DNA of 64,000 nucleotides, from the sequence record MH051335.1. One strand, given 5' to 3'. The stretch is from Escherichia phage vB_EcoM-Ro157lw. Shown piece after piece: positions 1 to 64,000 of the stretch. The notes below the pieces were generated by a model. It made no database searches. It saw only the letters and a program-made list of their open reading frames with translations, and was not told the DNA's origin. How positions within the stretch are numbered: position 1 is the first letter of the stretch; the number at the start of each line of letters is the position of its first letter. Both the position numbers and the translations under genes were made by a program.

Positions 1-50
1 TCCAGATTAGCAGTTGTGATAAAGTATTGTTCATGATAACCTCTTTAATT

Positions 51-71
51 CCCTTCCCATATCGGGAAGGG
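51..71 (+). terminator. GC-rich hairpin CCCTTCCC-ATATC-GGGAAGGG followed by A/T-rich tract; possible intrinsic terminator
   Basis: Perfect 8-bp inverted repeat with 5-nt loop read directly; downstream CAAATATTATTTT. Confidence 0.35.
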
Positions 72-229
72 CAAATATTATTTTACGCGAAAGAATAGGC
101 GCGTGCCACACAGCGAGTCCCAACGGCCCTCACCATCCCATATCGACCCAACACCAGCAGCGATTGGTCCAGCAGAATTGGCGGCATTGGCCCAGGCGAG
201 TCGTTTAAGCTTCCAACTGCACCAACGAT

Positions 230-463
230 TCACAGTTCGCCTCCAGACTTCAAAATTAATCCCGCATAGATTATTGCCAGAGCTAAAGGCGCACCGTCGC
301 CAGCCTCTCTATTCTCTTTGATTTGAAGAGTATCTTTTAGGAATTGAAGCTGAACGTTGAATTCATTTTCAATTCCAAGCACTCCAGCTAATCCTTTTAC
401 AGAATCTGCATATGCCTTGTCTATCACTTCTTTTGGCACCGTTAAGGTTAATTCATTTGCCAT
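230..463 (-). CDS. hypothetical protein (77 aa)
   Basis: ORF with GGAG-containing RBS upstream of ATG at 463; no recognisable motif. Confidence 0.4.
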   Translation of the reverse strand: MANELTLTVPKEVIDKAYADSVKGLAGVLGIENEFNVQLQFLKDTLQIKENREAGDGAPLALAIIYAGLILKSGGEL

Positions 464-674
464 TTTCTTTCCACTCCACAAATGTACTGCTACTTGTTTC
501 TCTATTTAGCAGGTATCTGCCGCGCATTCCACGAAGGCTGAATTCAACCGTCGATGGATTAGATTTTGAAAGCCACATCACTTGACCGTCGAACGGTCCG
601 CCAACGCATGTGTATTTGGCCTTTGGCTCACTCCTTTTGGGCCTCTTTGCCCGCTCTTTGATTGATAGTCTCAT
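453..674 (-). CDS. hypothetical basic protein (73 aa)
   Basis: ORF in six-frame track; Lys/Arg-rich N-terminus; overlaps neighbours by a few nt as in an operon. Confidence 0.35.
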   Translation of the reverse strand: MRLSIKERAKRPKRSEPKAKYTCVGGPFDGQVMWLSKSNPSTVEFSLRGMRGRYLLNRETSSSTFVEWKENGK

Positions 675-889
675 CAGTCTTCACCTTGAGATTCAAGACA
701 AGTAAGAACAAGCCACGTCATCGGAAGAATCAAAACCAGAGAAATAAGTGACCAAATGGACCAACACAAGATGACAGACTTGAATGTGTGAACGTCGCCA
801 AACGCAGCAGTGAAACAAAATCCCATTACGAAAGCAATCGCTGTGGAGTGATTATCAATGGCTTTGATGGCGCGGTCGATGAGTTTCAT
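674..889 (-). CDS. small membrane protein with two predicted transmembrane helices and charged C-terminus; holin-like
   Basis: 71 aa; hydrophobic stretches AIAFVMGFCFTAAFG and VILCWSIWSLISLVLILPMTWLVL; acidic C-terminal tail; size and topology as in class II holins. Confidence 0.4.
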   Translation of the reverse strand: MKLIDRAIKAIDNHSTAIAFVMGFCFTAAFGDVHTFKSVILCWSIWSLISLVLILPMTWLVLTCLESQGED

Positions 890-1037
890 ATTACCTCCGG
901 TTTTGAGTTAATATGATTATAATGCAGAATTTCAGAAAGGCAAACTTTTTGTGAATTTAAATTAAAAAAATGGCCAGAAATAATCTGGCCAAAAAGATCA
1001 CCCTTTATCCACTACTAAGCTGGAATCATAATTTTAC

Positions 1038-1067
1038 TTGATATAGCTGTCTCAAGCAAACTATAAT
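1038..1067 (+). promoter_or_regulatory. sigma70-like promoter candidate (TTGATA-18 nt-TATAAT) upstream of terminase gene
   Basis: Hexamers read directly; -10 abuts ATG 1068, so the true start codon may be the in-frame ATG at 1101. Confidence 0.3.
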
Positions 1068-2528
1068 ATGAATAAAATATTAACACATAATTGGAAAGTC
1101 ATGTACCAGTTGAATCCTGCTTTAAGAGAAGTCTGGAAGACGAAAGCGCGATACAAAGTCATATACGGCGGTCGTGCATCTTCCAAATCGCACGATGCCG
1201 CTGGTTTTGCTATTTATTTGGCGGCAAACTTCAAATTAAAATTCCTTTGCGTTCGACAATTCCAGAACAAGATTTCTGAATCAGTATATACGCTATTAAA
1301 AGATAAAATAGAGATTTCTGATTTTAAAGACGAGTTCAACTTATTAAAGAACTCTATTGAACACAAAAGAACAAAATCTGAATTTTTATTTTACGGTATC
1401 GCACGCAACGTTGACGAAATCAAATCAACAGAAGGTGTTGATGTTCTTTGGCTTGAAGAAGCGCATGCACTGACTGAAGAGCAATGGGACATCATTGAGC
1501 CGACAATTCGTAAGGAAGGGTCCGAAATATGGATCATATTTAACCCTGATGAAGAGGCTGATTTTGTCTACCAGAACTTTGTCATGCGACCGCCGAAGAA
1601 TGCCATCGTTAAGAAGATTAACTGGCAGGACAACCCATTCTTGTCGCAAACAATGCTGGATGTTATAGCTGGCATGTATGAGCGCGACCCGAAAAAGGCA
1701 GAACACGTTTATGGCGGAGTACCGAAGACTGGCGGCGACAAGTCGGTCATCAACCGTGCATTTGTCAAGGCCGCGCTAAACCTCCACAAACACCCTACGC
1801 TGGGGTGGAGCTTGTCAGGGTCTAACCGTATAGGCTTCGACGTGGCGGACGACGGCGACGACTTAAACGCCACAGCGTTTGTCACAGGCAACGTATTACG
1901 TGGCATCAAGACATGGGAAGGTCTGGAAGATGAATTGCTTAAGTCCGCAAGCGGAGTTTGGAAAGACGCATTGACATTCGGCGCATCAATCACCTATGAC
2001 GCCATCGGTGTTGGTGCATTTGCTGGTTCAAAATTTGATGAGCTTAATGAGTATGCAATCCATGAAAATCCAACATTCCCAAGAATCGAATTTAATGCGT
2101 TCAACGCGCAAGGTGCTGTTGATGATCCTGATGACGTTTTCCTTGAGTTACCACACGTTGAAATACTCAATAAAGACCATTTCGCAAACATAAAAGCGCA
2201 AAAATGGACTGAGATTGCCGAACGATTCAGAAAGACATATGAGTATGCGACAGGGCAAGCCGTATATCCGACCGATGAGTTGATTTCCATCGACACAGAC
2301 GGCATCCCAGAACTTGGTATTCCCGCTTGGTCTGCCGAAGAAATTGAGACGTTTCTTTTTGAGATGTCAGCACCGCGCAAAGACACGTCTGTTCTTGGTA
2401 AGTTCAAAGTTGAATCGAAAAAAGATATGGCAAAGCGTGGAGTCAAATCGCCTAACAAAGCGGACGCAGCAATCATGGCATTGATGAAACCAATTGTTGC
2501 AGCATCCGGCTTCTTCTCTAACCTTTAA
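1068..2528 (+). CDS. terL: terminase large subunit (ATPase plus nuclease)
   Basis: Walker A-like GGRASSKS near N-terminus, Walker B-like VLWLEEAH, acidic nuclease-type C-terminal half; first gene of the structural module. Alternative start at 1101. Confidence 0.85.
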   Translation: MNKILTHNWKVMYQLNPALREVWKTKARYKVIYGGRASSKSHDAAGFAIYLAANFKLKFLCVRQFQNKISESVYTLLKDKIEISDFKDEFNLLKNSIEHKRTKSEFLFYGIARNVDEIKSTEGVDVLWLEEAHALTEEQWDIIEPTIRKEGSEIWIIFNPDEEADFVYQNFVMRPPKNAIVKKINWQDNPFLSQTMLDVIAGMYERDPKKAEHVYGGVPKTGGDKSVINRAFVKAALNLHKHPTLGWSLSGSNRIGFDVADDGDDLNATAFVTGNVLRGIKTWEGLEDELLKSASGVWKDALTFGASITYDAIGVGAFAGSKFDELNEYAIHENPTFPRIEFNAFNAQGAVDDPDDVFLELPHVEILNKDHFANIKAQKWTEIAERFRKTYEYATGQAVYPTDELISIDTDGIPELGIPAWSAEEIETFLFEMSAPRKDTSVLGKFKVESKKDMAKRGVKSPNKADAAIMALMKPIVAASGFFSNL

Positions 2529-2531
2529 CAA

Positions 2532-2771
2532 TTAAAGCATTCCGTGCTGAAGGTCGAGCTTTCTTGCGGCAAACGACCTGGCACGGAATCGCTTACCCGC
2601 CCTTACTGCCTGTCGAATTTTCTTTTGCAAACACTTACGGTCAAAATCGTTGCGGTCGACGGCTTCGAGTAAATCGCGACGCAGTGCACCCAGTGTCGAC
2701 TTATCGGAGACTTCGACGCCGAGCGCGGCTGCAACATCTTTCAAAACATCGAGTTCGGTTAAAGTTCTCAT
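2532..2771 (-). CDS. hypothetical protein (79 aa) with SAP/HeH-like N-terminus and basic C-terminus
   Basis: ORF antisense to the structural operon; N-terminal LTELDVLKDVAAALGVEVSDKSTLGALRRDL resembles a helix-extension-helix DNA-binding motif. Confidence 0.35.
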   Translation of the reverse strand: MRTLTELDVLKDVAAALGVEVSDKSTLGALRRDLLEAVDRNDFDRKCLQKKIRQAVRAGKRFRARSFAARKLDLQHGML

Positions 2772-3184
2772 TTAATAATCCCCTTGATGTCTGATTCTGC
2801 CATGAAGATTGGAGTGCCGCCGCCAGGAACAATCGAGCGCGTAACTTTGTCAAACATATCGTTTTCTTCAACTTGAATACGATAAAATTTATTTTTGGAT
2901 GAAGATGGGCACAATCCCATAAATTTGCCGATTCCGCGAACGCATTCATCTTCAAAGTATACTGTTTCACCTTGAATGGAGTCGATATTGTCTACTGGAT
3001 AGACTTTGCGACCCAACAACCACTCATCCAAAGTCGCCTGCAAGACGTTTCGCGCATCTAAAATCCACGGGTCAATAGTAGCACCTTCGTATCGCGCAGC
3101 AGTGGCCTTTGCCAGTTCTTCATATTCGCATACGTTAACGACTTCGCCGTTGTGTAGGACGACAAATACAATTGTTGTGCTCAT
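2768..3184 (-). CDS. hypothetical protein (138 aa)
   Basis: ORF with 4-nt ATGA overlap to the downstream gene; AT-rich promoter region upstream at 3185-3313. Confidence 0.45.
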   Translation of the reverse strand: MSTTIVFVVLHNGEVVNVCEYEELAKATAARYEGATIDPWILDARNVLQATLDEWLLGRKVYPVDNIDSIQGETVYFEDECVRGIGKFMGLCPSSSKNKFYRIQVEENDMFDKVTRSIVPGGGTPIFMAESDIKGIIK

Positions 3185-3279
3185 TTCAATCTCCTTTCGT
3201 TTGGTTAACTAAAATATAACTCAAAATGATACAAAAGCAAAATATTTTATGAACTATTTATGATCACCATACATATCAT

Positions 3280-3308
3280 TTGCTTACAAACACATGAATA
3301 TTTATAAT
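3280..3308 (+). promoter_or_regulatory. sigma70-like promoter candidate (TTGCTT-17 nt-TATAAT) upstream of portal gene
   Basis: Hexamers and spacing read directly in a divergent intergenic region. Confidence 0.35.
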
Positions 3309-3346
3309 ATAGATTGATTCCCTTTCACTGTCAGGTGGCGTTAACA

Positions 3347-5722
3347 ATGAAAATTCTTGGCATAAAACTCTGGGAGAAGACGCAACCAGAAGCCGAACCA
3401 GCGGAGATGCCGCCAGGCGACCCATTGGCACCGTTTGAACGCCTTGAAAGGCGCGGCAGCGGTCAACGCTGGGAAAAGACTGAAAGCAATCGACCGACCT
3501 TTAAAACGGTTGATGACTTCCCTTTATATGAGCCTGATATTAATGGCGATGGTGTTGCAATCATAAAAGGTCGTTCAGTCGATTCCGCAACAGTATCCAA
3601 AAAGGTTATGGATAATGCCTTAAAGAACATCAGTTCAGAAGGGCAAGTCAACCCATACACAGTACCTATTCAACTTCAAAACTGGTATTTGTCACAGTCA
3701 TTCATCGGCTATCAAGCTTGCGCAATTATAGCGCAGCACTGGCTGGTGAACAAGGCTTGTTCCATGGTAGGCCGCGATGCGGTCCGTAAAGGCTGGGAAG
3801 TTAAATCCAGTTCTGAGTCAGAATTGTCAGTACAAGCCAGCGAACGCCTAAAGCAAATTGATAAAGAATTTAATATCAAAGAGCACTTAGTTGAAGCCGA
3901 ACGATTCAAAAATATTTTTGGTATCCGCGTCATCATATTTGATGTGCGTAGCGATGACCCAGAATATTACAGCAAGCCTTTTAACATTGATGGTGTGACA
4001 AAGGGGTCTTATAAGGGAATCATTCAGGTTGACCCTTATTGGATGATGCCATTTTTGACGTCTGAAAACACCGCCGACCCTGCATCACAGCACTTCTATG
4101 ATCCAGAATACTGGGTGATCAGTGGACAACGTTATCATCGAAGTCACCTCATCATCTTGCGCAATGATGAGCCAGCTGATATTCTCAAGCCAACTTATAT
4201 TTACGGCGGCATTCCTCTGACTCAGCAGATTTATGAACGCATCTATGCCGCTGAACGTACCGCTAACGAAGCGCCATTGCTGGCGATGTCCAAGCGTACA
4301 ACCACGCTGCGGACCGACGTTGACAAGGCTATTGCCAATGAGCGGTCTTTTGCAGAACGTCTGATGATGTGGATCAAGTACCGCGACAACTATGCAGTCA
4401 AAGTGCTTGGCCAAAAAGAAGAGATGGACCAGTTTGACATCAACTTGTCAGACTTCGACAGCATCATCATGAACCAGTACCAGCTTGTGGCCGCAATCGC
4501 AAAAGTTCCGTCGACCAAACTGCTTGGGACTTCGCCAAAAGGCTTTAACGCCACTGGTGAATTCGAGATGGTCAGCTATCACGAAGAGTTGGAAACGTGC
4601 CAGCAGCATGACCTGACAAAAATTCTCGACCGCCATTACAAAATCCTTCTCAAATCAGAAGGGGTGGATGTCGATGTTAAGGTTGCATGGGAACCAGTTG
4701 GCTCACTTACTGCTACTCAACTTGCAGAAATCAATGATAAGCGAGCCAACACTGGCAAAACTCTTATTGATGCTGGCGTCATTTCTCCTGATGAAGAGCG
4801 CGACCGCATCAAAGACGACAAAAACAGCGGCTACAACCGTCTGCCGGAAGACGCAGCAGAAGAAACCCCAGGGATGTCTCCAGAGAATATGGCATTGCTT
4901 GGCAAGTCTGCTGGTGAAGTCCTGCAAGGTAAGGCCGATATTGAACAGGCGAAAGCTGATGTCGTTAAGATGGGCGGCCAGTTCTATAGCGAAACAGGTA
5001 TTATGCCAGAGGGTGCCGCGCGTGGTGAGTTGGCGGAAAACCCTGACAAGGCGCCTGTCGAAATCAACATGGACGATACCGATGATGAATCAAGCCATCA
5101 GGTTGATGTCCTAACGCAGTTGAAAGAAGGGCTGGAGGGTATTGCGGATTACTACCTGAAAGAAGGTCAGGATGTGGATTTTGACCCTCAAAAAGATTCA
5201 CGGTCGGTGCAACCGTCTACCCTTCCAAGCGTTAAAGGACACGTCGTCAACTTACGCCACAACGTGGGTAAAATGGACGCAGCATCATTACCTAAGATGA
5301 AGTTGCACGGAATGATTCTTGGCATTGAGAATCCGCGAAACAGCATTCGTAGAGGAAACAGCCTTGACGGTGAATGGGCCGTGAAGATGCCGCACCACTA
5401 CGGATTCATCAAGGGCACCAAGGGCGCAGACGGTGATGAAGTCGACTGCTTTGTGGGTCCAAATCTGAAGTCGCCGAAAGTCTTTATCGTGAACCAAAAC
5501 GATAACTACTCTGGCGAGTTTGATGAACACAAGTGTATGCTTGGATTCGATTCAGCAGAAGAAGCGAAAGAAGCTTATCAAGCATCATTTGGTAACGGTT
5601 GGAACGGATTCGACTCAATCCACGAATTAGATGTGAACTCATTCAAGGAGTGGTTGAAGGGTGATTGCTCTCAAGCATACGGAGCACTCAATAATCCTAC
5701 TAATTCACCGAAGCAAGGTTGA
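3347..5722 (+). CDS. portal protein with C-terminal inorganic-pyrophosphatase-like extension
   Basis: About 790 aa immediately after the terminase; RBS AGGTGG before ATG 3347; C-terminal 130 aa carry the DGDEVDC motif matching the family I pyrophosphatase signature. Confidence 0.75.
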   Translation: MKILGIKLWEKTQPEAEPAEMPPGDPLAPFERLERRGSGQRWEKTESNRPTFKTVDDFPLYEPDINGDGVAIIKGRSVDSATVSKKVMDNALKNISSEGQVNPYTVPIQLQNWYLSQSFIGYQACAIIAQHWLVNKACSMVGRDAVRKGWEVKSSSESELSVQASERLKQIDKEFNIKEHLVEAERFKNIFGIRVIIFDVRSDDPEYYSKPFNIDGVTKGSYKGIIQVDPYWMMPFLTSENTADPASQHFYDPEYWVISGQRYHRSHLIILRNDEPADILKPTYIYGGIPLTQQIYERIYAAERTANEAPLLAMSKRTTTLRTDVDKAIANERSFAERLMMWIKYRDNYAVKVLGQKEEMDQFDINLSDFDSIIMNQYQLVAAIAKVPSTKLLGTSPKGFNATGEFEMVSYHEELETCQQHDLTKILDRHYKILLKSEGVDVDVKVAWEPVGSLTATQLAEINDKRANTGKTLIDAGVISPDEERDRIKDDKNSGYNRLPEDAAEETPGMSPENMALLGKSAGEVLQGKADIEQAKADVVKMGGQFYSETGIMPEGAARGELAENPDKAPVEINMDDTDDESSHQVDVLTQLKEGLEGIADYYLKEGQDVDFDPQKDSRSVQPSTLPSVKGHVVNLRHNVGKMDAASLPKMKLHGMILGIENPRNSIRRGNSLDGEWAVKMPHHYGFIKGTKGADGDEVDCFVGPNLKSPKVFIVNQNDNYSGEFDEHKCMLGFDSAEEAKEAYQASFGNGWNGFDSIHELDVNSFKEWLKGDCSQAYGALNNPTNSPKQG

Positions 5723-5723
5723 T

Positions 5724-6575
5724 ATGGCTTTTAAAGCTTCGAAAAAACGTGAACGCCGCTCACCCGATAGAATCGGGCGCGGCAGTCCGATAATCCCATC
5801 AAACGCTATTGCGATGGCCTACCGTCGTGAGATGAAAGGTCTTTGCTATGCGATGATTGATGACTATCAGGCAGGAATTTCAGAGTGGCTTGAAAAGAAG
5901 CAGGTGCAGAAGTTCTTTGCGCAAGACTCTGCTGATTCAACATTCCAAACTCTTATGAAACGTCTGCAGCTGAAATGGGCAAAGGCGTTTGCTCGTGTTG
6001 GGTCGAAGATTGCCGCTGATTTTATCAAGTCGGTTGAAAAGGGTGCTACTTCTGCTACATTCGCCAGCCTTAAGTCCGCAGGCATAGAAGCGCCAAAGGC
6101 CACATATAACAAATTCGTTGAGAACACTCTTAGAACAAGCGAGACGTTTAACACGACTCTAGTGACTAAGGTCGGCGAGGATATTCACAACAGAGTGTAC
6201 GAAGCAGTCATGCTTTCGCTGACTTCGCCCGACCCAGCCCAGCAAGGCACGTCAGGCATTCAGGCGGCGCTGCGAAACGTAAAACACTTCTCTGCAAAGA
6301 GAGTCGACTTAATCGCTAAAGACCAGACAAGCAAATTGTATTGCGTTCTAAGCGATGAAAGGATGCGCCAGAATGGAGTTGAAGAATTTGAATGGGCGCA
6401 CTCAGGAGCAGGAAAGGAGCCGCGAATCTCTCATGAACACGTCGACGGAATGAGATTTAAACTTGATGACAAGCGCCTATGGGAAGTTGGCGGAGAATTG
6501 AAGTTCAAAAAGGGTGACATCGGTCCTCCTGGATGGGCAATACACTGCAAGTGCAGGAAAATACCAATCATTTGA
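5724..6575 (+). CDS. head morphogenesis protein (SPP1 gp7 / Mu gpF-like minor head protein)
   Basis: Position directly after portal; basic N-terminus; C-terminal ...GWAIHCKCRK typical of this family. Confidence 0.55.
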   Translation: MAFKASKKRERRSPDRIGRGSPIIPSNAIAMAYRREMKGLCYAMIDDYQAGISEWLEKKQVQKFFAQDSADSTFQTLMKRLQLKWAKAFARVGSKIAADFIKSVEKGATSATFASLKSAGIEAPKATYNKFVENTLRTSETFNTTLVTKVGEDIHNRVYEAVMLSLTSPDPAQQGTSGIQAALRNVKHFSAKRVDLIAKDQTSKLYCVLSDERMRQNGVEEFEWAHSGAGKEPRISHEHVDGMRFKLDDKRLWEVGGELKFKKGDIGPPGWAIHCKCRKIPII

Positions 6576-6582
6576 GGTCATT

Positions 6583-7503
6583 ATGACGATACCAATCAGC
6601 ACGTTTCCTATATCTGGACAAACGCCAGTATTACCTGCTGTATATGCGAACGGTTTGGCGATTGTTTCAGAATTTACATCCGATAAAAATTTGATTGTTC
6701 CATTGAGTCCGCCATTGGCATCTGGATACAATTCAGTCGGCCAATTCTTTATGATCGGTAATGATGGCGATTCTACCAGCAAGCCGAATCTGACACTTTC
6801 AGTTCCCAAAATGGACATAACAGACGTGCAGACTGGTTTAACTGCATCTACAATCACCATCGCTTTTGGAGAAGCGGTGATTATAGGCATGGAGTCTGGA
6901 GGGTCCAAGAATGCTGTCGCCGTTAAGGTAGTCAAATCCAGCGGCAACCAATACACGTTACCAGCGGCAACGGCTTCTGTTCTCGGCGGCGTCAAGATAG
7001 GAAGTGGCATAAGTGTTGCAGGTGACGGTACAATTAGTGTTACTCAATACTCGTTACCGATTGCATCAGCATCAACCTTGGGTGGCGTAAAAGTAGGAAC
7101 GACACTATCAATTGATGGTTCTGGCGTCCTTAATGCTGCTGCAAGCACTGTGCAGAACGCAAGCAACAGCGTAAGCAATCCTCCGACAACTCTGGTGAAT
7201 CTGGCAACCTTAAACCTGCCTGCAGGGAAATGGCTTGTGACAGCAAGTCAGTTGACTGTCGCGACAGAAGGAGTTCAAGCGAATACCGGAATTACAGTAA
7301 AATTGTCAACAAGTAATTCAGATATTACGGATGATGCATTCACGATGTCTGCTGGCATTCGGGCTGCAGGTCGTTTCGGCGGCAATATTCCAACAAAGAT
7401 AATTACTCTTGCCGCGCCTGGCAACGTGTATCTAAACTATCAATGCACAGACGCATTGACATCTACCGTTTACGGACAGATCACCGCAATTAAGTTGAAC
7501 TAA
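6583..7503 (+). CDS. virion structural protein with internal S-x-LGGVK-x-G repeats (fibre or decoration-like)
   Basis: Repeats ASVLGGVKIGSGISVAGDGTISV and ASTLGGVKVGTTLSIDGSGVLNA; Gly/Ser/Thr-rich composition. Confidence 0.45.
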   Translation: MTIPISTFPISGQTPVLPAVYANGLAIVSEFTSDKNLIVPLSPPLASGYNSVGQFFMIGNDGDSTSKPNLTLSVPKMDITDVQTGLTASTITIAFGEAVIIGMESGGSKNAVAVKVVKSSGNQYTLPAATASVLGGVKIGSGISVAGDGTISVTQYSLPIASASTLGGVKVGTTLSIDGSGVLNAAASTVQNASNSVSNPPTTLVNLATLNLPAGKWLVTASQLTVATEGVQANTGITVKLSTSNSDITDDAFTMSAGIRAAGRFGGNIPTKIITLAAPGNVYLNYQCTDALTSTVYGQITAIKLN

Positions 7504-7513
7504 AGAGGAAGTT

Positions 7514-7651
7514 ATGCAAAAGATTATTCAGTCACGTTACGTTAAAGTGCGAAATATTAATTGCAACTCTTTGCTTTCTTGGAAATGGGCTGTTTACGAC
7601 TCGATGCTGATTGGCGTTTTAGTTGCTGGAGTGCTTTTTAATATTCACTGA
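7514..7651 (+). CDS. small hydrophobic protein (45 aa)
   Basis: Good RBS AGAGGAAG before ATG; hydrophobic stretch MLIGVLVAGVLF; below the length cutoff of the ORF track. Confidence 0.3.
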   Translation: MQKIIQSRYVKVRNINCNSLLSWKWAVYDSMLIGVLVAGVLFNIH

Positions 7652-7689
7652 ATCGCCTGGCAATGGATTGCCGCAGGATTTTACGCGTA

Positions 7690-7965
7690 TAATGACGTAT
7701 CATCCGTATCAAGTAAGTAGTTGTTTTCAAAAGAATCTTACGGATGATACGGATGATACGCGTTGCCGCGATAATTTATAGGAATTCAAATAAATTAATT
7801 TAAAATTATATATCTAATTTAATTTTATTTTTTTATAAACTCTTATATATGAAAAGTATCCGTATCATCCGTATCATCCGTAGCACACCAGTGATAGCGC
7901 GGCTTATACACCGATACGGATAAAAATACGCCTCATTTTATCCGTATCATCCGTATCACACTAAT
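7690..7965. repeat. iteron-like direct and inverted repeats of ATCCGTATCATCCGTATCA flanking an extremely AT-rich core
   Basis: Copies at 7695-7713, 7741-7760 (inverted), 7857-7884, 7911-7921 and 7937-7960; AT-rich core 7770-7856. Confidence 0.7.
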
Positions 7966-8073
7966 TAAGGCGCGGCTATATCGGTTGTTATACATATTCA
8001 AACCATAATTATTGTTTGCCTAAGTTTTTTTCATTAGATATAATACACAATACTTATTTGAGGGTGGATGCGA

Positions 8074-9486
8074 ATGCAAACGGCACGCGAAATTGACAAA
8101 AATGGATTCTTGACGATTGTGGGTTGTCCCATTTCGTCATTTGGCATTTTTGATTATTCTGCAGGTCAGGTTGGACTTGATGGTGATCCGAATCGCATCG
8201 TAAAAGTTTATCGCCCAGAGTCAGCGGTGAAAGACCCCGAAGCGATAGATTCATTCAAAAATATCCCTTTCATCGACAATCACGAAATGCTTTCTGGATT
8301 CGAAGGTGATGAGGATAACACAGCACCCGAAGAGTATGGCGTTGATGGCGTTCTGACTGGCAATGTTTATTATGACAAGCCATGGATGCGCGGCGACCTT
8401 AAAGTTTTTAGCCGTCGTCTGAAGAAGGCCATCGATTCTGGAAAGGTTGACTTGTCTTTGGGCTATGACTGTGAATTCATCATACAGTCTGGAGAGTTTG
8501 ACGGGCAGCCGTATGAAGTGGTACAGACAACTCTTCGCGGCAACCACATTGCTCTCGTGGACGTTGGTCGAGTACCAGGTGCACGGGTGCTGGATGGTCG
8601 TTGCTTTGACCATCTTTGTTTGACGACTGTAACACCATCCAACGAGGATTTAGACATGCCAAAACCGTTAAAAGGTAAAGCGCGTGATAATGCTGTTGAA
8701 CAGCTGAAATCACTGATCCCTGCGCTCGAACAATTTCTGAATGAAGAGAGCACCGAAGCTGCTCATCAGGACGAAGTTGAAGTGAAAGCAGAAGAGAAGG
8801 ATTCAACCGAAGAACGTGAAGAAGTGATGGTTGATCCAGAAGTCAAAGCAGAAGCTGAAGAGACTCCAGAAGGTGAAGAGAAGTTTGAAGTTGAAACTGA
8901 ATCTCACGCTGGCGGCGAGCTTCCGCAACTGATCAGCCAAATCGAAGCACTTATTGCAAAACTGAAAGGTGGCGCGGTAGGTGATGAAGAAGAAGTTGAA
9001 GCCGAAGTCAAAGACGAAGAAGTTGAAGTCAAGGCTGAAGATGTATCACCTTGCGACAAAGCTGAAGATGTGGTTAGCGGCCTGCAAAACAGCAACGTAA
9101 AGGGGGCTTCGGTCGAAAAAGATGACAAACCGACAAAAGCGGCGAAAGCGTCGCCAGGTCCAGCAAAAGGGGAACACTCAATGGCATCTGATTCAGCAGT
9201 TGCTGCTTTCTACGCTGATTCTGCTCGTAAGAATAGCCTCTACCAGCGCCTGTCTAAAGTTGTTGGTGCCTTTGATCATGCAACTATGGACTCCAAGTCC
9301 GTAGCGAAATATGGCGCTAAAAAGTTAGGCTTGAAGTGCGTTGATGGTGCTGAGTTTGACGTGGTGGATAATTATCTGCGCGGCGTTGAACACGGTCAAA
9401 AACAGCGTGTAGTCGCAAAACAAAAGGCCGCTGCGGATTCTGCAGCAACTGACGAAGCATTTGAAGCTTGGTTGAAAGGGGAATAA
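8074..9486 (+). CDS. scaffolding protein with acidic coiled-coil central region; possible N-terminal prohead-protease-like domain
   Basis: Sits between portal/head morphogenesis and capsid genes; long Glu-rich low-complexity segment; ATG 8074 has better RBS spacing than 8068. Confidence 0.5.
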   Translation: MQTAREIDKNGFLTIVGCPISSFGIFDYSAGQVGLDGDPNRIVKVYRPESAVKDPEAIDSFKNIPFIDNHEMLSGFEGDEDNTAPEEYGVDGVLTGNVYYDKPWMRGDLKVFSRRLKKAIDSGKVDLSLGYDCEFIIQSGEFDGQPYEVVQTTLRGNHIALVDVGRVPGARVLDGRCFDHLCLTTVTPSNEDLDMPKPLKGKARDNAVEQLKSLIPALEQFLNEESTEAAHQDEVEVKAEEKDSTEEREEVMVDPEVKAEAEETPEGEEKFEVETESHAGGELPQLISQIEALIAKLKGGAVGDEEEVEAEVKDEEVEVKAEDVSPCDKAEDVVSGLQNSNVKGASVEKDDKPTKAAKASPGPAKGEHSMASDSAVAAFYADSARKNSLYQRLSKVVGAFDHATMDSKSVAKYGAKKLGLKCVDGAEFDVVDNYLRGVEHGQKQRVVAKQKAAADSAATDEAFEAWLKGE

Positions 9487-9488
9487 AC

Positions 9489-10106
9489 ATGACTTTCCAA
9501 ACTAGTGTAGGCCGTCAATATACAACTGGCTTTCCTGGCGACATCGTTCGCGACGGCCCACAGCGTGGGAAGCCAGGCCGAATTGCCAACGCTAACGAAG
9601 GCGCAAACGTAAACGCCATCAGCCGTGTGTTCGGTTTTAAGACTGACGTATCCTTAATGGGTACTGGTCAAACCAAAACTTTGGGCGCGCAGGACTTTGA
9701 AGTTGAGCTGGGCGGCACTAACTACTACGGCATCCTCGGCAATAGCAAGCGTTACGCGCTGTATGGCAACTCTACTGGTCCTTTGGGTGCCAGCATGGTT
9801 CTGCCTCAATATAGCGAAGGCGAGTTCTATGATATGTGCACGGGCCTCGTAGTTGAAGTATTCAACCCAAGCACCAGTCCGCAGACGCTTAACTATGGCG
9901 ACCTGCTTGCTTATGTACCTAAAGGCATTTCCAGCGGTAACAACCCGAACAACTTGCCTATTGGTGCAATTATCGCCTATACTGGCTCATTGCCAACTGG
10001 CATGGTTGCCATCCCAGGCGGTATTGTGATTGACCCGACGACTATTGCCCTTTCCGGCCCAAGCGTCCAGTCTTCCACTTATACCATTGTACAATTGACT
10101 CGTTAA
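9489..10106 (+). CDS. head structural protein (decoration or minor capsid candidate)
   Basis: Immediately upstream of the major capsid gene; Gly-rich; RBS AAAGGGG. Confidence 0.4.
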   Translation: MTFQTSVGRQYTTGFPGDIVRDGPQRGKPGRIANANEGANVNAISRVFGFKTDVSLMGTGQTKTLGAQDFEVELGGTNYYGILGNSKRYALYGNSTGPLGASMVLPQYSEGEFYDMCTGLVVEVFNPSTSPQTLNYGDLLAYVPKGISSGNNPNNLPIGAIIAYTGSLPTGMVAIPGGIVIDPTTIALSGPSVQSSTYTIVQLTR

Positions 10107-10120
10107 TAGGCAGGTGAATA

Positions 10121-11260
10121 ATGACTCGCATTAGCCAAACACACTCTCGCCTCCCAGCGAGCAAGGTGCGCCCTTTTGATATGCAATCCGTGACCGACGC
10201 GGCTGTTTCCCAGCTTGCGCGTATCGGTATTGTGTTTGATTCCGCGATTGTGCGTGATCAGATTGAGCACTTAAACCGTGCAGGCGCTTTCCGCGTAGGT
10301 GACGCCGCATTTACTGCGCCGCAGACCACGCCATCAATCCCGACCCCGCTGCAGTTCCTGCAACAGTGGCTGCCTGGCTTCGTCAAAATCATGACCGCTG
10401 CCCGTAAAATTGACGAGCTGGTTGGTATTGACACCGTTGGTCAGTGGGAAGATGCAGAAATCGTTCAGGGCATCGTTGAACCAGCTGGCACCGCAGTTGA
10501 ATATGGTGATTTCACCTCTATTCCTCTGGCAAGCTGGAACGTGAACTTTGAACGCCGTTCCATCGTTCGCGGTGAAATGGGCATGGCAGTCGGCATGCTG
10601 GAAGAAGGCCGCGCGTCTGCGATGCGTCTGAACTCTGCAGAGACCAAGCGCCAGCAGGCTGCTGTATCTCTGGAAATCATGCGTAACGCAATCGGCTTCT
10701 ATGGTTGGTATAACGGGAACAACCGCACGTTCGGCTTCCTGAATGATCCAAACCTGCCAGCGGCAATGACTTCAAACACCACTTCCGGCTGGGCTACTGC
10801 GACCTTCCAACAGGTGACTGCAGACATCCGTTTGATGGTTCGTCAAATCCGTGTCAACTCTCAGGACCAGATTGATCCAGAGAAGGTTGATATGACTCTG
10901 GCGCTGCCGACCAACTCTATTGATTGGCTGTCAAACACCACCGACTTCGGTATTTCTGTACGTGACTGGATCACCCAGACTTATCCGAAGATGAAGATCA
11001 AATCCGCACCGGAACTCAACGGCGCACTTGGCAGTGACCCGACTTTCCTGAACGTGGCATATCTGTACGCTGATCACATCGATTCCTCAATTGATGGCTC
11101 AAGCGATGATGGTTCCGTATTCAGTCAGCTGGTCCAGACTAAGTTTATGACTCTGGGCGTTGAGAAACGCGCTAAGAGCTACGTTGAAGACTACGCAAAC
11201 GCAACAGCAGGCGTTCTGCTCAAGCGTCCTTTCGCAGTCGTCCGTATGACTGGTATCTAA
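10121..11260 (+). CDS. major capsid protein
   Basis: 379 aa following scaffold; RBS AGGTGA; strong hairpin directly downstream, typical of highly expressed capsid genes. Confidence 0.7.
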
Positions 11261-11285
11261 TTGCTGTGATTACACAGTAAAACAC

Positions 11286-11315
11286 ATGGGGCGTGGTCGA
11301 AAGGCTTCGCCCCAT
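11286..11315 (+). terminator. stem-loop downstream of capsid gene (ATGGGGCG...CGCCCCAT)
   Basis: 8-bp perfect stem with 14-nt loop; U-tract weak, so may act as an attenuator or RNA stabiliser. Confidence 0.4.
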
Positions 11316-11375
11316 ATCAATAGACCTCAAGGGCTGTAGGGGCTTATCTGAGGCTTATATAAATAGGACTACAAA

Positions 11376-11840
11376 ATGCCAAAATACATCGTTTCAACTA
11401 TGTCTATGTCAGTCAACTACACTTTCTATACGGAAGTGAAAGAAAACCCGAATGCAAAAGCTGGTTCAGGCGCTCTTCCAAATATTCGCAAACAGATTCT
11501 GATCAAGGGCGGTGCTGGTCTTACTTCGGCAACTTCCGGCTTTGGTGAAATGGCAAAAGGCGCTGATGGTGCACCTTTGTGGACTCCTGAAGGAATCGTC
11601 ACCGTTGTAAGCGATGCTGATTTTGAACATTTAAAAGATCATCACGTATTCAAGCAGCACCTTGAAAAAGGTCTGGTTAAAGTGGTTAACCACGACATCG
11701 TTGGCAATCATAAAGCTGTCGCTAAAGAAGTGCGCGGCATGTCAGATGACCCGTTCGCACCTATGACGCGTGAGACGGCTGACAAGCGCATCAAGGTTAA
11801 ATTGAGCGGCGAACAAGAAGATGATTTGTTCCGCGTTTAA
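11376..11840 (+). CDS. hypothetical virion protein (154 aa)
   Basis: ORF in structural operon between capsid and sheath. Confidence 0.45.
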   Translation: MPKYIVSTMSMSVNYTFYTEVKENPNAKAGSGALPNIRKQILIKGGAGLTSATSGFGEMAKGADGAPLWTPEGIVTVVSDADFEHLKDHHVFKQHLEKGLVKVVNHDIVGNHKAVAKEVRGMSDDPFAPMTRETADKRIKVKLSGEQEDDLFRV

Positions 11841-11845
11841 ATAAG

Positions 11846-12310
11846 GTGAATGCCATGTCATTAGATTACGAAAAGTTCAGAATAAAATTTCCACAGTTTG
11901 CTGATCAGGTAAAATTCCCTGACACAATGCTTCAAGTATTCTATGACATGGCATGTGAATTTATTGAATCACAAGACAGTCCTTGTCGTGTTTTAAATGG
12001 CAGTAAATTGGAGCTGGCATTGGAATATATGACGGCTCATCTTTTATGCATAGCCACAGACCAACAGGTGTCTGTGTCTTCTGGTGACGGAGTTGAACAA
12101 GGCGGCTTCGTGACTGGTGCAACAATCGGTGACATCACCGTGAATAAGGTAGCGCCGCCTGCAAGTGATGGTTGGGAATACTGGCTTTCAAGCACTCCTT
12201 ATGGCATGGCGCTTTGGGCGCTTCTGCAAGCACTGGCTGTCGGCGGCTTGTCGTTTGGCGGTCTTCCAGAGCGCGAAGGATTTCGTAAAATTGGTGGGGT
12301 ATTCTGGTGA
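11846..12310 (+). CDS. head-tail joining protein candidate (154 aa)
   Basis: Gene order only; RBS AAGGTGA. Confidence 0.4.
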   Translation: MNAMSLDYEKFRIKFPQFADQVKFPDTMLQVFYDMACEFIESQDSPCRVLNGSKLELALEYMTAHLLCIATDQQVSVSSGDGVEQGGFVTGATIGDITVNKVAPPASDGWEYWLSSTPYGMALWALLQALAVGGLSFGGLPEREGFRKIGGVFW

Positions 12311-12693
12311 GGATTCCTGGCGTGAACTTATATCGAGTTGCGACAAAGGTCATCGGTCGCCAACCGATTCAATATTACATGTACAAGGGGCGCACTCTTG
12401 ATAAAATGCGCAACTACGTTACCACTTATGAAGAACCAATCACGCTACTTGCTTCGGTGCAGGCTGTTCTTCGAAATCAATACGTCGAGCTTGGATTGGA
12501 GCTTCAAAAGAACTATGTCAAAATCTGGGTAGACAAAGACATTGTTGACCTTGACCGCGACGCTTCCGGCGACTATTTTGTGTTTGGTGGGAAAACGTAT
12601 AAAATGGAAGATGAAACGACATGGTTTGACCAAGATGGTTGGACGACTTGCCTTGCCGTGGAAATAAAACAAAGCTTTCCAGTGTCTACTTGA
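12307..12693 (+). CDS. head-tail joining protein candidate (128 aa)
   Basis: Gene order only; overlapping stop/start with neighbours. Confidence 0.4.
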   Translation: MRIPGVNLYRVATKVIGRQPIQYYMYKGRTLDKMRNYVTTYEEPITLLASVQAVLRNQYVELGLELQKNYVKIWVDKDIVDLDRDASGDYFVFGGKTYKMEDETTWFDQDGWTTCLAVEIKQSFPVST

Positions 12694-12694
12694 G

Positions 12695-13276
12695 GTGTAT
12701 ATGACAGATGTCGACCTGATTGACATGCTGGCAACGCGAATTGAAGAAGGTCTGGCGGCGTATAGTCGTGCAGACCTTTCTGCTGTTCCGGTCCAGAAAA
12801 AGTATCAACCGACTCAACAGGGTATTCCGACTGGTGACCAAATTTGGTTTAACCTTTTATTCTCAGTTCCGTTTGGATGGTCCATGAGGAAAAGTGAATT
12901 TGTCAATGATGAGTCTCAATTTGTAAACGGAAAATTCAAAGATATTGAAGATCAAATATACGCTACACGTTTTCAAATCAGCGGCTTATTTCCAGAAGTT
13001 CCTGGCAATCCAGAAAAGCCTACTGCTAATGACGTATTGACTTATTTGGCAAGATTCATAACTCATAAAGCGAATTTGAGGGATTGGTTCAAAAAGCATC
13101 AGGCATCAGTATATCGAATCGACATGAATAATAATGAAAAGTTTTATGATGACATGTCGCAATTTGAATCATTCCCTTCTTTTGATTTGGTAATACTTCA
13201 CAGAAACGCAATTTCAATTGATACTCCTGCTGTTGCAAGAGCTGTTAATAATGATTTGGGTGATATTCCGGTGTAA
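12695..13276 (+). CDS. hypothetical virion protein (193 aa)
   Basis: Gene order only. Confidence 0.4.
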   Translation: MYMTDVDLIDMLATRIEEGLAAYSRADLSAVPVQKKYQPTQQGIPTGDQIWFNLLFSVPFGWSMRKSEFVNDESQFVNGKFKDIEDQIYATRFQISGLFPEVPGNPEKPTANDVLTYLARFITHKANLRDWFKKHQASVYRIDMNNNEKFYDDMSQFESFPSFDLVILHRNAISIDTPAVARAVNNDLGDIPV

Positions 13277-13277
13277 T

Positions 13278-13763
13278 ATGACAAAATCAAAAATGATAGA
13301 AAAACAGATTAAGGCGCTTCAGTCTATGAAGGGTCTTACTGTTGAGGCAGGATGGTTTGATTCTACCAGATACCCTTCAGAAACTGGTGGAGAAGGAATA
13401 CTGGTGTCAGAAGTCGCGCGGCTTAACGAGTTTGGTCACATAGCCGTTTTGAACTTTGGACAAGGCCCAGTCAGGGTAGAAGTGCCACCCAGACCATTCA
13501 TGAGATATGCCTATGAATTATTCGTTAGTGAGCGCAGTGAAATAGAGAATAAAATTGCTAAAAAGATTTTTTCCGGTAAAATAGACGCTAGACAGGCATT
13601 GGGTCAAATTGGGCTTGCGATGGAAGCAAAGATTGTCGAATCAATTAAAAACGGACCGTGGCAACCAAATGCCAGATATACTGTACGTGTGAAGGGATTC
13701 GACAAGCCTTTGATTCACACTAGCCTCATGTGGCAATCTGTCAGCAGCCAAGTCATTAAATAA
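13278..13763 (+). CDS. tail completion / virion morphogenesis protein candidate (161 aa)
   Basis: Gene order just before the sheath; ATG 13278 follows the upstream stop at 13276. Confidence 0.4.
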   Translation: MTKSKMIEKQIKALQSMKGLTVEAGWFDSTRYPSETGGEGILVSEVARLNEFGHIAVLNFGQGPVRVEVPPRPFMRYAYELFVSERSEIENKIAKKIFSGKIDARQALGQIGLAMEAKIVESIKNGPWQPNARYTVRVKGFDKPLIHTSLMWQSVSSQVIK

Positions 13764-13775
13764 GAGGACACCGAC

Positions 13776-15314
13776 GTGATCAGTCAATCTCGTTATATTA
13801 AAATTGTATCAGGGGTCGGAGCAGGCGCGGCTGTTGCAGTTCGCAAACTGTCGCTTCGCGTCATGACTTCTAATACAGTTCTGCCGCCGGGCATTGTAGC
13901 AGAATTTTCAACGGCTGATGCTGTTGGATCATATTTCGGTTATTCTTCCGAAGAATATAAGCGCGCAGCATTATATTTTGGATTCATCAGCAAGCAAATT
14001 AACTCGCCTGATTCAATCAGCTTCTCGCGTATTGTTTCAACTGCGATTCCAGCAATGGTAATCGGTGATACTGAGCCTAAAGTGCTTGCTACGTTTCAAG
14101 CATTCACTGGCGCTATTTTAAGCATCACTTATGATGGCACAGACTACCTGACTGACGCAATTAACCTTTCAGCGGCAACAAGTCTGGCGAATGTGGCTGA
14201 ACTTCTGGAAACGGCAATCAATACTAAATTTGCAGCAGAAGGTGGCACGTCGGTGCCTGCACTTGCTGATGCAGAAGTGTATTGGAACGCTAATACTCAG
14301 CAGTTCACGCTGGAAGCAGCGCCGTCGACCGCTGGCGCAGGCAACCTGTCTATCAACGTCACAGGCCAACCGACCGACCCGTCTCAAGCATTGGGTTGGA
14401 CCACCACTGGCACCGTAACCGTTGCAGGCCAGGGCGTTTCAAGTCCGGTAGAAGCAATCGCAGCATCTGTGGAAATCTCCAACAACTTCGGCTCATTCCT
14501 TTTTGCTGGGGCTGACCGAACTCTGGAAGAAATTACCGCTGTGGCAGCGTGGAATCATTCGCAGAATAATATGTACATGTATTTATTCTCGACTTCGTTC
14601 GCTAATATCGGGTCATACTACACCGCTCTGAAAGGGTACTCAGGCGTTGGCATGATGATTCGCGCCACTAACCTTGCAAACGATTACATCGACCAAGCGC
14701 CTGCTGAAATCCTCGCGGCGACGAACTATAATACTGTGAATGCGACTCAAAACTACATGTATTATCAGTTTGATACTCGCAACGTGACTGTTTCAACTGA
14801 CTCTCGCGCAGATACTGCTGATCAAAATCGTGCTAACTACATCGGTGCAACTCAGCAGGCCGGACAAACCTTGGCATTCTTCCAGCGCGGCGTATTGATG
14901 GGCGGGTCTACCGCAGCAGTTGACATGAATACTTATGCCAACGAGATGTGGCTTAAATCTGCTATCACTTCTCAGCTGTTCAGCATGTTCTTGAATCTTG
15001 GTCGCGTGCCTGCAAACGAAGAAGGTAAAGCGACTGTACAAGCCATGATTCAAGTTGCTGTTGACAATGCGAAGGTTAACGGCACCATCTCTGTTGGCAA
15101 GGCGCTGACTGAGATTCAGAAACAATACATCACGCAAACTTCCGGTGACAACACTGCTTGGCGGCAGGTTGAAACTATCGGTTACTGGCTGACTGTAGAT
15201 TTTGATACTGAAACCACTTCCGATGGGCGCACCGAATACTATGCAACATACACGCTAATCTACTCTAAAGATGATGCTGTGCGTCGCGTTGAAGGTCGTG
15301 ACGTCCTTATCTAA
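13776..15314 (+). CDS. tail sheath protein
   Basis: 512 aa, GTG start with RBS AAGAGGA; followed by a 155-aa tube-like gene, as in contractile-tail modules. Confidence 0.55.
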   Translation: MISQSRYIKIVSGVGAGAAVAVRKLSLRVMTSNTVLPPGIVAEFSTADAVGSYFGYSSEEYKRAALYFGFISKQINSPDSISFSRIVSTAIPAMVIGDTEPKVLATFQAFTGAILSITYDGTDYLTDAINLSAATSLANVAELLETAINTKFAAEGGTSVPALADAEVYWNANTQQFTLEAAPSTAGAGNLSINVTGQPTDPSQALGWTTTGTVTVAGQGVSSPVEAIAASVEISNNFGSFLFAGADRTLEEITAVAAWNHSQNNMYMYLFSTSFANIGSYYTALKGYSGVGMMIRATNLANDYIDQAPAEILAATNYNTVNATQNYMYYQFDTRNVTVSTDSRADTADQNRANYIGATQQAGQTLAFFQRGVLMGGSTAAVDMNTYANEMWLKSAITSQLFSMFLNLGRVPANEEGKATVQAMIQVAVDNAKVNGTISVGKALTEIQKQYITQTSGDNTAWRQVETIGYWLTVDFDTETTSDGRTEYYATYTLIYSKDDAVRRVEGRDVLI

Positions 15315-15320
15315 ATAATT

Positions 15321-15338
15321 GCCGCCGTAACTGGCGGC
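15321..15338 (+). other. short GC hairpin GCCGCC-GTAACT-GGCGGC between sheath and tube genes
   Basis: 6-bp perfect stem read directly; no U-tract. Confidence 0.3.
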
Positions 15339-15361
15339 CATCTCTCTGAGAGGAATCTGTA

Positions 15362-15829
15362 ATGATTAACGTTTCCGGTTTTGGCGCTTCGATTCGTTTA
15401 GTGGCATCAAACACTTTTCCAAATGGTGTAACTCTTTCTGATTTCGCAGATGATGCTGATCCGATTGACGCGCCTGATCTTCAAATCTCTGAAGCCGCAA
15501 TGGGGTTGAACGGTGACCTGGTAGTCTGGAACCGTGCCAACCCTCTTGAAGTAGGCGTCAACATCATCCCTACTTCTGAAAGCGATGTAAACTTAGATGT
15601 TCTGGCAGCGGCTAACCGTGTAGGCAAGCGCAAGAACTCTGCGAAAGACGTGATCACCCTTATTCTGACCTACCCTTCTGGCATGGTCATCACACTGAAC
15701 AAGGGAACTTTGACGACTGGTTCAGTGATTCCTGGCATCCAGTCTCAGGGTCGTGTAAAAACACGTCAATATCGCTTTAAGTTTGAGAACGTAGTCAAAA
15801 CTGGCGTGAGCAACCAAGAGATTTTATAA
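15362..15829 (+). CDS. tail tube protein
   Basis: 155 aa directly after the sheath; paralogous to 16780-17277. Confidence 0.5.
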   Translation: MINVSGFGASIRLVASNTFPNGVTLSDFADDADPIDAPDLQISEAAMGLNGDLVVWNRANPLEVGVNIIPTSESDVNLDVLAAANRVGKRKNSAKDVITLILTYPSGMVITLNKGTLTTGSVIPGIQSQGRVKTRQYRFKFENVVKTGVSNQEIL

Positions 15830-16158
15830 TGTATCAAATACCACTTGACAGCGTACCTAACCAGAATATCAGCTTTAACGTTGACGGTGCTTATTGGCAG
15901 CTGCACATATTCGCCGCAATTGAGCACATGTGCGCAGATGTTTACCGCAATGGCGAATTGTTGATTCAGGGGGTACGTTGTTTTGGTGGTATACCAATGG
16001 TGCCTTATAAATATCTCATGATTGGGTACGGCAACTTTATTTTTGACAGCGTACCCGATTATGAGCATTTTAACTCTGGCGGCTGTAATTTATATTACAT
16101 GTCAGAATCTGAGTTGGCTGAATTCCAGAAAACTGCTGAAGCGGAGTTTGCAATTTGA
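15829..16158 (+). CDS. hypothetical tail protein (109 aa)
   Basis: Gene order; overlapping start/stop. Confidence 0.4.
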   Translation: MYQIPLDSVPNQNISFNVDGAYWQLHIFAAIEHMCADVYRNGELLIQGVRCFGGIPMVPYKYLMIGYGNFIFDSVPDYEHFNSGGCNLYYMSESELAEFQKTAEAEFAI

Positions 16159-16511
16159 CAACTCTAACGATTGAAGTTAATGATAACAATGACCTGTTTC
16201 TGCCTGATGGAAGAAATTTGAATATTCTGTCAGGAGAAAAGGCCATGGTACAAGTTATCAAGGCGGCGCATCAAATGCGACTTGGTGAAGACTTGTACGA
16301 TGTTGAAAACGGAGTCGATTATTTAGGCACTGTTTTCAAATCGCCCGTTGATGAAGACGGTGCGAGAAAGTCGATTGCAGATGCTATTCTGAAGAAAGCA
16401 GACGTTGCCGGAATCGACTCATTGACTGTCACCATCCAAAACGGTATTCTTGGATTCACCGCTGAAGTGGTGACTATTTATGGCGAACGTATAAAGGTGA
16501 GTAATCAATAA
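16155..16511 (+). CDS. hypothetical tail protein (118 aa)
   Basis: Gene order; overlapping start/stop. Confidence 0.4.
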   Translation: MTTLTIEVNDNNDLFLPDGRNLNILSGEKAMVQVIKAAHQMRLGEDLYDVENGVDYLGTVFKSPVDEDGARKSIADAILKKADVAGIDSLTVTIQNGILGFTAEVVTIYGERIKVSNQ

Positions 16512-16777
16512 TGGCACAAGTAATTCATTTTGCTAATGGCGTCATGAAATTTGGCGAAAAATTTGAAGACGCATCGGAATTATTCAAAAAGACTTCAAAC
16601 CCTGTTGCGGAGAAGAAAGAACAGGTTGAAGAGAAGGCAGTAGAATCGAAAGTTGATTTTGATTCAATGAGCGTCTCTGAATTGAAGGCTTATGCAAAGG
16701 AACATGAGATTGACATCAAAGGTCTTTCTTATAAGGATGAAATTCTTGCAGCAGTTAAATCTGCATCTGCGGAGTAA
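16511..16777 (+). CDS. small protein with C-terminal SAP/Rho-N-like helix-extension-helix motif
   Basis: SVSELKAYAKEHEIDIKGLSYKDEILAAV resembles SAP/Rho_N motifs. Confidence 0.4.
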   Translation: MAQVIHFANGVMKFGEKFEDASELFKKTSNPVAEKKEQVEEKAVESKVDFDSMSVSELKAYAKEHEIDIKGLSYKDEILAAVKSASAE

Positions 16778-16779
16778 AC

Positions 16780-17277
16780 ATGGTCAATATTAGTGGATTT
16801 GGCACAAGCATTAGAATTGTCGCTCTCCAATCTTTTCCTGTTGGGCTGAATATCAGTTCTTTGTCTGATGACCAGGATTCGCTAATTATTGAGGAAGTTG
16901 AATCAGTAGGCTATCAACTTACTTATGACGGCGGCATTTGTATTTATGACAAGGCCGCCGTCGTTCGCGTATCCATTGCAGTGATCCCAAACACTGAAGA
17001 CGACATAAACCTAAAGCTTTTGCTTTCCGCTCGTAAAGGCGGATTCAAGTGGCTTCCTATACAGGATGTCACATCAATGCTTATTACATATCCTGATGGC
17101 GGCAGAGTAGCATTTTCGAACGGGACCATAATCAGCGGTCCGCTTGGCGACTCCATTGAGCAATCCGGTCGTCGTAAGACAAACAGATATACATTTGTGT
17201 TTGCCAGCTACGGCGGCGCACAGAGCACATCACAAATTGCAAAAGGCGTGGTGCAGAGCATATTGGGGTCAATTTAA
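16780..17277 (+). CDS. tail tube-like protein, paralog of 15362-15829
   Basis: N-terminus MVNISGFGTSIRIVALQSFPVGL aligns with MINVSGFGASIRLVASNTFPNGV of the upstream tube gene; similar length. Confidence 0.5.
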   Translation: MVNISGFGTSIRIVALQSFPVGLNISSLSDDQDSLIIEEVESVGYQLTYDGGICIYDKAAVVRVSIAVIPNTEDDINLKLLLSARKGGFKWLPIQDVTSMLITYPDGGRVAFSNGTIISGPLGDSIEQSGRRKTNRYTFVFASYGGAQSTSQIAKGVVQSILGSI

Positions 17278-17810
17278 TGGCTATCGATTTATTGTCATAT
17301 AGTCTTTCCAACAGAAGCTTCACAATAAGAAGCTTCAACCTTGGGGAAGTGTCAACGCTTGGTTGGGCGATTGTTAACGTTAAAATAAGACTCCAAGCAA
17401 AGATATTCAAGAACCAAAGGGAGGATGGAAGCTATATTGTCGATGGCAGGGTCAAAATGCCTAGAATATTGACTGTGACTGTAATAGCACAGACAAAAAG
17501 CGCGTCCGAAGCAATCGCAAAGATGCTGCAAAATAGGTCCACTATATACACAATAAATTCTCGTGGGCTAATATTTGAACGTATGGTGCTGCAAAATAAC
17601 AATTTCAGCCAAGATGCTGACAATATAACTTCACAACCCATACAACTGGTCTTCCACGAGATATTAACACAGCAGGATGTGTCTATTCAAACAGCGCAAG
17701 CAGCCGACTCCACTGTCATTGAGCGCGGCATCGCTTATATAAAAGAGACTACTGCCAGCGTCACTGGCGTTGCAACAAAGGTGATGAATGGCATCAAGGG
17801 GATGCTCTGA
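17277..17810 (+). CDS. hypothetical tail protein (177 aa)
   Basis: Gene order. Confidence 0.4.
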   Translation: MAIDLLSYSLSNRSFTIRSFNLGEVSTLGWAIVNVKIRLQAKIFKNQREDGSYIVDGRVKMPRILTVTVIAQTKSASEAIAKMLQNRSTIYTINSRGLIFERMVLQNNNFSQDADNITSQPIQLVFHEILTQQDVSIQTAQAADSTVIERGIAYIKETTASVTGVATKVMNGIKGML

Positions 17811-18370
17811 TGGACTTTGTTTCGATTCTGCTTTCTGGTCAATCTCTGACCATAACGAATGAGTCGACAGGGCTTCCTGTCTGGACAAGGCTTTCTCCAG
17901 TGTCTGCAGAAATAACATCACCAGCAGAAACTACTCAATTTCCACTTGCTGGAACGGCGATGCAGGTGGTGGAAGTATCAAGCACATCCTCAGTAAGTAA
18001 TTTACAGGCGGCAAAAGTAATAATGCCAGCGCACATGGCGCTAAACGTAATTTGCAACGACCAATCGACTATTGAAAACATAATTAATACATTCGACAAT
18101 GATGAAGTCACATTTTCAATAACTTCTCGAAGCATAATTGCAAGCAAAATGTCGATGTCTGATGTCGAAATAACTCAGTCAGAAGAAAACCTGAATGGAG
18201 TCTCAATTGTAATAACATTTGAACAGACGTCATTTAGTATTCAAGGAAGCTTTGACCCTAAACAGTCCGCAGATGAATCGTCAAATGGCGTGGCTATTAA
18301 AGAGCCAGTCAGTTTGACTACAACTGTGAGTTCGTTATATAATAAAATAAAATCAACAGTAGGAATATAA
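17810..18370 (+). CDS. hypothetical tail protein (186 aa)
   Basis: Gene order. Confidence 0.4.
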   Translation: MDFVSILLSGQSLTITNESTGLPVWTRLSPVSAEITSPAETTQFPLAGTAMQVVEVSSTSSVSNLQAAKVIMPAHMALNVICNDQSTIENIINTFDNDEVTFSITSRSIIASKMSMSDVEITQSEENLNGVSIVITFEQTSFSIQGSFDPKQSADESSNGVAIKEPVSLTTTVSSLYNKIKSTVGI

Positions 18371-18371
18371 A

Positions 18372-18788
18372 ATGAAGATCACCAATAAACAAACCGGTCG
18401 TAAAGTAGAAATTAAAATCAGCAAAATGACTGCGATGGAAGGCTGGAACATCCAGCGCCGATTTATCGAATTTGCAATGTCAAAAGACCCTGCATTCCGT
18501 TCAGAATACACAATGGAAGTATTAAGCTTTGCAAAGGTTGAACTTGATGTCGGGCAAGAAATTCCGCTGAGCACTGGCGCACTTATTGACAACCATCTTG
18601 GCGACTGGGAAAACTTGAAATTGGTTTTCGAAGCGGTGTTGATGGAAAACGGAATCAACCCAGAGACTCACGCTGAACGTGAAGGATACTGGGAACAAGC
18701 CGGCGGCGAAATGGCTGCAGCATTTATTGGCGAATCGATGCGATTAATCGCGCCATTCCTCAGCGGCGAGACTCCAAACAAGGGGTAA
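18372..18788 (+). CDS. tail assembly chaperone candidate
   Basis: 138-aa acidic protein immediately upstream of the tape measure gene; positional inference only. Confidence 0.4.
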   Translation: MKITNKQTGRKVEIKISKMTAMEGWNIQRRFIEFAMSKDPAFRSEYTMEVLSFAKVELDVGQEIPLSTGALIDNHLGDWENLKLVFEAVLMENGINPETHAEREGYWEQAGGEMAAAFIGESMRLIAPFLSGETPNKG

Positions 18789-18791
18789 ACT

Positions 18792-20972
18792 GTGTCTGAC
18801 TCATTAGAAAAATTTGTTCTTCAATATACGGTGGACTTGAAAGAGTCCATCAATCGTCTTGAGCAATTGCAAGATAAGGTTGATCAGACAAATAAAAAGG
18901 CAAAGGCCGCTGGTAAGGACTTCACCGGAGCATTCAAAGATGTGTTTGGTGAGCTGAAGCCTCTCACAGCTGAACTGGGGTCCATTGACGGAATCCTTGC
19001 GCGGCTTACTTACCGCTTTGCCGCGCTCGTTCCTGTTGTCGCAGGATTGGCCGTCGTCGTCAAATCCATTGTTGATGTTCGAAAAGAATATGAAGCGCAA
19101 AGGAAGCTGGGATTTGAAGCAGGTCTTTCACCAATTGGCGTGGAGCAATTACAGCGACAATTGAATGAAAGTTCAGGTGGCATTCTTGGTGCGCAGGGGT
19201 CAAGGGATTTGATCAGCAAAGCTTCTAATCTCGCATTCAACGCATACACCAACCCAGATGTGATGAACAAGGACAACTTGTTACTGAACAAGATGGGCAC
19301 TAGTCCTTTCAACAGTAACGGCGGCATCAAAGACACAAACCAGCTTCTTGATGAAATTGGCACAAAGCTGAGAAGTGTGAATGAGCAAACCGCTCGTGCT
19401 ATTGGTGCTCTGGCAGGTTTTACCGCCGATGAAGTCCGTGCGCTTCGTGAGCGAAATCAATCAGTCAAAGAAAGCACCCGTATAAGCGACGAAGAAACCG
19501 CGAAGCTGCAAAGACAGCAGGCCGCTCTTGAAACGATACGAAACAGCATGGGCCAAATTCAAGAAGACTGGCGACGCATTGAACTGGTAATCGGTGAGAA
19601 CGTGATGCCTGCATTCTCGACGCTTGTCAGCAAAACCGCCGATACAGTCGAAGGATTCCAGATGATGTTCCAAAGAATGTCTGATGGATGGTCCGAATTT
19701 GTCGACAATTTCATTGCTGACTTGAAGCACCCGTTTGATAAACAGGCGGCTGTCAACGAGCGCCACGAGCGTGCCGTTGACAGATGGATCACTCAGATGG
19801 CTGACGGCGATGTGAAACGCCAGAGGAATCAGGAGCAAAACGCGGCTGAACAACGTTCTGCGCAAGCACTTTTCACTCGCGATATAAACCTGTTTTCAAG
19901 CGCCGTTTCAACCTTTGCTGGTGTTATTGATGAGCGACAAGCGTGGGCTGCATGGGCTGGTGAGATAGGACGAAGCGCAGGCCAATCCGCAATGCCTGGC
20001 ACGCCAGCACTAAGCACTGGTGCGACCGTAGGCAACAACTTGGGGTCAGGAAATCCGACTGCATATGACTCAATCTATGAGGAAGCCTCCAAGCGTTATG
20101 GAATCCCTGTTGCGATGATGAAGGCCGTCACAGAAGTCGAATCTGGATTCAACCCTAATGCCGTAAGCGGAGCAGGCGCGACCGGACTGATGCAAATAAT
20201 GCCTTCCAACTTCAAGGGACTTGGTATCACAGACGGTAATGACCCAAGACAAAACATTATGGGCGGCGCTCAACTTCTCAAGGAATATTTAACTGCTGCC
20301 AATGGCGATTGGAATCTTGCACTGACTATGTATCACGGCGGATATGACCGCAGCGGATGGGGAAAGAACACCCGTGCATACCCTGGCAAGGTGATGGCCG
20401 CTCTCGAACGACAGGCGAATGGAGAATACGCCACGGGAGCGCCGCAAGGTGCACCAGTTACTCCAGTGCTTAGCGGTAGCGGAGTAGAAGCGCCAAAAGG
20501 CAGCTACGCTCCAGTACAGGGCCAATCCCGCCAAACGGTGCAATACAGACAGTTGCAAGAAGCAATTGCAGGATACCTAAACGTGCCAGTTGAGCAGCTG
20601 ATGCAAGGACAAGTCAACAAAGGTGATATTGACTTTGCTCAAACTTACCTTAAACTTGGAACGCAAAGGGATTATATTAAAAACATGCAGCTGGCTTCAA
20701 CTCCAGGTGTAAGGCCGAACATTCAGGCCGAAGCCATGAAGAATGCTCGTCTCGCGGCATTCCAGCTTGAAGCATTCCAGAAATACGGCGGCGACCTTTC
20801 CGCGAATAGTCGACCTGGTGGGCGTGATATTACTATGGGTCAGAAAAACGTTGTCATCAACGTCAACGGCGCTCAAGACCCAAGAAGCACGGCGATTGAG
20901 ACTAAGCGTGTGCTTGAACAAGATGATATCAACGACATAAACAACCTTACTGCTACACCTTTGAAGTGGTGA
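18792..20972 (+). CDS. tail tape measure protein with soluble lytic transglycosylase (SLT) domain
   Basis: 726 aa, coiled-coil-rich N-terminal half; SLT motifs TEVESGFNPNAVSGAGATGLMQIMPS and GGAQLLKEYL. Confidence 0.8.
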   Translation: MSDSLEKFVLQYTVDLKESINRLEQLQDKVDQTNKKAKAAGKDFTGAFKDVFGELKPLTAELGSIDGILARLTYRFAALVPVVAGLAVVVKSIVDVRKEYEAQRKLGFEAGLSPIGVEQLQRQLNESSGGILGAQGSRDLISKASNLAFNAYTNPDVMNKDNLLLNKMGTSPFNSNGGIKDTNQLLDEIGTKLRSVNEQTARAIGALAGFTADEVRALRERNQSVKESTRISDEETAKLQRQQAALETIRNSMGQIQEDWRRIELVIGENVMPAFSTLVSKTADTVEGFQMMFQRMSDGWSEFVDNFIADLKHPFDKQAAVNERHERAVDRWITQMADGDVKRQRNQEQNAAEQRSAQALFTRDINLFSSAVSTFAGVIDERQAWAAWAGEIGRSAGQSAMPGTPALSTGATVGNNLGSGNPTAYDSIYEEASKRYGIPVAMMKAVTEVESGFNPNAVSGAGATGLMQIMPSNFKGLGITDGNDPRQNIMGGAQLLKEYLTAANGDWNLALTMYHGGYDRSGWGKNTRAYPGKVMAALERQANGEYATGAPQGAPVTPVLSGSGVEAPKGSYAPVQGQSRQTVQYRQLQEAIAGYLNVPVEQLMQGQVNKGDIDFAQTYLKLGTQRDYIKNMQLASTPGVRPNIQAEAMKNARLAAFQLEAFQKYGGDLSANSRPGGRDITMGQKNVVINVNGAQDPRSTAIETKRVLEQDDINDINNLTATPLKW

Positions 20973-20976
20973 TAAT

Positions 20977-21849
20977 TTGAAAAAGAGAATCCTTAAGGTC
21001 ACCTTATCTATGCCGGATGGCACAAGCCAAGTTCTTGATGAAGGATTGATGCTCAGATGCCGAATCAAAAAGGCAGCACTTTCCGTTCAGAATAAGGCCA
21101 CGATTGAAGTCGCAGGATTAACAGGGTACTTGAGAGAGTACCTGCTTTCCAACTTCACGGCATTCAACAAACGTCTGCGTGATCAAGGTCAGTTGGCGGC
21201 GAACTACGTTAATGTGACTATTGAAGCTGGATACAGAGAAGGGAGCGTAATCAGCAGCAACTTGGTATACAAGGGACAGGTGACTACGGTGGAGATAACA
21301 GCGCCGCCGCCGAATATCGTCATCAGAATCACGTGTTATACAAACCAAATAAACAGAACGAAGTTCATAACTCAAGCCGCGCCATCCAACCCGACTTTCA
21401 AAGAGTTTGTGGAATGGTCTGCAAAGCAAATGGACATTGATACTGTTATTTGCGACACGTCGATTAACAATCAGCGCCTTGTAAACCCAGGAAGAACGAC
21501 ATATGTTGCTGCTGCGCTGCTGCTTGAGATCCAGAACTATCAACGCAACTCCATCGCGGCATACATTGATGACGATACGTTAATTGTTAAGGATAAAGAC
21601 AAAATTCTAAATCCAGACCAGATTACGGTCATTGAGGAATTTGTCGGAATACCGATGTGGAACGAGTGGGGTGCAGACTTCACTTGTATGTATAACGCAG
21701 ATTTGAAGCTTGCACAAGGTGTTAAATTCAAATCAGTCTTAAACCCAAGCTTGAACGACACCACATTTGTCATCATGCAACTTGAATATGATTTAGCGAG
21801 TCGTGATGACATATTTACGGTGACGGGCGGCGTTGCACCATCGGCATAA
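20977..21849 (+). CDS. baseplate / distal tail protein candidate (290 aa)
   Basis: Gene order after the tape measure; TTG start with RBS. Confidence 0.4.
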   Translation: MKKRILKVTLSMPDGTSQVLDEGLMLRCRIKKAALSVQNKATIEVAGLTGYLREYLLSNFTAFNKRLRDQGQLAANYVNVTIEAGYREGSVISSNLVYKGQVTTVEITAPPPNIVIRITCYTNQINRTKFITQAAPSNPTFKEFVEWSAKQMDIDTVICDTSINNQRLVNPGRTTYVAAALLLEIQNYQRNSIAAYIDDDTLIVKDKDKILNPDQITVIEEFVGIPMWNEWGADFTCMYNADLKLAQGVKFKSVLNPSLNDTTFVIMQLEYDLASRDDIFTVTGGVAPSA

Positions 21850-21851
21850 AT

Positions 21852-22373
21852 ATGAGAAAGAATAAAATAATCGACTTGTTTGGCGTAACTTATGAAATTC
21901 ATCAATTCAGCGCAATAGATGCATTTGAAATGGTCGATGACATAAGTATATTAACCCCACTTGAATTATTGAGTGAATGTTATGTAATAAAATACGACGG
22001 GTCCAAAGTAAGGCTTAATTCTGAAAAAGTAATTAGTGAAGAAGTGAAAAGTATTCCTAATCACTTGCCGCCTAATCTTGTGTTGAAAGTGTTAATGGAA
22101 GCCGTTAAAAAGCACAACTTTGGATTCCTTAGCGATTGGAAAAGCACCAAAATTCCAAATAGATTCTTGGCGGATGCACCGACAGTAGAGCCTAATTATC
22201 TTGAGCCAATGGTTGCAAGTCTAATAAATAACGGCCTTGCATCTTTAAAGGAGTTGGAAGAATACTATTCACTGCGTGATGCATTTGCTATGTTTGATGG
22301 TTTAATAGCAAAATCACTTAATGAAGCCTACTCAAACGAAGCTGCCATTAAAGAATCAAAGTCAAATCGCTAA
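21852..22373 (+). CDS. hypothetical baseplate-region protein (173 aa)
   Basis: Gene order. Confidence 0.4.
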   Translation: MRKNKIIDLFGVTYEIHQFSAIDAFEMVDDISILTPLELLSECYVIKYDGSKVRLNSEKVISEEVKSIPNHLPPNLVLKVLMEAVKKHNFGFLSDWKSTKIPNRFLADAPTVEPNYLEPMVASLINNGLASLKELEEYYSLRDAFAMFDGLIAKSLNEAYSNEAAIKESKSNR

Positions 22374-22383
22374 AATATTGCTT

Positions 22384-22432
22384 ATAGACTCCTTATAGAT
22401 TATAATTTGTTGATCAGATATAAGGAGTCTAT
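22384..22432 (+). promoter_or_regulatory. 14-bp perfect inverted repeat whose right arm contains the Shine-Dalgarno and start codon of the next gene
   Basis: ATAGACTCCTTATA at 22384-22397 and TATAAGGAGTCTAT at 22419-22432; loop contains TATAAT. Confidence 0.4.
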
Positions 22433-23159
22433 GATGGCAGAAAAGTTAACCCAACTTACAAGCCCCAACCAAACTGACAAATCAAGTATGTTTGCCGCGC
22501 TTCAGGGAATGCTGGACCGTGGCAAGTATACCACTGATGGCATGATTCCTGCGCAAGTAATATCTTATGACCGCAAGAAAAATTTAGCAGTCATAAAACC
22601 TGTTATTCATTTCGTAAGTCTTGATGATAAGCCAGTGGAGCGTCAACCTTTGGTGTCAATTCCGGTACTGGCAATCGGCGGCGGCGGATTCGTGATCAAC
22701 TTCCCTTTGAAGGAAGGCGACTTGGGCTGGATATTCGCTGGCGACCGCGAGTTGTCGACATTCCTTGAAGAATTGAAGCCGACCGCGCCTACCAATGGCC
22801 GTGTAAAAACTTTCGCTGATGGACTGTTCATACCGGATGTATTCCGAAAATACACCATAAGCGGAGAGGATGCAGGGTCAATGGTAATTCAATCCCTCAG
22901 CGGCGCTGTGAGAATTGCACTAAGCGATGACTCAATAAACATAACTGCGTCTTCTGGAGTAAACGTCAAGACCCCGATAACCACTATCGATCAACAACTG
23001 ATAGTAAATGGAAAGGCAACATTCAATGGTGGGATAGAAGGCAAAGAAGGAACGACGGCAACGCTTCCGACTGGCACAACGGTCGGCGGCATTGATGTAT
23101 CCACTCACGGGCATATCGGTAACGGGCCTGGAAACAGAACTGGGAATATGATAGAATGA
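22431..23159 (+). CDS. baseplate hub / spike protein candidate (gpV-like)
   Basis: Gene order; Gly-rich C-terminus with HGHIGNGPGN; RBS AAGGAG. Confidence 0.45.
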   Translation: MMAEKLTQLTSPNQTDKSSMFAALQGMLDRGKYTTDGMIPAQVISYDRKKNLAVIKPVIHFVSLDDKPVERQPLVSIPVLAIGGGGFVINFPLKEGDLGWIFAGDRELSTFLEELKPTAPTNGRVKTFADGLFIPDVFRKYTISGEDAGSMVIQSLSGAVRIALSDDSINITASSGVNVKTPITTIDQQLIVNGKATFNGGIEGKEGTTATLPTGTTVGGIDVSTHGHIGNGPGNRTGNMIE

Positions 23160-24427
23160 GTGCACAATATTCTTACATAGTAAGCACTGGTGTGATCACC
23201 ATTGACACGGCAGATTTATTGGCTGATGTTCAAGGTGAATGGATTGAGTCTTTAGGGGTCGGGCTTGATGTTGATGCTTCGACGCCGCAAGGCACGCTAA
23301 TCGCAACAGAGACGTTGGCAAGAACTTCAGTGATGAAGAATAATGCCGAATTGGGAAGTCTCATCAACCCTAACTACTCATATGGAGTATACCTTGATGC
23401 AATCGCGGCGCTTCTTGGCATCGAGCGCACAAAGAATGTAAGCACAATGTTGAAAGGTGTGACTGCAGAGGGAACGCCGCTGCTGGAAATTCCTGCTGGA
23501 AGTCTTCTTACTGATTCAAATGGTACATACTGGTATGTGCTGGAAGACGTTCAAATCACTTCGACTGGCAAGACAAGCAACATGACTCTTGCGTCAAAAG
23601 ATTATGGCTCATTTACCGTTGCGCCTGATGAAGAGTTTACAGTGGTGCAAGGTTATGACGTCATCGGATGGTCAAGAACGTATTCAACATCAGCAACGAC
23701 GACCGTGCCAGGCACCCAATACATGGGCGACGGAGCATTAAAGGCCGCTCGCGTTAAGCGTCTTTACCAGCAGGGCATCGCATCACTTGGTGCCATCCGC
23801 GCTCGCGCCATGTCTGTCGACGGTGTAGAGTCTGTGATGGTCGTGGAGAATGACACAGGAGCGCCTGGAACGGTGCGCGGCATTACCTTCTCAACGCCTA
23901 ACGGTGTTTGGGTATGCGCAAGCGGAACATTTGACAAGCAAGTGTTTGCGGAGACGATATTCAAGGCGAAGATGGGTGGTCAACCTTGGGACTTTGGCGC
24001 TACTAATCAAGGAAATCCGGTAAACTCGCCTGATGGAATCGAAGTGGTCGATGCAGAATCACAGTTGTCTTATTTCGTCAAATTTAACACTGCAGTGATA
24101 TATGATTTGTATGTTGACATAACCGTTTCAAGAGGAACGGCGACCGCTGATGCAGAGTCCATTATTGCCGCTGTACTAAATTACGGAAATGGCAATTTTA
24201 ACGGTGAGCAGGGATATACAGTAGGCCAATCTCAATCTTCTTTTGAAATTGCTTCGGCAGTATCCTGCGAATATCCAGGACTTTATATCAAAGATTGCAA
24301 AATTGCAGCAGTTAAAAGCGGACAGGCAGCGCCAACTTATCCTTCCGATTATGGCAGCGAGTGGATTGCCAATCCTTGGGACAAGGCCAATACTATGCGC
24401 GGCTTCATCAACGTTAAATTTGTGTGA
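23156..24427 (+). CDS. baseplate wedge protein candidate (gpJ-like)
   Basis: 423 aa, overlapping start with upstream gene; gene order. Confidence 0.45.
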   Translation: MSAQYSYIVSTGVITIDTADLLADVQGEWIESLGVGLDVDASTPQGTLIATETLARTSVMKNNAELGSLINPNYSYGVYLDAIAALLGIERTKNVSTMLKGVTAEGTPLLEIPAGSLLTDSNGTYWYVLEDVQITSTGKTSNMTLASKDYGSFTVAPDEEFTVVQGYDVIGWSRTYSTSATTTVPGTQYMGDGALKAARVKRLYQQGIASLGAIRARAMSVDGVESVMVVENDTGAPGTVRGITFSTPNGVWVCASGTFDKQVFAETIFKAKMGGQPWDFGATNQGNPVNSPDGIEVVDAESQLSYFVKFNTAVIYDLYVDITVSRGTATADAESIIAAVLNYGNGNFNGEQGYTVGQSQSSFEIASAVSCEYPGLYIKDCKIAAVKSGQAAPTYPSDYGSEWIANPWDKANTMRGFINVKFV

Positions 24428-24433
24428 GGAACT

Positions 24434-27172
24434 ATGCAAAAGTTTGACACAAACCTGTTGCAAAACCTTAAGTGGATGCAGAACAACGCGCCAAACATCA
24501 CATCTTTGGTTCAGAAGAAGAGTGATTGGTATGAGCGATATCAAGATCAGTTTTGGATTGACTGGTACAAAAACATATTCAACATTGATACTTGTGATGC
24601 AATGGGCATCTATATTTGGTGCGACATCCTATGCATACCAAGAGACTTTGTTGACTTAAGTAACTATGAGCACAACTGGGCATTCGGGCCAACACGCGAC
24701 AACTTTGAAGGGCCGGACAATATCGGCGGCAACTTCTTTGGTGCTGGCGGAAAGGTTGTGAAAAACATTGAAGAAGCGCGCATCCTTCTGAAGCTTCGTT
24801 ATCTGACGCTTACAAGTGATGGCCGCATCGAAAGCATCAACCGTATGCTTAAGTGGATTTTTAACCGTGGGGAAGCTTGGGATTACTCTTCATCCAGATA
24901 CGCATATGTGACAGACAATACTCAAGGCGCGGTGTCTTCTTCTGAATCAACAAACGGTTCATTCCTTCTGTATGACTGGCAGGGGTCGACTGAGATTCAG
25001 CACGATTATAAACAAATTCTTTTGAGTCACGGCAACAACGCAGGACTTACCATAAGTGGGGTGGCAGGGACTGTTTCGCGAATGGCACACCCAGACTGGT
25101 ATTCATGGGGTAATGGCTCCGGCGCTGGTATTGTCGGCGGTGATACGCGCCAATATGGCGGCCCTGACTATTACGGCCAACTGTGTGGTGATTACCCAGG
25201 AGAGGCCATAGAGAATTTCGCCAACGCAGTACGGGTCATCAAGACCGCTTCCAGCGGCGAGCCTGTGTATTCTTTGGCCAGTAATCCAAGCGCCCAATCT
25301 ATTGCGCTTCCTTCTCAGGCTGGTGTCAATGTTTGCTATAGCTTCTACATAAAAGTGCTTTCTGAAAACGTGGCTTCTGTTTCCGTAACAGAGAACAGTG
25401 ATGCATCGAGTAATGGAAAACTTTTCGACCCAGTGACTGGGCAGTTCAACCTTGACTCTTCTTTGAGTTATTTCATCACAGGCAAGTTCGACGGTGTGAG
25501 AAGGGAATCAAACCGTGGTGGCATCAAGGCAATCGGCGGCGATTGGTACAGAATCTGGATTGTAGAACAAACTGCGAACGCGACAGCTGGGGTAAACACA
25601 AGCTTTTCAATTGAGTTGAAAGCAACTGCCGCTGGATCAACTCAGACTCGCGAATTGCCTGAAGGGTCTGATGCGCTTCTTTTTGGATACTCAATTTGTG
25701 TTTGCGACCCTGTTCAGAATCCTAATGGGCCTGAGCCTTATTTCTATGGGACTCAAAATCCGCCTGCAGATGGCACAGCAATTTTGTCTGTTACGGCAGG
25801 AACGCTCAACAACATTTCTTGCGCAAACGGTCCGTTGACGACAAGAAATGGCGTGGTGGGCGAGTCATTTATGCAGCCTGGGTCATCACTTGCGTACTCT
25901 GGTTCAATCGGCGGCTACCCGTACCCAGGAAACGCCACTCTAATCGCAGAAACAGACGGAATCAGACGCTCATGGAACGTTAGCCGATTGGACGGAGTAC
26001 CGCCGCCGCCGACCGCTGACTATTACATGGAATATGTCATCGGGCCTTATTTCGCCAACAACTTGTCTGATAACTTTAAGACGCTAGTTGGCGACAGGAA
26101 TGAAGGATTCTTGCCAGCCAATGCCGGAATACGTTGGCAGCTTTACCAAGAAGTCGCAGACTTATCCGATATTGATTTGACTGTCAGCAACATAACAGAC
26201 ACGCGAGTAGGATTCGAAACGGAAGGTGTCGCATGGATTAACACTGACGGGATCATCAGAGTTGGCGGCATAAACGAGTGGCCGTTGAACAACTTTAATG
26301 GTGTTATAAGACAGCTTGAATCTCTGAAAGGTGTGAACCAAGTCATCGACGGCGCACTTGTCAACGACTATTCAATCTCAAAAGCTTCAAGAGATGACTT
26401 TGGTCGTGAAATTCCACGCGCGGCAATCACTAACTACTGGCGATACACACAGCCCAATGACGGCACATCTTTTGGCAATATCGTCAAGGACGGAGCTAAC
26501 ACGGTAACGGCGACGCCAATCAGCGGTGTGCCCAACCAGTTCCCATCATTCAAGCTTTCCGCTACAATAGGGACTGTGCCAGCGTCCGGTTATGCACGCG
26601 CTGTACTTGCTACTAAATACACTGGCACCTTGACTGGTCCTTTGTCATTTATCGCAATAGTTAAAAACAACACGGTAAACGGTCAAAAACTTTTCGTAAC
26701 CGTACCGGATGGTATGGGCGGCTATATCCCTAAATTCTACAGCATAGGCGCAGGTGATTTGCAACGTATCGAAATTGACCTTGCTGCTGAGATTGTTGCA
26801 GGAACGACTTGGGATGGTTCGACAGGTGGAATCAGCATTGGTTTGATATCAGGGAAAGACTTGCCGACCGAAGTTGGTACGACTCTTGAACTTGATATTT
26901 TAAGCTTGATGCTTGTTTCTGGTAATACGATGAATGCGCTTGCGATTTCAACAAGCGAAGACTTTACAAAGAAAACTGCAACTTCTATATACATCAAAAA
27001 CCCAGGGTCACTGGCGACTGGAGTTCAATTGATAGCTTCGAATGGGGATGTTGTAGCGACAGTAAACTTTCCAAGAAGTGCTGCTGGCGGTTATGTTTCA
27101 AGCATGAATATAACTGACTTAACTGGTGATTGGGCATCAACCCTTTTATCAAAAATTAAATACATCGTGTAG
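24434..27172 (+). CDS. large tail fibre / baseplate-associated receptor-binding protein
   Basis: 912 aa, Gly/Ser/Thr/Asn-rich; located between baseplate genes and the distal fibre. Confidence 0.5.
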   Translation: MQKFDTNLLQNLKWMQNNAPNITSLVQKKSDWYERYQDQFWIDWYKNIFNIDTCDAMGIYIWCDILCIPRDFVDLSNYEHNWAFGPTRDNFEGPDNIGGNFFGAGGKVVKNIEEARILLKLRYLTLTSDGRIESINRMLKWIFNRGEAWDYSSSRYAYVTDNTQGAVSSSESTNGSFLLYDWQGSTEIQHDYKQILLSHGNNAGLTISGVAGTVSRMAHPDWYSWGNGSGAGIVGGDTRQYGGPDYYGQLCGDYPGEAIENFANAVRVIKTASSGEPVYSLASNPSAQSIALPSQAGVNVCYSFYIKVLSENVASVSVTENSDASSNGKLFDPVTGQFNLDSSLSYFITGKFDGVRRESNRGGIKAIGGDWYRIWIVEQTANATAGVNTSFSIELKATAAGSTQTRELPEGSDALLFGYSICVCDPVQNPNGPEPYFYGTQNPPADGTAILSVTAGTLNNISCANGPLTTRNGVVGESFMQPGSSLAYSGSIGGYPYPGNATLIAETDGIRRSWNVSRLDGVPPPPTADYYMEYVIGPYFANNLSDNFKTLVGDRNEGFLPANAGIRWQLYQEVADLSDIDLTVSNITDTRVGFETEGVAWINTDGIIRVGGINEWPLNNFNGVIRQLESLKGVNQVIDGALVNDYSISKASRDDFGREIPRAAITNYWRYTQPNDGTSFGNIVKDGANTVTATPISGVPNQFPSFKLSATIGTVPASGYARAVLATKYTGTLTGPLSFIAIVKNNTVNGQKLFVTVPDGMGGYIPKFYSIGAGDLQRIEIDLAAEIVAGTTWDGSTGGISIGLISGKDLPTEVGTTLELDILSLMLVSGNTMNALAISTSEDFTKKTATSIYIKNPGSLATGVQLIASNGDVVATVNFPRSAAGGYVSSMNITDLTGDWASTLLSKIKYIV

Positions 27173-27182
27173 AGGAACGGCA

Positions 27183-28970
27183 ATGCCAACACTTATTAAC
27201 AGACCTTTCGCGCAAAGCGGTGATGTATCCGTGGTGCCGGATGCAAGCCCAAGCGGTTATGTAAACTTCCAGCGCGGCTACACCCCTGACTATGCGCTTG
27301 CTCTGGAGGCCGGAAACGTCGCCGCGAAAGCTGTTGAGCGCGAATCGATGAACTGGTTGCTGAATTTGATTACAGACAACCTTATGTTTATTCAAGATCA
27401 TGGTGCTCAACAATATTTCTCTTCTGACTTGAAGCCGGATGGATACCCGAAAAATGCCATTGTTGTCAGCAACTCTGGAACGCCTTCAGCGCCTGAGTGG
27501 CGCATCTTTCAAAGCGTGGTCGACGGCAACACAAGCGCCGTACCAGCTAACGGAGAAACGGAATCTTGGCAGGAATTAACGCTGCCCAGCGAAGCGCGAA
27601 AATACATTCCGATGCCTGCCGGAGGCGATGCGCAAAACCCGTACTTCGTTCGCGGATTGATTTCAAGCTTTGTGGACTTCGATAATATTACGACTTCCAC
27701 AACTATCGTCATTCAATCCGATGCCGTCGCCGCTCTGTGCTCTAACATCCCGAATGCGGTTGGCGCGACGAAGGTTGCAGGTCGCCTTCAGGTTTGCGCT
27801 TGGCAGGTCGATGCGCAAACCTTTGCCTTGCAGCAATATACATCAATGAATGGCTATTTGTTTACCCGCTCTTACACTTCTGGTGCTTGGAGTGCTTGGA
27901 TTCAAAATGCCACTGTTCAAGACGTGCAAATTGGAACGCCGAATCTTGCATCAGGTAAAGGAGCGCAAGACATAATCCTTACCGTCCCAGCAGGTTATTC
28001 ATGGCCTCCGTCAGCAGGTAGTCGCCTGACAATCGTCAATGATGTAACGACTACCGGACCTGTCACCGTGACCATTGGTGTAAACAAAGTTGCCGTTCTT
28101 GGATTCGACGGCGGCGAGTTGCCAGCTGGCGCTATCGTAGGCTTGCTGCCATTCACCATCATTTATGACGGCACTGTTTGGCGTCTCCTTCAGGCGTTTG
28201 GCGCGGCGCAAATCGGCGTTGATGCTACTGAGGCGCAACAGTTTGTTACAAAGCGCCAACTCGATGCTTTGGCTGCGAAATTGATCACTATGGGCGACGT
28301 ATTCGAAGTCGGTGAGACTCGATTCCTCACCAACGGAACAGACCCGAATACTAAACTGGGCGCTTACGGCCAGGTATGGACACGACTTCCTGATAACATG
28401 GTCATCAGAACATCTGGCACGGCGCGAAACGGTCTTGCCACTGGCGGCGCGGACTCTGTTACTCTCACCGCTGCAATGCTTCCTCTCCACAATCACAGCG
28501 TGAACATTACCACGCGACAAAGTGGTCCATGGTCTAATACCACTGGAGATGCTGGAAATCACAACCACACAGGTGATACAAGTCAAAACGGTGCTCACGT
28601 GCATGGAATGGATACGGCAGGCAACCATCACCATGACAGCAGCTGGGGTGAAGCCAATACTAGCGATGCGCGGTACGGCGTTTATGATGGGACACACAAC
28701 AACTTCGGAAGTCGCAAAGGCGGCGACTGGGATAACTACAAATACAACACTTCGACTAACGGCAACCACGTCCATAATATTCAATCTTCTGGATCACACA
28801 CCCATGGGTTGAATATAAATTACGCTGGCAATCACAGCCACAGTTATACCCTTCCCGCTCACACTCATGATGTGGTCGGTAACACTGGCGATGCAGGACA
28901 GTCGGTGCCAACGGCTGTTGCGACTTTGCCGCGATACGTTGTTTTGAATGGCTGGTACAGAAGCGCATAA
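27183..28970 (+). CDS. tail fibre protein with His-rich HxH repeat region near the C-terminus
   Basis: Repeated HNH, HNHT, HVHG, HHHD, HVHN, HTHG, HSHS, HTHD motifs around residues 440-560, like metal-binding HxH fibre tips. Confidence 0.55.
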   Translation: MPTLINRPFAQSGDVSVVPDASPSGYVNFQRGYTPDYALALEAGNVAAKAVERESMNWLLNLITDNLMFIQDHGAQQYFSSDLKPDGYPKNAIVVSNSGTPSAPEWRIFQSVVDGNTSAVPANGETESWQELTLPSEARKYIPMPAGGDAQNPYFVRGLISSFVDFDNITTSTTIVIQSDAVAALCSNIPNAVGATKVAGRLQVCAWQVDAQTFALQQYTSMNGYLFTRSYTSGAWSAWIQNATVQDVQIGTPNLASGKGAQDIILTVPAGYSWPPSAGSRLTIVNDVTTTGPVTVTIGVNKVAVLGFDGGELPAGAIVGLLPFTIIYDGTVWRLLQAFGAAQIGVDATEAQQFVTKRQLDALAAKLITMGDVFEVGETRFLTNGTDPNTKLGAYGQVWTRLPDNMVIRTSGTARNGLATGGADSVTLTAAMLPLHNHSVNITTRQSGPWSNTTGDAGNHNHTGDTSQNGAHVHGMDTAGNHHHDSSWGEANTSDARYGVYDGTHNNFGSRKGGDWDNYKYNTSTNGNHVHNIQSSGSHTHGLNINYAGNHSHSYTLPAHTHDVVGNTGDAGQSVPTAVATLPRYVVLNGWYRSA

Positions 28971-28978
28971 GGTGATTT

Positions 28979-29623
28979 ATGATTAACGCAAACGTAATAT
29001 CTAAAGGGACCGGATGCAGCATGGATGTTGCAGAGAAATGGGTGGACCCTTTCAAGCAGGCTTGTGAGCACTACGGAATCAAAAGCAAGAGTGCCATCGC
29101 GGCATTCCTTGCAAACGTAGGAGTAGAGACAGGCAGCTTGAAAACATTTGTGGAAAATCTCAACTACTCTGCACAGGGTCTTGCCAACACGTGGCCTAGT
29201 CGTTACAGCGTCAACGGTCGCTCTGGAAGTTCCCCGAACTCATTGGCCCTGTCGATTGCCCGTAAACCAATGGAAATCGCCAATAATACATATGCAAACC
29301 GCATGGGAAATGGTTCGGTAGCATCTGGCGACGGCTGGAAGTACCGTGGCCGTGGTGCCATTCAGCTGACTGGCAAGGCGAACTATGCGGAATATACGCG
29401 CCAATCAGGCTATGATGCGTTGAACAATCCTGATATTCTGACTGAACCAAAATACATTGCCGACAGCGCGGCATGGTTCTTTAAGAATAGCGGTTGTATC
29501 CCTCTTGCGGATGCAGGAAATTTTGATTCAACCGTTAAGCGAATTAACGGGGCCGCGCCGAACGCAGCAAACCACGGTGAGTTGCGAAGAAAGCGTTACA
29601 AAGATGCACTAGCAGTTATGTAA
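28979..29623 (+). CDS. endolysin, glycoside hydrolase family 19 (chitinase class I-like)
   Basis: GH19-type motifs including YRGRGAIQLTGKANY and AAFLANVGVETG; no signal peptide. Confidence 0.75.
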   Translation: MINANVISKGTGCSMDVAEKWVDPFKQACEHYGIKSKSAIAAFLANVGVETGSLKTFVENLNYSAQGLANTWPSRYSVNGRSGSSPNSLALSIARKPMEIANNTYANRMGNGSVASGDGWKYRGRGAIQLTGKANYAEYTRQSGYDALNNPDILTEPKYIADSAAWFFKNSGCIPLADAGNFDSTVKRINGAAPNAANHGELRRKRYKDALAVM

Positions 29624-29629
29624 GAAAAA

Positions 29630-29643
29630 GGCCCATATGGGCC
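29630..29643. terminator. bidirectional intrinsic terminator between convergent genes
   Basis: Perfect palindrome GGCCCATATGGGCC flanked by A-run upstream and T-run downstream. Confidence 0.6.
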
Positions 29644-29648
29644 TTTGT

Positions 29649-29879
29649 TTATTTTACGGCTTCAACTTGGACGGGCGGAGCGGAACTTGTATCAATGTCT
29701 GGCAAGTCGAAGTAATACCCCGCCATACCAATCACACCCACAATCGCGGCCCGTGCCACCTTGCTGCTAATTGACTCCCCAATAAGCTTTACCAACAGGG
29801 ATAAGATTTGAGACGTCAAAGCCTTTTTCAGCCTTTTGTTTTCTTCCAAATCTTTCTGCATAACTACCACCCATGTCAA
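29649..29879 (-). CDS. small protein with one C-proximal hydrophobic helix; holin or antiholin candidate
   Basis: 76 aa; AAIVGVIGMAGYYF hydrophobic segment; convergent with the endolysin. Confidence 0.35.
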   Translation of the reverse strand: MTWVVVMQKDLEENKRLKKALTSQILSLLVKLIGESISSKVARAAIVGVIGMAGYYFDLPDIDTSSAPPVQVEAVK

Positions 29880-30418
29880 CGCACTTCCTGTGTCTTAACA
29901 TTACCTGAAGCATCTCTCAAGGGCAGTGGATAGTAGGCCATTTGGTAGTCTGATACGCCTTCAATGTGATAAAACACGATTACGTCTTTGCTGTTGATGA
30001 GCATGTTAACGACATCTGATTTATCTTCTGGAGTGAGTATTAGTGCGCCGCCTGTCCTGCTGTCTACTGCAACAGGGTATGTCTTGTCGACAAGGCCGCT
30101 GTCCAATGTATTATACCTGACAACGATTTCAGGGGCATCAACTTTTGCCATTGACATTCCGAACACAAACGACACTACTTGTCGACCGCGATCATTCATT
30201 ACGCACATCTTTTCTTTGTCAAATCTTTCTTTTATTACGTCGTATTTGTTCCAGCAGAACTCAAAGGATTGCCCATTGTTGAAATATCTTGTCAAAACTT
30301 TTGCACTTCCATTCGGCGGCGTAAACATATTTTCAGCCGATGCAGTCTTGGTGAAGAATATAACTGTCAGCATAGCCATGATGATGATCAAAACAATCTT
30401 TAATTTGTTCGCTTTCAT
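29876..30418 (-). CDS. secreted or membrane-anchored protein (180 aa) with N-terminal signal sequence
   Basis: N-terminus MKANKLKIVLIIIMAMLTVIFFTKTASA (basic n-region, hydrophobic core, ASA cleavage-like site). Confidence 0.5.
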   Translation of the reverse strand: MKANKLKIVLIIIMAMLTVIFFTKTASAENMFTPPNGSAKVLTRYFNNGQSFEFCWNKYDVIKERFDKEKMCVMNDRGRQVVSFVFGMSMAKVDAPEIVVRYNTLDSGLVDKTYPVAVDSRTGGALILTPEDKSDVVNMLINSKDVIVFYHIEGVSDYQMAYYPLPLRDASGNVKTQEVR

Positions 30419-30502
30419 TATAATTCACCTTTTGATTATGAATATTAATAGTATAGGCTCAAGGTTTTGAAAGTAAATACGCCGAAAGTAAATAAAAGAA
30501 AA

Positions 30503-30518
30503 GCCGGAAATTTCCGGC
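30503..30518 (-). terminator. intrinsic terminator downstream of the ligase gene
   Basis: Perfect palindrome GCCGGAAATTTCCGGC followed on the minus strand by TTTTCTTTTATTT. Confidence 0.55.
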
Positions 30519-30593
30519 TTTATGTATACACTGTATATTAAATTCTAGAAAACAGCGCGATAGATTATACGCACCAATTATTTATCCAGTGTG

Positions 30594-31571
30594 TTAAAAA
30601 TACTCCATATCGGTGATATCACGGAAGCACTTATACAAGGCAGAGCGCGGCACGTCAACTATGCCAAAGTTAAAGAATTTATATGTCAGATACTTGTTTC
30701 GATAATTCTCGCGATTCTCCCAAAGCATTTTTCTCTCTGCCATAGGCATTGAACCAGCGGAGACGCGGAAGGGAATCATTTCACCTTTCTCATCAACATA
30801 TTTTGGATTGACAACCACAAATGATCCAAGGTATCCTTTTGCAACTAAGCCTTCAGCCTCTTTCGAACGCTTAGTGCGACCCAGCTCATCAATGAATGCT
30901 TCGTTGTTGTTCTCCATCATCTCAACGAAGTCTATGATCAGTCCTTCTTCATCGGTCCACGGCTTGTCCTTCCACACATCACGTGACTTTGGCGTCGCGC
31001 GGCCATGCTTGTATTTGCCCGTCCAAGACTTGCCATACAAGCCTTCATAGCCAAGCTGGTCTGCTTCGATTTGCATCGCCGCGTACTGTTCCATATTTTC
31101 GATGTTTCGATATTCGAGAGCGCGAAGGAATGGGCGTCGACCATGGTTGATGAGGTGCTGATTGACTTCAGCAACTCTAGCGCGATAGTTTGCATAACGT
31201 TTTTCAAAAGGCAAATCAGGGTCGCTGAAGTCATCAAACACCCACCATGTAAAGTTAGTGATTGCATCAGTGTTCATGCATGCAGTATAGGCCTGTTGCA
31301 TGACGTTCTTGTCGTTCGGATTGCCGTCAATTAGCTCTCCATCAAGGCCGTGAATCAATTCACCCAAAAAGAGGAACTCTTTCTTGATTTGAATGTTGCG
31401 CAACGCCATGCCGGACGTGCCCATTGGCAAATTGTCATATGCCATCGCGCGTATGCCATCGACCTTGAATGACAGTCCGCAAGGCAGCGGCACATCTTCG
31501 CCGCGCTCGATGATTTGTTTACGCTGGCACCCTTTCATTGGTTTTAATGCTTTGATTTCTCCTGCCATCAC
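30594..31571 (-). CDS. ATP-dependent DNA ligase
   Basis: Adenylation motif I KVDGIRA (KxDGxR) with Lys nucleophile; size about 325 aa. Confidence 0.8.
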   Translation of the reverse strand: MMAGEIKALKPMKGCQRKQIIERGEDVPLPCGLSFKVDGIRAMAYDNLPMGTSGMALRNIQIKKEFLFLGELIHGLDGELIDGNPNDKNVMQQAYTACMNTDAITNFTWWVFDDFSDPDLPFEKRYANYRARVAEVNQHLINHGRRPFLRALEYRNIENMEQYAAMQIEADQLGYEGLYGKSWTGKYKHGRATPKSRDVWKDKPWTDEEGLIIDFVEMMENNNEAFIDELGRTKRSKEAEGLVAKGYLGSFVVVNPKYVDEKGEMIPFRVSAGSMPMAERKMLWENRENYRNKYLTYKFFNFGIVDVPRSALYKCFRDITDMEYF

Positions 31572-32161
31572 TCAAACTCCTTATTCATCACTTGTTCCAT
31601 TGCATAGGCGTAAGCCTGATCAGTCGATTTGATAAACGTTCCGTTGTACATCACTCCTTTACGGTCCTTGATGTCTTCATAGGCGGCTTGAGCGCAATCA
31701 GACAGTCGAAGTCCATAATCATGCGCTACGCCGGAAAGATAATCGACTGCGGCCATGATGGTGACATCAATATCCATACTCTGATTTTTAGCAATGGCGT
31801 CACCAAGCCGTCCGAGAGTCTTTGCCAAGCGAAGGATAAACGAGTGAGGGTGGGCACCTTTGTCAGCGCAACCGCCGCCGTTGATGTCTTCGATTTTTGC
31901 ACCATTTTGCGCGGCAAGAATAGTTAACACAACAAGGCAATCGCCGATGTCATCCTTGATTGCGGCTTGTAAATCACAGATGGCCTGCTCTGTATATCCG
32001 ATTTCAGGGTCAAAGAACACAAGGTCATGTAATTGATCAATGTGGTCGGTCAACTCCCCAAACTCGCTAATAAGCTTCGGGTATTGGTCCTTAAGGTCGC
32101 AGCCTTGGATGATGTTACGGTCAGAAGCCCACTGGCGAATGTTTGCATAAATCTGGTTCAT
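31568..32161 (-). CDS. mazG: MazG-like nucleoside triphosphate pyrophosphohydrolase
   Basis: EFGEL and DDIGDCLVVL motifs typical of all-alpha NTP pyrophosphohydrolases. Confidence 0.6.
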   Translation of the reverse strand: MNQIYANIRQWASDRNIIQGCDLKDQYPKLISEFGELTDHIDQLHDLVFFDPEIGYTEQAICDLQAAIKDDIGDCLVVLTILAAQNGAKIEDINGGGCADKGAHPHSFILRLAKTLGRLGDAIAKNQSMDIDVTIMAAVDYLSGVAHDYGLRLSDCAQAAYEDIKDRKGVMYNGTFIKSTDQAYAYAMEQVMNKEFE

Positions 32162-32676
32162 TTATTTTCCTTTGATGCATTGAATTGATCGATTTTAATT
32201 TTAGCCTGATTATAAGTATCAATCAAGCTATTAACCTTCTCTTTTAATCGGTTTGTTTCTGCGGCGAACTGAACAAGAAAACTGACATCTTCTTCTGATA
32301 GTCCACAGTTTCCTTCTGGGATAGAGAGGCGTCCAGTGGTCGCAGAGTCGGGCATACTCCTGAGTAATTCACGGGAGCAGCTGAGTTGCTCGCGCAGCTT
32401 GATATTCCCAGACTTGTAACGAGCAATAGTGTCATCAGCAACCAGTTGCGCTTCCTGGCGACCCTTCTCATATGCCGATGCCGATTCAACCTGTAAAGAT
32501 GCAATTTGCTCTTCGAGTGCATTTATCTTGTCCTTACGCTCATTGAGCGATGTCAGATATTGATTATCCTTGGCCAGTGATGCGTTGGTTTGCTGAAGGT
32601 CTTCAACGTATGATCCAGCGGCGAACGCGCCAACAAGGGCCAGAATCTTCAGAAGCGGCACAATTCTTTCTATCAT
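32158..32676 (-). CDS. i-spanin (Rz-like inner-membrane spanin)
   Basis: N-terminal transmembrane helix IVPLLKILALVGAFAAGSYV, then coiled-coil periplasmic domain; a lipoprotein ORF is embedded in the +1 frame. Confidence 0.5.
   Translation of the reverse strand: MIERIVPLLKILALVGAFAAGSYVEDLQQTNASLAKDNQYLTSLNERKDKINALEEQIASLQVESASAYEKGRQEAQLVADDTIARYKSGNIKLREQLSCSRELLRSMPDSATTGRLSIPEGNCGLSEEDVSFLVQFAAETNRLKEKVNSLIDTYNQAKIKIDQFNASKENK
32244..32435 (-). CDS. o-spanin (Rz1-like outer-membrane lipoprotein) fully embedded in the i-spanin gene
   Basis: 63 aa; signal MTLLLVTSLGISS followed by lipobox Cys; Pro-containing short mature peptide; different frame inside 32158-32676. Confidence 0.4.
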   Translation of the reverse strand: MTLLLVTSLGISSCASNSAAPVNYSGVCPTLRPLDASLSQKETVDYQKKMSVFLFSSPQKQTD

Positions 32677-32733
32677 GATGCACCAGATAAATAAAAGGCC
32701 GCCAATCGGCAGCCTTGTTGATTTGATTGTCGA

Positions 32734-33594
32734 TTAAAACTCTTCTGCGTCGGTCGGAGTTTCATTAACAGGGCCAGCGGCACCGCTTGCTTCTTCCTGC
32801 TTGCTGCGGTCAATGTTAACGTTGCCGCCAACTACATCGTTGTGGAATGCTTTGGCGACTTCATACAGACCTTTGTCCTGCACCAGACCTTCCAGCTCAA
32901 ACTTCAGAACTGACCAGGTGTTGCCATCTTTAGACTGAGACGCAGTACCCATGCGAACGATGTTCATGAAGGTCGGCGGAGTTTTCAGGCCCTGCGGAGT
33001 CTGAACTTTCTTCTGCTGCAGAGCGGTCATCAGCATGCGAGACGGCTTGATCATGGAAGAAGTCAGAGACAGCATTGCGCTACCAAATTCACCAGTTTCT
33101 TCGTTCAACAGGATCACAAAGTGGTTACGTGTATCTGCGTAGTAAGGTGATTTCTTCTCGTGCACCTTGCCGTTTTCGTCTGGCACAAACACCTTACCGT
33201 TGATTTCAACAGCGCGGCCTGCTGCGACTTCTGCATCAACGTGCTCTTTGGTGAATTCACCTTTAAAGCCTTTATCGTCGGACTCGCGACCGCCCCAAAG
33301 GATGAAGGTGCGTTTGAATGCGCAAGGGATGATCTGCACACCTTTCTTGCCGTCATACAATTCACCAGTAACGGTGTTGTACAACATACCAGCTTTTGCG
33401 CCAGGAACGTGTTTTGGATCATCTTCGTCGACCATCGGAGACATCTTTTGCAGTACGACGATAAAAGGAATGGCATAAGCGTCGGCATCGGCACCTTCAA
33501 AGCCAGCGCCAAAATCGGTCATGTCGACAAAATCAGCCATAGCGGACATCTGGGTGTTTTTCACTGCAACTTCGGTAGTTTCTTTCTTAGACAT
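32734..33594 (-). CDS. single-stranded DNA-binding protein candidate (T7 gp2.5-like) with acidic C-terminal tail ending in Phe
   Basis: C-terminus ...ETPTDAEEF; location in replication module. Confidence 0.45.
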   Translation of the reverse strand: MSKKETTEVAVKNTQMSAMADFVDMTDFGAGFEGADADAYAIPFIVVLQKMSPMVDEDDPKHVPGAKAGMLYNTVTGELYDGKKGVQIIPCAFKRTFILWGGRESDDKGFKGEFTKEHVDAEVAAGRAVEINGKVFVPDENGKVHEKKSPYYADTRNHFVILLNEETGEFGSAMLSLTSSMIKPSRMLMTALQQKKVQTPQGLKTPPTFMNIVRMGTASQSKDGNTWSVLKFELEGLVQDKGLYEVAKAFHNDVVGGNVNIDRSKQEEASGAAGPVNETPTDAEEF

Positions 33595-33653
33595 TTGATG
33601 TTTTCCTATAGTATCAAGTTTCGTGGCAACCTGATTTCAAGATAAAGGTTAAA

Positions 33654-34211
33654 TTACTTTTTGCTTTTAGGCAAGGTTATTTTAGCTTCTTTATACTCAA
33701 AAACGCTAATATCTTCACTAACTGGATTACCCGCTTCCAGCTGTTCTTTTACAAATGACTTCAGTGTAGCAGAGTGAACGCCTTGTTTCAACGTGGCTTC
33801 AACACCATCTTCACGCAGCGCGGCAACAATCTCTTGCGCTTGCTCGATTTCTTCGCGACCGAACTCAGCCGTGACGCTGGACTTGATCAAGCCGCCGTAA
33901 CCGTTGTTGACAAGCCAATCGAATACCTTCAATTCATTTTCTTTCTTGATTGAAGCATTGACTTTTGACTCGACCTTGATTTTGGTCTTGTCTTCAAGCT
34001 TGATTTCGGACACGCCAAGCTCATCCATGACGCCAGGAAGCAGAACAGTTTTGATTTCACTGATGCGCTGCTTTTGCATATCAGCTTCATCTTCAAGCTC
34101 TGTCAAAGCTTCTTGGCGCTCTGCCAATTCCGATACTAAGCGCGCAAGGCGCTCTTGGATGCTCTCAGGAGCGACCTGCGGCAAATCATCTTCCCAATTA
34201 ATATTGCTCAT
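33654..34211 (-). CDS. hypothetical coiled-coil protein (185 aa), possible recombination or replication accessory
   Basis: Acidic, predicted long helices; adjacent to SSB-like gene; no diagnostic motif. Confidence 0.4.
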   Translation of the reverse strand: MSNINWEDDLPQVAPESIQERLARLVSELAERQEALTELEDEADMQKQRISEIKTVLLPGVMDELGVSEIKLEDKTKIKVESKVNASIKKENELKVFDWLVNNGYGGLIKSSVTAEFGREEIEQAQEIVAALREDGVEATLKQGVHSATLKSFVKEQLEAGNPVSEDISVFEYKEAKITLPKSKK

Positions 34212-34471
34212 ATTTTACCTTCTTGCATTAGCCCTTCAACACGGGTCATTTGATAACGTTCAGGTTTCCAAGCCGCCAAAGCCTTCTCAGCGCCTTTTAA
34301 GGTTTTATATGCCTTGATGCCAGGCATAATAACGGTATTCACCCCAGCACCGTTGCCATAATCAAACTCTTTTACAACGCGGAACATGCCGTCAATTTCT
34401 TTGACCAAAAGACGTTTGAACGCGATTGCGCCAGTAGCTTCATTTTTGTAACGTTCAAGGATGCGTACCAT
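34208..34471 (-). CDS. hypothetical protein (87 aa)
   Basis: ORF with overlapping stop/start in operon. Confidence 0.4.
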   Translation of the reverse strand: MVRILERYKNEATGAIAFKRLLVKEIDGMFRVVKEFDYGNGAGVNTVIMPGIKAYKTLKGAEKALAAWKPERYQMTRVEGLMQEGKI

Positions 34472-34545
34472 TTTGTATTCCTCTATTTCGTTTCGATGAA
34501 GTAATTATGACTCATCTTCCGTGACAAGTCAAATTATTTTTGATA

Positions 34546-36069
34546 TTAATTCATCTTTTTGCCGTCGAGGATGTGATCAGCAAGCATTGACTTCATACTG
34601 AGTGAACGCTGAATTTCTTCGTCGATGGTATCAACACCAATAAAATCAACATACAACACGCTTGATTTGGTGCCGATGCGGTGATTTCGGTCTTCGGATT
34701 GCTTGCGCAACTCGTTATCGTAGTTGCAAGAATAATAAATTGCCAAGTCGGCGGCGGTAAGCGTGATGCCGATGCCTGCCGCTGCAGCGTGGCAAACCAA
34801 GACTTGCGTTCCGCCGTTCTCGACTGTATTCTTCTGGAAGTCATCAATTAAGAACTCTCGCTGCTCTTTGGACGTTTCACCATTGTATACACCAGTGACC
34901 ACGCCTTCAGACTCAAGCCAGTCCTTAATCTGGTTCATCTCTTCCTTAAAGATGGCCCAAACGATGAATTTGCGCTCTGGGTCGTCTTCCAGCACACCTT
35001 CCACATAATCCTTAAAGGCCGTGAATCGTGGGTTGTCTTCCATGTAGACCATCTCATCATACACCTTAACAAAGCCGGATGTAACCTGCTTCATCTTAGT
35101 GCGAGACGCGATCATCTCAAACTTGACGTTTTCTTCTTCGCCCTTGTATTCCATCAAATAGTTGTACTCATTCTTGAGTTCATCGTAAACATCACGTTGT
35201 TTAGGCGACAACTCGAAGTCGATAAACTTGTACACCTTCTCTGGAAGGTCCGGCAAGTATTCCGCTTTTGTCGCACGAAAATAGTGCGGTTCCATCAGCC
35301 GGATAAGCTTGTCAAGGTTTTTGTACATCGGTCGACCAAACTGGTCTTTGCGCGGCACTTGCGGAATCCCATAACCATTGCCGCCGATTTTCTTGAGGAT
35401 GGCTTGCATCTCTGGGTCGTGCGCTTCAAGTAGCACTGTAAATTCAGAGTTAAAGGCACGGAATGATTTGGTGCCGAGCAATCCTGCTTCAAGGAAGTGG
35501 TATTGCATGTAAATATCCGCAGGCGAGCGCGGCAACGGCGTGCCAGAAAGGATTCGACGGGCCTTTGCCAGCCGTCCCAATTCCACAACCTTGATGGAGC
35601 GTTTGGCTGTGTTATTCTTGATGCGCGTTGATTCGTCGATGATCATCAGGCAGCGGTACTTCTTCAAGACCGACTCGATGTGTTGATAACCGACTGGTGT
35701 GTTGACAGTATCGATGTTGAATGAGAAGATGCGCGCAGGCACTTCGCCTTCGGGGTAGTGATCAGCAAACATCTTCTCCCAAAGCGCCTTGCCCTTTTTA
35801 GTTTTCATCTTATCGTTGCCGCACCAGTAGTGCCCAATCCACTTGATGGAAAGGTGCTCTGGCGCTTCACGACGAATCCAGTTTGAGTGGACCCCGTTTG
35901 GAGCGATGACGACCATGGCGTCGAAAGCGCCAGCGGTGAAGTGCTTTTCAAACTCTGCCAAAGCGGTCCAAGTTTTACCAAGACCCTGTTCCATGAAATA
36001 GGCAAAGTATTTTCTGCGGCCTGCTTTATCAAGCGCCAGAAGCTGGTGGCGCATCCCTTGTGTTTTCAT
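34546..36069 (-). CDS. SNF2-family (SF2) DNA helicase / translocase
   Basis: Motif I GLGKT, motif II DESTRIKN, C-terminal helicase domain; followed by VRR-NUC gene as commonly seen in phages. Confidence 0.75.
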   Translation of the reverse strand: MKTQGMRHQLLALDKAGRRKYFAYFMEQGLGKTWTALAEFEKHFTAGAFDAMVVIAPNGVHSNWIRREAPEHLSIKWIGHYWCGNDKMKTKKGKALWEKMFADHYPEGEVPARIFSFNIDTVNTPVGYQHIESVLKKYRCLMIIDESTRIKNNTAKRSIKVVELGRLAKARRILSGTPLPRSPADIYMQYHFLEAGLLGTKSFRAFNSEFTVLLEAHDPEMQAILKKIGGNGYGIPQVPRKDQFGRPMYKNLDKLIRLMEPHYFRATKAEYLPDLPEKVYKFIDFELSPKQRDVYDELKNEYNYLMEYKGEEENVKFEMIASRTKMKQVTSGFVKVYDEMVYMEDNPRFTAFKDYVEGVLEDDPERKFIVWAIFKEEMNQIKDWLESEGVVTGVYNGETSKEQREFLIDDFQKNTVENGGTQVLVCHAAAAGIGITLTAADLAIYYSCNYDNELRKQSEDRNHRIGTKSSVLYVDFIGVDTIDEEIQRSLSMKSMLADHILDGKKMN

Positions 36070-36488
36070 GACAATTCCTCTAAATACTTGATGATGTGAT
36101 GGATGGACCCGCTCGCGGCGACCATATCCAAAATCTCACCCTTAGTATATTCTTTTAATCGCAATGAAGGGTGAACTAAATAATAAGCCTTTTCAGAATC
36201 TACCTTCAGCAGCACAAATGACGAGAACTTCCAATCATTCCAAGAAGTCAAAAAGCTTTGTTGGCCTTTCTCAAATGCACTTTTAAAAGGAAGAGTGGTG
36301 GCCCTTGCAGGCCACGATTCAAAAAACTTCATTTCAAGCCAAAAGCCGCGCCCTTTCCGGTTGGTGCCGATTACATCCGGCACACCATCACCCGTCATGG
36401 ATTCGATTCTTTGAAGCTTCAGTACTGATTCTGAATGCTTCTTCAAAGGAACGAAAATGTATTTTTGTTCACGGTTATTTGTTGCCAT
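36066..36488 (-). CDS. VRR-NUC domain nuclease (PD-(D/E)xK fold)
   Basis: GVPDVIG...GFWLEMK matches the D...E-x-K catalytic pattern; adjacent to SNF2 helicase. Confidence 0.55.
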   Translation of the reverse strand: MATNNREQKYIFVPLKKHSESVLKLQRIESMTGDGVPDVIGTNRKGRGFWLEMKFFESWPARATTLPFKSAFEKGQQSFLTSWNDWKFSSFVLLKVDSEKAYYLVHPSLRLKEYTKGEILDMVAASGSIHHIIKYLEELS

Positions 36489-37131
36489 CTGGATACACCT
36501 GTTTGATCACGTCGACTATAAACATGTCAATGCCTTCAAGCTTTCGACCTTTCATCAGGAAGAATGCACCGTTCCCGACGTTCTCTGCAATGTATTTCCC
36601 GTATTTCTGGAACTTCTCTGGACGAATCCTGAAGCGCATTGGCGAGTCGGTCGAGTCGTCCTTGCACATAAGGTCGATGAACTGAGTTTCAAGCTTGTTT
36701 CCATACTGATCAAACTCTGCGTAGCGGCCATCGGCCTGAAGACCCTTTTTAAGCTTGCCGTGCTTTGTATAAATGCCGCGCTCAAGACGTTTACGGATGC
36801 GTGTTGCTTCGTTCTCGTCAGCCAGCACTTTCTTGGTCAACTTGCCGATTACTATTGCACGCTCGTCATCGCCGACTTCCTTCATCTGACGTATTGAAGC
36901 ACCGGAAGTAACGCCAATCAGATAGGGGTCATTATACGCCCAGCCAAACTTGGTGTGCATCTCTGTAAGGTCGCCGTATTTGACTTCAGCATTGGCCAAT
37001 GCATCCTTTTGTTTTTGCGTTAAGGTTCCGGCTTCACGTGCTTCGATGTACTTCATCGCTTTCACCATTCCGTACCCTTTAGCGTTCATGATGCCGCCAA
37101 TTAGCTTTCCGTTAGCGATTGGCCAATGCAT
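36475..37131 (-). CDS. dnaE: DNA polymerase III alpha-like protein, C-terminal fragment (separated from the N-terminal ORF by a frameshifting 127-bp duplication)
   Basis: First 45 residues duplicate the last 45 residues of the upstream ORF 37112-39499; removing one copy of the duplication fuses both ORFs in frame. Confidence 0.6.
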   Translation of the reverse strand: MHWPIANGKLIGGIMNAKGYGMVKAMKYIEAREAGTLTQKQKDALANAEVKYGDLTEMHTKFGWAYNDPYLIGVTSGASIRQMKEVGDDERAIVIGKLTKKVLADENEATRIRKRLERGIYTKHGKLKKGLQADGRYAEFDQYGNKLETQFIDLMCKDDSTDSPMRFRIRPEKFQKYGKYIAENVGNGAFFLMKGRKLEGIDMFIVDVIKQVYPDGNK

Positions 37132-37246
37132 CCTTTTGTTTTTGCGTTAAGGTTCCGGCTTCACGTGCTTCGATGTACTTCATCGCTTTCACCATTCCGT
37201 ACCCTTTAGCGTTCATGATGCCGCCAATTAGCTTTCCGTTAGCGAT
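36991..37246. repeat. perfect tandem duplication, unit 127 bp (two copies, 36991-37117 and 37118-37244, identity extends 2 nt further)
   Basis: seq[i] equals seq[i+127] across the whole span, read directly; lies inside the polymerase coding region. Confidence 0.9.
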
Positions 37247-39499
37247 GGTCCAGTTCATTGAAGAGTGATCAGGGTCGATTGGCACATAATCCACGCCTTC
37301 CTTTGCAAGTTCACGTAATATCGCAATCGTCTGGTCTTCGTCCTTGGCAGCGCGTAAGCAAGCAGCGGCAAATTCCAACGGATAGTGTCGTTTAAGCCAC
37401 AAGGTCCAGTAGGTCACGACCGCGTATGATACGGAGTGTGACTTGTTAAATCCCCATGACCCGAACGTCGCCATTGCTTGCCAAAGCTTTCTTGCATCAG
37501 CTTCCGGTACGCCGTTATTTATTGCGCCTGCAACGAAGTCTTCGCCAAGCTTGTTAAAGTATTCCTCACCCTTACGGCCTGACATCGCCTTACGTACAGC
37601 GGATGTCTTCGCCCAGTCAAATGAACCAATCTCTTTAACCACGGCCATGATTTGCTCTTGGTAAAGAAACACGCCGTAAGTCTCTTTTAAGTACGGCTCA
37701 AGCTGCGGCACGTCGTACTCAATCGGCGCACGTCCTGCCGCGCGTTCGATGTATTTCTGGGCCATACCGGATGACAACGGGCCAGGTCGGCCAAGTGCTG
37801 TCAGGTTATCGATTTTGTTAAAGTTATCAACGTGCACAAAGTTGGTTACTGAGCGTACAGCGTCGCCTTCGAACTGGAAGATTCCTGACATCTTATTTTC
37901 GTTAAGGATGTCAAGGACGCTTTGATCATTGAGCTTGATTCCGTACAGTGTTTCAGCATCTATCACGCCAGTATCAGAAATGATGCCGAGGGTACGAAGG
38001 CCCAATGCATCAAGCTTCAAAAGGTTAAGGTATTCGCTGTCAGGCTTATCAATTTGTGCAATCCCTTCCGCCGTTACCGTACAGTAATCAGAGATTGGAT
38101 CATTACACACGATGATTCCCGCTGCGTGAACGCCAGTGTGGGAAGGGTGAATTTCAAGGTCACCCATGCATCGCGCGGCATCAGGATATTTAGCCACAAA
38201 CTCTTGGCCCGTGGTCGTTGTTGCAAAGGTGTCCTCCAGGCCGTGGCCATAACGGGCGTCACCGGATGAGTATTCAAGCAATGCGTTTTTAATGTTGGCC
38301 GTTTCGTGATATCCAATGTTGAATTTCTTACCAACCTGAGCCATTACTGAGTTGGCCTTAAGCGTGTTGATGTTGCCAAGCTTTGCAACGTTCATTTCGC
38401 CGTATTTTTCTTTAAGGTAATCAAACACCATATAGCGTTTGGTATCCTCAAAGTCAATATCAATATCAGGAAGGTCTGCGCGGCTTACGTCAATGAATCG
38501 GGCAAACAGTAGCTTATACGGGATTGGGTCAACTTCCGTGATGCCGAGGCAATAACAAACCAGTGAACCAGCCGATGAGCCGCGAGCGGGTCCGACGAGC
38601 ATTTTTGTTTTTGCGAATCGTACAAGGTCCGCTACCACCAGAAAGTATGAGTCGAAATCTTTCAGCTGAATCTGGTGAATCTCTTCGTTGAATCGGTCCT
38701 CATATTCCTGAGTCCATTCTTTGATGTGGCCTGCCTTAAGGCGGTACTCCATCCCCTCACGAGCAAGCTTTACCATGTCACCAGCAAGGTGGATAATCGG
38801 TGCCTTGCGCAGCTTCAGGTCAAGTCCCACGATTCCGTTTGCAATGTCAACTGCATTGGCCGTTGCTTGATTCAACTCATCTTCGGTCAATATTCCTTTA
38901 AGCTGTTTGCGCAAGTCTTCCGCGTCAACGATACAGTGCGGCTTGACCGTGTCGCGCACTTCCCAAGCATAAGCAAAGTCAACGTGCTCAGGTGAAGGCA
39001 TGTGGTTGTATCCGGTTAAAACCAGCGGCCTTCCGTTGCTGCGGTGAGCCAATACCTGGCGCTTGGCCAAAAGGAACGATGATGGGTTGACGTCTATATA
39101 ATCGTAGTCCTCTGGCCGCAGCAACTCCACGGCCCCGCCACAGAATTTAACGACGCCATCGAGCGCCCCGAACTCTGCACGGGTCAGTCCGCCGCGCTGT
39201 GTTGCAAGCGTGGTCGCGTTGTAAAAGGATTTCAGGTCAAGCGCCAATATCCAAGCCTTCGGTTTGAATCCCTTTTTCGGGTCCGCATCAGGGTCGATGA
39301 TTGGAATTTCCATGCCGAACATAGGCTTAATATCATTTTTCTGGCACTCCTTTTCCCATCGAACGTGACCCCATGTATTGTTATCAACTAATGCCGCGAC
39401 TTCGCAGCCCAACTCTTTGAGCCGTGCTATAATTTCAGGATGCCGTCCATATACTTCTTTGAACGTGTAACCGCTGCGAACTCTCAATTGTGGAAACAT
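37112..39499 (-). CDS. dnaE: DNA polymerase III alpha-like replicative polymerase (PHP plus polymerase core), N-terminal 795 aa
   Basis: N-terminal PHP-like domain and large polymerase core; TAATG overlap with the upstream exonuclease gene. Confidence 0.75.
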   Translation of the reverse strand: MFPQLRVRSGYTFKEVYGRHPEIIARLKELGCEVAALVDNNTWGHVRWEKECQKNDIKPMFGMEIPIIDPDADPKKGFKPKAWILALDLKSFYNATTLATQRGGLTRAEFGALDGVVKFCGGAVELLRPEDYDYIDVNPSSFLLAKRQVLAHRSNGRPLVLTGYNHMPSPEHVDFAYAWEVRDTVKPHCIVDAEDLRKQLKGILTEDELNQATANAVDIANGIVGLDLKLRKAPIIHLAGDMVKLAREGMEYRLKAGHIKEWTQEYEDRFNEEIHQIQLKDFDSYFLVVADLVRFAKTKMLVGPARGSSAGSLVCYCLGITEVDPIPYKLLFARFIDVSRADLPDIDIDFEDTKRYMVFDYLKEKYGEMNVAKLGNINTLKANSVMAQVGKKFNIGYHETANIKNALLEYSSGDARYGHGLEDTFATTTTGQEFVAKYPDAARCMGDLEIHPSHTGVHAAGIIVCNDPISDYCTVTAEGIAQIDKPDSEYLNLLKLDALGLRTLGIISDTGVIDAETLYGIKLNDQSVLDILNENKMSGIFQFEGDAVRSVTNFVHVDNFNKIDNLTALGRPGPLSSGMAQKYIERAAGRAPIEYDVPQLEPYLKETYGVFLYQEQIMAVVKEIGSFDWAKTSAVRKAMSGRKGEEYFNKLGEDFVAGAINNGVPEADARKLWQAMATFGSWGFNKSHSVSYAVVTYWTLWLKRHYPLEFAAACLRAAKDEDQTIAILRELAKEGVDYVPIDPDHSSMNWTIANGKLIGGIMNAKGYGMVKAMKYIEAREAGTLTQKQKDALANR

Positions 39500-40041
39500 T
39501 ATTTACTCCAGATGTCATATACGCCAATTTGTTGGCAGACTTTGTGCAGTAATATTACGTCGTCTAATGCACGGTGCTTCTGTTCATATTTTCCGAAATA
39601 TAATTCATACAGCTCTTGAAGCTTAACTCTTCGGCCAAAAATAGGCAAGGTTTGCTCGACTGTACAAATGTTTATTTCTGGAAAATTAACATCACCAAGT
39701 GTAAGACCTTCGCGCTGTAATGCATAATCAAGGATGTTCTTATCGAATGCATGGTTGTGCGCGATAGTGGCATCAGTCTTCTTGAAGATGTCTTTTAGTT
39801 GCGGAACGAAATGAATAAAGGGTGGATTGCACTCAAGGTCTTCATTGGTTAATCCGGTAATCTTTGTGATGATTTCTTCAATCACAATTTCAGGATTAAT
39901 TATGAACTCGAACGTTTCAAGAATCTCTTTGCCGTCCGTCAACAGGCCTGCAAATTCAATAGGGCGCGGCTGCATCCCAAGCGGTGCTTTCGGGTGCACG
40001 GTTAATCCGGTTGTTTCGAAGTCATAAGGGAGAAATAACAC
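39499..40041 (-). CDS. dnaQ: DnaQ-like 3'-5' proofreading exonuclease (DEDDh)
   Basis: Exo I DFETTGL, Exo II HNHAFD, Exo III HRALDD. Confidence 0.75.
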   Translation of the reverse strand: MLFLPYDFETTGLTVHPKAPLGMQPRPIEFAGLLTDGKEILETFEFIINPEIVIEEIITKITGLTNEDLECNPPFIHFVPQLKDIFKKTDATIAHNHAFDKNILDYALQREGLTLGDVNFPEINICTVEQTLPIFGRRVKLQELYELYFGKYEQKHRALDDVILLHKVCQQIGVYDIWSK

Positions 40042-40094
40042 ATTGGCCTCCTACAAAAGGCCGCCCATTAGGACGGCCACAGATTCAAGATTCG

Positions 40095-40646
40095 TTATGC
40101 AGTGTACGGAGTACCATCTTGATTCAACCGCACGATGAACTTAAGGTCGACGCCGATGATTTCACGCGTATCAAAGATCACATAGTTGTAACGACGCTGA
40201 CCAGCAATATTTGGGTTGGTGTGAGAGTCAGTTACAACTTCCTGCGCAACCTGAATGCCTTCTTCTTTAAAGAACTTGCGCCATTCAGCGAGTTCAGCGG
40301 CAGTCACGTGCATACCAAGATGGCTAACCTGATTGTCGTGTGCATCAATATATTCGATGTTTTCGTTAATCCAGTTGCGACCTTTCGTGTAGTCAAGAAT
40401 TTCAAGTTCAAGAGGCTTACCAGCGCCGCCATCGGTGCCGTTGCCAGCTTGATAGTTGAAGCGCAAGTCAGCTTCGTTGGTGCAATCGCCGCGCTGACCT
40501 TTAAAGTCATCAGCTTCAAATACGCGACCAGTAGCAACAACATGATCATGGAACCATTCTGTCAGGCCGATTTTAGCCAGAAAATCCTGTGCGCGCTGAG
40601 CATCTGGAATTGACAGGGCGATTTGTTCAATTTTAAAGTGTGGCAT
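40095..40646 (-). CDS. VOC-family (glyoxalase/bleomycin-resistance/dioxygenase fold) protein
   Basis: Two beta-alpha-beta modules with IEQIALSIPD and SHLGMHV metal-site-like patterns; motif-level only. Confidence 0.4.
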   Translation of the reverse strand: MPHFKIEQIALSIPDAQRAQDFLAKIGLTEWFHDHVVATGRVFEADDFKGQRGDCTNEADLRFNYQAGNGTDGGAGKPLELEILDYTKGRNWINENIEYIDAHDNQVSHLGMHVTAAELAEWRKFFKEEGIQVAQEVVTDSHTNPNIAGQRRYNYVIFDTREIIGVDLKFIVRLNQDGTPYTA

Positions 40647-40666
40647 TTTGTTTCCTTAATTAAATA

Positions 40667-40837
40667 TTATTGATTAATTACTGTGTTGCCTTCGATGGAA
40701 TAAGTCTCAATGGAACCGACGCGCTCGTGGTTAATCTTTGCGTTTTCGATTCTTATTACTTCAAATCCAACGCCTTCTTGATCAATCTTCACTTCTGCCA
40801 CGTCGCCAATCACTTCTACAACAACTTTGATAGTCAT
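40667..40837 (-). CDS. small hypothetical protein (56 aa)
   Basis: Translated by hand: MTIKVVVEVIGDVAEVKIDQEGVGFEVIRIENAKINHERVGSIETYSIEGNTVINQ; fills the gap between VOC and SDR genes. Confidence 0.3.
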   Translation of the reverse strand: MTIKVVVEVIGDVAEVKIDQEGVGFEVIRIENAKINHERVGSIETYSIEGNTVINQ

Positions 40838-40840
40838 GAT

Positions 40841-41524
40841 TTATTTCCCAAATGGAATATCAGTACCAGACATAAAGCGCCATGCGCCCGTAATTAAGAT
40901 ATGGCGAATGAAGTCAGCAATTACTTGCGGCTCAGTCTCCAATCCGTTCATCAATGCCTTTTTCTGGTATTCAGCGGCATACTCAGGAGTCCAGCCGCGA
41001 GTCGCGCAAACAGCATCTTCAATCTGTTTGGACATGCCAGTACCACGTAGCTTGTTAGGACTAATAGAGAATACCGTGATCCCGTATTTAGGCGTAAGCT
41101 CGTGAGCCATCTGCTTGCTAATCATAAGCGCAGCAGCCTTGGATGCATTATAACACAAGCTGGACGTCATAGGAATATGCGCAGCATTAGAAACGATATT
41201 GATCACAAAACCTTTGTTGTCGATAAGACTTTTCAGCGCGGCCTGAGTCGTGTTGACGAAAGAGAAGGCGTTGGTGTGCATAACGCGATTGAACTCTTCG
41301 TAGTTAACATCTTCGAACCAGTTGTTGGAGTTGACGCCAGCGCAGTTGATCAAGCCTTCTACGTCGTATTGAGAGAGAAGCTCTTTCATCTGTTTCGCGT
41401 TACGGATGTCATAGCCGTTCTCCAAATCAATACCGACAACTTCATGACCGTAAGCGCCAAGGGTGTCAAAAATGGATTTACCAAGACCGGAATTGCAGCC
41501 AGTTACAACAATTACTTTTTTCAT
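40841..41524 (-). CDS. short-chain dehydrogenase/reductase (SDR)
   Basis: Cofactor motif VTGCNSGLGK (TGxxxGxG) and catalytic YNASK (YxxxK). Confidence 0.7.
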   Translation of the reverse strand: MKKVIVVTGCNSGLGKSIFDTLGAYGHEVVGIDLENGYDIRNAKQMKELLSQYDVEGLINCAGVNSNNWFEDVNYEEFNRVMHTNAFSFVNTTQAALKSLIDNKGFVINIVSNAAHIPMTSSLCYNASKAAALMISKQMAHELTPKYGITVFSISPNKLRGTGMSKQIEDAVCATRGWTPEYAAEYQKKALMNGLETEPQVIADFIRHILITGAWRFMSGTDIPFGK

Positions 41525-41589
41525 TTATTTATCCTTTTTGGACTTCGTTTCGATGAGATAAATATAACTCATCGAAACGCACAAGTAAA

Positions 41590-42462
41590 CTATTTATTGA
41601 AATTAATATTATGGGTGTTAACAAGACGTTCACACATGGCGCTGTAAACACCATCATCGTGTATAGAGTCTTCGTGCTTCAGGCCGCTGATTGCGAAGCG
41701 TGTAAGCTTGACAATCTTAAGCTCGAACAGATGCCACATGTGGTAGTCTTCCGGCGTTTTCAACGTCACGCCATTAGGGAAAAGCACTTGCATAACCTGA
41801 CCTACCATCACAGCGTTATCGCCATAGACAGCGTTGCGCTCACGGAAGGTTGCTGCCATTGCATCAAGAATATCGGCGGCAGTTGCCGGAGATTGTTCAA
41901 CTTCCACAGCCTTAGTCTCTTCTTGCCCTGTTGCGCTTGGATCAATTGCTAATTGTTGCACCACTTCACCTGCCTTGCAAAGATTAAATGTAAAAGCGAT
42001 TTTATTTTGAGCAACGGAATTATAATACAATGCTTCATCTTGCATCCGCGCGAGTACGTCTTGTCGGTCGTCGAATACATTGATGATTCGATAATCGCCG
42101 TGCCGCAATGCGTGCGATAGCCATGCAGATTTCATAATAGTTGATGGACGTTTGTCGCCATAGTCTCTCATCTTGATTGTAAATTCATCAAAAGGAAAAA
42201 CATTATCCAGACGTTCAAAAGTCACTTGTCTGTATTTTTCTGGCCTTGCAGTCCAATATTCAACCGCCTCACCGCGAAGAGATGCCGACTCTACTGCTGA
42301 TGCAATGTGAGGATAGAACTGATCATAACCAATACCGCTGTGATAGTCATCATAGTCTGACGACGGACCTGCCACCTTTATGCGGTCTAAGCGCCAACGG
42401 TCATCAAACAGCGTTCCGTCAAGGTCGAATACATTTAAGATTTCGCTGTTTTTAATGCTCAT
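41590..42462 (-). CDS. HAD-family phosphatase domain fused to a C-terminal domain of unknown function
   Basis: Motif I FDLDGTL (DxDGT), later NVFDDRQD; C-terminal 140 aa alpha-helical with acidic patches. Confidence 0.5.
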   Translation of the reverse strand: MSIKNSEILNVFDLDGTLFDDRWRLDRIKVAGPSSDYDDYHSGIGYDQFYPHIASAVESASLRGEAVEYWTARPEKYRQVTFERLDNVFPFDEFTIKMRDYGDKRPSTIMKSAWLSHALRHGDYRIINVFDDRQDVLARMQDEALYYNSVAQNKIAFTFNLCKAGEVVQQLAIDPSATGQEETKAVEVEQSPATAADILDAMAATFRERNAVYGDNAVMVGQVMQVLFPNGVTLKTPEDYHMWHLFELKIVKLTRFAISGLKHEDSIHDDGVYSAMCERLVNTHNINFNK

Positions 42463-43289
42463 CCTTTTGATACTCCATCTTTAGCAACTGGATTGTTGGT
42501 GATTGGCATCGCACTCCAAAACTGGATGCGCAACTCTTCTTGCTGTGCCGTGGTATCCATCCAATCACGATACCAAGGGCAATGGGCTTTGCCATGACGA
42601 GGAAACGCGCATTTACCCATACCGATGCATTGCGGCTGTAATAATGGATTTGCCCACGGGTGCACCTTGAGGACTTCCGCAACCATTGCGCGGAATACTT
42701 CTTGATACTCGCCTTGAGTGCGCGTGCACAAGCGGTTTGACGCCATCTGCTGCAGCGTGCGCAAGTTGAACTTTGCCATGATATGCGTTTGCATATTAGA
42801 AGGCAACACGGCACGTGCATCTTGAATCTCTGCGCCAGCCGCGCGAAGCTCTTGATACAAAGCATCGATAGTCGCCATCGCATCATCCCACTTCTCTGCT
42901 AAGTATTGCTTTTGAAGTAAAGATTGGTGCTCTTCATCAGTCCCAAACGCTTCACATTGATCAATCAACTCTGGATTTTGGTGTGAGAATGCCTTCGGAC
43001 GAATCGCATCAAATGCAGACGACTCCTGAGCGCGGCTGGTACGTTCTTGATATGCGCCTGTGCGTGTGCGCACCATCTGATGGGTCATGTTCTTTGAAAC
43101 ATCGGTGATGTCAAAGATATAGTCCACAAAGTCAAAAGGCGACTTGATTGTATCAAGCATGTAGCGCCAGTGCTCTTGCTTCTCTGATTCCGTCATCTCA
43201 GAGACAGGCTTGCCAGTCATGCGCGTGTTCTTTGTTTCCAGCAAAAGGTCAAGTGCATCTTGGGTGTATCGAATTAATTTAACTTTCAT
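42459..43289 (-). CDS. thyX: flavin-dependent thymidylate synthase ThyX-like, with Cys-rich C-terminal extension
   Basis: RTRTGAYQERTSR aligns with ThyX motif RHRxxxYxQxSxR; VLPSNMQTH...PW matches the conserved ThyX C-terminal block; extra CIGMGKCAFPRHGKAHCPW tail. Confidence 0.65.
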   Translation of the reverse strand: MKVKLIRYTQDALDLLLETKNTRMTGKPVSEMTESEKQEHWRYMLDTIKSPFDFVDYIFDITDVSKNMTHQMVRTRTGAYQERTSRAQESSAFDAIRPKAFSHQNPELIDQCEAFGTDEEHQSLLQKQYLAEKWDDAMATIDALYQELRAAGAEIQDARAVLPSNMQTHIMAKFNLRTLQQMASNRLCTRTQGEYQEVFRAMVAEVLKVHPWANPLLQPQCIGMGKCAFPRHGKAHCPWYRDWMDTTAQQEELRIQFWSAMPITNNPVAKDGVSKG

Positions 43290-43302
43290 TTTAATTATCC
43301 TA

Positions 43303-43749
43303 TTAACGGTAGTTCACTAGTTGCTGATCACCAGAGAAGGTGCAATGATAAACAAATTGTGCATTATAAAGCAACTGAAAACTTTTCTTTGGTTCACTAT
43401 TAGCACTCATCGATGTGAATACTTCTGCACCGGAACGGTTTTCACCGATTAAGTTGACAAAGCCGCCAGTTGTGCGAGGTTGAACGAAAGTGAAACGTTG
43501 CATCCACGGAGTCCGGTTGACACCTTTTCCGGTGAATCCTTGAATCTGAATATTCAGACCTTCTTGCTCATTCACACCGATGTAAGTGGTAATCTTCGCA
43601 CCAGTCGTTGCTGCGGTCTTACCGTCCATCGCTTCGCAATCATAAACAGCGATTGAATCGGAAGTACGGATGGCAGCTTCAGTCGCTTCCATATACATGG
43701 TGCCGAGAATAGCAGTTGCGGCAAGCGCGATTCCAGTGATTCGTTTCAT
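43303..43749 (-). CDS. secreted protein (148 aa) with N-terminal signal peptide
   Basis: MKRITGIALAATAILGTMYMEATEA signal-like N-terminus. Confidence 0.45.
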   Translation of the reverse strand: MKRITGIALAATAILGTMYMEATEAAIRTSDSIAVYDCEAMDGKTAATTGAKITTYIGVNEQEGLNIQIQGFTGKGVNRTPWMQRFTFVQPRTTGGFVNLIGENRSGAEVFTSMSANSEPKKSFQLLYNAQFVYHCTFSGDQQLVNYR

Positions 43750-43814
43750 TTTCGTTTCCTCTATGAGTTCTGCTTCAATGATTAAAGTATACGCCCATTG
43801 AAGCAGAAAGCAAA

Positions 43815-44810
43815 TTATTTATTAGCAATATAAGCAAATTTTTGATAGTTATTTGCTTTGATGAGTTTTTCAACTTCAACAAGATCATGAGCGACGTCAT
43901 CAAGCAAAATGTTTCGCCAGGTAGCAAATCGACCGACACTAAACACGTTCAAATCCATAGTCAGCTGCAGGAGTAAGGCGTGTCGCAAGTCTTTCGGAAT
44001 GTCGACAATCTTTCCATATTTCTGGTCGACCTTTTCAACTTCTTCAAGAGCGATGTCACTCCATGAGAGGCCAAATGCCGTCAGCACCTCGTCGACTTCT
44101 GCGCGCAGCTTGATGTCACGGTAACGAGTGATGCCGCCAGCGGCTTCAACTGCAGCTTCACTTACGCTGACCAAAGGAATTGTTTCAATGATAAGCGTGT
44201 CACCAGTAATTGATGCGCGGTAAGTTCTGACGGAGTAGTCAGGGAAGTAAATTGTCTGATACAAATCACACTTACGTTTAATCTTAAAGCGGTAAACACG
44301 AATGTTTGCTTTATCAAATGAGAAATCAAGCTTTTGATCAATCCCAGCCAGCTTCATCATGACTGGCAGCGGCGACGTGTTGATGATTGGCGTCTCGCTA
44401 TAGCCGCAAAGAGTATCAACCGGAGTATTAAAGAATATGCGGTCACCCAGTTTGTCGACAAGCTGATCATAAAAGTCATCAGGCGCAATATAACGCGTTG
44501 CAGTCTTAAGATTCATGATTGAACGGCTGCCAAACTGATTGGTGACCTTCATGGAATACATATTGGCAAGGTTGATTGGGCAATGGTCGTGGTAGTAGTT
44601 GCCGCGAAAATACACAGCCTTGTCAACTGTCACTGCCTTAAAAGGGATTCCGGTAATACGGCTTACTTCTTCGCCACGGAAGCGTAGCAGCGCCTTGTGC
44701 TGTTGCGCTCGCTCCCCTGCTTCGTACACAACAGAGTTCGGGAAGTGACACGCTGTGATAAGTCCTGCCAATCCGCCGCCGATAATCATTACAGGTTGTT
44801 TCATGTTCAT
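43815..44810 (-). CDS. FAD/NAD(P)-binding Rossmann-fold oxidoreductase
   Basis: N-terminal dinucleotide-binding motif VMIIGGGLAGL; family not assignable by eye. Confidence 0.5.
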   Translation of the reverse strand: MNMKQPVMIIGGGLAGLITACHFPNSVVYEAGERAQQHKALLRFRGEEVSRITGIPFKAVTVDKAVYFRGNYYHDHCPINLANMYSMKVTNQFGSRSIMNLKTATRYIAPDDFYDQLVDKLGDRIFFNTPVDTLCGYSETPIINTSPLPVMMKLAGIDQKLDFSFDKANIRVYRFKIKRKCDLYQTIYFPDYSVRTYRASITGDTLIIETIPLVSVSEAAVEAAGGITRYRDIKLRAEVDEVLTAFGLSWSDIALEEVEKVDQKYGKIVDIPKDLRHALLLQLTMDLNVFSVGRFATWRNILLDDVAHDLVEVEKLIKANNYQKFAYIANK

Positions 44811-44942
44811 TTGTCCTTTGTGGGTGATATGAGAAGTATAATAGCTAAATTATTTTACAGCAACAAGTCATTTTATTTAGTACAGATGAAAAAAGACCCA
44901 CAACAAGTGTGGGTCAATTACCGCTGCATAACCGTCCTAAGG

Positions 44943-45782
44943 TTATTCCGCTTGATCACCGTCTTCGGCATCTTCGTTGGATTCAACATCGACAAACTCG
45001 ATGTGGCCCATCTCTTCCAGCTTGCTCAGGTAGGAGCGAACGGAAGCGCCAAACAGTTGATCTTTAACTTTTTCGCCCAGCTCATCGATAGACTGCGCCA
45101 CGCCAACTTCGCCTTCTTTGATCGCCGCCAGAACGCGTCCACGGGTGGAATGCTCTTGCGGCTGGCTCAGGCCATTGCCAGTGTAGATGAAGTGGGTTGC
45201 TTTTGCGCGACGCTGACCGTTTGCCTTTTTAGCAGCCTTACGTTCTGCGATGGCTTTGCGACGTTCTTCAGCTTCTTTCTTACGCTGTTCTTTCTGCTTT
45301 TCTGCAGCTTCTTTAGCCGCAATCTTAGCAGCTTCACGCTCTGCCTTGCGTTTCGCTTTAGCTTCTTCTTTGGCCTTCTCTTTTTCGGCCTTCGCTGCAG
45401 CACGGGCTTGATCACGCTCTGCTTTCTTAGCAGCAGCTTGTTCAGCTTTCAGGCGCTTGGCTTCTTCTTTGGCCTTTGCCTTTTCGATTTCTTTTGCTGC
45501 TTTAGCGGCTTCACGCTCTGCTTTCTTAGCAGCTGCTTTTTCTGCACGCTCTTTGGCTTTCTTCGCTGCTTCTTCAGCACGTTTCTGTGCTTTCTCATCA
45601 GCGGCCTGCTTGCGTTTCAGTGCAGCTTCTTCACGCTTGGCTTGTTTTTCCTGCTCACGCTTCTGGCGTTTTTCTTCGGCTTCTTTCTTTTTAGCCAGGC
45701 GTTTTTCTTCAGCCACGCGACGACGTTCTGCTGCAGCTGCTTGTTTTTCTTCTTTAGATAATACTTTGATTGCTTCGGCCAT
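44943..45782 (-). CDS. Lys/Ala/Glu-rich low-complexity protein with small globular C-terminal domain
   Basis: About 200 residues of KxAExxAK-type repeats, then about 80 non-repetitive C-terminal residues. Confidence 0.5.
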   Translation of the reverse strand: MAEAIKVLSKEEKQAAAAERRRVAEEKRLAKKKEAEEKRQKREQEKQAKREEAALKRKQAADEKAQKRAEEAAKKAKERAEKAAAKKAEREAAKAAKEIEKAKAKEEAKRLKAEQAAAKKAERDQARAAAKAEKEKAKEEAKAKRKAEREAAKIAAKEAAEKQKEQRKKEAEERRKAIAERKAAKKANGQRRAKATHFIYTGNGLSQPQEHSTRGRVLAAIKEGEVGVAQSIDELGEKVKDQLFGASVRSYLSKLEEMGHIEFVDVESNEDAEDGDQAE

Positions 45783-45941
45783 ATTCACAGTCCTTAAATA
45801 AATTAGTTTATTTTATATTCCCCGTTTGGGATAACTTAATTATGCCTTCAGTCGCCGCCAGTAGCAACTAAAAACTCTGGCGGCAATGCCACTTTAATTA
45901 AACTGATTTTCAGTTTTATTTTTCGTAAATTTACGTCAACA

Positions 45942-47126
45942 TTAACGCGCTTTCAAATCACGGTACACAGTCAGATTCTTCTTAGCGCGGGTAATAGCTG
46001 TATACATCATCTTGGCATACGGAACGCCGCGCAAGATTTCTTCCAGCACGCACACATTGTCCCACTCGCTGCCTTGAGATTTGTGCACCGTTATGACATA
46101 GCCATAGTCCATTCCTCCAACAGCGCGTTGGGCCTCTTTGCGCACTTCCTGATCAGTAGAGAAGGAAAGAGGATTTATCTTAACCTTTATATCTTTGCCA
46201 TCGGTAAGCGAGCGCAAATTTACATACATTATTTCATTGGACTCATCTTCATCCCTTTCAAAGTCCGGTACTGGCTCATAACTAATAACAATCCCTTGCT
46301 CGCCATTACAGAATCCTGGACCGTGTTGGTTGAATGTACAAATAACTTTCTCGCCGATTCCTGGCATTGGCGTTATACGTCCGCTCACTTGTCGCAATAA
46401 TGAATTCCATTTATCTTTAGTGCTATTATATGAGCAAATAATTTGATCATCTTCGCCCATGAATTTCTTCAGTGCGGTAACGCGCGGCGATTCAGCCAAC
46501 ACCTTTACGTCATCGTATTCACGCGGAGGAAGTCGGTTGCCCTGTCGCACGAAGAAGGAAGCGCGGATTATGTTGGACTCTTTTCCCTGCCGCATGATTT
46601 CGGTTAACAGTACGTCAACGGCATCTTCAGTAAAGTAGGCGGCGGCTTTTACCGGAGGGACTTGCCCAATGTCGCCTAATGCCAGCACAGGGATGCGGTG
46701 ATCAAGAAGGCGCTCTGTGTCCCACTCGCCAACCATTGAAGCTTCATCAAGGACTACAAGATGCGGCTTTTCGTCCAGCTTTGACTTTCTCGAAAATATT
46801 GGCTCATTGTCGTCATTTACGCCGCGAACGTTATAGATGAACTGGTGAAGGGTCTTCGCGCCACGACACCCTTTCTGCTTCAATCGGCTGGCGGCCTTTC
46901 CGGTCGGCGCAATATAAATGGCACCGTACTCACCGACACAACGGCGCACAATCTCACGCGCAATAGAGGTTTTACCTGTTCCTGCATAGCCAGCGATGAA
47001 AAACACGCGCTTCGTCGTTTTACCGTCCTGCAATCGCTTGTACCATGCAACGGCCTTTTCGATGGCATCAATCTGTTGCGCGTTAAACTGAATCGCTGGC
47101 TCATTATTAAATTCTGGAATGTTCAT
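45942..47126 (-). CDS. SF1 DNA helicase (Dda/RecD-like)
   Basis: Walker A AGYAGTGKT, Walker B VLDEASM, VITVHKSQGSEWDNV and YTAITRAK motifs. Confidence 0.75.
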   Translation of the reverse strand: MNIPEFNNEPAIQFNAQQIDAIEKAVAWYKRLQDGKTTKRVFFIAGYAGTGKTSIAREIVRRCVGEYGAIYIAPTGKAASRLKQKGCRGAKTLHQFIYNVRGVNDDNEPIFSRKSKLDEKPHLVVLDEASMVGEWDTERLLDHRIPVLALGDIGQVPPVKAAAYFTEDAVDVLLTEIMRQGKESNIIRASFFVRQGNRLPPREYDDVKVLAESPRVTALKKFMGEDDQIICSYNSTKDKWNSLLRQVSGRITPMPGIGEKVICTFNQHGPGFCNGEQGIVISYEPVPDFERDEDESNEIMYVNLRSLTDGKDIKVKINPLSFSTDQEVRKEAQRAVGGMDYGYVITVHKSQGSEWDNVCVLEEILRGVPYAKMMYTAITRAKKNLTVYRDLKAR

Positions 47127-47452
47127 TATAACTCCACTACGCTTTCAAGGTCCAGATATACTGGAATAAAATGGCAATCTTCTTTTCGTTCAAACATCTC
47201 ACCGTCAACGTGACTGAAGAAAACAGTCGTGTTTGGTATCTTCCACCCTTGCTCGTCTCGCACCAGGTACGCCATGGATTCAACAGGGATGTAAAGCGAT
47301 ACCGGATTTGCGGCAAAGATGAATTTGATTCTGTCTGGTTGACCCAGGAATCGCATAATTGTAAGACTTGAATTCAGTCTTGTATTAAGGAAGGACTCAA
47401 CGATGCCGACGTGTGTTGCACGTTCGCGTTGCTTCGTATCTTTTTCGTTCAT
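47126..47452 (-). CDS. hypothetical protein (108 aa)
   Basis: First gene of the minus-strand operon; promoter region upstream. Confidence 0.4.
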   Translation of the reverse strand: MNEKDTKQRERATHVGIVESFLNTRLNSSLTIMRFLGQPDRIKFIFAANPVSLYIPVESMAYLVRDEQGWKIPNTTVFFSHVDGEMFERKEDCHFIPVYLDLESVVEL

Positions 47453-47555
47453 TTCAGGCGACCTTTGTTAGTGCGGAAATATTTTTTGATAGTATAATTG
47501 CAGATATAGTATAAAGCAAAGTAAATCGAAATTGTGAACTAAATGGTAAATATTG

Positions 47556-47583
47556 TTGACTTTGCATCACTCAATATTATACT
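47556..47583 (+). promoter_or_regulatory. sigma70-like promoter (TTGACT-16 nt-TATACT) for the plus-strand early operon
   Basis: Near-consensus hexamers read directly; RBS GGAAAGAAAG then ATG 47613. Confidence 0.45.
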
Positions 47584-47612
47584 GCAGGTATTGATCACCG
47601 AAGGAAAGAAAG

Positions 47613-48695
47613 ATGGCTAGTTTAAGAGAAGAAGCAAAAATAATCGAAGAGTTTTTGACGGAACTCCAAAGAGGCATTCCAGAAGATGAACGCGTCATGA
47701 CCGTGTTTGCGCCTGAAGCAACGGTGCAGACCGACGAGCGCGGCAAAAAGATTAACAGCAGCTTCTGGCCTAAGCCTTGGAAGCTTGGCAAGCCGCTGAT
47801 GCAACATCAGAACGGTTACGCCTGCATAAGTTCAATGCGTAAGTCTCCCAACCCAAAGACAGGCGAGATGCGATACTGGCGCACGGAATCGGCTTTCGGT
47901 CATGGCATGGCGATGATGGTCGACGACATCGGACACGGTAAAGGGTCAAAGGGCGATTTAGATTTGGAGTTCTTTTTCGAGCGCCTAAAACCAACCGTCA
48001 TCGTCGAGACTTCGCCGAACAACCATCAGCTGTGGTACTTCTTTAAAGAACCGATTGACCATCTTATTCAGTTCAAAGCATTCCTTGGGTCTTTCGTAAA
48101 CATGGTACTCAAGAAGGGCGGCGACAACACGATTAAAGACGTGACGCGCGTGGGCCGTGTTCCTGGGTGCATCAACAACAAGCGTGTGACTCACGACGGC
48201 CCCTATAAATATGTCGATGAGAACGGCGACCCGTTCCGCTGCCGACTTGTCCATGCAGACTATTCCTTGCGCTACACAATCGAAGAGATTTGCCAAGCCT
48301 TCGGTTTCCACGTCGTTATGCCGCAAAAGCGTGAAATTCAAATCGACGTTGACGAATACAAATATGACGCTGTTTGGTATAAGATAGCCCAGCAAATCCT
48401 TGCGCGCAATAAGATGGGCGAAGGGTCAGATGGCGATGTGGTTGAAAACATGTCAGGTAAATGTCGCATCATCTGTCCTTGGGGTGAAGAGCACACCAAC
48501 GGCGACCCATACGGCGCTTATTTTCGCGGCCCAATCCCTGGCGCTGAACATGAATTCGTTTTCGGTTGCGCTCACGACTGTCACCGGAAAGGGGAAGGCA
48601 AGAAAGGATGGACCGCTTTTGTTGAAGCAGTAGTCATGCCTTATATTGAGAATCAACTTGATATGATAAATCGTCGCGCAGGTGGCATAAAATAG
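47613..48695 (+). CDS. putative primase-polymerase (AEP-like) with C-terminal Cys/His zinc-binding cluster
   Basis: Acidic MMVDDIGHG segment, C-terminal CRIICPWGEEH...FGCAHDCH cluster, paired downstream with VirE/D5-like NTPase. Confidence 0.45.
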   Translation: MASLREEAKIIEEFLTELQRGIPEDERVMTVFAPEATVQTDERGKKINSSFWPKPWKLGKPLMQHQNGYACISSMRKSPNPKTGEMRYWRTESAFGHGMAMMVDDIGHGKGSKGDLDLEFFFERLKPTVIVETSPNNHQLWYFFKEPIDHLIQFKAFLGSFVNMVLKKGGDNTIKDVTRVGRVPGCINNKRVTHDGPYKYVDENGDPFRCRLVHADYSLRYTIEEICQAFGFHVVMPQKREIQIDVDEYKYDAVWYKIAQQILARNKMGEGSDGDVVENMSGKCRIICPWGEEHTNGDPYGAYFRGPIPGAEHEFVFGCAHDCHRKGEGKKGWTAFVEAVVMPYIENQLDMINRRAGGIK

Positions 48696-48753
48696 TTTGC
48701 TTTTATTTTTCTAGCAACTATAATCATTTTATGAACTGAAGCAGAGGTTATTT

Positions 48754-48900
48754 ATGCAAAGCGAAGAATTGAACATCGAGCTTGAAGGTCTGTTAAATTC
48801 GTTAGAACCTAAGCACGTAGAGCTTCCCACCCTTGAAGGTGTCATGGCTCACCACCAATCGGCTGCGGCCAAACAATACTCTGAATTTGTTAAGGAATAA
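48754..48900 (+). CDS. small hypothetical protein (48 aa)
   Basis: ATG with RBS GAGGT; below ORF-track cutoff. Confidence 0.3.
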   Translation: MQSEELNIELEGLLNSLEPKHVELPTLEGVMAHHQSAAAKQYSEFVKE

Positions 48901-48902
48901 AA

Positions 48903-49193
48903 ATGAACGAACCAAAAATGATGACCACTGAAGAAGCGCAAAAACTTCGCGTGGAGAACGAGCTGAAGCTTGTCAATGAAATTCTTCCTCTGTTTAAAGG
49001 CTATGCGGTTGAAGAAGTTGTTGGCGCAATCCTTAATGTTTCGACTCACGTGGCGATGAATCTGAATGCAGAGCGTTTCAATACTTTGCTGACGATTAAC
49101 AACTTCACTGTCAGTGCAACGTTTACCGTTGAGCCAGTGAATTTTGAAGAAGCTGCAGCCGCGATTCAACAACGGCGAGATCAAGAGGTGTAG
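48903..49193 (+). CDS. hypothetical protein (96 aa)
   Basis: ORF in early operon. Confidence 0.4.
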   Translation: MNEPKMMTTEEAQKLRVENELKLVNEILPLFKGYAVEEVVGAILNVSTHVAMNLNAERFNTLLTINNFTVSATFTVEPVNFEEAAAAIQQRRDQEV

Positions 49194-49194
49194 C

Positions 49195-49458
49195 ATGGGT
49201 GCTTTCCGCAACGAGTTTGTTTGGAACGTCACAAGCAGTCTTTCGACTTGTCCTAACTGTGCAAGCGATGTGATCAAGGTGCGGCAGCATCGCAATGCAG
49301 AGGAAGGTGCCTGGGAGGACGGCGACCTTGTAGAGTGCCAGTGTTGCTCTCACGAAGGCGTGGTGGAGCTTTACGCCGGAGAAGGTTGTCCACCAGCAGA
49401 ACGTACAGCACGCGTTGAATGGGATGCGACAGACTCCATCGGTGATCCTCAACAGTAA
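49195..49458 (+). CDS. small zinc-ribbon-like protein (two CxxC pairs)
   Basis: CPNC ... CQCC spacing; RBS AAGAGGTG. Confidence 0.4.
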   Translation: MGAFRNEFVWNVTSSLSTCPNCASDVIKVRQHRNAEEGAWEDGDLVECQCCSHEGVVELYAGEGCPPAERTARVEWDATDSIGDPQQ

Positions 49459-49470
49459 ATTTAGGTATAG

Positions 49471-49581
49471 ATGCATATGAAAGCCGTAAAGAAATACACA
49501 TTAATCATTTCCCTTGTTATCATCCTGGGGCTATTATATGTATTGGATATGGCATATTATTTGGCAGGGGTGAGTAAATGA
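49471..49581 (+). CDS. small hydrophobic peptide (36 aa)
   Basis: Single hydrophobic helix LIISLVIILGLLYVL; overlaps next start (ATGA). Confidence 0.25.
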   Translation: MHMKAVKKYTLIISLVIILGLLYVLDMAYYLAGVSK

Positions 49582-49868
49582 ATATTGTAATTCTTTATGG
49601 TGAGAATATCAGCGATGACGACATCGAAGTTGCCGTTGATGTTTACGGTATCGATGAGGTGAAACGTGTTGAAGAAATTAATGGCTCAAATCTTAATGAG
49701 ATTGCCAAAGAAGCTGGTTGCCCTTCGGAAGAGATTCTGGTGGTTACTAACGATGACCTGTCTTCTATGGATTGTTTGCGCCGCATCTTCACCGATTGCC
49801 AATACCTTCATTCTGTTCAGTCAGTAAACAAATTGAGAAAGGCATACGCTGACCAATTTCCTTGCTGA
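49578..49868 (+). CDS. hypothetical acidic protein (96 aa)
   Basis: ORF in early operon. Confidence 0.4.
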   Translation: MNIVILYGENISDDDIEVAVDVYGIDEVKRVEEINGSNLNEIAKEAGCPSEEILVVTNDDLSSMDCLRRIFTDCQYLHSVQSVNKLRKAYADQFPC

Positions 49869-49919
49869 TAGTTCACCAGTTATATTGCTTTAAACTGAGT
49901 TTTACTATATTAATATACA

Positions 49920-49944
49920 ACGCCAGATTTCTGGCGTTTATTTA
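49920..49944 (+). terminator. intrinsic terminator (ACGCCAG-ATTT-CTGGCGT then TTTATTT)
   Basis: 7-bp stem, 4-nt loop and U-tract read directly. Confidence 0.5.
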
Positions 49945-50004
49945 CCGCACCCTGAAAGGATATATCCATGCAACAATATAACAAAGCCGTATCAGGAGGA
50001 TTAA

Positions 50005-51675
50005 ATGTCAATTGAACATGACAATCTTCCAGAGGATACAGGTGATGAATTTGGTGCAATCTTTGACGAAATTCAAGACGCTGGTGTTTCAGAAGAGATG
50101 CAAGCGGCAGAGCAGCAAGGCACCAGAGCTAAAATCAGCCTCCAGCATAAGGCTGTTGAGAAAGATGCAGAGCGCATGGAGTGCTACGGTGAAGAAGACT
50201 TGGTTGAAAGAGCACGTTTGCTCGCCTCACTTCAGGTAATCAAGTTCCCTCACTACAAACCGACGAAAGATGATTTTGTTCTTCAGGCGGACCGGACGAG
50301 TGACATGAACCGTTATGCGGTTTTCGACGCGTTGTTTGATAAGGGAAGCGGCATTGTCCCATTCCCTCACAAAGATACTTTTCGTGGACGCTTAGTCGAC
50401 CATCGCGGCGAAACATTCACCGACCGGACGTTGGAAGTCACAGAGATAGTTGCCGCTGTAGACGCAGCAGGTCTGTCCAACCCAAACTCACGTCAGGTCG
50501 CTCAATCCTATAAGGAATGGGCTATGCGTTATCAGCGCGACGACCTGATGGACTTCTTCTACAAGAAGCTGCCTGAATGGGACGGTACTGCGCGCATTGA
50601 AAAATACCTTATCGAGCTATTCCGACCGTTCGATACAGAGTTAAACCGACAAATCGGTGTGTATTTTTGGCTATCGCTCTATAACCGCCTGACCAATCCT
50701 GGCTGTCAAGCGCCAATCTCCATTGCGCTCATCGGCGGCCAGAACGCAGGGAAGAGTTATTTTAGTAAGCTGCTTTGCGAAGCTATTATGAACGACCGCC
50801 ACGCAACACCGATTCCGTTGAACTTGGCCGCGCAGAACTTCAACCCGTTCTTGCGAGCTATTACGGGTCGCTCAATTATCGCGAACGTTGGTGAGATGAC
50901 AGGCTTTAAAAAGGCCGACATCGAAAACATGAAAGCATTCCTGACTAAGACGGAAGATGACCTGGACTTCAAATTTGAAGATACGCAGGTTAAACCACGC
51001 CAGTGGATTGCTATCATGGACGGCAACGAATACGCAGGCATGCAGCGTGACGATACGGGCAACCGTCGTGTGTATCCTATCTTTGTTGGCCAACTCGCCG
51101 ACAAGGACGGGCAACCGAACTGGTCGAAAGACTTCCAAGCTGACCTTTCCACTTTGAAAGAAGACGTTTGGCAACTGATGGCTGAGTGTGCTGCGTGGAT
51201 GGAGAAGCACGGCGAAGCAGGTTACAACGCGTTTGTCGGTGAAACATCTCGCATGCTTACTGAGTTCAGCAAGAACGAAATGGAACGCGCTCGCGGCGTT
51301 ATCCGTGATGAGATGGTCGACAACGACCTTGTTGAAGTCGTCATCACCGCGCCTTATGACCGACATCACAGCGGACGCTGGCACATCACCAGTGGTGCAA
51401 TCGCTATGGGATTCAGAGCTAAGTGCGGCAAGTCGCCTTTCTCACGTACCCTTGCGCCGCACATGTCGAAGCTTGGATTTGAGCCTGCAACCTATCGCAA
51501 CCAGCGTGGCTACTTTACGCCGCTGATTAAGAATGAAGCAGGGGAATACATTTCTGACTTGATGACTATCTTAGCGTATCTTATCCGCGACGAGTCTGAC
51601 CCTGAAGATATTGAATTCTTGAAGAAGGTTATTGAACGCAAACGTTCTTTAGGAAGAGATAAGGATGAATTCTGA
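50005..51675 (+). CDS. VirE/D5-like P-loop NTPase (primase-associated helicase)
   Basis: Walker A LIGGQNAGKS; 556 aa; shortly downstream of the primase-polymerase candidate. Confidence 0.6.
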   Translation: MSIEHDNLPEDTGDEFGAIFDEIQDAGVSEEMQAAEQQGTRAKISLQHKAVEKDAERMECYGEEDLVERARLLASLQVIKFPHYKPTKDDFVLQADRTSDMNRYAVFDALFDKGSGIVPFPHKDTFRGRLVDHRGETFTDRTLEVTEIVAAVDAAGLSNPNSRQVAQSYKEWAMRYQRDDLMDFFYKKLPEWDGTARIEKYLIELFRPFDTELNRQIGVYFWLSLYNRLTNPGCQAPISIALIGGQNAGKSYFSKLLCEAIMNDRHATPIPLNLAAQNFNPFLRAITGRSIIANVGEMTGFKKADIENMKAFLTKTEDDLDFKFEDTQVKPRQWIAIMDGNEYAGMQRDDTGNRRVYPIFVGQLADKDGQPNWSKDFQADLSTLKEDVWQLMAECAAWMEKHGEAGYNAFVGETSRMLTEFSKNEMERARGVIRDEMVDNDLVEVVITAPYDRHHSGRWHITSGAIAMGFRAKCGKSPFSRTLAPHMSKLGFEPATYRNQRGYFTPLIKNEAGEYISDLMTILAYLIRDESDPEDIEFLKKVIERKRSLGRDKDEF

Positions 51676-52322
51676 TGAATAAAGCAATCAACATCGCTAA
51701 ATTCTTTCAACATCTTGGTGAACTGAACAAAGAGAGTGACGTTCACGGAGAAGAAATGAACCGGATGATTTCAACCGTGTTGCGTGGTTTTGGTTACGAT
51801 AAGGACTCCATCAACTGTAAGCGCACGAAGCTTGTCGATGAGACATACCTTTACTATGTTGAATTGCGCGTAGGCAAAGATTTGATGATCATCGACCCAA
51901 AACTGGAAGGGGCGCACTGCTTTGGTGCTCACCCTCGTGCGAGTGAATTCAAGGGTCGCGGTCGCAACCGACTCCAGAAGCTTGATGATGCAGGCGACCT
52001 GAACATCTCGATGTTCCTCAAAGAGTTCCTTGCTCTGCCGAAGGTTGCATCTTCAACGGGCCGTGATGACCTGTGCAAGATTGGATTCAGAACTAAAGAT
52101 TTGCGCAATGCGCTACGCAAGAAGGGATTTGTGCCTTCTTATGATAACGTCGCCGCGCTGATGGCTTCCATGGAGGAAGCTGAAGCAATGGACAAGGTGC
52201 GCGGCTATTTCCTGAATACAGGCTACACAATGTATGAGTGGCACACCAAAGGATTGACGGTCGCCGACTTCATCTATTCATTAGAGCAGAAGTATGTACG
52301 CAATATGCAGGCCACAGGATAA
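51675..52322 (+). CDS. hypothetical protein (215 aa)
   Basis: ORF with overlapping start. Confidence 0.45.
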   Translation: MNKAINIAKFFQHLGELNKESDVHGEEMNRMISTVLRGFGYDKDSINCKRTKLVDETYLYYVELRVGKDLMIIDPKLEGAHCFGAHPRASEFKGRGRNRLQKLDDAGDLNISMFLKEFLALPKVASSTGRDDLCKIGFRTKDLRNALRKKGFVPSYDNVAALMASMEEAEAMDKVRGYFLNTGYTMYEWHTKGLTVADFIYSLEQKYVRNMQATG

Positions 52323-52361
52323 TTATCATCAAAATATTTGCTTTTCTGACGAGGTGATATT

Positions 52362-52586
52362 ATGATTAATTTAGACAGGATTGAGTTAGCACTTAGTACC
52401 TTAATCAAATATTACCAGTTTGCTTTTAAGGCTAGTTTGTTTGGCTTGTTCAATCCTCATCAAGCAGCAAAGGCGCGAAGCAATGCAAACCGTCTTCGCT
52501 GTGCTGGTATAGTCATCCACGACCGGATATTGACAGAGGGTAGATTCAGCCATGAATACACAAGGGAGAATAACAAAGCAACGTAG
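52362..52586 (+). CDS. hypothetical protein (74 aa)
   Basis: RBS GAGGTG before ATG. Confidence 0.35.
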   Translation: MINLDRIELALSTLIKYYQFAFKASLFGLFNPHQAAKARSNANRLRCAGIVIHDRILTEGRFSHEYTRENNKAT

Positions 52587-52757
52587 AGCTTTACAAGTTC
52601 TCATCCACTACCTGACACGCCTTTATCCAACGGCGCACGAGCAGAATCCATCAACGGGTCACCTGTTTAAGCGCCGTAACCTTTCGTTGAAAACATTCGC
52701 TTTAATCCAATACGACCGCTACCTGGACGGGCGCTACTGCGGCCCGAAGGACTCACT

Positions 52758-53036
52758 ATGATTACTACATACAAAGTGTTCTTTGTCAAGTGCACGTCAT
52801 CGATTGATGACCAGTTTACTGCTGGAAAGAATTATCCCGTGATTTCTGAGTCAAGAATAGATATAATCTTGAACGATCATGAAATCTATGAGCCGATGCC
52901 AGCGACTGCGTTTGATGTTATCGGTCACGTTCGGATTAAGACGAATGTTGAAACGATGCATGACCCGTTGTTCAAGAAGCAAATTAAGAATGCCATGCAG
53001 GACTTTTGCGCGGCTATGTTTAAATACTATAAGTGA
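52758..53036 (+). CDS. hypothetical protein (92 aa)
   Basis: ORF in early operon. Confidence 0.4.
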   Translation: MITTYKVFFVKCTSSIDDQFTAGKNYPVISESRIDIILNDHEIYEPMPATAFDVIGHVRIKTNVETMHDPLFKKQIKNAMQDFCAAMFKYYK

Positions 53037-53043
53037 GTTGAAG

Positions 53044-53265
53044 ATGAGAAAGAAAACTCTTAAGGCTGGGGACCGCATCCGTTGGATGTCAGGACAGAAT
53101 ATGCGCGCAGGCACCATCCTTGAGCTGGATCAATACCTTACTGATTCGCGTGGTCGCAATCACTATCGCGTTCGAATCGATACGGTAAAAGAAGATGACA
53201 AGTCAATTGTTGGTGAAGTGGTCATCGTTACTCCACATCAAATTAAGGCGGCTTGTGAAGCATGA
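53044..53265 (+). CDS. hypothetical protein (73 aa)
   Basis: ATG 53044 directly after the upstream stop. Confidence 0.4.
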   Translation: MRKKTLKAGDRIRWMSGQNMRAGTILELDQYLTDSRGRNHYRVRIDTVKEDDKSIVGEVVIVTPHQIKAACEA

Positions 53266-53525
53266 ACAGCAAATTCGGAATCAAAGATAAATGCCAATTA
53301 CTTTTTGAAATGAGAGTTGCTGAGAAAGAGCGTTTAGATTTTGAAGCAGAATTGAGAGAAGAGGAAGAGATGAATAAATTTCAGTTCAACGATAAAAAGA
53401 TCAGTAAAGCAGACGCAATCAAGCAGCTTCGCCGCGTACTTGAAGCCAGCGGCCATACGAAAGAGCGTGCACGCGTCCTGGCCAAAGAACATTATAAACG
53501 TTTTGTGTCACAAATCAGAGGTTAA
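53262..53525 (+). CDS. hypothetical protein (87 aa)
   Basis: Overlapping stop/start. Confidence 0.4.
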   Translation: MNSKFGIKDKCQLLFEMRVAEKERLDFEAELREEEEMNKFQFNDKKISKADAIKQLRRVLEASGHTKERARVLAKEHYKRFVSQIRG

Positions 53526-53527
53526 TT

Positions 53528-54019
53528 ATGATCATCCATCGCCCTTTAATGTTAAACAGAGAAGAGTGTGAAGAAATTTTACACGCATTGAGACGTGCAG
53601 AGGCAGATGTCAACATTCGTGTAAAGGTAAGAAACTTTATCATGAATGAGTTTAAAAGTGATGATGTTGGCTATGCCATCGATGAATTACTGAAGCGAAA
53701 CGTCAAGGGTGCAACAAGACCTATTCACCATCAATCACGTTGCGTAAGAGTTCCTATTCAAACTTATGTTGATAAAAAGCCGCGCCTTAAGCCAATTGAC
53801 ATATTTGACATCAAGAACGGCGACTCAATCATAAGCAAGGACGCGGAAGAGGGCGCAATTCCTATTAATGGCCGGGTGATTTACGTGTCGCACGATGCTG
53901 ACCAGACTTTAATTCAATGGGTAAGGTTTGATAAAACTGCCGGCGGCAAGTATCGCTACTATGGCGATGAGCGATTCACCACTAAATTCTATAAGGTACT
54001 CGATCATGGCTCATGTTAA
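53528..54019 (+). CDS. hypothetical protein (163 aa)
   Basis: ORF in early operon. Confidence 0.45.
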   Translation: MIIHRPLMLNREECEEILHALRRAEADVNIRVKVRNFIMNEFKSDDVGYAIDELLKRNVKGATRPIHHQSRCVRVPIQTYVDKKPRLKPIDIFDIKNGDSIISKDAEEGAIPINGRVIYVSHDADQTLIQWVRFDKTAGGKYRYYGDERFTTKFYKVLDHGSC

Positions 54020-54353
54020 AGATGAAACGCTGTATGGCGCAGAGATTAAGAAGCGCGTGCGTGAGATGGCTGAAGGCGGTACGTTGATACCGTCGCGAGT
54101 CCGTTGCGACCACGTGATTGGCGTATCCGGTACGAAGGAGATGGGTGTGTTGGTAAAAGACATTCGCGTTGGGGATGTCATGGTCATCGACCGACAAGCG
54201 CGAGTCGTTATCCAGGTGCAACCGAACGATGATGAAGGATGTGTCCTATTGAAGCTGAAGAAGCTTTCATCCAGCCCAGCAAAAGCCGTCATCAAGAAGG
54301 TCTGGCCCGAAGGATTACGCAAACTCATTCGTCGACCCGTGGAAAATGTATAA
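54006..54353 (+). CDS. hypothetical protein (115 aa)
   Basis: ATG 54006 in frame of ORF 53928-54353. Confidence 0.4.
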   Translation: MAHVKDETLYGAEIKKRVREMAEGGTLIPSRVRCDHVIGVSGTKEMGVLVKDIRVGDVMVIDRQARVVIQVQPNDDEGCVLLKLKKLSSSPAKAVIKKVWPEGLRKLIRRPVENV

Positions 54354-54589
54354 TGGAAGATTATATCAATGCGATGTACATGGCATTCTATGTCGTGCAG
54401 CTTCCCAATGGCGCGGTATTTTATGGCGAGTACACCTTTGACGTTCAATATGACGTCTCAGAGCGTACAGTGTTAACAAGGGAGTTGATTGCGGACCTTA
54501 AGGACGACATCAAGCGCGTCGCGCGGCAGCAGTTCAATTTGGATGACACCGTAATTGTTCGCATCACCGGAATAACAGAGGTGCAGTGA
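54353..54589 (+). CDS. hypothetical protein (78 aa)
   Basis: TAATG stop/start overlap. Confidence 0.4.
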   Translation: MEDYINAMYMAFYVVQLPNGAVFYGEYTFDVQYDVSERTVLTRELIADLKDDIKRVARQQFNLDDTVIVRITGITEVQ

Positions 54590-54918
54590 TGACCCGTGAT
54601 CAGATACTCGCCGCGCATGAGCGTGAAAAGGTTAAAGATATTTGTAAAAGGCACAGATTATTTGCTGACTCTTACGTCTTCTTAAAGTCCTGCATCAAGC
54701 AAAACGCAAGGATGGATAACACCGTATTGACATTCAACCTTTTGTCTAACGGAGCAAAGCTTGATGCGATATGCGGATGCAGAATTGCCAGCAATAACTT
54801 CGCCCAAAGAGAGAGGAAAGATGCATTCATCTACCGATTCTCTTACCGGATTGGAGACACAAAGATAACAAGGACAAGGCACGAGATAGAGATTGACCTA
54901 CTCCACTATGTAAAATGA
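54586..54918 (+). CDS. hypothetical protein (110 aa)
   Basis: Overlapping start. Confidence 0.4.
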   Translation: MMTRDQILAAHEREKVKDICKRHRLFADSYVFLKSCIKQNARMDNTVLTFNLLSNGAKLDAICGCRIASNNFAQRERKDAFIYRFSYRIGDTKITRTRHEIEIDLLHYVK

Positions 54919-54921
54919 ATA

Positions 54922-54951
54922 TCAAAAAGGTGAGCTAAATGCTTGCCTTTT
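54922..54951 (+). repeat. 30-bp element TCAAAAAGGTGAGCTAAATGCTTGCCTTTT, copy 1
   Basis: Identical 30-mer recurs at 56462-56491; contains AAGGTGA plus ATG. Confidence 0.7.
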
Positions 54952-55003
54952 CTTTTATCAATACTTATACTCTTTTCATCAAGACTGACAAGCGAGGTGA
55001 ATT

Positions 55004-55321
55004 ATGATTTACTTAGGCATCGACAAGGAACAAGACGAGCGGTTAGGAAGCGTGTTAAACTTAGACTTGAACACAGCTGTACACACCAAGCCTTGGCCAG
55101 AGGCGCACCCCGACGTAGTTGTACCCGTTGCACCTTGGGCGCGTTACGTTGCCATTGACGATAACGGCCTTGTCCATTGTTATTCAGAAAGGCCAACGTA
55201 TTTCGAGCTTCACCGCGAATGGCTGATGACTGGATGGGCAAAGGTGCGCTGCTGCGGCGAAGTCGGTCTGGAAGGATGGGGATTCAAGGCTAGTGAATCG
55301 TGTGTCGAGGTGCAATTATGA
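55004..55321 (+). CDS. hypothetical protein (105 aa)
   Basis: RBS GAGGTG. Confidence 0.4.
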   Translation: MIYLGIDKEQDERLGSVLNLDLNTAVHTKPWPEAHPDVVVPVAPWARYVAIDDNGLVHCYSERPTYFELHREWLMTGWAKVRCCGEVGLEGWGFKASESCVEVQL

Positions 55322-55536
55322 ATGCCGCGCTGGGTAAGTTGTCTTTTAACAAGCGCAATGAGTTGCGCATGGTGTCTCGTTTTCAGTTTTTATTAAATGC
55401 TATGTCAAGCGTTGCCATAACAATGCTTCGCGCCGATTGCCCTGCTGAAAAGCGTGAGACTTTATTTGAACGTCATAAACAATTACAAAAGGCTGCGTTT
55501 AAGCTGCAGCAATACGCTATGGAGTATGCAAAATGA
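55318..55536 (+). CDS. hypothetical protein (72 aa)
   Basis: Overlapping stop/start. Confidence 0.4.
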   Translation: MNAALGKLSFNKRNELRMVSRFQFLLNAMSSVAITMLRADCPAEKRETLFERHKQLQKAAFKLQQYAMEYAK

Positions 55537-55817
55537 AGGTGCAACGCTGCCCACATTGCTTGTTAACTATGCGACTTCCTGTTGAAGAATATTTACATCA
55601 CGTTAATGTTTGTGAAGCTAATCCTGAAAATTCGACGCGTTACTATTATCACTATCACGCAGAAGCGGAAGATGGATCAGGCGCAACAGGAATCGTTACC
55701 ACGAAAGAAATGGTTATCACCAAAAAGGCGTATGAAAGCCTGCTGGATACAATAAAGGAAGTATCTGGAAAAGAAATAATCTGCATCAAATCTTTGTCTT
55801 TCTTACACGAGGTGTAA
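55533..55817 (+). CDS. small zinc-finger-like protein (CPHC...H...C)
   Basis: N-terminus MKVQRCPHCLLTMRLPVEEYLHHVNVCEANPEN; paralog of the next gene. Confidence 0.45.
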   Translation: MKVQRCPHCLLTMRLPVEEYLHHVNVCEANPENSTRYYYHYHAEAEDGSGATGIVTTKEMVITKKAYESLLDTIKEVSGKEIICIKSLSFLHEV

Positions 55818-55818
55818 A

Positions 55819-56202
55819 ATGAGAATGAAACGTTGTCCGTATTGCCACGATGTGATGCATCTTCCGCATGAAGAGTTCGTGCAGCACATGGCTAATTGCG
55901 ATAAGAATCCTAATAGCGAGAGTCAGCTTGAAGAAAGAATGTTCTTGGTGTCATTCAAGTATTCAGCTTACGATACACAGCCTGCTTATGGTGCACAAAG
56001 TGCTGCTTACAGACCGATGACATTGAGAAGTGACATTGACTCGATGCAGCTTGCGGCCTGGATTAACGTTAAGGAAGGCATCACATGGCACTTTATCGCG
56101 CGCATCCAATCCCAGATTCTACAAATCAAGCGCGAATACAACCGTGACATCACTGAAGTGAAGGTGCTTTCCATTACGCCGATGAATAAGGAGTTGCCGT
56201 GA
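55819..56202 (+). CDS. small zinc-finger-like protein (CPYC...H...C), tandem paralog
   Basis: N-terminus MRMKRCPYCHDVMHLPHEEFVQHMANCDKNPNS aligns residue-by-residue with the previous ORF. Confidence 0.45.
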   Translation: MRMKRCPYCHDVMHLPHEEFVQHMANCDKNPNSESQLEERMFLVSFKYSAYDTQPAYGAQSAAYRPMTLRSDIDSMQLAAWINVKEGITWHFIARIQSQILQIKREYNRDITEVKVLSITPMNKELP

Positions 56203-56513
56203 ACAAGGGTCCGATGACTAAGCTGGCCGTTGCCGCGCGGAAGCTTCGACAAGCCGTTAATGGGTCGCGGCCCGTGGTGTTAACACTCGACGATGCAAAG
56301 GCACTGGTAGAGCTACTCGACGAGCACAACCGACGCAAGAATCTGGAGAACACATTACGCTGGCGCGTCACCCCCAGCAGGGCGGGAGAGCGAGAAGAAA
56401 GCTTACTTGCGACGCAAACTAAGGTCGGTCGGCCTCCACGAAGAGGCGAAGAAGATTTGATTCAAAAAGGTGAGCTAAATGCTTGCCTTTTTATTTGCCT
56501 GTATTATACTTAG
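56199..56513 (+). CDS. hypothetical protein (104 aa); 3' end runs through the 30-bp repeat
   Basis: ORF in six-frame track; true stop uncertain. Confidence 0.3.
   Translation: MNKGPMTKLAVAARKLRQAVNGSRPVVLTLDDAKALVELLDEHNRRKNLENTLRWRVTPSRAGEREESLLATQTKVGRPPRRGEEDLIQKGELNACLFICLYYT
56462..56491 (+). repeat. 30-bp element TCAAAAAGGTGAGCTAAATGCTTGCCTTTT, copy 2
   Basis: Identical to 54922-54951. Confidence 0.7.
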
Positions 56514-56538
56514 TTCATCAAGCAAAGGAGATTTGATT

Positions 56539-56844
56539 ATGAGTACCGAAGCAATGAAGAAAAAGGTTTTGAACGCTTTGCAAGAAGCCGTGAATTGTGG
56601 TGCTATTAAAGCCTTCAAGGAGACTCAAGAAGGCGGTGAGCCAGTATTCTTCTTCAAGAATAAAAAGGACGGCGTTGCAGCAATCATGCTGTTAAAGAAT
56701 AGTGCTGACACATTTATCCTTTGCGTCGGAGGGTATGACCTTATCGTTAATGATGTATTTATCAATTGTGCCGACGGCCTTGACCCTATGTTGACATTTG
56801 AGCGTCGCGCCATCCGTGTTGCGACATTTGGAGGGAAGTTATGA
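56539..56844 (+). CDS. hypothetical protein (101 aa)
   Basis: Strong RBS AAAGGAG before ATG 56539; N-terminal region related to N-terminus of 57301-57804. Confidence 0.4.
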   Translation: MSTEAMKKKVLNALQEAVNCGAIKAFKETQEGGEPVFFFKNKKDGVAAIMLLKNSADTFILCVGGYDLIVNDVFINCADGLDPMLTFERRAIRVATFGGKL

Positions 56845-57134
56845 GACTAAGCCTAGCGCAAATTCAAACATTGTACCGAATGGAAGACGGCACGCCATAC
56901 ATGCTGCGCGGCGACCGCAAGAAGGCTTATGAAAAGCGGCCATCACTGTTCCACGACATCAATGCGCCATCAATCCCTGTCTTATTCCGGTTGGGCCTTG
57001 TTGATTGGGCGGTGCCAGGAGAGAAAGACCCGACGCGCTATTCATCCGTGGTGATGACAAAAGCAGGTCGCGCGGCATTAAAAGAAATTAAAGAGAATAT
57101 GACTGGAGGTAAATATTATGACATCCAACCTTAA
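56841..57134 (+). CDS. hypothetical protein (97 aa)
   Basis: Overlapping stop/start. Confidence 0.4.
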   Translation: MRLSLAQIQTLYRMEDGTPYMLRGDRKKAYEKRPSLFHDINAPSIPVLFRLGLVDWAVPGEKDPTRYSSVVMTKAGRAALKEIKENMTGGKYYDIQP

Positions 57135-57282
57135 AGCCCGTTTATTATTCACCAAGCCGCATGTGCCGTATAAGATTAGCAAGCGCACCTGGCTTAACAT
57201 TTACAACCGCAGCGGCGACCGTTGTTTGTACAAGGCAAAGCGGCGCAAGAAGGTATATTCTTACACGACATCCATCAAATAA
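57118..57282 (+). CDS. small basic protein (54 aa)
   Basis: RBS GGAGG before ATG 57118; Lys/Arg-rich. Confidence 0.3.
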   Translation: MTSNLKARLLFTKPHVPYKISKRTWLNIYNRSGDRCLYKAKRRKKVYSYTTSIK

Positions 57283-57300
57283 GACTAGGAGAAGACAACA

Positions 57301-57804
57301 ATGAAAATCGAACAACTCGAAGCAGTATTGGAAATGGCCGTAAAGGCAGGCGCAATCAAAAGCTATCGCCGCGAGAAGTCTGAGGGTGTTGCGCACTTTT
57401 GTCGCAACTTCTATATCGTCGGCAACCTTAACGACCACTACACCATCGAGTGGTATATCAATATCATGACACTTAAGTCGCGCACCATGGAGCTTTGGTG
57501 CGATGACATCTGCTTATCTAAAACCAATCCATCCTACGACGTTGCATTGGCATTCTATTACGGAAGCCGTCAGCCTGTCGCCCACATAGGCGAGAAGCAT
57601 GAGCATCTTAAGGCACGACCAGAGGAATCAATGGAAGGCTGGATTGAATGGGCTGGAGGAAAGAATCCGGTGCCTGGTAAGAAGGTCATGCTGATGTGGA
57701 GGAATGAAGCAAAGTCGTCGTATTCGTCCAATTCAGAGGGATGGCTATGGCAGCACAACGGAAGCGTTTATGACATCATTGCATATCGCGTCGTGGAGGA
57801 ATAA
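57301..57804 (+). CDS. hypothetical protein (167 aa) sharing C-terminal domain with 59007-59432
   Basis: C-terminus ...W..WAGGKNP..G..V...DIIAYRVVEE aligns with ...WFGGDNPAAGEMV...DIIAYRVVKEG. Confidence 0.45.
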   Translation: MKIEQLEAVLEMAVKAGAIKSYRREKSEGVAHFCRNFYIVGNLNDHYTIEWYINIMTLKSRTMELWCDDICLSKTNPSYDVALAFYYGSRQPVAHIGEKHEHLKARPEESMEGWIEWAGGKNPVPGKKVMLMWRNEAKSSYSSNSEGWLWQHNGSVYDIIAYRVVEE

Positions 57805-58145
57805 TGGAAGAGCAAGAAGGCCGTGAGCTAACTTTCGACGAGCAAATGAAAGAGCTTCAGCGCACATCGCCGCTGCGCGGTAAGGTTATTGACATCGAGG
57901 CGAGCGACTCCAATCTCACCCAGTGGCGTCTCAAATGCATCAGCACAAGCAAGGATATGTTAAGCTTCAAAGTCGGTCAGACTTATTTGCTTTATGAGGC
58001 AAAAGGACTTATTATTGATGGAAGGCAAATTGTCTTCACGGTCGTCAACGGGATGCGTTGGTTCGTGAAGCGTGATGTCGAGGGTCGTGACATGTTTGTC
58101 GCAGGCTTTCCAGAAGCAAGATTCCAATTGGAGAAGGTTAAATGA
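57804..58145 (+). CDS. hypothetical protein (113 aa)
   Basis: Overlapping start. Confidence 0.4.
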   Translation: MEEQEGRELTFDEQMKELQRTSPLRGKVIDIEASDSNLTQWRLKCISTSKDMLSFKVGQTYLLYEAKGLIIDGRQIVFTVVNGMRWFVKRDVEGRDMFVAGFPEARFQLEKVK

Positions 58146-58460
58146 AAACTCTTCACTTGCATGCGCAATCGCTTGCATCTAAGTTTGGATTCATGGACGG
58201 TGACATCGTGTCACTTTTCTGTGAAGAAATAATATTGAATCAGAATTAAAAGATAAGGACTCGCACGACGTTTTAATCAAATTAGTAAGGAAGCACCTTT
58301 TGCCTTTGGTGAGTCATGTTAAGGTATTTGAAATATTAACGATGCACAACCCGATACGCTGTGAAGATGACTTCATTGATGAGATGCGTCACAGCGATGT
58401 TCAAGTTGAAGTGGGCCTTGAAGAAGTGTTACAGTGCATTAAAGAAACGGAGAAATTCGA

Positions 58461-58793
58461 ATGAAATTGAAATGGTACGTGGACCCTGAGCCAACAGGCC
58501 AATACAGGTCATTCCAACGTCGCGGCTGGCCGACTTGTTACAGCGGCAATCCCGATAAAGAAGATTGCGAGCTTCTCGCGCAAATCGTAAGCCTCGACCA
58601 TCACGGCTATGAAGGCCACTACGCGAGAGCAACCAACCTTCGGCTCAAGGTGCGCATCCATTTCAAGGTCGCAGGCGAGGACCGCACCGGACTCTCCAAG
58701 GAAGAGTTCAGCAGCATCGCCGAAGCAAAGGCATGGCTCAAGGCATTCTATAAGAACAACCCTAAATTCTATCCAACTAAGGATGCATCATGA
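58461..58793 (+). CDS. hypothetical protein (110 aa)
   Basis: ORF in early operon. Confidence 0.4.
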   Translation: MKLKWYVDPEPTGQYRSFQRRGWPTCYSGNPDKEDCELLAQIVSLDHHGYEGHYARATNLRLKVRIHFKVAGEDRTGLSKEEFSSIAEAKAWLKAFYKNNPKFYPTKDAS

Positions 58794-59023
58794 CCGATAA
58801 ACAATACGCAGTCGGGCAGCGTGACATCGAGCAACTCGACGAGGGCGGCTATTATACGCGCCACATCTTTGCCATGACGCATGAAGGACTTTACAGCAAG
58901 TCGGACATCGCCGCTGAACTGGCCCACCGTGACTTGCAAATTGACATGTTGCGTATCGCTCTTGAAAAGCAAACGCAAATCGCTATTGAAATTTTGGAGA
59001 AGTTAAATGATACAACGTTATGA
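58790..59023 (+). CDS. hypothetical protein (77 aa)
   Basis: Overlapping start. Confidence 0.4.
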   Translation: MTDKQYAVGQRDIEQLDEGGYYTRHIFAMTHEGLYSKSDIAAELAHRDLQIDMLRIALEKQTQIAIEILEKLNDTTL

Positions 59024-59432
59024 CCTGACATACGATGTGGCGACAGAAGATTTCGACATCACTCCTGTTCCAGAAAGTCACGAAGGACGTTTTGTTGCAT
59101 ATGAGGACTATGCCGCGCTGGAAGCGAAATGCAGTGAAGCGCAACGCGAGTTGGTTGCATTACGCTCACAGGTCCGTGATGCGTCGGCGCTCGTTAAGCA
59201 GTTGCATGACGTTGTTGCTACTATAGGCGTGGATGTTGATGCGCCGAAGGAGGAAGCGTGGACCGTGTGGTTTGGTGGCGATAATCCGGCGGCTGGGGAA
59301 ATGGTTGAATACAAGCTGCGCAATGGAGGAGATAAAGTGCTGTCAAGAATCTCCGACCATCTTCACTGGGGTCATATAGGCGCGTTAAAGGGCAGCGACA
59401 TCATTGCTTATCGGGTCGTTAAGGAGGGGTGA
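59007..59432 (+). CDS. hypothetical protein (141 aa), C-terminal domain paralogous to 57301-57804
   Basis: Shared C-terminal block ending DIIAYRVV. Confidence 0.45.
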   Translation: MIQRYDLTYDVATEDFDITPVPESHEGRFVAYEDYAALEAKCSEAQRELVALRSQVRDASALVKQLHDVVATIGVDVDAPKEEAWTVWFGGDNPAAGEMVEYKLRNGGDKVLSRISDHLHWGHIGALKGSDIIAYRVVKEG

Positions 59433-59968
59433 TGGGTGGCTTTTGGCGTAAATCAAAATACTCTAAAGAGTTGCATTACTTTCTTAAGGGTGAAGGCATA
59501 AGCATTTGCGGAAGATATAAAATGGATGGCAATTCAAATTTGCAAAGTGACAAGAAGACTCACTGGCTGCTCAAGGAAGAGTGCCATGTTTGCCGCGAAA
59601 GGCTAGACAAGAAAACGAAAATGGTCGACTACATAAAGGAGCTTCAAAGCAGGTGCAAAAGTCCGCAGGAGTTCGCCATTGCTCTTTGGGATGATCACCC
59701 TGAATTAAGAAAGGAATGGTTAAAGACTGACGCAATCAACTCTATATTTAAAATGAAATACAGGACCACTGCAAGATATAAAATGGATAGCAAAATAATT
59801 CAGAAGGTATTTTCTTATTGGAGGGATACAGTTGATATCGTGAAAATAAAGAAATACCAAAAGGAAGTGCTGCTGGAATTGGAAAGGATTGGCTATAAAG
59901 TCACCAATAAAATGATAGAGGGAGAGATAAAAAGACGGGCTGACAAAGGATTTATGCCTAAATTATAG
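59429..59968 (+). CDS. hypothetical protein (179 aa) with Cys/His pairs near the N-terminus
   Basis: CGRYK...CHVCRERL; Lys-rich. Confidence 0.4.
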   Translation: MMGGFWRKSKYSKELHYFLKGEGISICGRYKMDGNSNLQSDKKTHWLLKEECHVCRERLDKKTKMVDYIKELQSRCKSPQEFAIALWDDHPELRKEWLKTDAINSIFKMKYRTTARYKMDSKIIQKVFSYWRDTVDIVKIKKYQKEVLLELERIGYKVTNKMIEGEIKRRADKGFMPKL

Positions 59969-60240
59969 TGGATAAAAGAACAATTGTTTACGTGTTTTGA
60001 ATAATGGGATGTGTACAATGGGTCGCTTTACGCGGCCTTTTGTTGTTTTGGTCGTGTTTCTTGATGGAATAATTATGAGGCGATGTTTTATTTATTAATT
60101 GTGCGGAAATATTTAGAAATATATATAAACAGGATTGTTAATATTTTAATAGCGTATGACTATTGGTCCGTGGTGTTTGTTAGGAATTATCTATGGATTG
60201 AAATTTTAGTGTCGTGAAACGTGGTGTTTGAACACATTTG

Positions 60241-60600
60241 ATACGCGTAAAATACGGCTAAAAATTAAGCGTATCATGGCTGCAGGCCGCGCCGTTCCTG
60301 GATTCATCCTTTCCAAATTGGTACACCCTTACGTCATGATACGTCATGGTTTTTTATCCGTATCAGTGTACAGCCCTTGCCGCGCCTGGCTTGTACATTA
60401 ATCTTACGGATGATACGGATAAAACTGGGCATCGTTATATATATAATTTGAAAAATTAATTAACTCCATTTTGAATTAATTTAAATTAATTTTTTCTACA
60501 TCCTCATACTTATGTTAATTTATATATTTAACGTATTATCCGTAAGATATAAGTAAAAACAAAGACTTGCGGCAATACGGATGATACGTCATGATACGCT
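60241..60600. repeat. second iteron-like region: ATCCGTATCA-family repeats flanking an AT-rich core
   Basis: TTATCCGTATCAG, CTTACGGATGATACGGATAAAA, TTATCCGTAAG, ATACGGATGATACGTCATGATACG read directly; AT-rich core 60431-60520. Confidence 0.7.
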
Positions 60601-60826
60601 TCAACCAGCCAGCAGCGGCTAAGTCATTGATTTGCATAACACGCGGCGAAAGGGATGGATTTCTTTTATACGTATCAAACAGTACACCAAGCACCACGGT
60701 CCGCTATTCATTAAGCATTGTGATTTATGTACGTTTACAGCCAATTTGAACATCAATCTGCACTTGAATATAATGTTCAATCATTGTATAATTCACACTA
60801 TTAATTTGCACTATGGGATTTGCACT

Positions 60827-61300
60827 ATGAGTCAAGATTATGTAGCAATGCCTGAAGACTTTGAAGACCCGCGATTTGCAGAGCATAATCAGGCATTATT
60901 CGATGAGTTCATTGACCTTGTTATTCAGGGCCATGACATGCGCGCAGCTTTTGCACTAGTATTTGGCATGGAGGTTGCGACCGATAACTACACTGGCCAG
61001 CGAATCCTCTGCACGCAACGCAATCCGTACTACAAGATGCGCTACAAAAAGCGTATGGAAGAGATGCCATTGAAGGAATTGTGGAGCGTAAAGAGTTCCA
61101 TCCACAATTTAGTGAAGCTTGTGCGTGATCCAGAAGTCGCGGCATCAGCCAAGCTTAATGCCATTCGTGAACTGAATATCATCTACGGCATTACGATGAT
61201 TGATGAAAACGGCAATAGTAAAATGGGCCGTTCCATGGATGATTTCTACAAGGATTTTGGAGAGGCGGCCAAAGAGGGTGAGCAATTCTCCCGCCACTAG
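60827..61300 (+). CDS. hypothetical protein (157 aa); start codon lies inside an ATTTGCACTATG motif
   Basis: ATG 60827 in frame of ORF 60632-61300; no conventional RBS spacing. Confidence 0.4.
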   Translation: MSQDYVAMPEDFEDPRFAEHNQALFDEFIDLVIQGHDMRAAFALVFGMEVATDNYTGQRILCTQRNPYYKMRYKKRMEEMPLKELWSVKSSIHNLVKLVRDPEVAASAKLNAIRELNIIYGITMIDENGNSKMGRSMDDFYKDFGEAAKEGEQFSRH

Positions 61301-61319
61301 CCAATTTGCACTATAAAAC

Positions 61320-61353
61320 GGCCCTAGAACACATTTTCTCCACTTCTAGGGCC
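61320..61353 (+). other. stem-loop GGCCCTAGA...TCTAGGGCC (9-bp stem, 16-nt loop)
   Basis: Perfect inverted repeat directly after the stop at 61300; no U-tract. Confidence 0.3.
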
Positions 61354-61728
61354 ATCGGTAATACGACGGGGAAGGCTGCAACCATAAACGCGTTAGAAAG
61401 TGTATTATTATAAGTCATCTTTTAGTCACTTTACGTAACAATTTACGACCTTCAGCCGTCCAGTCGAACGACTCCACCAGCAGATTTGCACTATAACCTA
61501 AGACGATGCGCCCTTTCTCGTTATCAACCCGCCAACAAGTCTCGAATAGCATTCGATTTGCACTATTAACTATCGCCGCAGCGCGCGTTGGGTAAGCGCA
61601 ATTTGCACTATGGTCGTAAAGGGATAAGGTGCGACCACTTCCGATGGACAACGTAGCGATGAGAATAAGCGTATTCATAAGCCACCAATTTGCACTATGA
61701 AAAGCGACCCCGAAGGGCCGCCATTCGA

Positions 61729-62355
61729 TTAGATGATCTGGAAGGTGTAGGACTTGTTGCCGAACTCAAAGTTTAAGCGCCCAGCTTCCTTGAGCTTCAT
61801 ACGGAAGCGAATGTGCTTGCTATCCGGTAAGCCCAGCGCGGCGAACGCTACGCGGACTGATTTGAACTCGCCTACACCCTCGACCATAACGGCGTTACGC
61901 GTGAGACGCTTTTGCGCCACTTCCTTGTTATCCCAACTTTTTGCAATACCTTCGCTATTCGAACGGCGATGGGAAGGACTGGCAATTTTATCCGCGCCAA
62001 CCGGAGTATCATTCAGGCCGCTCTTGACGAATGCTTCATACTCTTCGTCGGTCATCGCGTCGAGTTCTTCCTGAGTCGGCTCGGCCTTTTTAACGACCGC
62101 ACGCGCCTTATGCGTTTTTACATCGCTGGACACTTCCTCGCACGGCTTCGCGTCTGGAATGGGCGATTCGTTGGACGGCTCATCGAGCGCGTTTAAGGAC
62201 TCGATTAACGCGATGACGCGAGTCTCAGCGGTGCGACGGTCCGCAAACTTCTTAATCGGTTTTGAGCCGGAGTTAGCGTTATAGAACGCAACGAGGTCGG
62301 CGGTCTTAGTTGCGATAACGTCGCCGCTAGTAGAGAAACGATTCAAGCTAACCAT
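61729..62355 (-). CDS. hypothetical protein (208 aa)
   Basis: RBS AGGAG upstream on the minus strand; divergent from the downstream plus-strand genes. Confidence 0.45.
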   Translation of the reverse strand: MVSLNRFSTSGDVIATKTADLVAFYNANSGSKPIKKFADRRTAETRVIALIESLNALDEPSNESPIPDAKPCEEVSSDVKTHKARAVVKKAEPTQEELDAMTDEEYEAFVKSGLNDTPVGADKIASPSHRRSNSEGIAKSWDNKEVAQKRLTRNAVMVEGVGEFKSVRVAFAALGLPDSKHIRFRMKLKEAGRLNFEFGNKSYTFQII

Positions 62356-62496
62356 AATAAACTCCTAGTTTGGGAGCGGCGTTAACGACCTATTCGCTAA
62401 CTCATCCCGTCCCGATATGAGTACATTATAATATAGTGTAGAAAAAAGTAAAGCACTTTTTCGATAAAAATGCGATAAATTATTTTATCTTTTTTC

Positions 62497-62524
62497 TTTA
62501 CTTCTTCGTACACTCGCGTATACT
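62497..62524 (+). promoter_or_regulatory. sigma70-like promoter (TTTACT-16 nt-TATACT), copy 1 of a duplicated promoter-leader module
   Basis: Shares TTCGTACACT spacer core and downstream TTTATATCGAGA with the copy at 62894-62922. Confidence 0.4.
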
Positions 62525-62579
62525 TGTTTATATCGAGACGGGCGATGGCCTTCCTTCTACTAGCATCGGGAGCTTTATT

Positions 62580-62882
62580 ATGACTACTTTAATCTCTTCC
62601 ATCCTTACTTACGACGAAGACCGTTTAACCGTTCGCTCTCTTATCGCCGCCGTTAACGCGGAACTAGAATCCAGCGCCATTAAGGTCCGCGCGGTCGCCT
62701 TCGTCGGCCTCTCCTTCGACGAAATTAAATACGCCGAACGTAGCGCCATCCGCTTCGCGAAGACCGACGACGAAGCCGTCACCCTTATCGAGACGGTTAC
62801 GCCGCGCGACGAAGCGTTAATTATCGTCGAGTATATCGACGTAGAAGGCGATAATGCTTATAAATATTTTATCGCAAAATAA
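62580..62882 (+). CDS. hypothetical protein (100 aa)
   Basis: RBS GGGAG; CG-dinucleotide-rich codon usage distinct from the upstream genome. Confidence 0.45.
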   Translation: MTTLISSILTYDEDRLTVRSLIAAVNAELESSAIKVRAVAFVGLSFDEIKYAERSAIRFAKTDDEAVTLIETVTPRDEALIIVEYIDVEGDNAYKYFIAK

Positions 62883-62893
62883 CGAAAAAGTGC

Positions 62894-62922
62894 TTTACTT
62901 ATTCGTACACTAAGACTATAAT
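62894..62922 (+). promoter_or_regulatory. sigma70-like promoter (TTTACT-17 nt-TATAAT), copy 2
   Basis: Hexamers read directly; same flanking sequence as copy 1. Confidence 0.4.
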
Positions 62923-62989
62923 GTTTTATATCGAGAGGGGATGAGGTAGCGAATAGGTCGCTACCCTCCCGACTAACTAGGAGAATATT

Positions 62990-63280
62990 ATGATTACTTT
63001 ATCCGCTATCCGTTCCGCTCGCGTCGAAACTTCCGAAAACTCTAACGTATTTGGCGAAACCTTAGAGAGCGTTTATCTCTCTAACGTAGACGCGATTATC
63101 GAGTCTATTTATGAGCCGATCAACTTTCTCGACCTTTACAAGTATCGCGACGAGGACATCGTATCCTACCGCGTAACGATTAACGGCTTCGTCTATACGA
63201 TTACCGAAATCGGCGGCGAATATATCGCTGTACCGCAACTCGGCGGCGAAGTAACTTACTTTAAAATCGTAAGCCTTTAA
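62990..63280 (+). CDS. hypothetical protein (96 aa)
   Basis: RBS AGGAG; same leader architecture as 62580-62882. Confidence 0.45.
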   Translation: MITLSAIRSARVETSENSNVFGETLESVYLSNVDAIIESIYEPINFLDLYKYRDEDIVSYRVTINGFVYTITEIGGEYIAVPQLGGEVTYFKIVSL

Positions 63281-63291
63281 GGAGAAGAAAG

Positions 63292-63501
63292 ATGACTAAT
63301 ATGAATAACTCTCTTAACGCGCGCGCCCATCGCACCGCCGTAATCGATATGTTTCGCGAGCTTAAGGAATTATGCGATAATATGAACGCGATGTTATCCA
63401 TCGGCGGCTGGGGATACGAAGAAGAAGTTAAATACGCGGTTATGCGTCGCCGTCGCGATAACGTCCTTGGGCAAATTAAACGCGCCGGATTATTCCTTTA
63501 A
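63292..63501 (+). CDS. hypothetical protein (69 aa)
   Basis: RBS AAGGAG; terminator follows. Confidence 0.4.
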   Translation: MTNMNNSLNARAHRTAVIDMFRELKELCDNMNAMLSIGGWGYEEEVKYAVMRRRRDNVLGQIKRAGLFL

Positions 63502-63527
63502 TTATAATCACCCACCGTTACTAATAG

Positions 63528-63550
63528 GCCGCGCTTAGTCGCGGCTTTTC
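63528..63550 (+). terminator. intrinsic terminator (GCCGCG-CTTAGT-CGCGGC then TTTTCTTCG)
   Basis: 6-bp GC stem plus U-rich tract read directly. Confidence 0.5.
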
Positions 63551-63671
63551 TTCGTCCCTATCTCGATGCGCTTCTCCTCGAAAACTCCTTTATCCTTCCC
63601 TTCTTCGTCGCATAATCTTCGTCGAGATGCGCCTTAGTTCGCATAACAGGTATTACGTTAAATGGAGAACA

Positions 63672-63745
63672 TCGCGTAAGTCGTTGTTTTATATAGACAC
63701 CTATATCGGAACGTTAAGGCGGGTCGCGTAAGTCGTTGTTTTATA
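63672..63745 (+). repeat. two direct copies of TCGCGTAAGTCGTTGTTTTATA spaced 52 bp apart in a non-coding stretch
   Basis: Copies at 63672-63693 and 63724-63745; a further direct repeat AATCATTCGCTTTC occurs at 63871 and 63916. Confidence 0.6.
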
Positions 63746-64000
63746 AAGGCGCAAAACTTTCCCTTCGTTCCGAACTAAAACGAGAAATATGCCGACCCTT
63801 CGCCCGAAAATAGTACGCATGCGAAATTACCGACATCTAGAATAATCCCCACCGATATTATTCTGCGCGCAATCATTCGCTTTCGAACTATTATGCTTCA
63901 TATTATTATGCGTCGAATCATTCGCTTTCTAATTGTAACGCTGGAAACTGTAACGGCGATTGATTATTGCGTTCGTGTGGTTTTTAGGGCATGGGTCTTT

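What the first reader, a model, noticed from the sequence alone, without database searches (positions are those of the whole stretch)
40095..44810. Metabolic cluster next to the replisome: VOC, SDR, HAD-fusion, ThyX-like, secreted protein and FAD oxidoreductase
Six co-oriented genes with enzyme-like motifs sit between the proofreading exonuclease and a Dda-like helicase. ThyX, a HAD phosphatase and a flavin oxidoreductase could form a nucleotide-salvage or modification route (for example flavin recycling for ThyX or dephosphorylation of nucleotides). The SDR and VOC enzymes are unusual in a phage replication module and may instead act on a small molecule. This is the best candidate in the window for an uncharacterised accessory pathway.
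Basis: inference. Interest (0 to 1): 0.65.

Follow-up and report, generated by a model that had tools for sequence, protein, structure and literature searches.

The report
Candidate thymidine-hypermodification gene cassette
This run of enzyme genes in an E. coli Wifcevirus phage is a cassette conserved across PB1-like and other DnaE-type phages, and is the best candidate for making the sugar-decorated thymine recently found in Pseudomonas relatives, whose genes are unknown.

Summary
Seven co-oriented minus-strand ORFs (44810 to 40095) lie between two terminator-like hairpins in a Wifcevirus genome (98% identical to phage FEC19). They encode a UGM-like FAD protein, a signal-peptide protein, ThyX, a HAD phosphatase fused to a DUF6378-like domain, an SDR, a 56-aa ORF and a VOC-like protein.

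The cluster is not a loose set of accessory genes. In 60 of 60 related viral loci the order is FAD, ThyX, HAD/DUF6378, then optionally SDR and VOC, then exonuclease and DnaE. SDR and VOC are present together (40 loci) or absent together (18). In other phages that slot holds a methyltransferase or an unknown protein. The secreted protein and the 56-aa ORF are Wifcevirus-only inserts.

The ThyX proteins form a separate subfamily (R-T/S/N-R instead of RHR, Phe for His53).

A 2025 preprint reports that Pbunavirus F8 and 14-1, which carry the core cassette, have about a quarter of thymidines hypermodified at TG. The masses fit tetritol and pentose derivatives. No genes were assigned.

Wifceviruses resist restriction with no known protection. 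They resist EcoCFT_II (site inferred as CACAG, which contains TG) but not EcoP1_I (AGACC, no TG).

Best reading, untested: this is a flavin-based thymidine-hypermodification pathway.

The parts
44895..44915 (-). Terminator-like hairpin upstream of the cassette. It ends the preceding Lys/Ala/Glu-rich gene.
   Evidence: 8-bp stem with 5 GC pairs followed by TTTTTT. A terminator is annotated at the same place in phage Mansfield.
43815..44810 (-). FAD-binding flavoprotein (331 aa) of the UGM/protoporphyrinogen-oxidase/amine-oxidase fold class (phrog_4828, function unknown). First gene of the cassette.
43303..43749 (-). 148-aa protein with a signal-peptide-like N-terminus. A lineage-specific insert in the variable slot between the FAD and ThyX genes, and probably not part of the pathway.
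   Evidence: No family hit. Among related loci, found only in the Wifcevirus ones. Other phages carry unrelated small ORFs or homing endonucleases in this slot.
42459..43289 (-). ThyX-family flavin-dependent thymidylate synthase homologue (276 aa) of a distinct subfamily. It has a Cys-rich C-terminal extension (C188, C221, C227, C237). Its stop overlaps the next gene's start by 4 nt.
   Evidence: Thy1 E 1e-29. TIGR02170 scores 79.8 bits, below the equivalog cutoff of 87.9. Signature RTRTGAYQERTSRA against canonical RHRIASYNELSGRY, and PFDF against PFEH. The Arg equivalents of T. maritima R78, R80, R90, R147 and R174 are kept.
41929..42462 (-). HAD phosphatase domain (residues 1 to about 178) of the 290-aa fusion protein. 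It has a DxDGT motif, is related to the phosphatase domain of polynucleotide kinase/phosphatase, and has no kinase domain.
   Evidence: HAD_PNKP E 4.7e-8, 33.7 bits, cutoff 27.6. phrog_4889 E 1e-121. D13, D15 and D131-D132-R133 are invariant among four genera.
41590..41892 (-). DUF6378-like four-helix-bundle domain (residues about 191-290). This is the more conserved half of the fusion, and it is a separate gene in many phages.
   Evidence: 31 of 36 homologues hit PF19905 (DUF6378) weakly, best E 7e-5. The window copy itself does not. AF2 pLDDT 92, four helices. Present in 60/60 loci. A stand-alone gene in 41-kb and 62-kb phages. Invariant polar residues R19, Y23, N26, H54, K62, R65, H73, D75, S76, D79, numbered within the 100-residue domain.
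40841..41524 (-). Classical short-chain dehydrogenase/reductase (227 aa), probably NAD(H)-preferring. First gene of the optional tailoring pair.
   Evidence: adh_short E 1e-31. TGxxxGLG, D33, NCAG, S114 and Y125-x3-K129 are conserved in 42 homologues. No NCBIfam model reaches its cutoff.
40667..40837 (-). 56-aa ORF between the SDR and VOC genes. Wifcevirus-specific, function unknown.
   Evidence: Found only in Wifcevirus loci. An ORF is annotated at the same place in Mansfield, Bas98 and Bas99.
40095..40646 (-). VOC (glyoxalase/dioxygenase-fold)-like protein (183 aa). Second gene of the optional tailoring pair and last gene of the cassette.
   Evidence: Glyoxalase_4 E 8e-4, below cutoff, with the same weak hit in the Serratia and Xanthomonas phage orthologues. 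Conserved E80/E82 and H109/H113, but no clear fourth metal ligand. Co-occurs with the SDR in 40 loci and is absent with it in 18.
40059..40078 (-). Terminator-like hairpin closing the cassette, just before the proofreading exonuclease gene.
   Evidence: 8-bp stem with 7 GC pairs followed by a T-run. Annotated as a terminator in Mansfield.

Best explanation
The cassette is the biosynthetic locus, or its core, for a sugar-type hypermodification of thymidine in the phage's DNA. That modification would protect the DNA from restriction.

Shown. The window is a Wifcevirus. Five of the enzymes form a cassette of invariant order shared with Pbunavirus, Myosmarvirus, Carpasinavirus and many uncultured phages. 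The obligate core is the UGM-like flavoprotein, a distinct ThyX subfamily and the HAD/DUF6378 protein. The slot after it holds alternative enzymes: SDR+VOC, a SAM methyltransferase, an unknown protein, or nothing.

Reported by others. Pbunavirus F8 and 14-1 have about a quarter of their thymidines replaced, at TG, by nucleosides of 362 and 390 Da. No genes were assigned. Wifceviruses resist restriction with no known protection.

Inferred mechanism.
- The ThyX variant supplies or activates the one-carbon unit at C5 of the pyrimidine, as dTMP, 5-hydroxymethyl-dUMP or the exocyclic-methylene intermediate of ThyX chemistry.
- The UGM-like flavoprotein handles an anionic sugar substrate such as a sugar phosphate or nucleotide sugar, or the DNA itself. 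It helps join that sugar to the C5-methyl carbon through oxygen.
- The PNKP-type HAD phosphatase removes the phosphate of the sugar-phosphate donor or adduct.
- DUF6378 is an obligatory partner with no assignable activity.
- In Wifcevirus the NAD-dependent SDR and the VOC-fold protein further oxidise, reduce or isomerise the sugar. The Wifcevirus adduct should therefore differ from those of F8 and 14-1.

Which step acts on nucleotides and which on DNA is not resolved.
For: Identity of the phage: 98% to FEC19.

Synteny. In 60 of 60 loci spanning FAD to the exonuclease, ThyX and the DUF6378-like domain are present and the order is identical. In 70 of 70 FAD genes with at least 2.5 kb downstream, ThyX follows. 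SDR and VOC are both present in 40 loci, both absent in 18, and alone in 2. The same cassette occurs in 41-kb and 62-kb phages. The core trio also occurs in a 206-kb Rhizobium phage, next to dUTPase and RNR genes.

Variable tailoring slot. It holds a SAM methyltransferase, a 278-aa unknown protein, extra HAD paralogues or a DenV-like glycosylase.

Flavoprotein. Its fold is closest to UGM, a sugar-nucleotide enzyme that uses flavin N5 covalently. It carries many invariant Arg/Lys.

ThyX subfamily. All 67 unique ThyX sequences next to the flavoprotein lack the RHR histidine and have Phe at the His53 position and Ala/Val at Tyr91. They keep the nucleotide-binding arginines.

Relatives. F8 and 14-1 have hypermodified T at TG and no known modification genes. 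Both carry the core cassette. The HAD-DUF6378 protein is its most divergent enzyme between these two phages, which have different adducts: 80.8% identity against 97.3% for FAD and 93.8% for ThyX.

Mass arithmetic (my own). 258 (5-hmdU) + 122 (tetritol) - 18 = 362. 258 + 150 (pentose) - 18 = 390.

Wifcevirus phenotype. [quoted passage not shown] I infer the EcoCFT_II site to be CACAG, whose complement CTGTG contains TG twice. AGACC/GGTCT contains none. F8 DNA is likewise cut by BsaI, whose site GGTCTC contains GGTCT.

Precedent. Phage thymidylate-synthase homologues with flavin chemistry, together with a UGM, occur in DNA glycosylation clusters.
Against: No experiment links any cassette gene to the modification, and no one has analysed Wifcevirus DNA chemically.

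The cassette has no recognisable glycosyltransferase, DNA base kinase (5-HMUDK), aGPT-Pplase or TET/JBP enzyme. It also has no obvious sequence-specific DNA-binding protein to explain a TG motif.

The ThyX keeps all nucleotide-binding arginines, so it may simply make dTMP.

The trio sits among ordinary nucleotide-metabolism genes in the Rhizobium phage, which fits a nucleotide-pool role.

Wifceviruses resist EcoRI (19 GAATTC sites, no TG), whereas F8 is cut by EcoRI. A TG-only modification therefore cannot explain their phenotype, and another anti-restriction factor may be at work.

F8 makes a sugar-alcohol adduct without SDR or VOC.

The loci compared are not phylogenetically independent. Synteny could partly reflect common descent of a replication module.

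The DUF6378 fold search gave nothing specific.
Confidence: 0.5

Rival explanations
1. An ordinary nucleotide-pool module. ThyX makes dTMP to feed very fast replication. The HAD phosphatase and DUF6378 adjust deoxynucleotide pools, for example as a 5'-nucleotidase. The flavoprotein supports ThyX by reducing or repairing its flavin or supplying a cofactor. SDR and VOC are unrelated auxiliary metabolic genes. Any DNA modification is made by other genes.
For: Thy1 domain with the nucleotide-binding arginines kept. Always beside the DnaE/epsilon replicase. In the Rhizobium phage the trio lies among dUTPase, RNR and NUDIX genes. A dCMP deaminase is nearby in 41-kb relatives. FAD and ThyX are strictly adjacent in 70/70 loci, which would suit a physical partner. 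Public annotations already treat these genes this way.
Against: The flavoprotein fold (UGM/PPOX/amine oxidase) is not that of known flavin reductases, and no second dinucleotide-binding motif is evident. The ThyX subfamily changes three otherwise conserved positions. A nucleotide-pool module would not be expected to carry a slot with alternative tailoring enzymes such as SDR+VOC or a methyltransferase. This reading also leaves the modification of cassette-bearing F8 and 14-1, and the restriction resistance of Wifcevirus, without any candidate genes.
Confidence: 0.28
2. A nucleic-acid end-repair system. The PNKP-like phosphatase, together with the phage ligase, heals tRNA or DNA nicked by host defence nucleases, as T4 Pnkp and Rnl do. 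The other genes are unrelated.
For: HAD_PNKP and the PHROG label 'polynucleotide kinase/phosphorylase'. An ATP-dependent ligase is encoded at 30594-31571.
Against: There is no kinase domain in any of the orthologues aligned. The ligase is 10 kb away and outside the transcription unit. The phosphatase is always linked to DUF6378 and ThyX, not to a ligase. In five of 60 loci the HAD domain detected with the window's HAD query is missing while DUF6378 stays. In two of these five a different HAD_PNKP paralogue takes its place.
Confidence: 0.05
3. Host envelope remodelling. A UGM-like mutase with SDR, VOC and phosphatase alters a host nucleotide sugar such as UDP-Galf of the O16 antigen, to change the cell surface during infection and exclude superinfection.
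For: Similarity to the UGM fold. The Wifcevirus receptor is the O16 antigen, whose biosynthesis cluster includes glf and a galactofuranosyltransferase. A secreted protein is encoded inside the cluster.
Against: The same cassette is conserved in phages of Pseudomonas, Xanthomonas, Serratia, Pantoea and Rhizobium, which have different surface glycans. It is always tied to ThyX and the replicase. There is no Pfam GLF hit, and profile alignment to E. coli Glf extends only over the FAD motif. No glycosyltransferase or membrane protein is present. The secreted protein is Wifcevirus-only.
Confidence: 0.04

Closest known systems
Thymidine hypermodification pathways of phages M6, ViI, PaMx11, SP10 and PhiW-14 (Lee et al. 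2018; 2021, PMC8989533)
   Same: Gene clusters beside replication and nucleotide genes, with a thymidylate-synthase-family enzyme that installs the C5 one-carbon unit. Partial replacement of T. Groups attached through the C5-methyl carbon, O-linked in 5-NeOmdU. A combinatorial set of tailoring enzymes, including a flavin oxidoreductase in PaMx11. Protection from restriction.
   Different: Those pathways use a ThyA-type dUMP hydroxymethylase, a P-loop 5-hmdU DNA kinase and an aGPT-Pplase amino-acid:DNA transferase, and they attach amino acids or polyamines. None of these was found in the cassette or annotated in the genome. Here the synthase is ThyX-type, the flavoprotein is UGM-like rather than MnmC/DAO-like, and the adduct in relatives is a sugar or sugar alcohol.
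Hypermodified thymidine of Pbunavirus F8 and 14-1 (Yee et al. 2025 preprint, PMC12191111)
   Same: These phages carry orthologues of the cassette core. The FAD protein is 38-40% identical, ThyX 48-49%, and HAD-DUF6378 27% (HAD part) and 49% (DUF6378 part). Their positions next to the exonuclease and DnaE are the same. Their DNA is sensitive at AGACC-containing sites and protected at TG-containing sites, in parallel with the Wifcevirus EcoP1_I and EcoCFT_II results.
   Different: Pbunaviruses lack SDR and VOC. F8 is cut by EcoRI whereas Wifceviruses resist it. The preprint assigns no biosynthetic genes, and nobody has analysed Wifcevirus DNA.
Glycosylated 5-hydroxycytosine and 5-hydroxymethylcytosine systems (RB69, DLP3, RL38J1, T-even phages; PMC13326640)
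   Same: A thymidylate-synthase homologue makes the modified pyrimidine nucleotide, with unexpected flavin chemistry. Sugars are then attached by ether or glycosidic links. Phage RL38J1 encodes a true UGM for galactofuranose.
   Different: Those systems act on cytosine, use ThyA-fold enzymes, replace the base completely and need dedicated glycosyltransferases and a dNMP kinase. None of these is visible here.
Canonical ThyX (flavin-dependent thymidylate synthase; T. maritima, M. tuberculosis, PBCV-1)
   Same: Thy1 fold. The arginines that bind dUMP and polarise the uracil are conserved.
   Different: The signature is R-[TSN]-R...[ST]-x-R-[AV] instead of RHRxxSxxxxSxRY. Phe replaces His53. The protein scores below the NCBIfam equivalog cutoff. 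A four-Cys C-terminal extension is present in the PB1-like/Wifcevirus branch. The gene is always paired with the UGM-like flavoprotein.
UDP-galactopyranose mutase (Glf/UGM)

Membership tests
ThyX / flavin-dependent thymidylate synthase | Thy1 (PF02511) domain above the gathering score | tested here: met
   103.9 bits against a cutoff of 24.8, E 1.2e-29.
ThyX / flavin-dependent thymidylate synthase | ThyX signature motif RHRxxSxxxxSxRY | tested here: not met
   The window has RTRTGAYQERTSRA. All 67 unique cassette-linked homologues have R-[TSN]-R and Ala/Val in place of the final Tyr.
ThyX / flavin-dependent thymidylate synthase | Score above the NCBIfam equivalog cutoff (TIGR02170) | tested here: not met
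   79.8 bits against a cutoff of 87.9.
ThyX / flavin-dependent thymidylate synthase | Nucleotide-binding arginines (T. maritima R78, R80, R90, R147, R174) | tested here: met
   All five align to conserved Arg residues.
ThyX / flavin-dependent thymidylate synthase | Converts dUMP to dTMP with CH2-THF and NADPH | not testable with these tools
   Needs an enzyme assay or complementation of a thyA mutant.
UDP-galactopyranose mutase | GLF domain (PF03275) and sequence-level homology to Glf | tested here: not met
   No Pfam hit. phmmer against PDB finds nothing. hhalign against E. coli Glf aligns 20 N-terminal residues only, probability 5.6%.
UDP-galactopyranose mutase | UGM-type three-dimensional fold with an FAD-binding Rossmann domain | tested here: met
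UDP-galactopyranose mutase | Interconverts UDP-Galp and UDP-Galf using reduced flavin | not testable with these tools
   Needs a biochemical assay.
T4 Pnkp-type polynucleotide kinase/phosphatase | HAD phosphatase domain with a DxDGT motif | tested here: met
   HAD_PNKP 33.7 bits against a cutoff of 27.6. FDLDGT at residues 12-17, with D13 and D15 invariant.
T4 Pnkp-type polynucleotide kinase/phosphatase | P-loop 5'-kinase domain | tested here: not met
   No kinase domain in the window protein or its Serratia, Xanthomonas or Pseudomonas phage orthologues. The C-terminal half is a DUF6378-like helical bundle.
DUF6378 (PF19905) | Match to the Pfam model | tested here: inconclusive
   The window domain gives no hit. 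31 of 36 homologues hit weakly, best E 7.4e-5. In a distant locus (L058) a DUF3310 protein occupies the same position after ThyX.
Classical short-chain dehydrogenase/reductase | TGxxxGxG cofactor motif, NNAG, and catalytic Ser-Tyr-Lys | tested here: met
   adh_short E 1e-31. All motifs are conserved at 90% or more in 42 homologues. No specific subfamily model reaches its cutoff.
Vicinal oxygen chelate (glyoxalase/dioxygenase) superfamily | Pfam domain above cutoff and a complete metal-binding set (His/Glu from four strands) | tested here: inconclusive
   Glyoxalase_4 scores 20.1 bits against a cutoff of 27, with similar weak hits in orthologues. Conserved E80/E82 and H109/H113, but no clear first or fourth ligand. 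No PDB sequence hit.
Known thymidine hypermodification clusters (5-HMUDK + aGPT-Pplase type) | ThyA-type dUMP hydroxymethylase, P-loop 5-hmdU DNA kinase and aGPT-Pplase transferase | tested here: not met
   None appears among the seven cassette proteins by Pfam, PHROGs or NCBIfam, and none is annotated in the Bas99 genome. The Pbunavirus preprint also says known genes are absent. I did not scan every ORF of the window.
Known thymidine hypermodification clusters (5-HMUDK + aGPT-Pplase type) | Non-canonical thymidine derivative present in virion DNA | not testable with these tools
   Reported for relatives F8 and 14-1. Unknown for Wifcevirus.

The most novel reading that the evidence does not exclude
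A route to DNA hypermodification in which a ThyX-family enzyme and a UGM-like flavoprotein together attach a sugar or sugar alcohol to the C5-methyl carbon of thymine, with no glycosyltransferase, base kinase or aGPT-Pplase. Both enzyme types work through flavin-N5 covalent chemistry. One possible mechanism is capture of the exocyclic-methylene intermediate of ThyX chemistry by a hydroxyl of erythrose-4-phosphate or a pentose phosphate. The PNKP-type HAD domain would then remove the phosphate, and SDR/VOC or a methyltransferase would diversify the adduct. This would be new enzymology for both flavoenzyme families. It would also define a widespread and so far unrecognised class of modified phage genomes, marked by the FAD-ThyX-DUF6378 trio.
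Probability: 0.2. Interest if true: 0.92.

Novelty: new variant of a known kind. Interest (0 to 1): 0.78.

Why it matters
Pbunaviruses are among the most used therapeutic Pseudomonas phages. Their DNA was only recently reported to carry a sugar-type thymidine modification, and its genes are unknown. Wifceviruses resist restriction with no explanation.

If this cassette is responsible, it names the genes and gives a simple genomic marker, the FAD-ThyX-DUF6378 trio. With that marker, hypermodified DNA could be predicted in roughly 2000 related phages from Pseudomonas, Escherichia, Serratia, Xanthomonas, Pantoea, Rhizobium and metagenomes. It would also predict which phages are targets of modification-dependent nucleases such as the END family.

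The cassette would further point to new chemistry for two flavoenzyme families and to a source of enzymes for making modified DNA. The hypothesis can be tested directly with existing phages (Bas98-101, F8, 14-1).

Tried and rejected
Searches that gave nothing useful:
- Sequence searches of the flavoprotein and the VOC protein against PDB.
- Profile comparison of the flavoprotein family with E. coli Glf, which aligned only the FAD motif.
- A profile of that domain against PDB sequences.
- Pfam on F8 gp069-071. gp070 is only 57% identical between F8 and 14-1, so I considered it as a possible specificity factor, but the scan gave nothing usable.
- Literature searches for ThyX with Pbunavirus, for DUF6378, for a ThyX-type hydroxymethylase, and for gene assignments of the Pbunavirus modification. 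None found any prior functional claim.

Ideas considered and set aside:
- SDR as an alternative dihydrofolate or pteridine reductase. The Asp at the end of strand 2 suggests NAD rather than NADPH, and ThyX does not produce dihydrofolate.
- SDR plus VOC as a dihydrodiol dehydrogenase with an extradiol dioxygenase. There is no supporting context.
- A TG-only modification as a full explanation of the Wifcevirus restriction profile. This is rejected because EcoRI sites (no TG) are also protected.

Full report
What is there. The window is a nearly complete genome of an Escherichia myovirus of the genus Wifcevirus. Bases 40000-45000 are 98% identical to phage FEC19 and 93-98% identical to 27 other records. 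The finding's six genes are all present on the minus strand at the stated coordinates, together with a 56-aa ORF at 40667-40837. Read in the direction of transcription, the unit starts after a terminator-like hairpin at 44915-44895 and ends at a second one at 40078-40059, just before the proofreading exonuclease gene. Both terminators are also annotated in phage Mansfield. The ThyX stop codon overlaps the start of the next gene by four bases.

The individual proteins.
- 42459-43289 is a ThyX-family protein (Thy1 E 1e-29). It falls just under the NCBIfam equivalog cutoff (79.8 against 87.9 bits).
- 41590-42462 is a fusion. The N-terminal half is a PNKP-type HAD phosphatase (DxDGT, above the Pfam cutoff) with no kinase domain. 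The C-terminal 100 residues form a confident four-helix bundle (pLDDT 92). The homologues of this domain weakly match DUF6378 (31 of 36, best E 7e-5).
- 40841-41524 is a classical SDR with all catalytic motifs and an Asp that suggests NAD(H).
- 40095-40646 is only weakly VOC-like, below the Pfam cutoff, with an incomplete set of metal ligands.
- 43303-43749 has a signal-peptide-like N-terminus and no homologues outside Wifcevirus.

The cluster is a conserved cassette. I fetched 80 viral loci that encode a relative of the flavoprotein and added annotated loci from Pseudomonas, Serratia, Xanthomonas and Rhizobium phages. I then mapped the window's proteins onto them.
- In all 60 loci that span the flavoprotein gene to the exonuclease gene, ThyX and the DUF6378-like domain are present and the gene order is identical.
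- In all 70 loci with at least 2.5 kb downstream of the flavoprotein gene, ThyX follows, at a median gap of 380 bases.
- SDR and VOC are both present in 40 loci, both absent in 18 (including all Pbunavirus loci), and alone in 2.
- The HAD and DUF6378 parts are separate, overlapping genes in many phages. The full set also occurs on 41-kb and 62-kb contigs with a different virion module.
- The slot after HAD-DUF6378 can instead hold a SAM methyltransferase, a 278-aa protein with no family, or nothing. Other inserts are extra HAD paralogues, a DenV-like glycosylase and homing endonucleases.
- In the most distant locus (L058), the flavoprotein-ThyX pair is followed by a DUF3310 protein.
- The secreted protein and the 56-aa ORF occur only in Wifcevirus loci.
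These loci are related to one another, so the counts are not independent events. They do span phages of several host genera and at least three genome sizes.

A separate ThyX subfamily. All 67 unique ThyX sequences from these loci share four departures from the canonical enzyme: R-[T/S/N]-R instead of RHR, Phe at the position of T. maritima His53, Thr/Ser/Ala for Ser88, and Ala/Val for Tyr91. They keep the arginines that bind and polarise dUMP. The PB1-like/Wifcevirus branch adds a four-cysteine C-terminal extension, C188, C221, C227 and C237 in the window.

Evidence from the literature.
[quoted passage not shown] The exception is EcoP1_I.
- The raw data show EOP near 1 on EcoRV, EcoCFT_I and EcoCFT_II, 0.27-0.92 on EcoRI (38 counted sites), and no plaques at all on EcoP1_I.
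- A 2025 preprint shows that Pbunavirus F8 and 14-1 have new nucleosides of 362 and 390 Da replacing about a quarter of thymidines. [quoted passage not shown]
- In that work, F8 DNA was resistant only to enzymes whose sites contain TG. No biosynthetic genes were identified, and the authors stress that known modification genes are absent.
- I found no later paper in the library that assigns the genes.
- F8 and 14-1 both carry the core cassette, gp065, gp059 and gp057 in F8. Between these two phages, whose adducts differ, HAD-DUF6378 is the most divergent cassette enzyme. It is 80.8% identical, against 97.3% for the flavoprotein, 93.8% for ThyX and 96.4% for DnaE.

A check I could run. My counts of sites in Bas98 and Bas99 reproduced the published numbers for EcoRI, EcoRV and AGACC. 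The only 5-mer with the published EcoCFT_II counts (92 and 93) was CACAG. CACAG/CTGTG contains TG twice, and Wifceviruses resist it. AGACC/GGTCT contains no TG, and they do not resist it. This matches F8, whose DNA is cut by BsaI (GGTCTC). The parallel is incomplete, because EcoRI sites lack TG yet are protected in Wifcevirus, while F8 is cut by EcoRI. Wifcevirus protection is therefore either broader, as might be expected if SDR and VOC change the adduct or if the target context differs, or it involves another factor.

Interpretation. The masses fit 5-hydroxymethyl-dU ether-linked to a tetritol (258+122-18 = 362) or to a pentose (258+150-18 = 390). This is my own arithmetic. Three features of the cassette suit such chemistry and look like a biosynthetic cluster with interchangeable decorating enzymes:
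- a thymidylate-synthase-family enzyme that builds the C5 one-carbon unit;
- a flavoprotein of the sugar-nucleotide mutase type, with a phosphatase of a type that acts on phosphorylated DNA ends;
- a variable tailoring slot.
I therefore rate the hypermodification reading as most likely, at about 0.5.

It remains an inference. No glycosyltransferase, base kinase or TG-reading DNA enzyme is visible. The ThyX may simply make dTMP. In a Rhizobium jumbo phage the trio sits among ordinary nucleotide-metabolism genes.

The main rival, at about 0.28, is a plain nucleotide-pool module whose flavoprotein assists ThyX. End repair and envelope remodelling are unlikely, for the reasons given under the rival explanations.

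Novelty. The gene calls themselves are already in GenBank. Phage Mansfield annotates a UGM, phosphatase, ThyX, dehydrogenase and glyoxalase here. What appears to be new is the following:
- recognition of a conserved FAD-ThyX-DUF6378 core with a variable tailoring slot;
- the distinct ThyX subfamily;
- the link to the Pbunavirus thymidine modification and to the unexplained restriction resistance of Wifcevirus.
If confirmed, this would be a new enzymatic variant of a known kind of system, a phage DNA hypermodification cluster.

Noticed in passing
window 36991-37244: A perfect 127-bp tandem duplication (36991-37117 and 37118-37244, 100% identical) lies inside the DNA polymerase III alpha gene. 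It shifts the frame and splits the gene into ORFs of 795 and 218 aa. All 28 related phage records have a single copy and an intact gene of 2898 bp. The length of 127 equals a common assembler k-mer, so this is probably an assembly or circularisation artefact rather than biology.
   Followed up: yes
window 42459-43289 (ThyX residues C188, C221, C227, C237): The ThyX of Wifcevirus and PB1-like phages has four conserved cysteines: one in the RLC-x-RTQ motif and a C-x5-C...C tail with a variable insert. Branches whose ThyX reads SRTGGRTQ lack them. This may be a zinc or iron-sulfur site, which is not a feature of canonical ThyX.
   Followed up: partly
window 44943-45788: A 281-aa protein lies just upstream of the cassette. 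It has a long Lys/Ala/Glu-rich low-complexity N-terminal part (annotated 'TolA protein' in some records, strong AT skew) and a conserved C-terminal domain shared with Pbunavirus gp066. It has no Pfam hit and its function is unknown.
   Followed up: partly
window 31568-32161: A MazG-like pyrophosphatase (197 aa) whose C-terminal part matches PHROGs labelled 'DNA binding protein', next to the ATP-dependent DNA ligase. It could help control the nucleotide pool if a modified nucleotide is made.
   Followed up: no
L038-L043 and L080 (e.g. L039:11977-12339); L049, L074, L084 (e.g. L084:6797-7327): In some uncultured relatives the cassette contains a 120-aa T4 DenV-like pyrimidine-dimer glycosylase (Pyr_excise, E 1.6e-12) between the ThyX and HAD genes. 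In others a SAM methyltransferase sits in the slot that SDR and VOC occupy elsewhere.
   Followed up: partly
L095:13894-15090 and L096:13997-15301 (Pbunavirus F8 gp070 and 14-1 gp71): This gene, just across the divergent promoter region from the Dda-like helicase, is only 57% identical between F8 and 14-1. Its neighbours are 91-99% identical. It carries a weak CxxCxGxG-type zinc-finger match. It might relate to the different adducts of the two phages, or to something else entirely.
   Followed up: partly
Bas98/Bas99 genomes (L091-L094); not in the window: The recognition site of the type III system EcoCFT_II, given only in a figure of the BASEL paper, can be inferred as CACAG. It is the only 5-mer whose counts match the published 92 and 93 sites. 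Separately, the block of Wifceviruses by EcoP1_I (no plaques, at least 9 logs) is far stronger than usual restriction and is unexplained.
   Followed up: partly
window 32734-33594: A 286-aa protein matches Pfam Pam3_Gp34 (E 4e-86). The same family flanks the cassette in the 41-kb phages (L086, L087). This indicates that a larger replication-associated block is shared across phage groups.
   Followed up: no

What the first reader, a model, noticed from the sequence alone, without database searches (positions are those of the whole stretch)
42459..43289. ThyX-like enzyme with R-T-R in place of R-H-R and a Cys-rich C-terminal tail
The core aligns to ThyX (RTRTGAYQERTSR versus RHRxxxYxQxSxR; VLPSNMQTH...PW), but the motif His is replaced by Thr and about 60 extra C-terminal residues contain CIGMGKCAFPRHGKAHCPW, a possible metal-binding cluster. 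This may indicate altered chemistry, such as a different pyrimidine product, or a regulatory appendage.
Basis: partly seen in the sequence, partly recalled or inferred. Interest (0 to 1): 0.45.

Follow-up and report, generated by a model that had tools for sequence, protein, structure and literature searches.

The report
Divergent phage ThyX with four-cysteine site
This E. coli phage gene encodes a real but strongly divergent member of the flavin-dependent thymidylate synthase (ThyX) family that lacks three residues normally conserved in ThyX, carries a probable four-cysteine metal site, and probably, though unproven, still makes thymidylate.

Summary
ORF 42459-43289 (minus strand, 276 aa) is a Thy1/ThyX-fold protein (Pfam 1.2e-29) with R-T-R in place of R-H-R and a 64-residue C-terminal extension. 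The window is a Wifcevirus (E. coli myophage, PB1-like). RTR is present in 119 of 120 close homologues. The metal-site candidates are four invariant cysteines: C188 in the core plus C221, C227 and C237. Thr-for-His is not special: that position is T/H/Q/S/N across a large phage clade. More telling, the clade also replaces T. maritima ThyX H53 (here I48) and Y91 (here A87), called conserved and critical in the ThyX literature, while keeping all dUMP-binding residues. The Cys4 extension is optional, because Cys-less relatives sit in the same gene context. The gene belongs to a conserved module with a UDP-galactopyranose-mutase-fold protein and a HAD phosphatase; in a Rhizobium phage this lies next to dUTPase and RNR. 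Best reading: a divergent phage thymidylate synthase with an accessory, probably structural, metal site (confidence about 0.5). Altered product chemistry is not excluded. I found no description of this subfamily in the searchable literature.

The parts
42459..43289 (-). ThyX-like ORF, 276 aa plus stop; divergent Thy1-family flavoenzyme
42654..43277 (-). Thy1 domain (residues 5-212)
   Evidence: Pfam PF02511 E 1.2e-29; Foldseek top hits are all ThyX or PolB; coordinates
43032..43070 (-). ThyX-motif equivalent R74-T75-R76-x7-T84-S85-R86. T. maritima R78, R80 and R90 are retained, H79 becomes T and S88 becomes T. The next residue, A87 (43029-43031), replaces Y91.
43128..43154 (-). DTIKSPFDF (residues 46-54), equivalent to T. 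maritima H51-G-H53-E-T-P-F-E-H59. The folate/flavin-stacking H53 is replaced by invariant I48.
   Evidence: role of H53 from PMC11940539
42708..42734 (-). R186-L-C188-T-R190-T-Q-G-E194. R186 corresponds to T. maritima R174 (dUMP-binding, from my recollection of the structure). C188 is the core ligand candidate of the Cys4 site. R190 replaces T. maritima H178.
42462..42653 (-). 64-residue C-terminal extension (residues 213-276), absent from all solved ThyX
42579..42629 (-). C221-x5-C227-x9-C237, the three tail cysteines of the putative Cys4 metal site. Some homologues carry a 20-40 residue insertion between the second and third Cys.
42462..42500 (-). Conserved extreme C-terminal tail TNNPVAKDGVSKG. 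N266, P267, A269 and G272 are invariant in the family. A related P-V-A-x-x-G-(K/R)-(S/T)-M tail occurs in more distant Cys4 members, and NPLSPTG occurs in mycobacteriophage SirHarley.
   Evidence: pLDDT below 50 in the monomer model
43815..44810 (-). Conserved partner gene: 331-aa two-domain flavoprotein-fold protein (phrog_4828) with an N-terminal GxGxxG motif. Closest fold is UDP-galactopyranose mutase.
   Evidence: co-location
41590..42462 (-). Conserved partner gene: HAD/PNKP-type phosphatase domain plus an uncharacterised C-terminal domain (phrog_4889). Its ATG overlaps the ThyX-like TGA (ATGA at 42459-42462).
40841..41524 (-). Accessory SDR (FabG-like) gene in the same operon. Absent from Pbunavirus PS44; present, sometimes twice, in other lineages.
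40095..40646 (-). Accessory 183-aa protein with a weak glyoxalase/VOC-fold match
   Evidence: E 8e-4, below the Pfam cut-off

Best explanation
The ORF encodes a flavin-dependent, ThyX-fold enzyme of a phage-specific, strongly divergent Thy1 subfamily. It most likely still binds dUMP and transfers a one-carbon unit to C5, making dTMP for the phage's own Pol III-alpha-type replication module.

Shown:
- Thy1 fold.
- Retention of the dUMP-contacting residues (T. maritima Q75, R78, R80, E86, S88 as Thr, R90, R147, R174).
- Family-wide invariance of RTR and of four cysteines.
- Strict co-occurrence of core C188 with the tail cysteines.
- Placement in a conserved module with a UGM-fold flavoprotein-like gene and a HAD phosphatase.

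Inferred:
- T75 substitutes for the FAD-phosphate-contacting His without abolishing FAD binding.
- C188, C221, C227 and C237 bind one metal ion, most likely structural Zn. This pins the 64-residue extension onto the helix that follows the dUMP-binding Arg. The appendage is accessory because Cys-less relatives work in the same context.
- The enzyme compensates for losing the H53-Y91 pair with other residues or partners.
For: - Pfam Thy1 E 1.2e-29 and PHROG 85 E 2e-38. The AF2 model matches only ThyX and PolB structures. The family profile matches ThyX in the PDB at 3.5e-9.
- dUMP-binding residues named in PMC3498832 (R78, R80, S88, R90) are conserved here as R74, R76, T84 and R86; R159 and R186 are also invariant.
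- The family has 707 homologues, nearly all full length on contigs of about 60-74 kb, with 60+ invariant positions, which indicates purifying selection.
- There is no ThyA or second ThyX in the 64-kb window.
- In Rhizobium phage RHph_TM30 the orthologous module lies beside dUTPase and both RNR subunits, the classical dTMP-supply context.
- Cys4: 119 of 120 close homologues and 81 of 150 clade representatives have R-x-C ... C-x5-C-x7/9-C. There are zero cases of the tail Cys pair without C188.
- Cys-less short members sit in identical synteny.
- PCR-made, unmodified Wifcevirus DNA is infectious (PMC11074155).
Against: - TIGR02170 (thyX equivalog) scores 79.8, below its 87.9 cut-off.
- Three residues treated as conserved or critical in canonical ThyX are replaced throughout the clade: H53 to I/L/V, H79 to T/Q/S/N, and Y91 to A/V/T/I/F. 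Y91 mutation slows flavin oxidation about 1000-fold in T. maritima ThyX (PMC11940539).
- I found no member of this clade with a biochemical assay. L5 gp48, which I recall as an assayed phage ThyX, is canonical.
- The tight association with an unexplained UGM-fold flavoprotein and a phosphatase is not needed by a canonical ThyX.
- Wifcevirus phages resist most tested RM systems without a known protection mechanism (PMC11990801).
- The metal is unidentified. The AF2 confidence in the extension is only about 62-76, and I could not inspect coordinates.
Confidence: 0.5

Rival explanations
1. Altered product chemistry. The enzyme binds dUMP and forms the flavin-N5-methylene adduct and exocyclic-methylene intermediate as ThyX does. 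Having lost the H53-Y91 pair, it releases a different C5-substituted nucleotide (for example 5-hydroxymethyl-dUMP by water capture). The UGM-fold flavoprotein and HAD phosphatase process or police the pool. The result is a partly modified phage DNA.
For: - Clade-wide loss of H53, H79 and Y91 while dUMP ligands are kept. Y91 and S88 are assigned to the carbinolamine and methylene transfer step (PMC11940539 and PMC8316439).
- The exocyclic methylene intermediate is a known branch point for nucleophile capture (discussion in PMC8989533).
- The four-family module is conserved in at least four phage lineages.
Against: - Wifcevirus DNA is a normal PCR template, and PCR-derived canonical DNA reboots the phage.
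- These genomes are routinely sequenced. JG024 DNA cuts as predicted with SacII, although that site has no T.
- No kinase, transferase or glycosyltransferase typical of hypermodification pathways was found in the window.
- The Rhizobium-phage context is dUTPase plus RNR, that is, ordinary dTMP supply.
- No other thymidylate synthase is encoded, so the phage would have to rely on host ThyA for T.
Confidence: 0.15
2. Still a thymidylate synthase, but redox-rewired. The four cysteines hold an Fe-S cluster close to the FAD. C188 lies two residues after the Arg that I recall as touching both dUMP and FAD. The flavin is then reduced by one-electron donors or by the neighbouring flavoprotein instead of by direct NADPH binding at the folate/H53 site.
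For: - The residues lost (H53, Y91) line the folate/NADPH side of the flavin.
- The Cys4 site is anchored next to the R186/R190 flavin-contact helix.
- A flavoprotein-fold gene with GxGxxG is the most conserved neighbour.
- Several viral Cys4 'zinc' sites have turned out to bind Fe-S clusters (titles and abstracts listed).
Against: - The two features are uncoupled. The flavoprotein gene accompanies Cys-less ThyX-like genes (L008, RHph_TM30). Cys4 ThyX-like genes occur in Mycobacterium phages, and tblastn found no flavoprotein homologue there.
- The Cys-less members also lack H53 and Y91.
- The spacing C-x5-C-x9-C with a tolerated 20-40 residue insertion looks like a structural knuckle.
- No sequence-level match to any Fe-S family was found.
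Confidence: 0.12
3. A non-catalytic or regulatory nucleotide-binding protein: a ThyX-fold pseudoenzyme that senses or sequesters dUMP or FAD within the replication module.
For: The protein scores below the equivalog cut-off. Residues called critical for catalysis are replaced.
Against: The Arg, Gln, Glu and Ser/Thr residues that position dUMP and the flavin are invariant over 40-60% sequence divergence. Inteins interrupt the Thy1 domain in three clade members; from my knowledge, inteins typically sit in essential, active enzymes. The clade is very large: 342 cluster representatives at E <= 1e-10.
Confidence: 0.05

Closest known systems
Canonical ThyX / FDTS (T. maritima TM0449, M. tuberculosis Rv2754c, PBCV-1 A674R; EC 2.1.1.148)
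   Same: Thy1 fold. The dUMP-contacting residues Q75, R78, R80, E86, S88 (as Thr), R90, R147 and R174 are conserved, as are the LPxN and NxR segments. It sits in a phage or viral DNA-precursor context.
   Different: About 18-21% identity; pairwise tblastn with T. maritima ThyX finds nothing. H53 becomes Ile, H79 becomes Thr, Y91 becomes Ala, N85 becomes Gln and H178 becomes Arg. It has a 64-residue C-terminal extension with a Cys4 signature and a conserved tail, and it scores below the TIGR02170 cut-off.
Mycobacteriophage L5 gp48 (phage ThyX)
   Same: A phage-encoded Thy1 protein next to replication and RNR genes.
   Different: L5 gp48 is canonical: GHESVFEH, RHR, SQRY, no Cys4 and no extension. 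It therefore cannot vouch for the activity of the divergent clade.
'ThyX-like thymidylate synthase' of cluster D mycobacteriophages (e.g. SirHarley gp71)
   Same: It belongs to the same divergent clade. It has R-Q-R, the RLC core Cys, C-x6-C-x9-C and an NP(L)xxxG tail.
   Different: 27% identity, large internal insertions, 366 aa. tblastn detected no flavoprotein partner in Mycobacterium phages.
PolB (Streptomyces cacaoi UMP/dUMP C5-methylase, PDB 4P5A/4P5B)
   Same: A Thy1-fold enzyme that shows the fold can serve a substrate or pathway other than dTMP supply. It appears among the structural matches.
   Different: The sequence match is only marginal (E 0.16). It is not phage-borne and has no Cys4 extension.
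UDP-galactopyranose mutase / protoporphyrinogen oxidase / amine-oxidase flavoproteins (for the neighbour gene 43815-44810)
   Different: 331 aa versus 390-510 aa. There is no sequence-level match beyond the dinucleotide-binding motif. Substrate unknown.

Membership tests
Thy1 superfamily (Pfam PF02511) | Significant match to the Thy1 profile above the gathering score | tested here: met
   104 bits versus a cut-off of 24.8, E 1.2e-29, residues 5-212
Thy1 superfamily (Pfam PF02511) | ThyX fold | tested here: met
   AF2 model with pLDDT 74. All top Foldseek PDB hits are ThyX or PolB, with E about 1e-6 and TM 0.45-0.6
ThyX / FDTS equivalog (TIGR02170, EC 2.1.1.148) | Score at or above the curated equivalog cut-off | tested here: not met
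   79.8 bits versus a cut-off of 87.9
ThyX / FDTS equivalog (TIGR02170, EC 2.1.1.148) | ThyX motif R-H-R-x7-S | tested here: not met
   The sequence is R-T-R-x7-T. The two Arg are kept, His becomes Thr and Ser becomes Thr. This holds in 119 of 120 close homologues
ThyX / FDTS equivalog (TIGR02170, EC 2.1.1.148) | dUMP-binding residues (T. maritima R78, R80, S88, R90; also Q75, R147, R174) | tested here: met
   R74, R76, T84, R86, Q71, R159 and R186 are invariant. Residue roles are from PMC3498832
ThyX / FDTS equivalog (TIGR02170, EC 2.1.1.148) | Conserved Tyr91 (proposed general acid) and His53 (folate/flavin stacking) | tested here: not met
   A87 and I48 are invariant in the family. In the top 150 clade representatives the H53 position is I/L/V in 118 of 124, and the Y91 position is Tyr in only 12. 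Residue roles are from PMC11940539
ThyX / FDTS equivalog (TIGR02170, EC 2.1.1.148) | Binds FAD and is a homotetramer with active sites at subunit interfaces | not testable with these tools
   Only a monomer model was made, and its coordinates could not be inspected
ThyX / FDTS equivalog (TIGR02170, EC 2.1.1.148) | Converts dUMP to dTMP with CH2-THF and NAD(P)H; complements thyA | not testable with these tools
   No assay of any member of this clade was found in 10 literature searches
Metal-binding (Zn or Fe-S) protein | Four conserved Cys (or Cys/His) ligands that co-occur | tested here: met
   C188, C221, C227 and C237 are invariant. 81 of 150 representatives carry all four. There are no cases of the tail Cys pair without C188
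Metal-binding (Zn or Fe-S) protein | Ligands converge in 3D; metal present | not testable with these tools
UDP-galactopyranose mutase (for neighbour 43815-44810) | Sequence-level membership (GLF/UGM profile) | tested here: not met
   No Pfam, NCBIfam or PDB sequence match for the single sequence or the profile. The similarity is at fold level only

The most novel reading that the evidence does not exclude
The divergent ThyX-like enzyme (which lacks H53, H79 and Y91), the UGM-fold flavoprotein, the HAD phosphatase and the uncharacterised 'domain X' form a conserved phage pathway. That pathway makes or maintains a non-canonical C5-substituted pyrimidine nucleotide, or makes dTMP by a folate- or NADPH-independent route. 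It would underlie the so far unexplained broad restriction resistance of Wifcevirus phages and possibly of therapeutic PB1-like Pseudomonas phages.
Probability: 0.12. Interest if true: 0.85.

Novelty: new variant of a known kind. Interest (0 to 1): 0.45.

Why it matters
ThyX is an antibiotic target, and its mechanism has been built on a few canonical enzymes in which H53, S88 and Y91 are treated as conserved and critical.

- A large, strongly conserved phage clade does without H53, H79 and Y91. It gave 342 cluster representatives at E <= 1e-10, and its close family occurs in hundreds of sequenced PB1-like and Wifcevirus genomes. Either those residues are not universally required, or the clade performs different chemistry. 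A simple enzyme assay would decide between these.
- The Cys4 appendage would be the first metal site I could find reported for this fold.
- The module's conserved partners are uncharacterised.
- PB1-like phages are among the most used therapeutic Pseudomonas phages, and Wifcevirus shows unexplained restriction resistance. Knowing what nucleotide this module produces therefore has practical relevance.

Tried and rejected
- **Thr-for-His as a unique catalytic switch: rejected.** The position is T, H, Q, S or N across the clade, and RHR members carry the same Cys4 site.
Those histidines are not conserved. The fourth ligand candidate is core C188.
- **Fe-S relay from the neighbouring flavoprotein: weakened.** The flavoprotein and Cys4 are phyletically uncoupled.
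- **Fusion partners as functional hints: a dead end.** The long clade members contain inteins or unannotated N-terminal regions only.
- **Naming clade members through cluster look-up:** almost all are unnamed metagenomic proteins.
- **The HAD protein's C-terminal domain as an all-alpha NTP pyrophosphatase (DUF6378-like):** this was my recollection, but no Pfam or PDB match supported it.
- **The UGM 'GRLxxYxYxxMD'-like motif in the neighbour:** also from memory, and not supported at sequence-profile level. Only the fold matches.
- **A second thymidylate synthase in the window:** none found.
- **Literature on metal-containing ThyX, the Pbunavirus ThyX or DNA modification in these phages:** nothing found in 10 searches. 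Key mutagenesis papers (PMC2258874, PMC3465422) are not held.
- **Cys-Cys distances:** I could not read model coordinates, so these were not measured.
Full report
**1. The observation**

The finding's coordinates delimit an ORF on the minus strand, 42459-43289, ATG to TGA, 276 aa. It matches Pfam Thy1 (PF02511) over residues 5-212 with E 1.2e-29, and PHROG 85 'thymidylate synthase' with E 2e-38. It falls below the curated cut-off of the NCBIfam thyX equivalog TIGR02170 (79.8 versus 87.9 bits).

Single-sequence comparison with solved ThyX chains is weak (best E about 1e-3). Pairwise tblastn with T. maritima ThyX does not find the ORF at all. A profile of the family matches solved ThyX at 3.5e-9, but only over profile positions 32-203. 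An AlphaFold2 model (pLDDT 74) retrieves only ThyX and PolB structures.

The extension beyond the Thy1 domain is 64 residues.

**2. Origin and family**

The window is a Wifcevirus, a roughly 68-kb E. coli myophage. It is 98% identical to FEC19 and 95% identical to BASEL phage Bas99. Full-length homologues occur in these groups:

- Serratia MyoSmar: 78% identity.
- Erwinia: 81% identity.
- Pantoea: 62% identity.
- Xanthomonas Carpasinavirus: 55% identity.
- Burkholderia phages: 53% identity.
- Hundreds of Pseudomonas Pbunavirus (PB1-like) genomes: 48% identity.

In total there are 707 homologues, nearly all 250-300 aa on contigs of about 60-74 kb. In an 18-sequence alignment reaching 60% identity, R74-T75-R76 is invariant. 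So are four cysteines (C188, C221, C227, C237), H210, W212 and a C-terminal N-P-x-A-x-x-G tail. Some members carry a 20-40 residue insertion between the second and third tail Cys. On raw sequences, 119 of 120 close homologues have RTR, R-x-C, C-x5-C and a further Cys.

**3. The wider clade**

An exhaustive HMMER search of 1.84 billion cluster representatives found 1535 proteins at E <= 1e-3 and 342 at E <= 1e-10. I aligned the best 150 to the family profile, with T. maritima ThyX as reference. Its sequence, recalled from memory, proved identical to PDB 1KQ4 residues 13-232. The alignment showed the following:

| Feature | Result in the top 150 |
|---|---|
| Middle residue of R-x-R | T 73, H 32, Q 12, S 10, N 6 |
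| Members with core Cys, tail Cys pair and middle residue H | 28 |
| Members with core Cys, tail Cys pair and middle residue T | 22 |
| Members with middle residue T, no cysteines and no extension | 45 |
| Tail Cys pair without core C188 | never |
| Members with all four cysteines (raw-sequence regex) | 81, with spacing C-x5-C then 7 or 9 residues |

Thr-for-His and the Cys4 site are therefore independent, and both are widespread.

The T. maritima mapping is more informative. The substrate-side residues are kept:

| T. maritima ThyX | This protein |
|---|---|
| Q75 | Q71 |
| R78 | R74 |
| R80 | R76 |
| E86 | E82 |
| S88 | T84 |
| R90 | R86 |
| R147 | R159 |
| N163 | N175 |
| R165 | R177 |
| R174 | R186 |

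Several other residues are replaced:

| T. maritima ThyX | This protein | Across the top 150 |
|---|---|---|
| H53 | I48 | I/L/V in 118 of 124 scored |
| H79 | T75 | variable (T/H/Q/S/N) |
| Y91 | A87 | Tyr in only 12 |
| H178 | R190 | mostly R, also K or Q |

The ThyX literature calls Tyr91 and Ser88 strictly conserved and critical. Y91 mutation slows flavin oxidation about 1000-fold. H53 stacks on folate or on the reduced flavin and hydrogen-bonds to Y91 (PMC11940539; PMC8316439). R78, R80, S88 and R90 are the conserved dUMP ligands (PMC3498832). This clade therefore keeps the nucleotide site but has rebuilt the folate/NADPH side of the flavin.

Mycobacteriophage L5 gp48 is fully canonical (GHESVFEH, RHR, SQRY). 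The cluster-D mycobacteriophage 'ThyX-like' protein SirHarley gp71 belongs to the divergent clade: it has RQR, RLC, C-x6-C-x9-C and an NPLSPTG tail.

**4. Gene context**

In the window, all on the minus strand, the order is:

1. Dda-like helicase (45942-47126).
2. A K/A/E-rich 281-aa protein.
3. A 331-aa protein with an N-terminal GxGxxG motif (43815-44810, phrog_4828).
4. A 148-aa signal-peptide-like protein.
5. The ThyX-like gene.
6. A HAD/PNKP-phosphatase protein with an unknown C-terminal domain (41590-42462, phrog_4889).
7. An SDR.
8. A protein with a weak VOC (glyoxalase-fold) match.
9. A DEDDh exonuclease.
10. The Pol III-alpha-like polymerase.

The ThyX-like stop codon and the HAD start codon overlap as ATGA, which suggests translational coupling.

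The trio of flavoprotein-fold gene, ThyX-like gene and HAD gene is syntenic in these places:

- Pbunavirus PS44 and Carpasinavirus FoX6.
- Two distant metagenomic phage contigs, L008 and L010. Their flavoprotein homologues are 36% identical, with E 5e-54 and 6e-48.
- The unrelated 207-kb Rhizobium phage RHph_TM30. Its flavoprotein is 34% identical (E 1e-61), and the HAD protein's C-terminal domain is 43% identical (E 2e-22). There the module lies beside dUTPase and both RNR subunits.

L008 and RHph_TM30 have Cys-less, short ThyX-like proteins. Conversely, tblastn detected no flavoprotein homologue in Mycobacterium or Gordonia phages, which have Cys4 forms. The Cys4 appendage is therefore an optional accessory of the enzyme. 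The flavoprotein partnership is a separate, older feature of the divergent clade.

**5. What it most likely is**

The conserved nucleotide-binding residues point to a working thymidylate synthase that supplies the phage's own replication module. So do strong purifying selection, the absence of any other thymidylate synthase in the window, and the dUTPase/RNR neighbourhood in the Rhizobium phage.

From my recollection of the 1O26 structure, H79 and H178 contact the FAD phosphates. Thr and Arg could do the same, so T75 need not change the chemistry.

The four cysteines most plausibly bind one structural metal ion. They are invariant and co-occurring. One lies on the helix following the dUMP-binding Arg and three lie in the extension. 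A long insertion is tolerated between the second and third tail Cys. Such a site would fasten the extension to the core. An Fe-S cluster is not excluded.

The invariant extreme C-terminal tail has pLDDT below 50 in the monomer model. It probably docks on another subunit or on a partner. This is inference only.

I put about 0.5 on 'bona fide dTMP synthase with an accessory structural metal site'.

**6. Rivals**

(a) Altered product, for example 5-hm-dUMP. [quoted passage not shown] Against it:

- Wifcevirus DNA is PCR-amplifiable, and PCR-made canonical DNA reboots the phage (PMC11074155).
- No downstream modification enzymes are recognisable.
- The Rhizobium-phage context is ordinary dTMP supply.

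(b) An Fe-S-mediated or partner-mediated flavin reduction. This is weakened by the phyletic uncoupling described above.

(c) A pseudoenzyme. This is unlikely given the invariant catalytic-site arginines and the inteins that interrupt the Thy1 domain in three clade members.

**7. Comparison with the known, and novelty**

The gene is already annotated 'thymidylate synthase' or 'ThyX' in GenBank records, so the gene itself is not new. It is a member of the Thy1 superfamily. It fails three tests of the ThyX equivalog: the cut-off score, the R-H-R-x7-S motif, and the Y91/H53 pair. Its activity is untested.

Ten full-text searches found no description of a Cys4 or metal-binding ThyX, of this subfamily's missing residues, or of the conserved flavoprotein/HAD partnership. 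The library lacks most subscription papers, so this is only absence of evidence.

I classify it as a new variant of a known kind, of moderate interest (0.45). A single enzyme assay plus metal analysis would settle whether it is ordinary dTMP synthesis by an unorthodox active site or something more unusual.

**8. Limits**

- Model coordinates could not be inspected, so Cys convergence is unverified.
- Only monomers were modelled.
- Roles of H79 and H178 and the full FAD-contact list rest on my memory of the 1O26 structure paper.
- The ThyX mutagenesis papers PMC2258874 and PMC3465422 were not available.

Noticed in passing
window 36991-37244: A perfect 127-nt tandem duplication (36991-37117 = 37118-37244) lies inside the Pol III-alpha-like gene. 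It splits the gene into ORFs 37112-39499 and 36475-37131. All 12 listed Wifcevirus relatives lack it. From my knowledge, 127 is the maximal SPAdes k-mer, so this is most likely the junction of a circularised or permuted assembly rather than biology.
   Followed up: yes
[not shown]
   Followed up: partly
window 41590-42462 (-): A HAD/PNKP-type phosphatase is fused to a roughly 105-residue C-terminal domain with no Pfam or PDB match. That domain is conserved in Rhizobium phage RHph_TM30 (43% identity) and is encoded as a separate 222-aa gene in metagenomic contig L010. Its start codon overlaps the ThyX-like stop codon (ATGA).
   Followed up: partly
window 43303-43749 (-): A 148-aa ORF has an N-terminal signal-peptide-like hydrophobic segment and no family match. 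It sits between the flavoprotein-fold gene and the ThyX-like gene. In Pbunavirus PS44 several small ORFs occupy this slot.
   Followed up: no
window 44943-45788 (-): A 281-aa lysine/alanine/glutamate-rich low-complexity protein (annotated 'TolA protein' in some records; phrog_4765) has a non-repetitive C-terminal part. It is conserved next to the Dda-like helicase in PB1-like phages.
   Followed up: no
window 40095-41524 (-): An SDR (FabG-like, Pfam 1e-31) and a 183-aa protein with a weak VOC/glyoxalase match are inserted in the replication operon. They are absent in Pbunavirus PS44. An SDR-like gene ('putative 3-oxoacyl-(acyl)-carrier protein') occupies the same position in Xanthomonas FoX6, and SDR genes are duplicated in metagenomic contig L008. 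This small-molecule redox chemistry has no known role.
   Followed up: no
P0160, P0168, P0261 (clade members): Inteins interrupt the Thy1 domain of several divergent-clade ThyX-like proteins. The Thy1 match resumes at profile position about 65-71 after the intein.
   Followed up: partly
L010 7077-8774: A distant ThyX-like protein with R-H-H in place of R-x-R, which still has the Cys signature, is preceded by a 169-aa SAM-methyltransferase-domain gene within the same module.
   Followed up: no
whole window (Wifcevirus): The BASEL study reports Wifcevirus phages as insensitive to all tested defence systems, including RM, except EcoP1_I. It names no known protection mechanism. I recognised no anti-restriction or base-modification gene among the ORFs I scanned.
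   Followed up: partly

What the first reader, a model, noticed from the sequence alone, without database searches (positions are those of the whole stretch)
41590..42462. HAD-phosphatase domain fused to an uncharacterised helical C-terminal domain
The N-terminus has FDLDGTL and a later DD motif typical of HAD phosphatases and nucleotidases. The C-terminal 140 residues are acidic and helical with E/D-rich patches reminiscent of all-alpha NTP pyrophosphohydrolases. A fusion that could remove phosphates from nucleotides in two steps would be a compact nucleotide-pool editing enzyme.
Basis: inference. Interest (0 to 1): 0.45.

Follow-up and report, generated by a model that had tools for sequence, protein, structure and literature searches.

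The report
Phosphatase fused to ThyX-linked helical domain
This phage gene does join a T4-type phosphatase to a small, very conserved helical domain of unknown function, but that domain shows no sign of being a pyrophosphatase and instead always travels with the phage's flavin-dependent thymidylate synthase gene, in a gene block that might explain unexplained DNA modification in related therapeutic phages.

Summary
The ORF is real: window 41590-42462, minus strand, 290 aa, in a Wifcevirus-type E. coli myophage. Residues 1-173 are a T4-Pnkp-type HAD phosphatase with every catalytic motif invariant. Residues 174-194 are an acidic flexible linker. Residues 195-282 form a confident four-helix module. 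Databases label the family 'polynucleotide kinase', but 0 of 164 fused members has a Walker A motif.

It is far better conserved than the HAD (67% vs 30% identity). Across 75 viral loci it is fused to a HAD in 30, split from an adjacent HAD in 43, and lacks one in 2. In a Rhizobium jumbo phage it is fused to a non-orthologous HAD. It always lies in the block FAD-like protein, ThyX-like, HAD, helical, SDR, VOC.

Pbunaviruses carry the ThyX-fusion core and have hypermodified thymidine of unknown genetic basis. The most likely role is phosphate removal on a pyrimidine deoxynucleotide intermediate linked to ThyX. The biochemistry is untested.

The parts
41590..42462 (-). Whole ORF (290 aa plus stop): the HAD phosphatase / helical-domain fusion
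   Evidence: ORF list; phrog_4889 at E 1e-121; 99.7% identical proteins in Wifcevirus genomes
41944..42462 (-). Residues 1-173: T4-Pnkp-type HAD phosphatase domain. Motif I FDLDGT is at nt 42412-42429 and motif IV DDRQD at nt 42058-42072.
   Evidence: PF25109 at 33.7 bits; profile hits to T4 Pnkp phosphatase 5uj0 and 1ltq and to Pnkp1 4xrp; Foldseek hits to 4xru and 5uj0 at E about 1e-5; invariant D13, D15, R24, T71, R99, K111, D131, D132, R133, D135
41881..41943 (-). Residues 174-194: acidic, low-confidence flexible linker
   Evidence: pLDDT 54-75; the measured segment, residues 166-194, has pI 4.05; linker length across 164 fused homologs ranges from -2 to 205 aa, median 34
41593..41880 (-). 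Residues 195-290: four-helix module (helices 195-213, 216-227, 237-258, 264-280), DUF6378-like. KLTR is at nt 41698-41709 and DSIHD at nt 41656-41670.
   Evidence: AF2 pLDDT 90.9; 1,620 representative relatives; 24 of 56 relatives hit PF19905 below threshold; BFVD neighbours are DUF6378 and Nmad1 proteins; invariant Y213, P229, G231, K252, R255, D265, S266, D269, Y273 in 268 sequences
42459..43289 (-). ThyX-like flavin-dependent thymidylate synthase; its stop overlaps the fusion gene's start by 4 nt
   Evidence: PF02511 at E 1e-29; found upstream of the helical domain in 71 of 75 viral loci
40841..41524 (-). SDR (FabG-like) gene immediately downstream
   Evidence: PF00106 at E 1e-31; immediately downstream in 75 of 75 informative loci; absent from Pbunavirus
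43815..44810 (-). phrog_4828 protein with an N-terminal GxGxxG motif (FAD/NAD-like); first gene of the block
   Evidence: phrog_4828 at E 1e-150, no Pfam hit; homologs in Pbunavirus 14-1 (41% identity) and Rhizobium phage RHph_Y65 (35% identity); present in most of the 80 loci
40095..40646 (-). VOC/glyoxalase-like protein; last gene of the block
   Evidence: Weak PF13669 hit at E 8e-4; conserved position in the viral loci
41546..41579 (-). Perfect 12-bp stem hairpin just after the fusion gene's stop, with no U-tract
   Evidence: RNA fold -22.1 kcal/mol, z-score -5.2, 0 of 200 shuffles as stable
44895..44915 (-). Terminator-like hairpin plus T-run upstream of the block, between the TolA-like gene and phrog_4828
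   Evidence: The total count of such sites in the region is not above chance, so only the position is suggestive.
40059..40078 (-). Terminator-like hairpin (7 of 8 GC pairs) plus T-run 17 nt after the VOC-like gene, before the exonuclease gene
   Evidence: with the same caveat as above

Best explanation
This is a two-module protein of a conserved, phage-borne, ThyX-linked nucleotide-metabolism block.

Module 1 (residues 1-173) is an active Mg2+-dependent phosphomonoesterase of the T4 Pnkp phosphatase type. Asp13 is the nucleophile that forms the aspartyl-phosphate. Asp15 is the acid/base. Thr71, Arg73 and Lys111 bind the phosphate, and Asp131, Asp132 and Asp135 hold the metal.

Module 2 (residues 195-282) is a four-helix DUF6378/Nmad1-like domain tethered by a flexible linker. 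At one end of the bundle it carries an invariant polar cluster: R209, Y213, N216, K252, R255, D265, S266, D269, Y273. I infer that this cluster binds, and possibly acts on, a phosphorylated pyrimidine deoxynucleotide that is the substrate or product of the adjacent ThyX-like flavoenzyme.

The two modules work on the same pathway but not through a composite active site. The helical module is the constant partner of ThyX, and the HAD supplies a phosphate-removal step on that pathway's intermediate. The protein is neither a polynucleotide kinase nor a MazG-type pyrophosphatase.

What is shown: the domain architecture, the catalytic-motif conservation, the fusion/fission pattern, the synteny, and the lack of any kinase or MazG signature. 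What is inferred: phosphatase activity, the nature of the substrate, ligand binding by the helical pocket, and the functional link to ThyX.
For: HAD assignment and catalytic residues. The D15-to-R24 spacing of 9 residues and the R99-to-K111 spacing of 12 residues match T4 Pnkp D167-R176 and R246-K258 in the alignment.

The helical module is the more constrained half: 67% vs 30% identity to the window protein, with nine invariant residues in 268 unique sequences.

Functional coupling of a HAD with the helical module: of 75 viral loci, 30 are fused, 43 are split with a HAD ORF immediately upstream, and 2 have no HAD (example loci L006-L008). In Rhizobium jumbo phage RHph_Y65 the same helical domain (43% identity) is fused to a different HAD family. 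That HAD matches phrog_1238 and Hydrolase_6 and is not detected by this family's HAD HMM at E<=10.

Link to ThyX: 4-nt overlap of the genes; ThyX upstream in 71 of 75 loci; ThyX directly followed by the helical protein, with no HAD, in L010; the ThyX and fusion pair kept in Pbunavirus F8 and 14-1, which lack the SDR and VOC genes; a ThyX, dUTPase and RNR neighbourhood in RHph_Y65.

Independent literature: DUF6378 directly follows ThyX in Faecalibacterium phage FP01 (PMC13432834). A dUTPase-ThyX-Nmad1 block occurs in Asgard wyrdviruses (bioRxiv 10.1101/2021.07.29.453957).

Variable linker (-2 to 205 aa) and low linker pLDDT argue for tethered, independent modules.
Against: No biochemical data exist for any member of the family. 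Nearly all synteny evidence comes from one broad phage supergroup that shares a DnaE-type replication module, so it may partly reflect vertical inheritance and not selection for co-function. The helical pocket is inferred from helix-end positions in an AF2 model without coordinates or a ligand. PNKP-type HADs that have been characterised act on 3'-phosphate ends of nucleic acids, which favours the end-healing rival. Microbacterium phage TinyMiny has the HAD, SDR and helical genes but no annotated ThyX in the cluster. The DUF6378 assignment is below Pfam's gathering score.
Confidence: 0.4

Rival explanations
1. DNA or RNA 3'-end healing enzyme. The HAD removes 3'-phosphates from broken phage or host nucleic acid, as T4 Pnkp does. 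The helical domain replaces the kinase domain as an oligomerisation or nucleic-acid-binding module. The phage's ATP-dependent DNA ligase then seals the healed nicks.
For: The closest characterised relatives are the T4 Pnkp and Pnkp1 phosphatase domains. Residues matching T4's catalytic set are conserved. The phage encodes a DNA ligase at 30594-31571. A T4 endonuclease V-like Pyr_excise gene sits inside the block in L006-L008 and in TinyMiny.
Against: The gene is never next to the ligase; it is translationally coupled to ThyX and followed by an SDR. The helical domain occurs without any HAD directly after ThyX. In unrelated viruses it is paired with ThyX or dUTPase. There is no kinase to complete end healing. 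The invariant K, R, D, D, Y cluster looks like a small-ligand site.
Confidence: 0.2
2. One reading: a two-step nucleotide-pool editor. The helical domain is an all-alpha NTP pyrophosphohydrolase (dNTP to dNMP plus PPi) and the HAD then removes the last phosphate. An example would be eliminating dTTP/dTMP or dUTP, as reported for hmdU-containing Bacillus phages (from my own knowledge of the older literature).
For: The context is nucleotide metabolism. The helical fold carries invariant Asp, Lys and Arg residues that could bind a metal and a triphosphate. Repeated fusion with phosphatases fits consecutive reactions.
Against: No sequence, profile or fold link to MazG, dUTPase-2 or HisE. Only two invariant acidic residues. 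The phage has its own MazG. RHph_Y65 and the Asgard viruses carry a separate dUTPase beside the domain. Destroying dNMPs next to a thymidylate synthase is metabolically odd unless T is being excluded from the DNA.
Confidence: 0.1
3. The helical domain is a non-catalytic adaptor that docks the phosphatase onto the ThyX tetramer or the replisome and binds no ligand of its own.
For: It is small and has no known enzymatic relatives. It has a flexible tether and is always next to ThyX and close to the polymerase genes.
Against: Nine strictly invariant residues, mostly polar or charged, across 268 sequences down to about 35% identity are unusual for a pure docking surface. The domain persists where no HAD exists.
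Confidence: 0.1

Closest known systems
T4 polynucleotide kinase/3'-phosphatase (Pnkp, pseT) and bacterial Pnkp1: phosphatase domain, Pfam PF25109
   Same: Same HAD subfamily and fold. The DxDGT nucleophile motif, the Arg 9 residues after the second Asp, the T/S-x-R motif II, the motif III Lys and the DDR motif IV are all conserved. It is likewise a phosphatase joined to a second domain.
   Different: The partner domain is not the P-loop kinase: 0 of 164 members has a Walker A motif, and the PDB profile aligns only to the phosphatase half of 1ltq. The partner is C-terminal, not N-terminal. The gene context is ThyX and SDR, not an RNA ligase. The database label 'polynucleotide kinase/phosphorylase' is therefore misleading.
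DUF6378 (Pfam PF19905), phage proteins of unknown function
   Same: Full-length alignment to the 81-position model in 24 of 56 close relatives. DUF6378 proteins are the main structural neighbours in BFVD. A DUF6378 gene directly follows ThyX in Faecalibacterium phage FP01.
   Different: Scores of 14-25 bits fall below the 27.1-bit gathering cut-off, and the window domain itself gets no hit. This is a distinct, tightly conserved sister family with its own signature and a habitual HAD partner.
Nmad1 / DUF1599 (nucleotide modification associated domain 1, PF07659)
   Same: A helical phage or virus domain. One BFVD Nmad1 protein is a structural neighbour (E 0.1, probability 0.99). Nmad1 sits in a dUTPase-ThyX-Nmad1 block in Asgard viruses.
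   Different: No sequence-level hit to PF07659. The relationship rests on one weak structural match plus an analogous context.
All-alpha NTP pyrophosphohydrolases (MazG, type II dUTPase, HisE)
   Same: A small all-helical bundle in a nucleotide-metabolism context, with some conserved Asp, Lys and Arg residues.
Class B/C acid phosphatases and NT5C-type HAD nucleotidases
   Same: DDDD-type HAD fold. AphA and e(P4) appear among the Foldseek hits (E 6e-4 to 6e-3). The HAD that partners the helical domain in phage TinyMiny weakly matches NT5C.
   Different: Much weaker similarity than to PNKP-type phosphatases, and those enzymes carry no helical partner domain.

Membership tests
HAD superfamily, PNKP-type phosphatase (PF25109) | Motif I DxDx(T/V), with the nucleophile and the acid/base Asp | tested here: met
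   FDLDGT at residues 12-17; D13 and D15 invariant in 52 homologs
HAD superfamily, PNKP-type phosphatase (PF25109) | Motif II Thr/Ser, motif III Lys, motif IV DD..D | tested here: met
   T71, K111, D131, D132 and D135 are invariant
HAD superfamily, PNKP-type phosphatase (PF25109) | Score above Pfam's gathering threshold, and homology to solved PNKP phosphatase domains | tested here: met
   33.7 bits against a 27.6 cut-off; profile E 5e-7 to 5uj0 and 6e-7 to 4xrp; Foldseek E about 1e-5
HAD superfamily, PNKP-type phosphatase (PF25109) | 3'-phosphomonoesterase activity on nucleic acid ends or 3'-dNMPs | not testable with these tools
   Requires an enzyme assay
Bifunctional polynucleotide kinase (the current database label) | P-loop (Walker A GxxxxGK[ST]) kinase domain | tested here: not met
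   No Walker A in the window protein or in any of 164 fused homologs
Bifunctional polynucleotide kinase (the current database label) | Homology of the non-phosphatase half to the T4 Pnk kinase domain | tested here: not met
   The family profile aligns only to residues 182-296 (the phosphatase half) of 1ltq. The C-terminal profile has no PDB relative.
All-alpha NTP pyrophosphohydrolase superfamily (MazG-like) | Sequence or profile similarity to MazG, MazG-like, dUTPase_2 or PRA-PH families | tested here: not met
   No Pfam or NCBIfam hit at E<=10; only DUF6378 among 56 relatives; hhalign 1.5% and 0.17% against the phage's own MazG family
All-alpha NTP pyrophosphohydrolase superfamily (MazG-like) | Fold match to solved MazG or dUTPase-type bundles | tested here: inconclusive
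All-alpha NTP pyrophosphohydrolase superfamily (MazG-like) | Conserved cluster of four acidic metal ligands (ExxE ... ExxD) | tested here: not met
   Only D265 and D269 are invariant. E247 and E278 are 91% conserved and are replaced in the Pbunavirus orthologs.
DUF6378 (PF19905) | Score at or above Pfam's gathering threshold | tested here: not met
   The window domain gets no hit. Relatives score 14-25 bits against a 27.1 cut-off.
DUF6378 (PF19905) | End-to-end alignment to the model, and structural similarity to members | tested here: met
   Model positions 2-80 of 81 are covered in many relatives, and 24 of 56 relatives hit at E<=0.01. BFVD DUF6378 proteins are neighbours with probability 0.57-0.99.
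Nmad1 / DUF1599 (PF07659) | Sequence match to the family model | tested here: not met
   No PF07659 hit; only one structural neighbour at E 0.1

The most novel reading that the evidence does not exclude
The block phrog_4828 (FAD-like), ThyX-like (with R[T/S/N]R in place of RHR), HAD and helical domain, plus SDR and VOC in Wifcevirus, may be the unidentified biosynthetic pathway for the hypermodified thymidine recently found in Pbunavirus DNA. Yee et al. 2025 (PMC12191111) reported nucleosides of 362 and 390 Da replacing about a quarter of T, and did not identify the genes.

On this reading, Wifceviruses carry a related modification that has not yet been detected, which would explain their unexplained resistance to nearly all restriction systems tested. 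The HAD would remove the terminal phosphate of a sugar-phosphate-derived substituent, or another phospho-intermediate, on the pyrimidine. The helical domain would be the nucleotide-handling partner of the ThyX-like enzyme.

By my own arithmetic, 362 equals dU bearing a reduced C5 chain at C5 (228 - 1 + 135), and 390 equals dU bearing a cyclised C6 sugar (228 - 1 + 163). That would fit a flavin-iminium ThyX-type transfer of an aldose carbon instead of formaldehyde. This is speculation.
Probability: 0.2. Interest if true: 0.85.

Novelty: new variant of a known kind. Interest (0 to 1): 0.5.

Why it matters
Hundreds of phage genomes, including the Pbunaviruses used in Pseudomonas phage therapy, annotate this gene as a 'polynucleotide kinase'. 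It has no kinase domain, so that label should be dropped.

The analysis defines a tightly conserved helical module (Y..KxxR..DSxxD..Y). It is a constant companion of viral ThyX genes and repeatedly recruits phosphatases. That points to an unrecognised step in viral thymidylate or thymidine-derivative metabolism.

Pbunavirus DNA was recently shown to contain hypermodified thymidine with no known biosynthetic genes. Wifceviruses resist restriction without any known protection. This block is therefore a concrete, testable candidate locus for both observations.

Tried and rejected
1. Polynucleotide kinase (the database label): rejected. There is no Walker A motif in 164 fused homologs, and only the phosphatase half aligns to T4 Pnkp.

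3. PDB sequence searches with the single protein and with two profiles found no solved relative of the helical domain.

4. The AFDB50 fold search could not be run because the library is unavailable.

5. HD-domain or di-iron bundle ideas, prompted by H244, H263 and H268: dropped. These histidines are replaced in the Pbunavirus orthologs (H244 and H263) or are only 87% conserved across the family (H268).

6. C-terminal extensions of some standalone helical proteins were checked against neighbouring genes for read-through fusions; none matched.

7. The PHROG relatives of the helical domain (phrog_474 and phrog_1167) are labelled 'phosphofructokinase'. I treat this as annotation noise, since PFK is an alpha/beta fold, and did not build on it.

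8. Literature searches for DUF6378, Nmad1, DUF1599 and Pbunavirus modification genes found no functional study. The 2013 comparative-genomics paper that named the Nmad domains could not be retrieved.

9. The phrog_4828 protein gave no PDB or Pfam relative.

Full report
**Observation.** The window is a Wifcevirus-type Escherichia myophage, 98% identical over 8 kb to phage FEC19. At 41590-42462 on the minus strand there is a 290-aa ORF. Its ATG overlaps the stop codon of the upstream ThyX gene by 4 nt and is preceded by GGAG. FDLDGT occupies residues 12-17 and DDRQD residues 131-135. In an alignment of 52 homologs down to about 35% identity, D13, D15, D21, R24, T71, R99, K111, D131, D132, R133 and D135 are invariant. 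The protein matches Pfam HAD_PNKP above threshold (33.7 vs 27.6 bits) and PHROG 4889 end to end (E 1e-121). tblastn finds it in 371 phage records. The ORF and the fusion are therefore real.

AlphaFold2 (pLDDT 89.6) puts beta strands up to residue 173, a low-confidence linker at 174-194, and four helices at 195-213, 216-227, 237-258 and 264-280. The acidic patch is the linker: the measured segment 166-194 has pI 4.05, against pI 5.9 for the helical module.

**The N-terminal half.** A family profile finds the phosphatase domains of T4 Pnkp (5uj0 at E 5e-7, and 1ltq) and of Pnkp1 (4xrp). Foldseek on the model returns the same proteins plus class B/C acid phosphatases. The spacing of the catalytic residues follows T4 Pnkp in that alignment: D15 to R24 is 9 residues, R99 to K111 is 12, and motif IV is DDR. 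That these positions are essential in T4 Pnkp is from my memory of the Shuman laboratory's mutagenesis, not something tested here. I conclude with fairly high confidence that this half is an active Asp-nucleophile phosphomonoesterase. Its substrate is not established.

**Not a kinase.** GenBank, RefSeq and PHROGs call the protein 'polynucleotide kinase/phosphorylase' or '3'-phosphatase, 5'-polynucleotide kinase'. None of 164 fused family members has a Walker A motif. Only the phosphatase half of T4 Pnkp aligns. The label is wrong.

**The C-terminal half.** It has no Pfam, NCBIfam or PDB sequence relative, yet it is the better conserved half: 67% vs 30% mean identity to the window protein. A full HMMER scan of 1.8 billion representatives finds 1,620 relatives. 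Among the 232 family proteins fetched (the 150 listed there plus those), 68 contain this domain without a HAD. Twenty-four of 56 such relatives hit Pfam DUF6378 over the whole model but below the gathering score (14-25 vs 27.1 bits).

Foldseek against viral predicted structures returns the protein's own family, then DUF6378 proteins and one Nmad1/DUF1599 protein. Across 268 unique sequences, Y213, G231, K252, R255 and D265 are invariant and P229, S266, D269 and Y273 are essentially invariant (266-267 of 268). R209, N216 and H263 are nearly so. These residues lie at the helix ends that meet at one pole of an up-down bundle. I read this as a ligand or catalytic pocket. That reading is an inference, because no model coordinates were available.

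**Fusion, fission and partner swapping.** In 80 IMG/VR loci encoding relatives of the helical domain, the same block recurs: phrog_4828 protein, ThyX, HAD, helical, SDR, VOC-like, DnaQ-type exonuclease, PolIII-alpha. Of 75 informative loci, 30 have the fusion, 43 have a separate HAD ORF immediately upstream of a separate helical-domain ORF, and 2 have no adjacent HAD. An SDR follows in 75 of 75, and ThyX is upstream in 71 of 75. Individual contigs confirm these arrangements. In L010 the helical protein follows ThyX directly, with no HAD.

Linkers in the fused proteins vary from -2 to 205 aa. In the 207-kb Rhizobium phage RHph_Y65 the same helical domain (43% identity) is fused to a different HAD family. 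That HAD matches phrog_1238 and Hydrolase_6 and is invisible to this family's HAD HMM. The gene lies among an exonuclease, ThyX, dUTPase and RNR. In Microbacterium phage TinyMiny an NT5C-like HAD, an SDR and a helical-domain protein are neighbours. Repeated association with non-orthologous phosphatases is the strongest evidence that the helical module and a phosphatase act in one pathway.

**Link to ThyX.** There are three lines of evidence beyond the synteny above. First, Pbunaviruses F8 and 14-1 keep the phrog_4828 homolog (41% identity), ThyX (49%) and the fusion (32%) but lack the SDR and VOC genes. Second, in an unrelated Faecalibacterium phage a DUF6378 gene directly follows ThyX (PMC13432834). 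Third, in Asgard archaeal wyrdviruses a dUTPase-ThyX-Nmad1 block is described. In the window, terminator-like hairpins with T-runs sit just before phrog_4828 (44915-44895) and just after the VOC-like gene (40078-40059). They bracket the block as a possible operon. The overall number of such sites is not above chance, so only their placement is suggestive.

**Mechanism.** The reading I consider most likely (about 0.4) is this. A PNKP-type phosphatase is tethered to a nucleotide-binding, possibly catalytic, DUF6378-like module, and both serve the pathway of the adjacent ThyX-like flavoenzyme. The HAD removes a phosphate from a pyrimidine deoxynucleotide intermediate. The rivals are:

- 3'-end healing together with the phage ligase (0.2). 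This is favoured by the HAD subfamily and disfavoured by the context.
- A pure docking adaptor (0.1).

**Possible wider significance.** Yee et al. (PMC12191111) showed that Pbunavirus DNA contains hypermodified thymidine replacing about a quarter of T. The nucleosides are 362 and 390 Da. The authors stress that no known modification genes are present. [quoted passage not shown] The ThyX-like enzymes of this block carry R[T/S/N]R instead of the canonical RHR in 68 of 71 cases. This makes the block a candidate modification pathway, in which the HAD would trim a phospho-intermediate. It is circumstantial, and I give it about 0.2.

**Verdict.** The protein belongs to a known but mis-annotated and functionally uncharacterised family, so I class it as a new variant of a known kind. 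Interest is moderate (0.5), mainly because of the conserved ThyX-linked block and its possible link to unexplained phage DNA modification.

Noticed in passing
window 36991-37246 (minus-strand PolIII-alpha gene, ORFs 37112-39499 and 36475-37131): There is a perfect 127-bp tandem duplication (2.0 copies, 100% identity) inside the DnaE-type DNA polymerase gene. Because 127 is not a multiple of 3, it splits the polymerase into 795-aa and 218-aa ORFs, with residues 745-794 encoded twice. All 28 related phage records have a single copy. It could be an assembly artefact or a very recent duplication.
   Followed up: partly
window 42459-43289 (-), and ThyX ORFs in L017-L096: The ThyX-like enzyme of this block has R[T/S/N]R in place of the canonical RHR of the ThyX motif. 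The window reads VRTRTGAYQERTSRA, and 68 of 71 block ThyX proteins show the variant. It matches solved ThyX only weakly (E 9e-4, C-terminal half only). This may be a distinct ThyX subfamily with altered chemistry.
   Followed up: partly
window 43815-44810 (-): The phrog_4828 protein (331 aa) has an N-terminal IIGGGLAGL (GxGxxG) dinucleotide-binding motif but no Pfam or PDB relative. It is conserved at the head of the block in Wifcevirus, Pbunavirus (41% identity) and Rhizobium phage RHph_Y65 (35% identity). It may be an uncharacterised flavoprotein partner of ThyX.
   Followed up: partly
window 40841-41524 (-) and 40095-40646 (-): SDR (FabG-like) and VOC/glyoxalase-like genes follow the helical domain in 75 of 75 viral loci but are absent from Pbunaviruses. 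They could be tailoring enzymes that differ between lineages.
   Followed up: partly
window 41546-41579 (-): A perfect 12-bp stem hairpin (-22.1 kcal/mol, z -5.2) lies between the fusion gene and the SDR gene, with no U-tract. It is not a canonical terminator and may be an RNA processing or stability element.
   Followed up: partly
window 31568-32161 (-) and 30594-31571 (-): A 197-aa MazG-family protein has its MazG domain at residues 28-92 and an uncharacterised C-terminal half. Its 3' end overlaps the start of the adjacent, divergent ATP-dependent DNA ligase gene by 4 nt.
   Followed up: partly
window 43303-43749 (-): A 148-aa protein with a signal-peptide-like N-terminus (MKRITGIALAATAILGT...) lies between phrog_4828 and ThyX. 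It has no family hit and was seen only in the closest Wifcevirus loci (L017-L020).
   Followed up: no
window 44943-45788 (-): A 281-aa protein consists largely of an Ala/Lys/Glu-rich low-complexity stretch (annotated as TolA-like in relatives) upstream of the block. A long antisense ORF (44697-45761, +) is probably an artefact of this biased composition.
   Followed up: no
L006-L008 (genes at 3922-4407) and L014 (1520-2068): A T4 endonuclease V-like Pyr_excise gene is inserted inside or next to the ThyX-HAD-helical block in marine relatives and in Microbacterium phage TinyMiny.
   Followed up: no
PHROG families 474, 1167, 6328, 1485: Standalone helical-domain proteins also match these large PHROG families. 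Two of them are labelled 'phosphofructokinase', a label that looks unfounded for an all-helical domain of about 90 aa.
   Followed up: no
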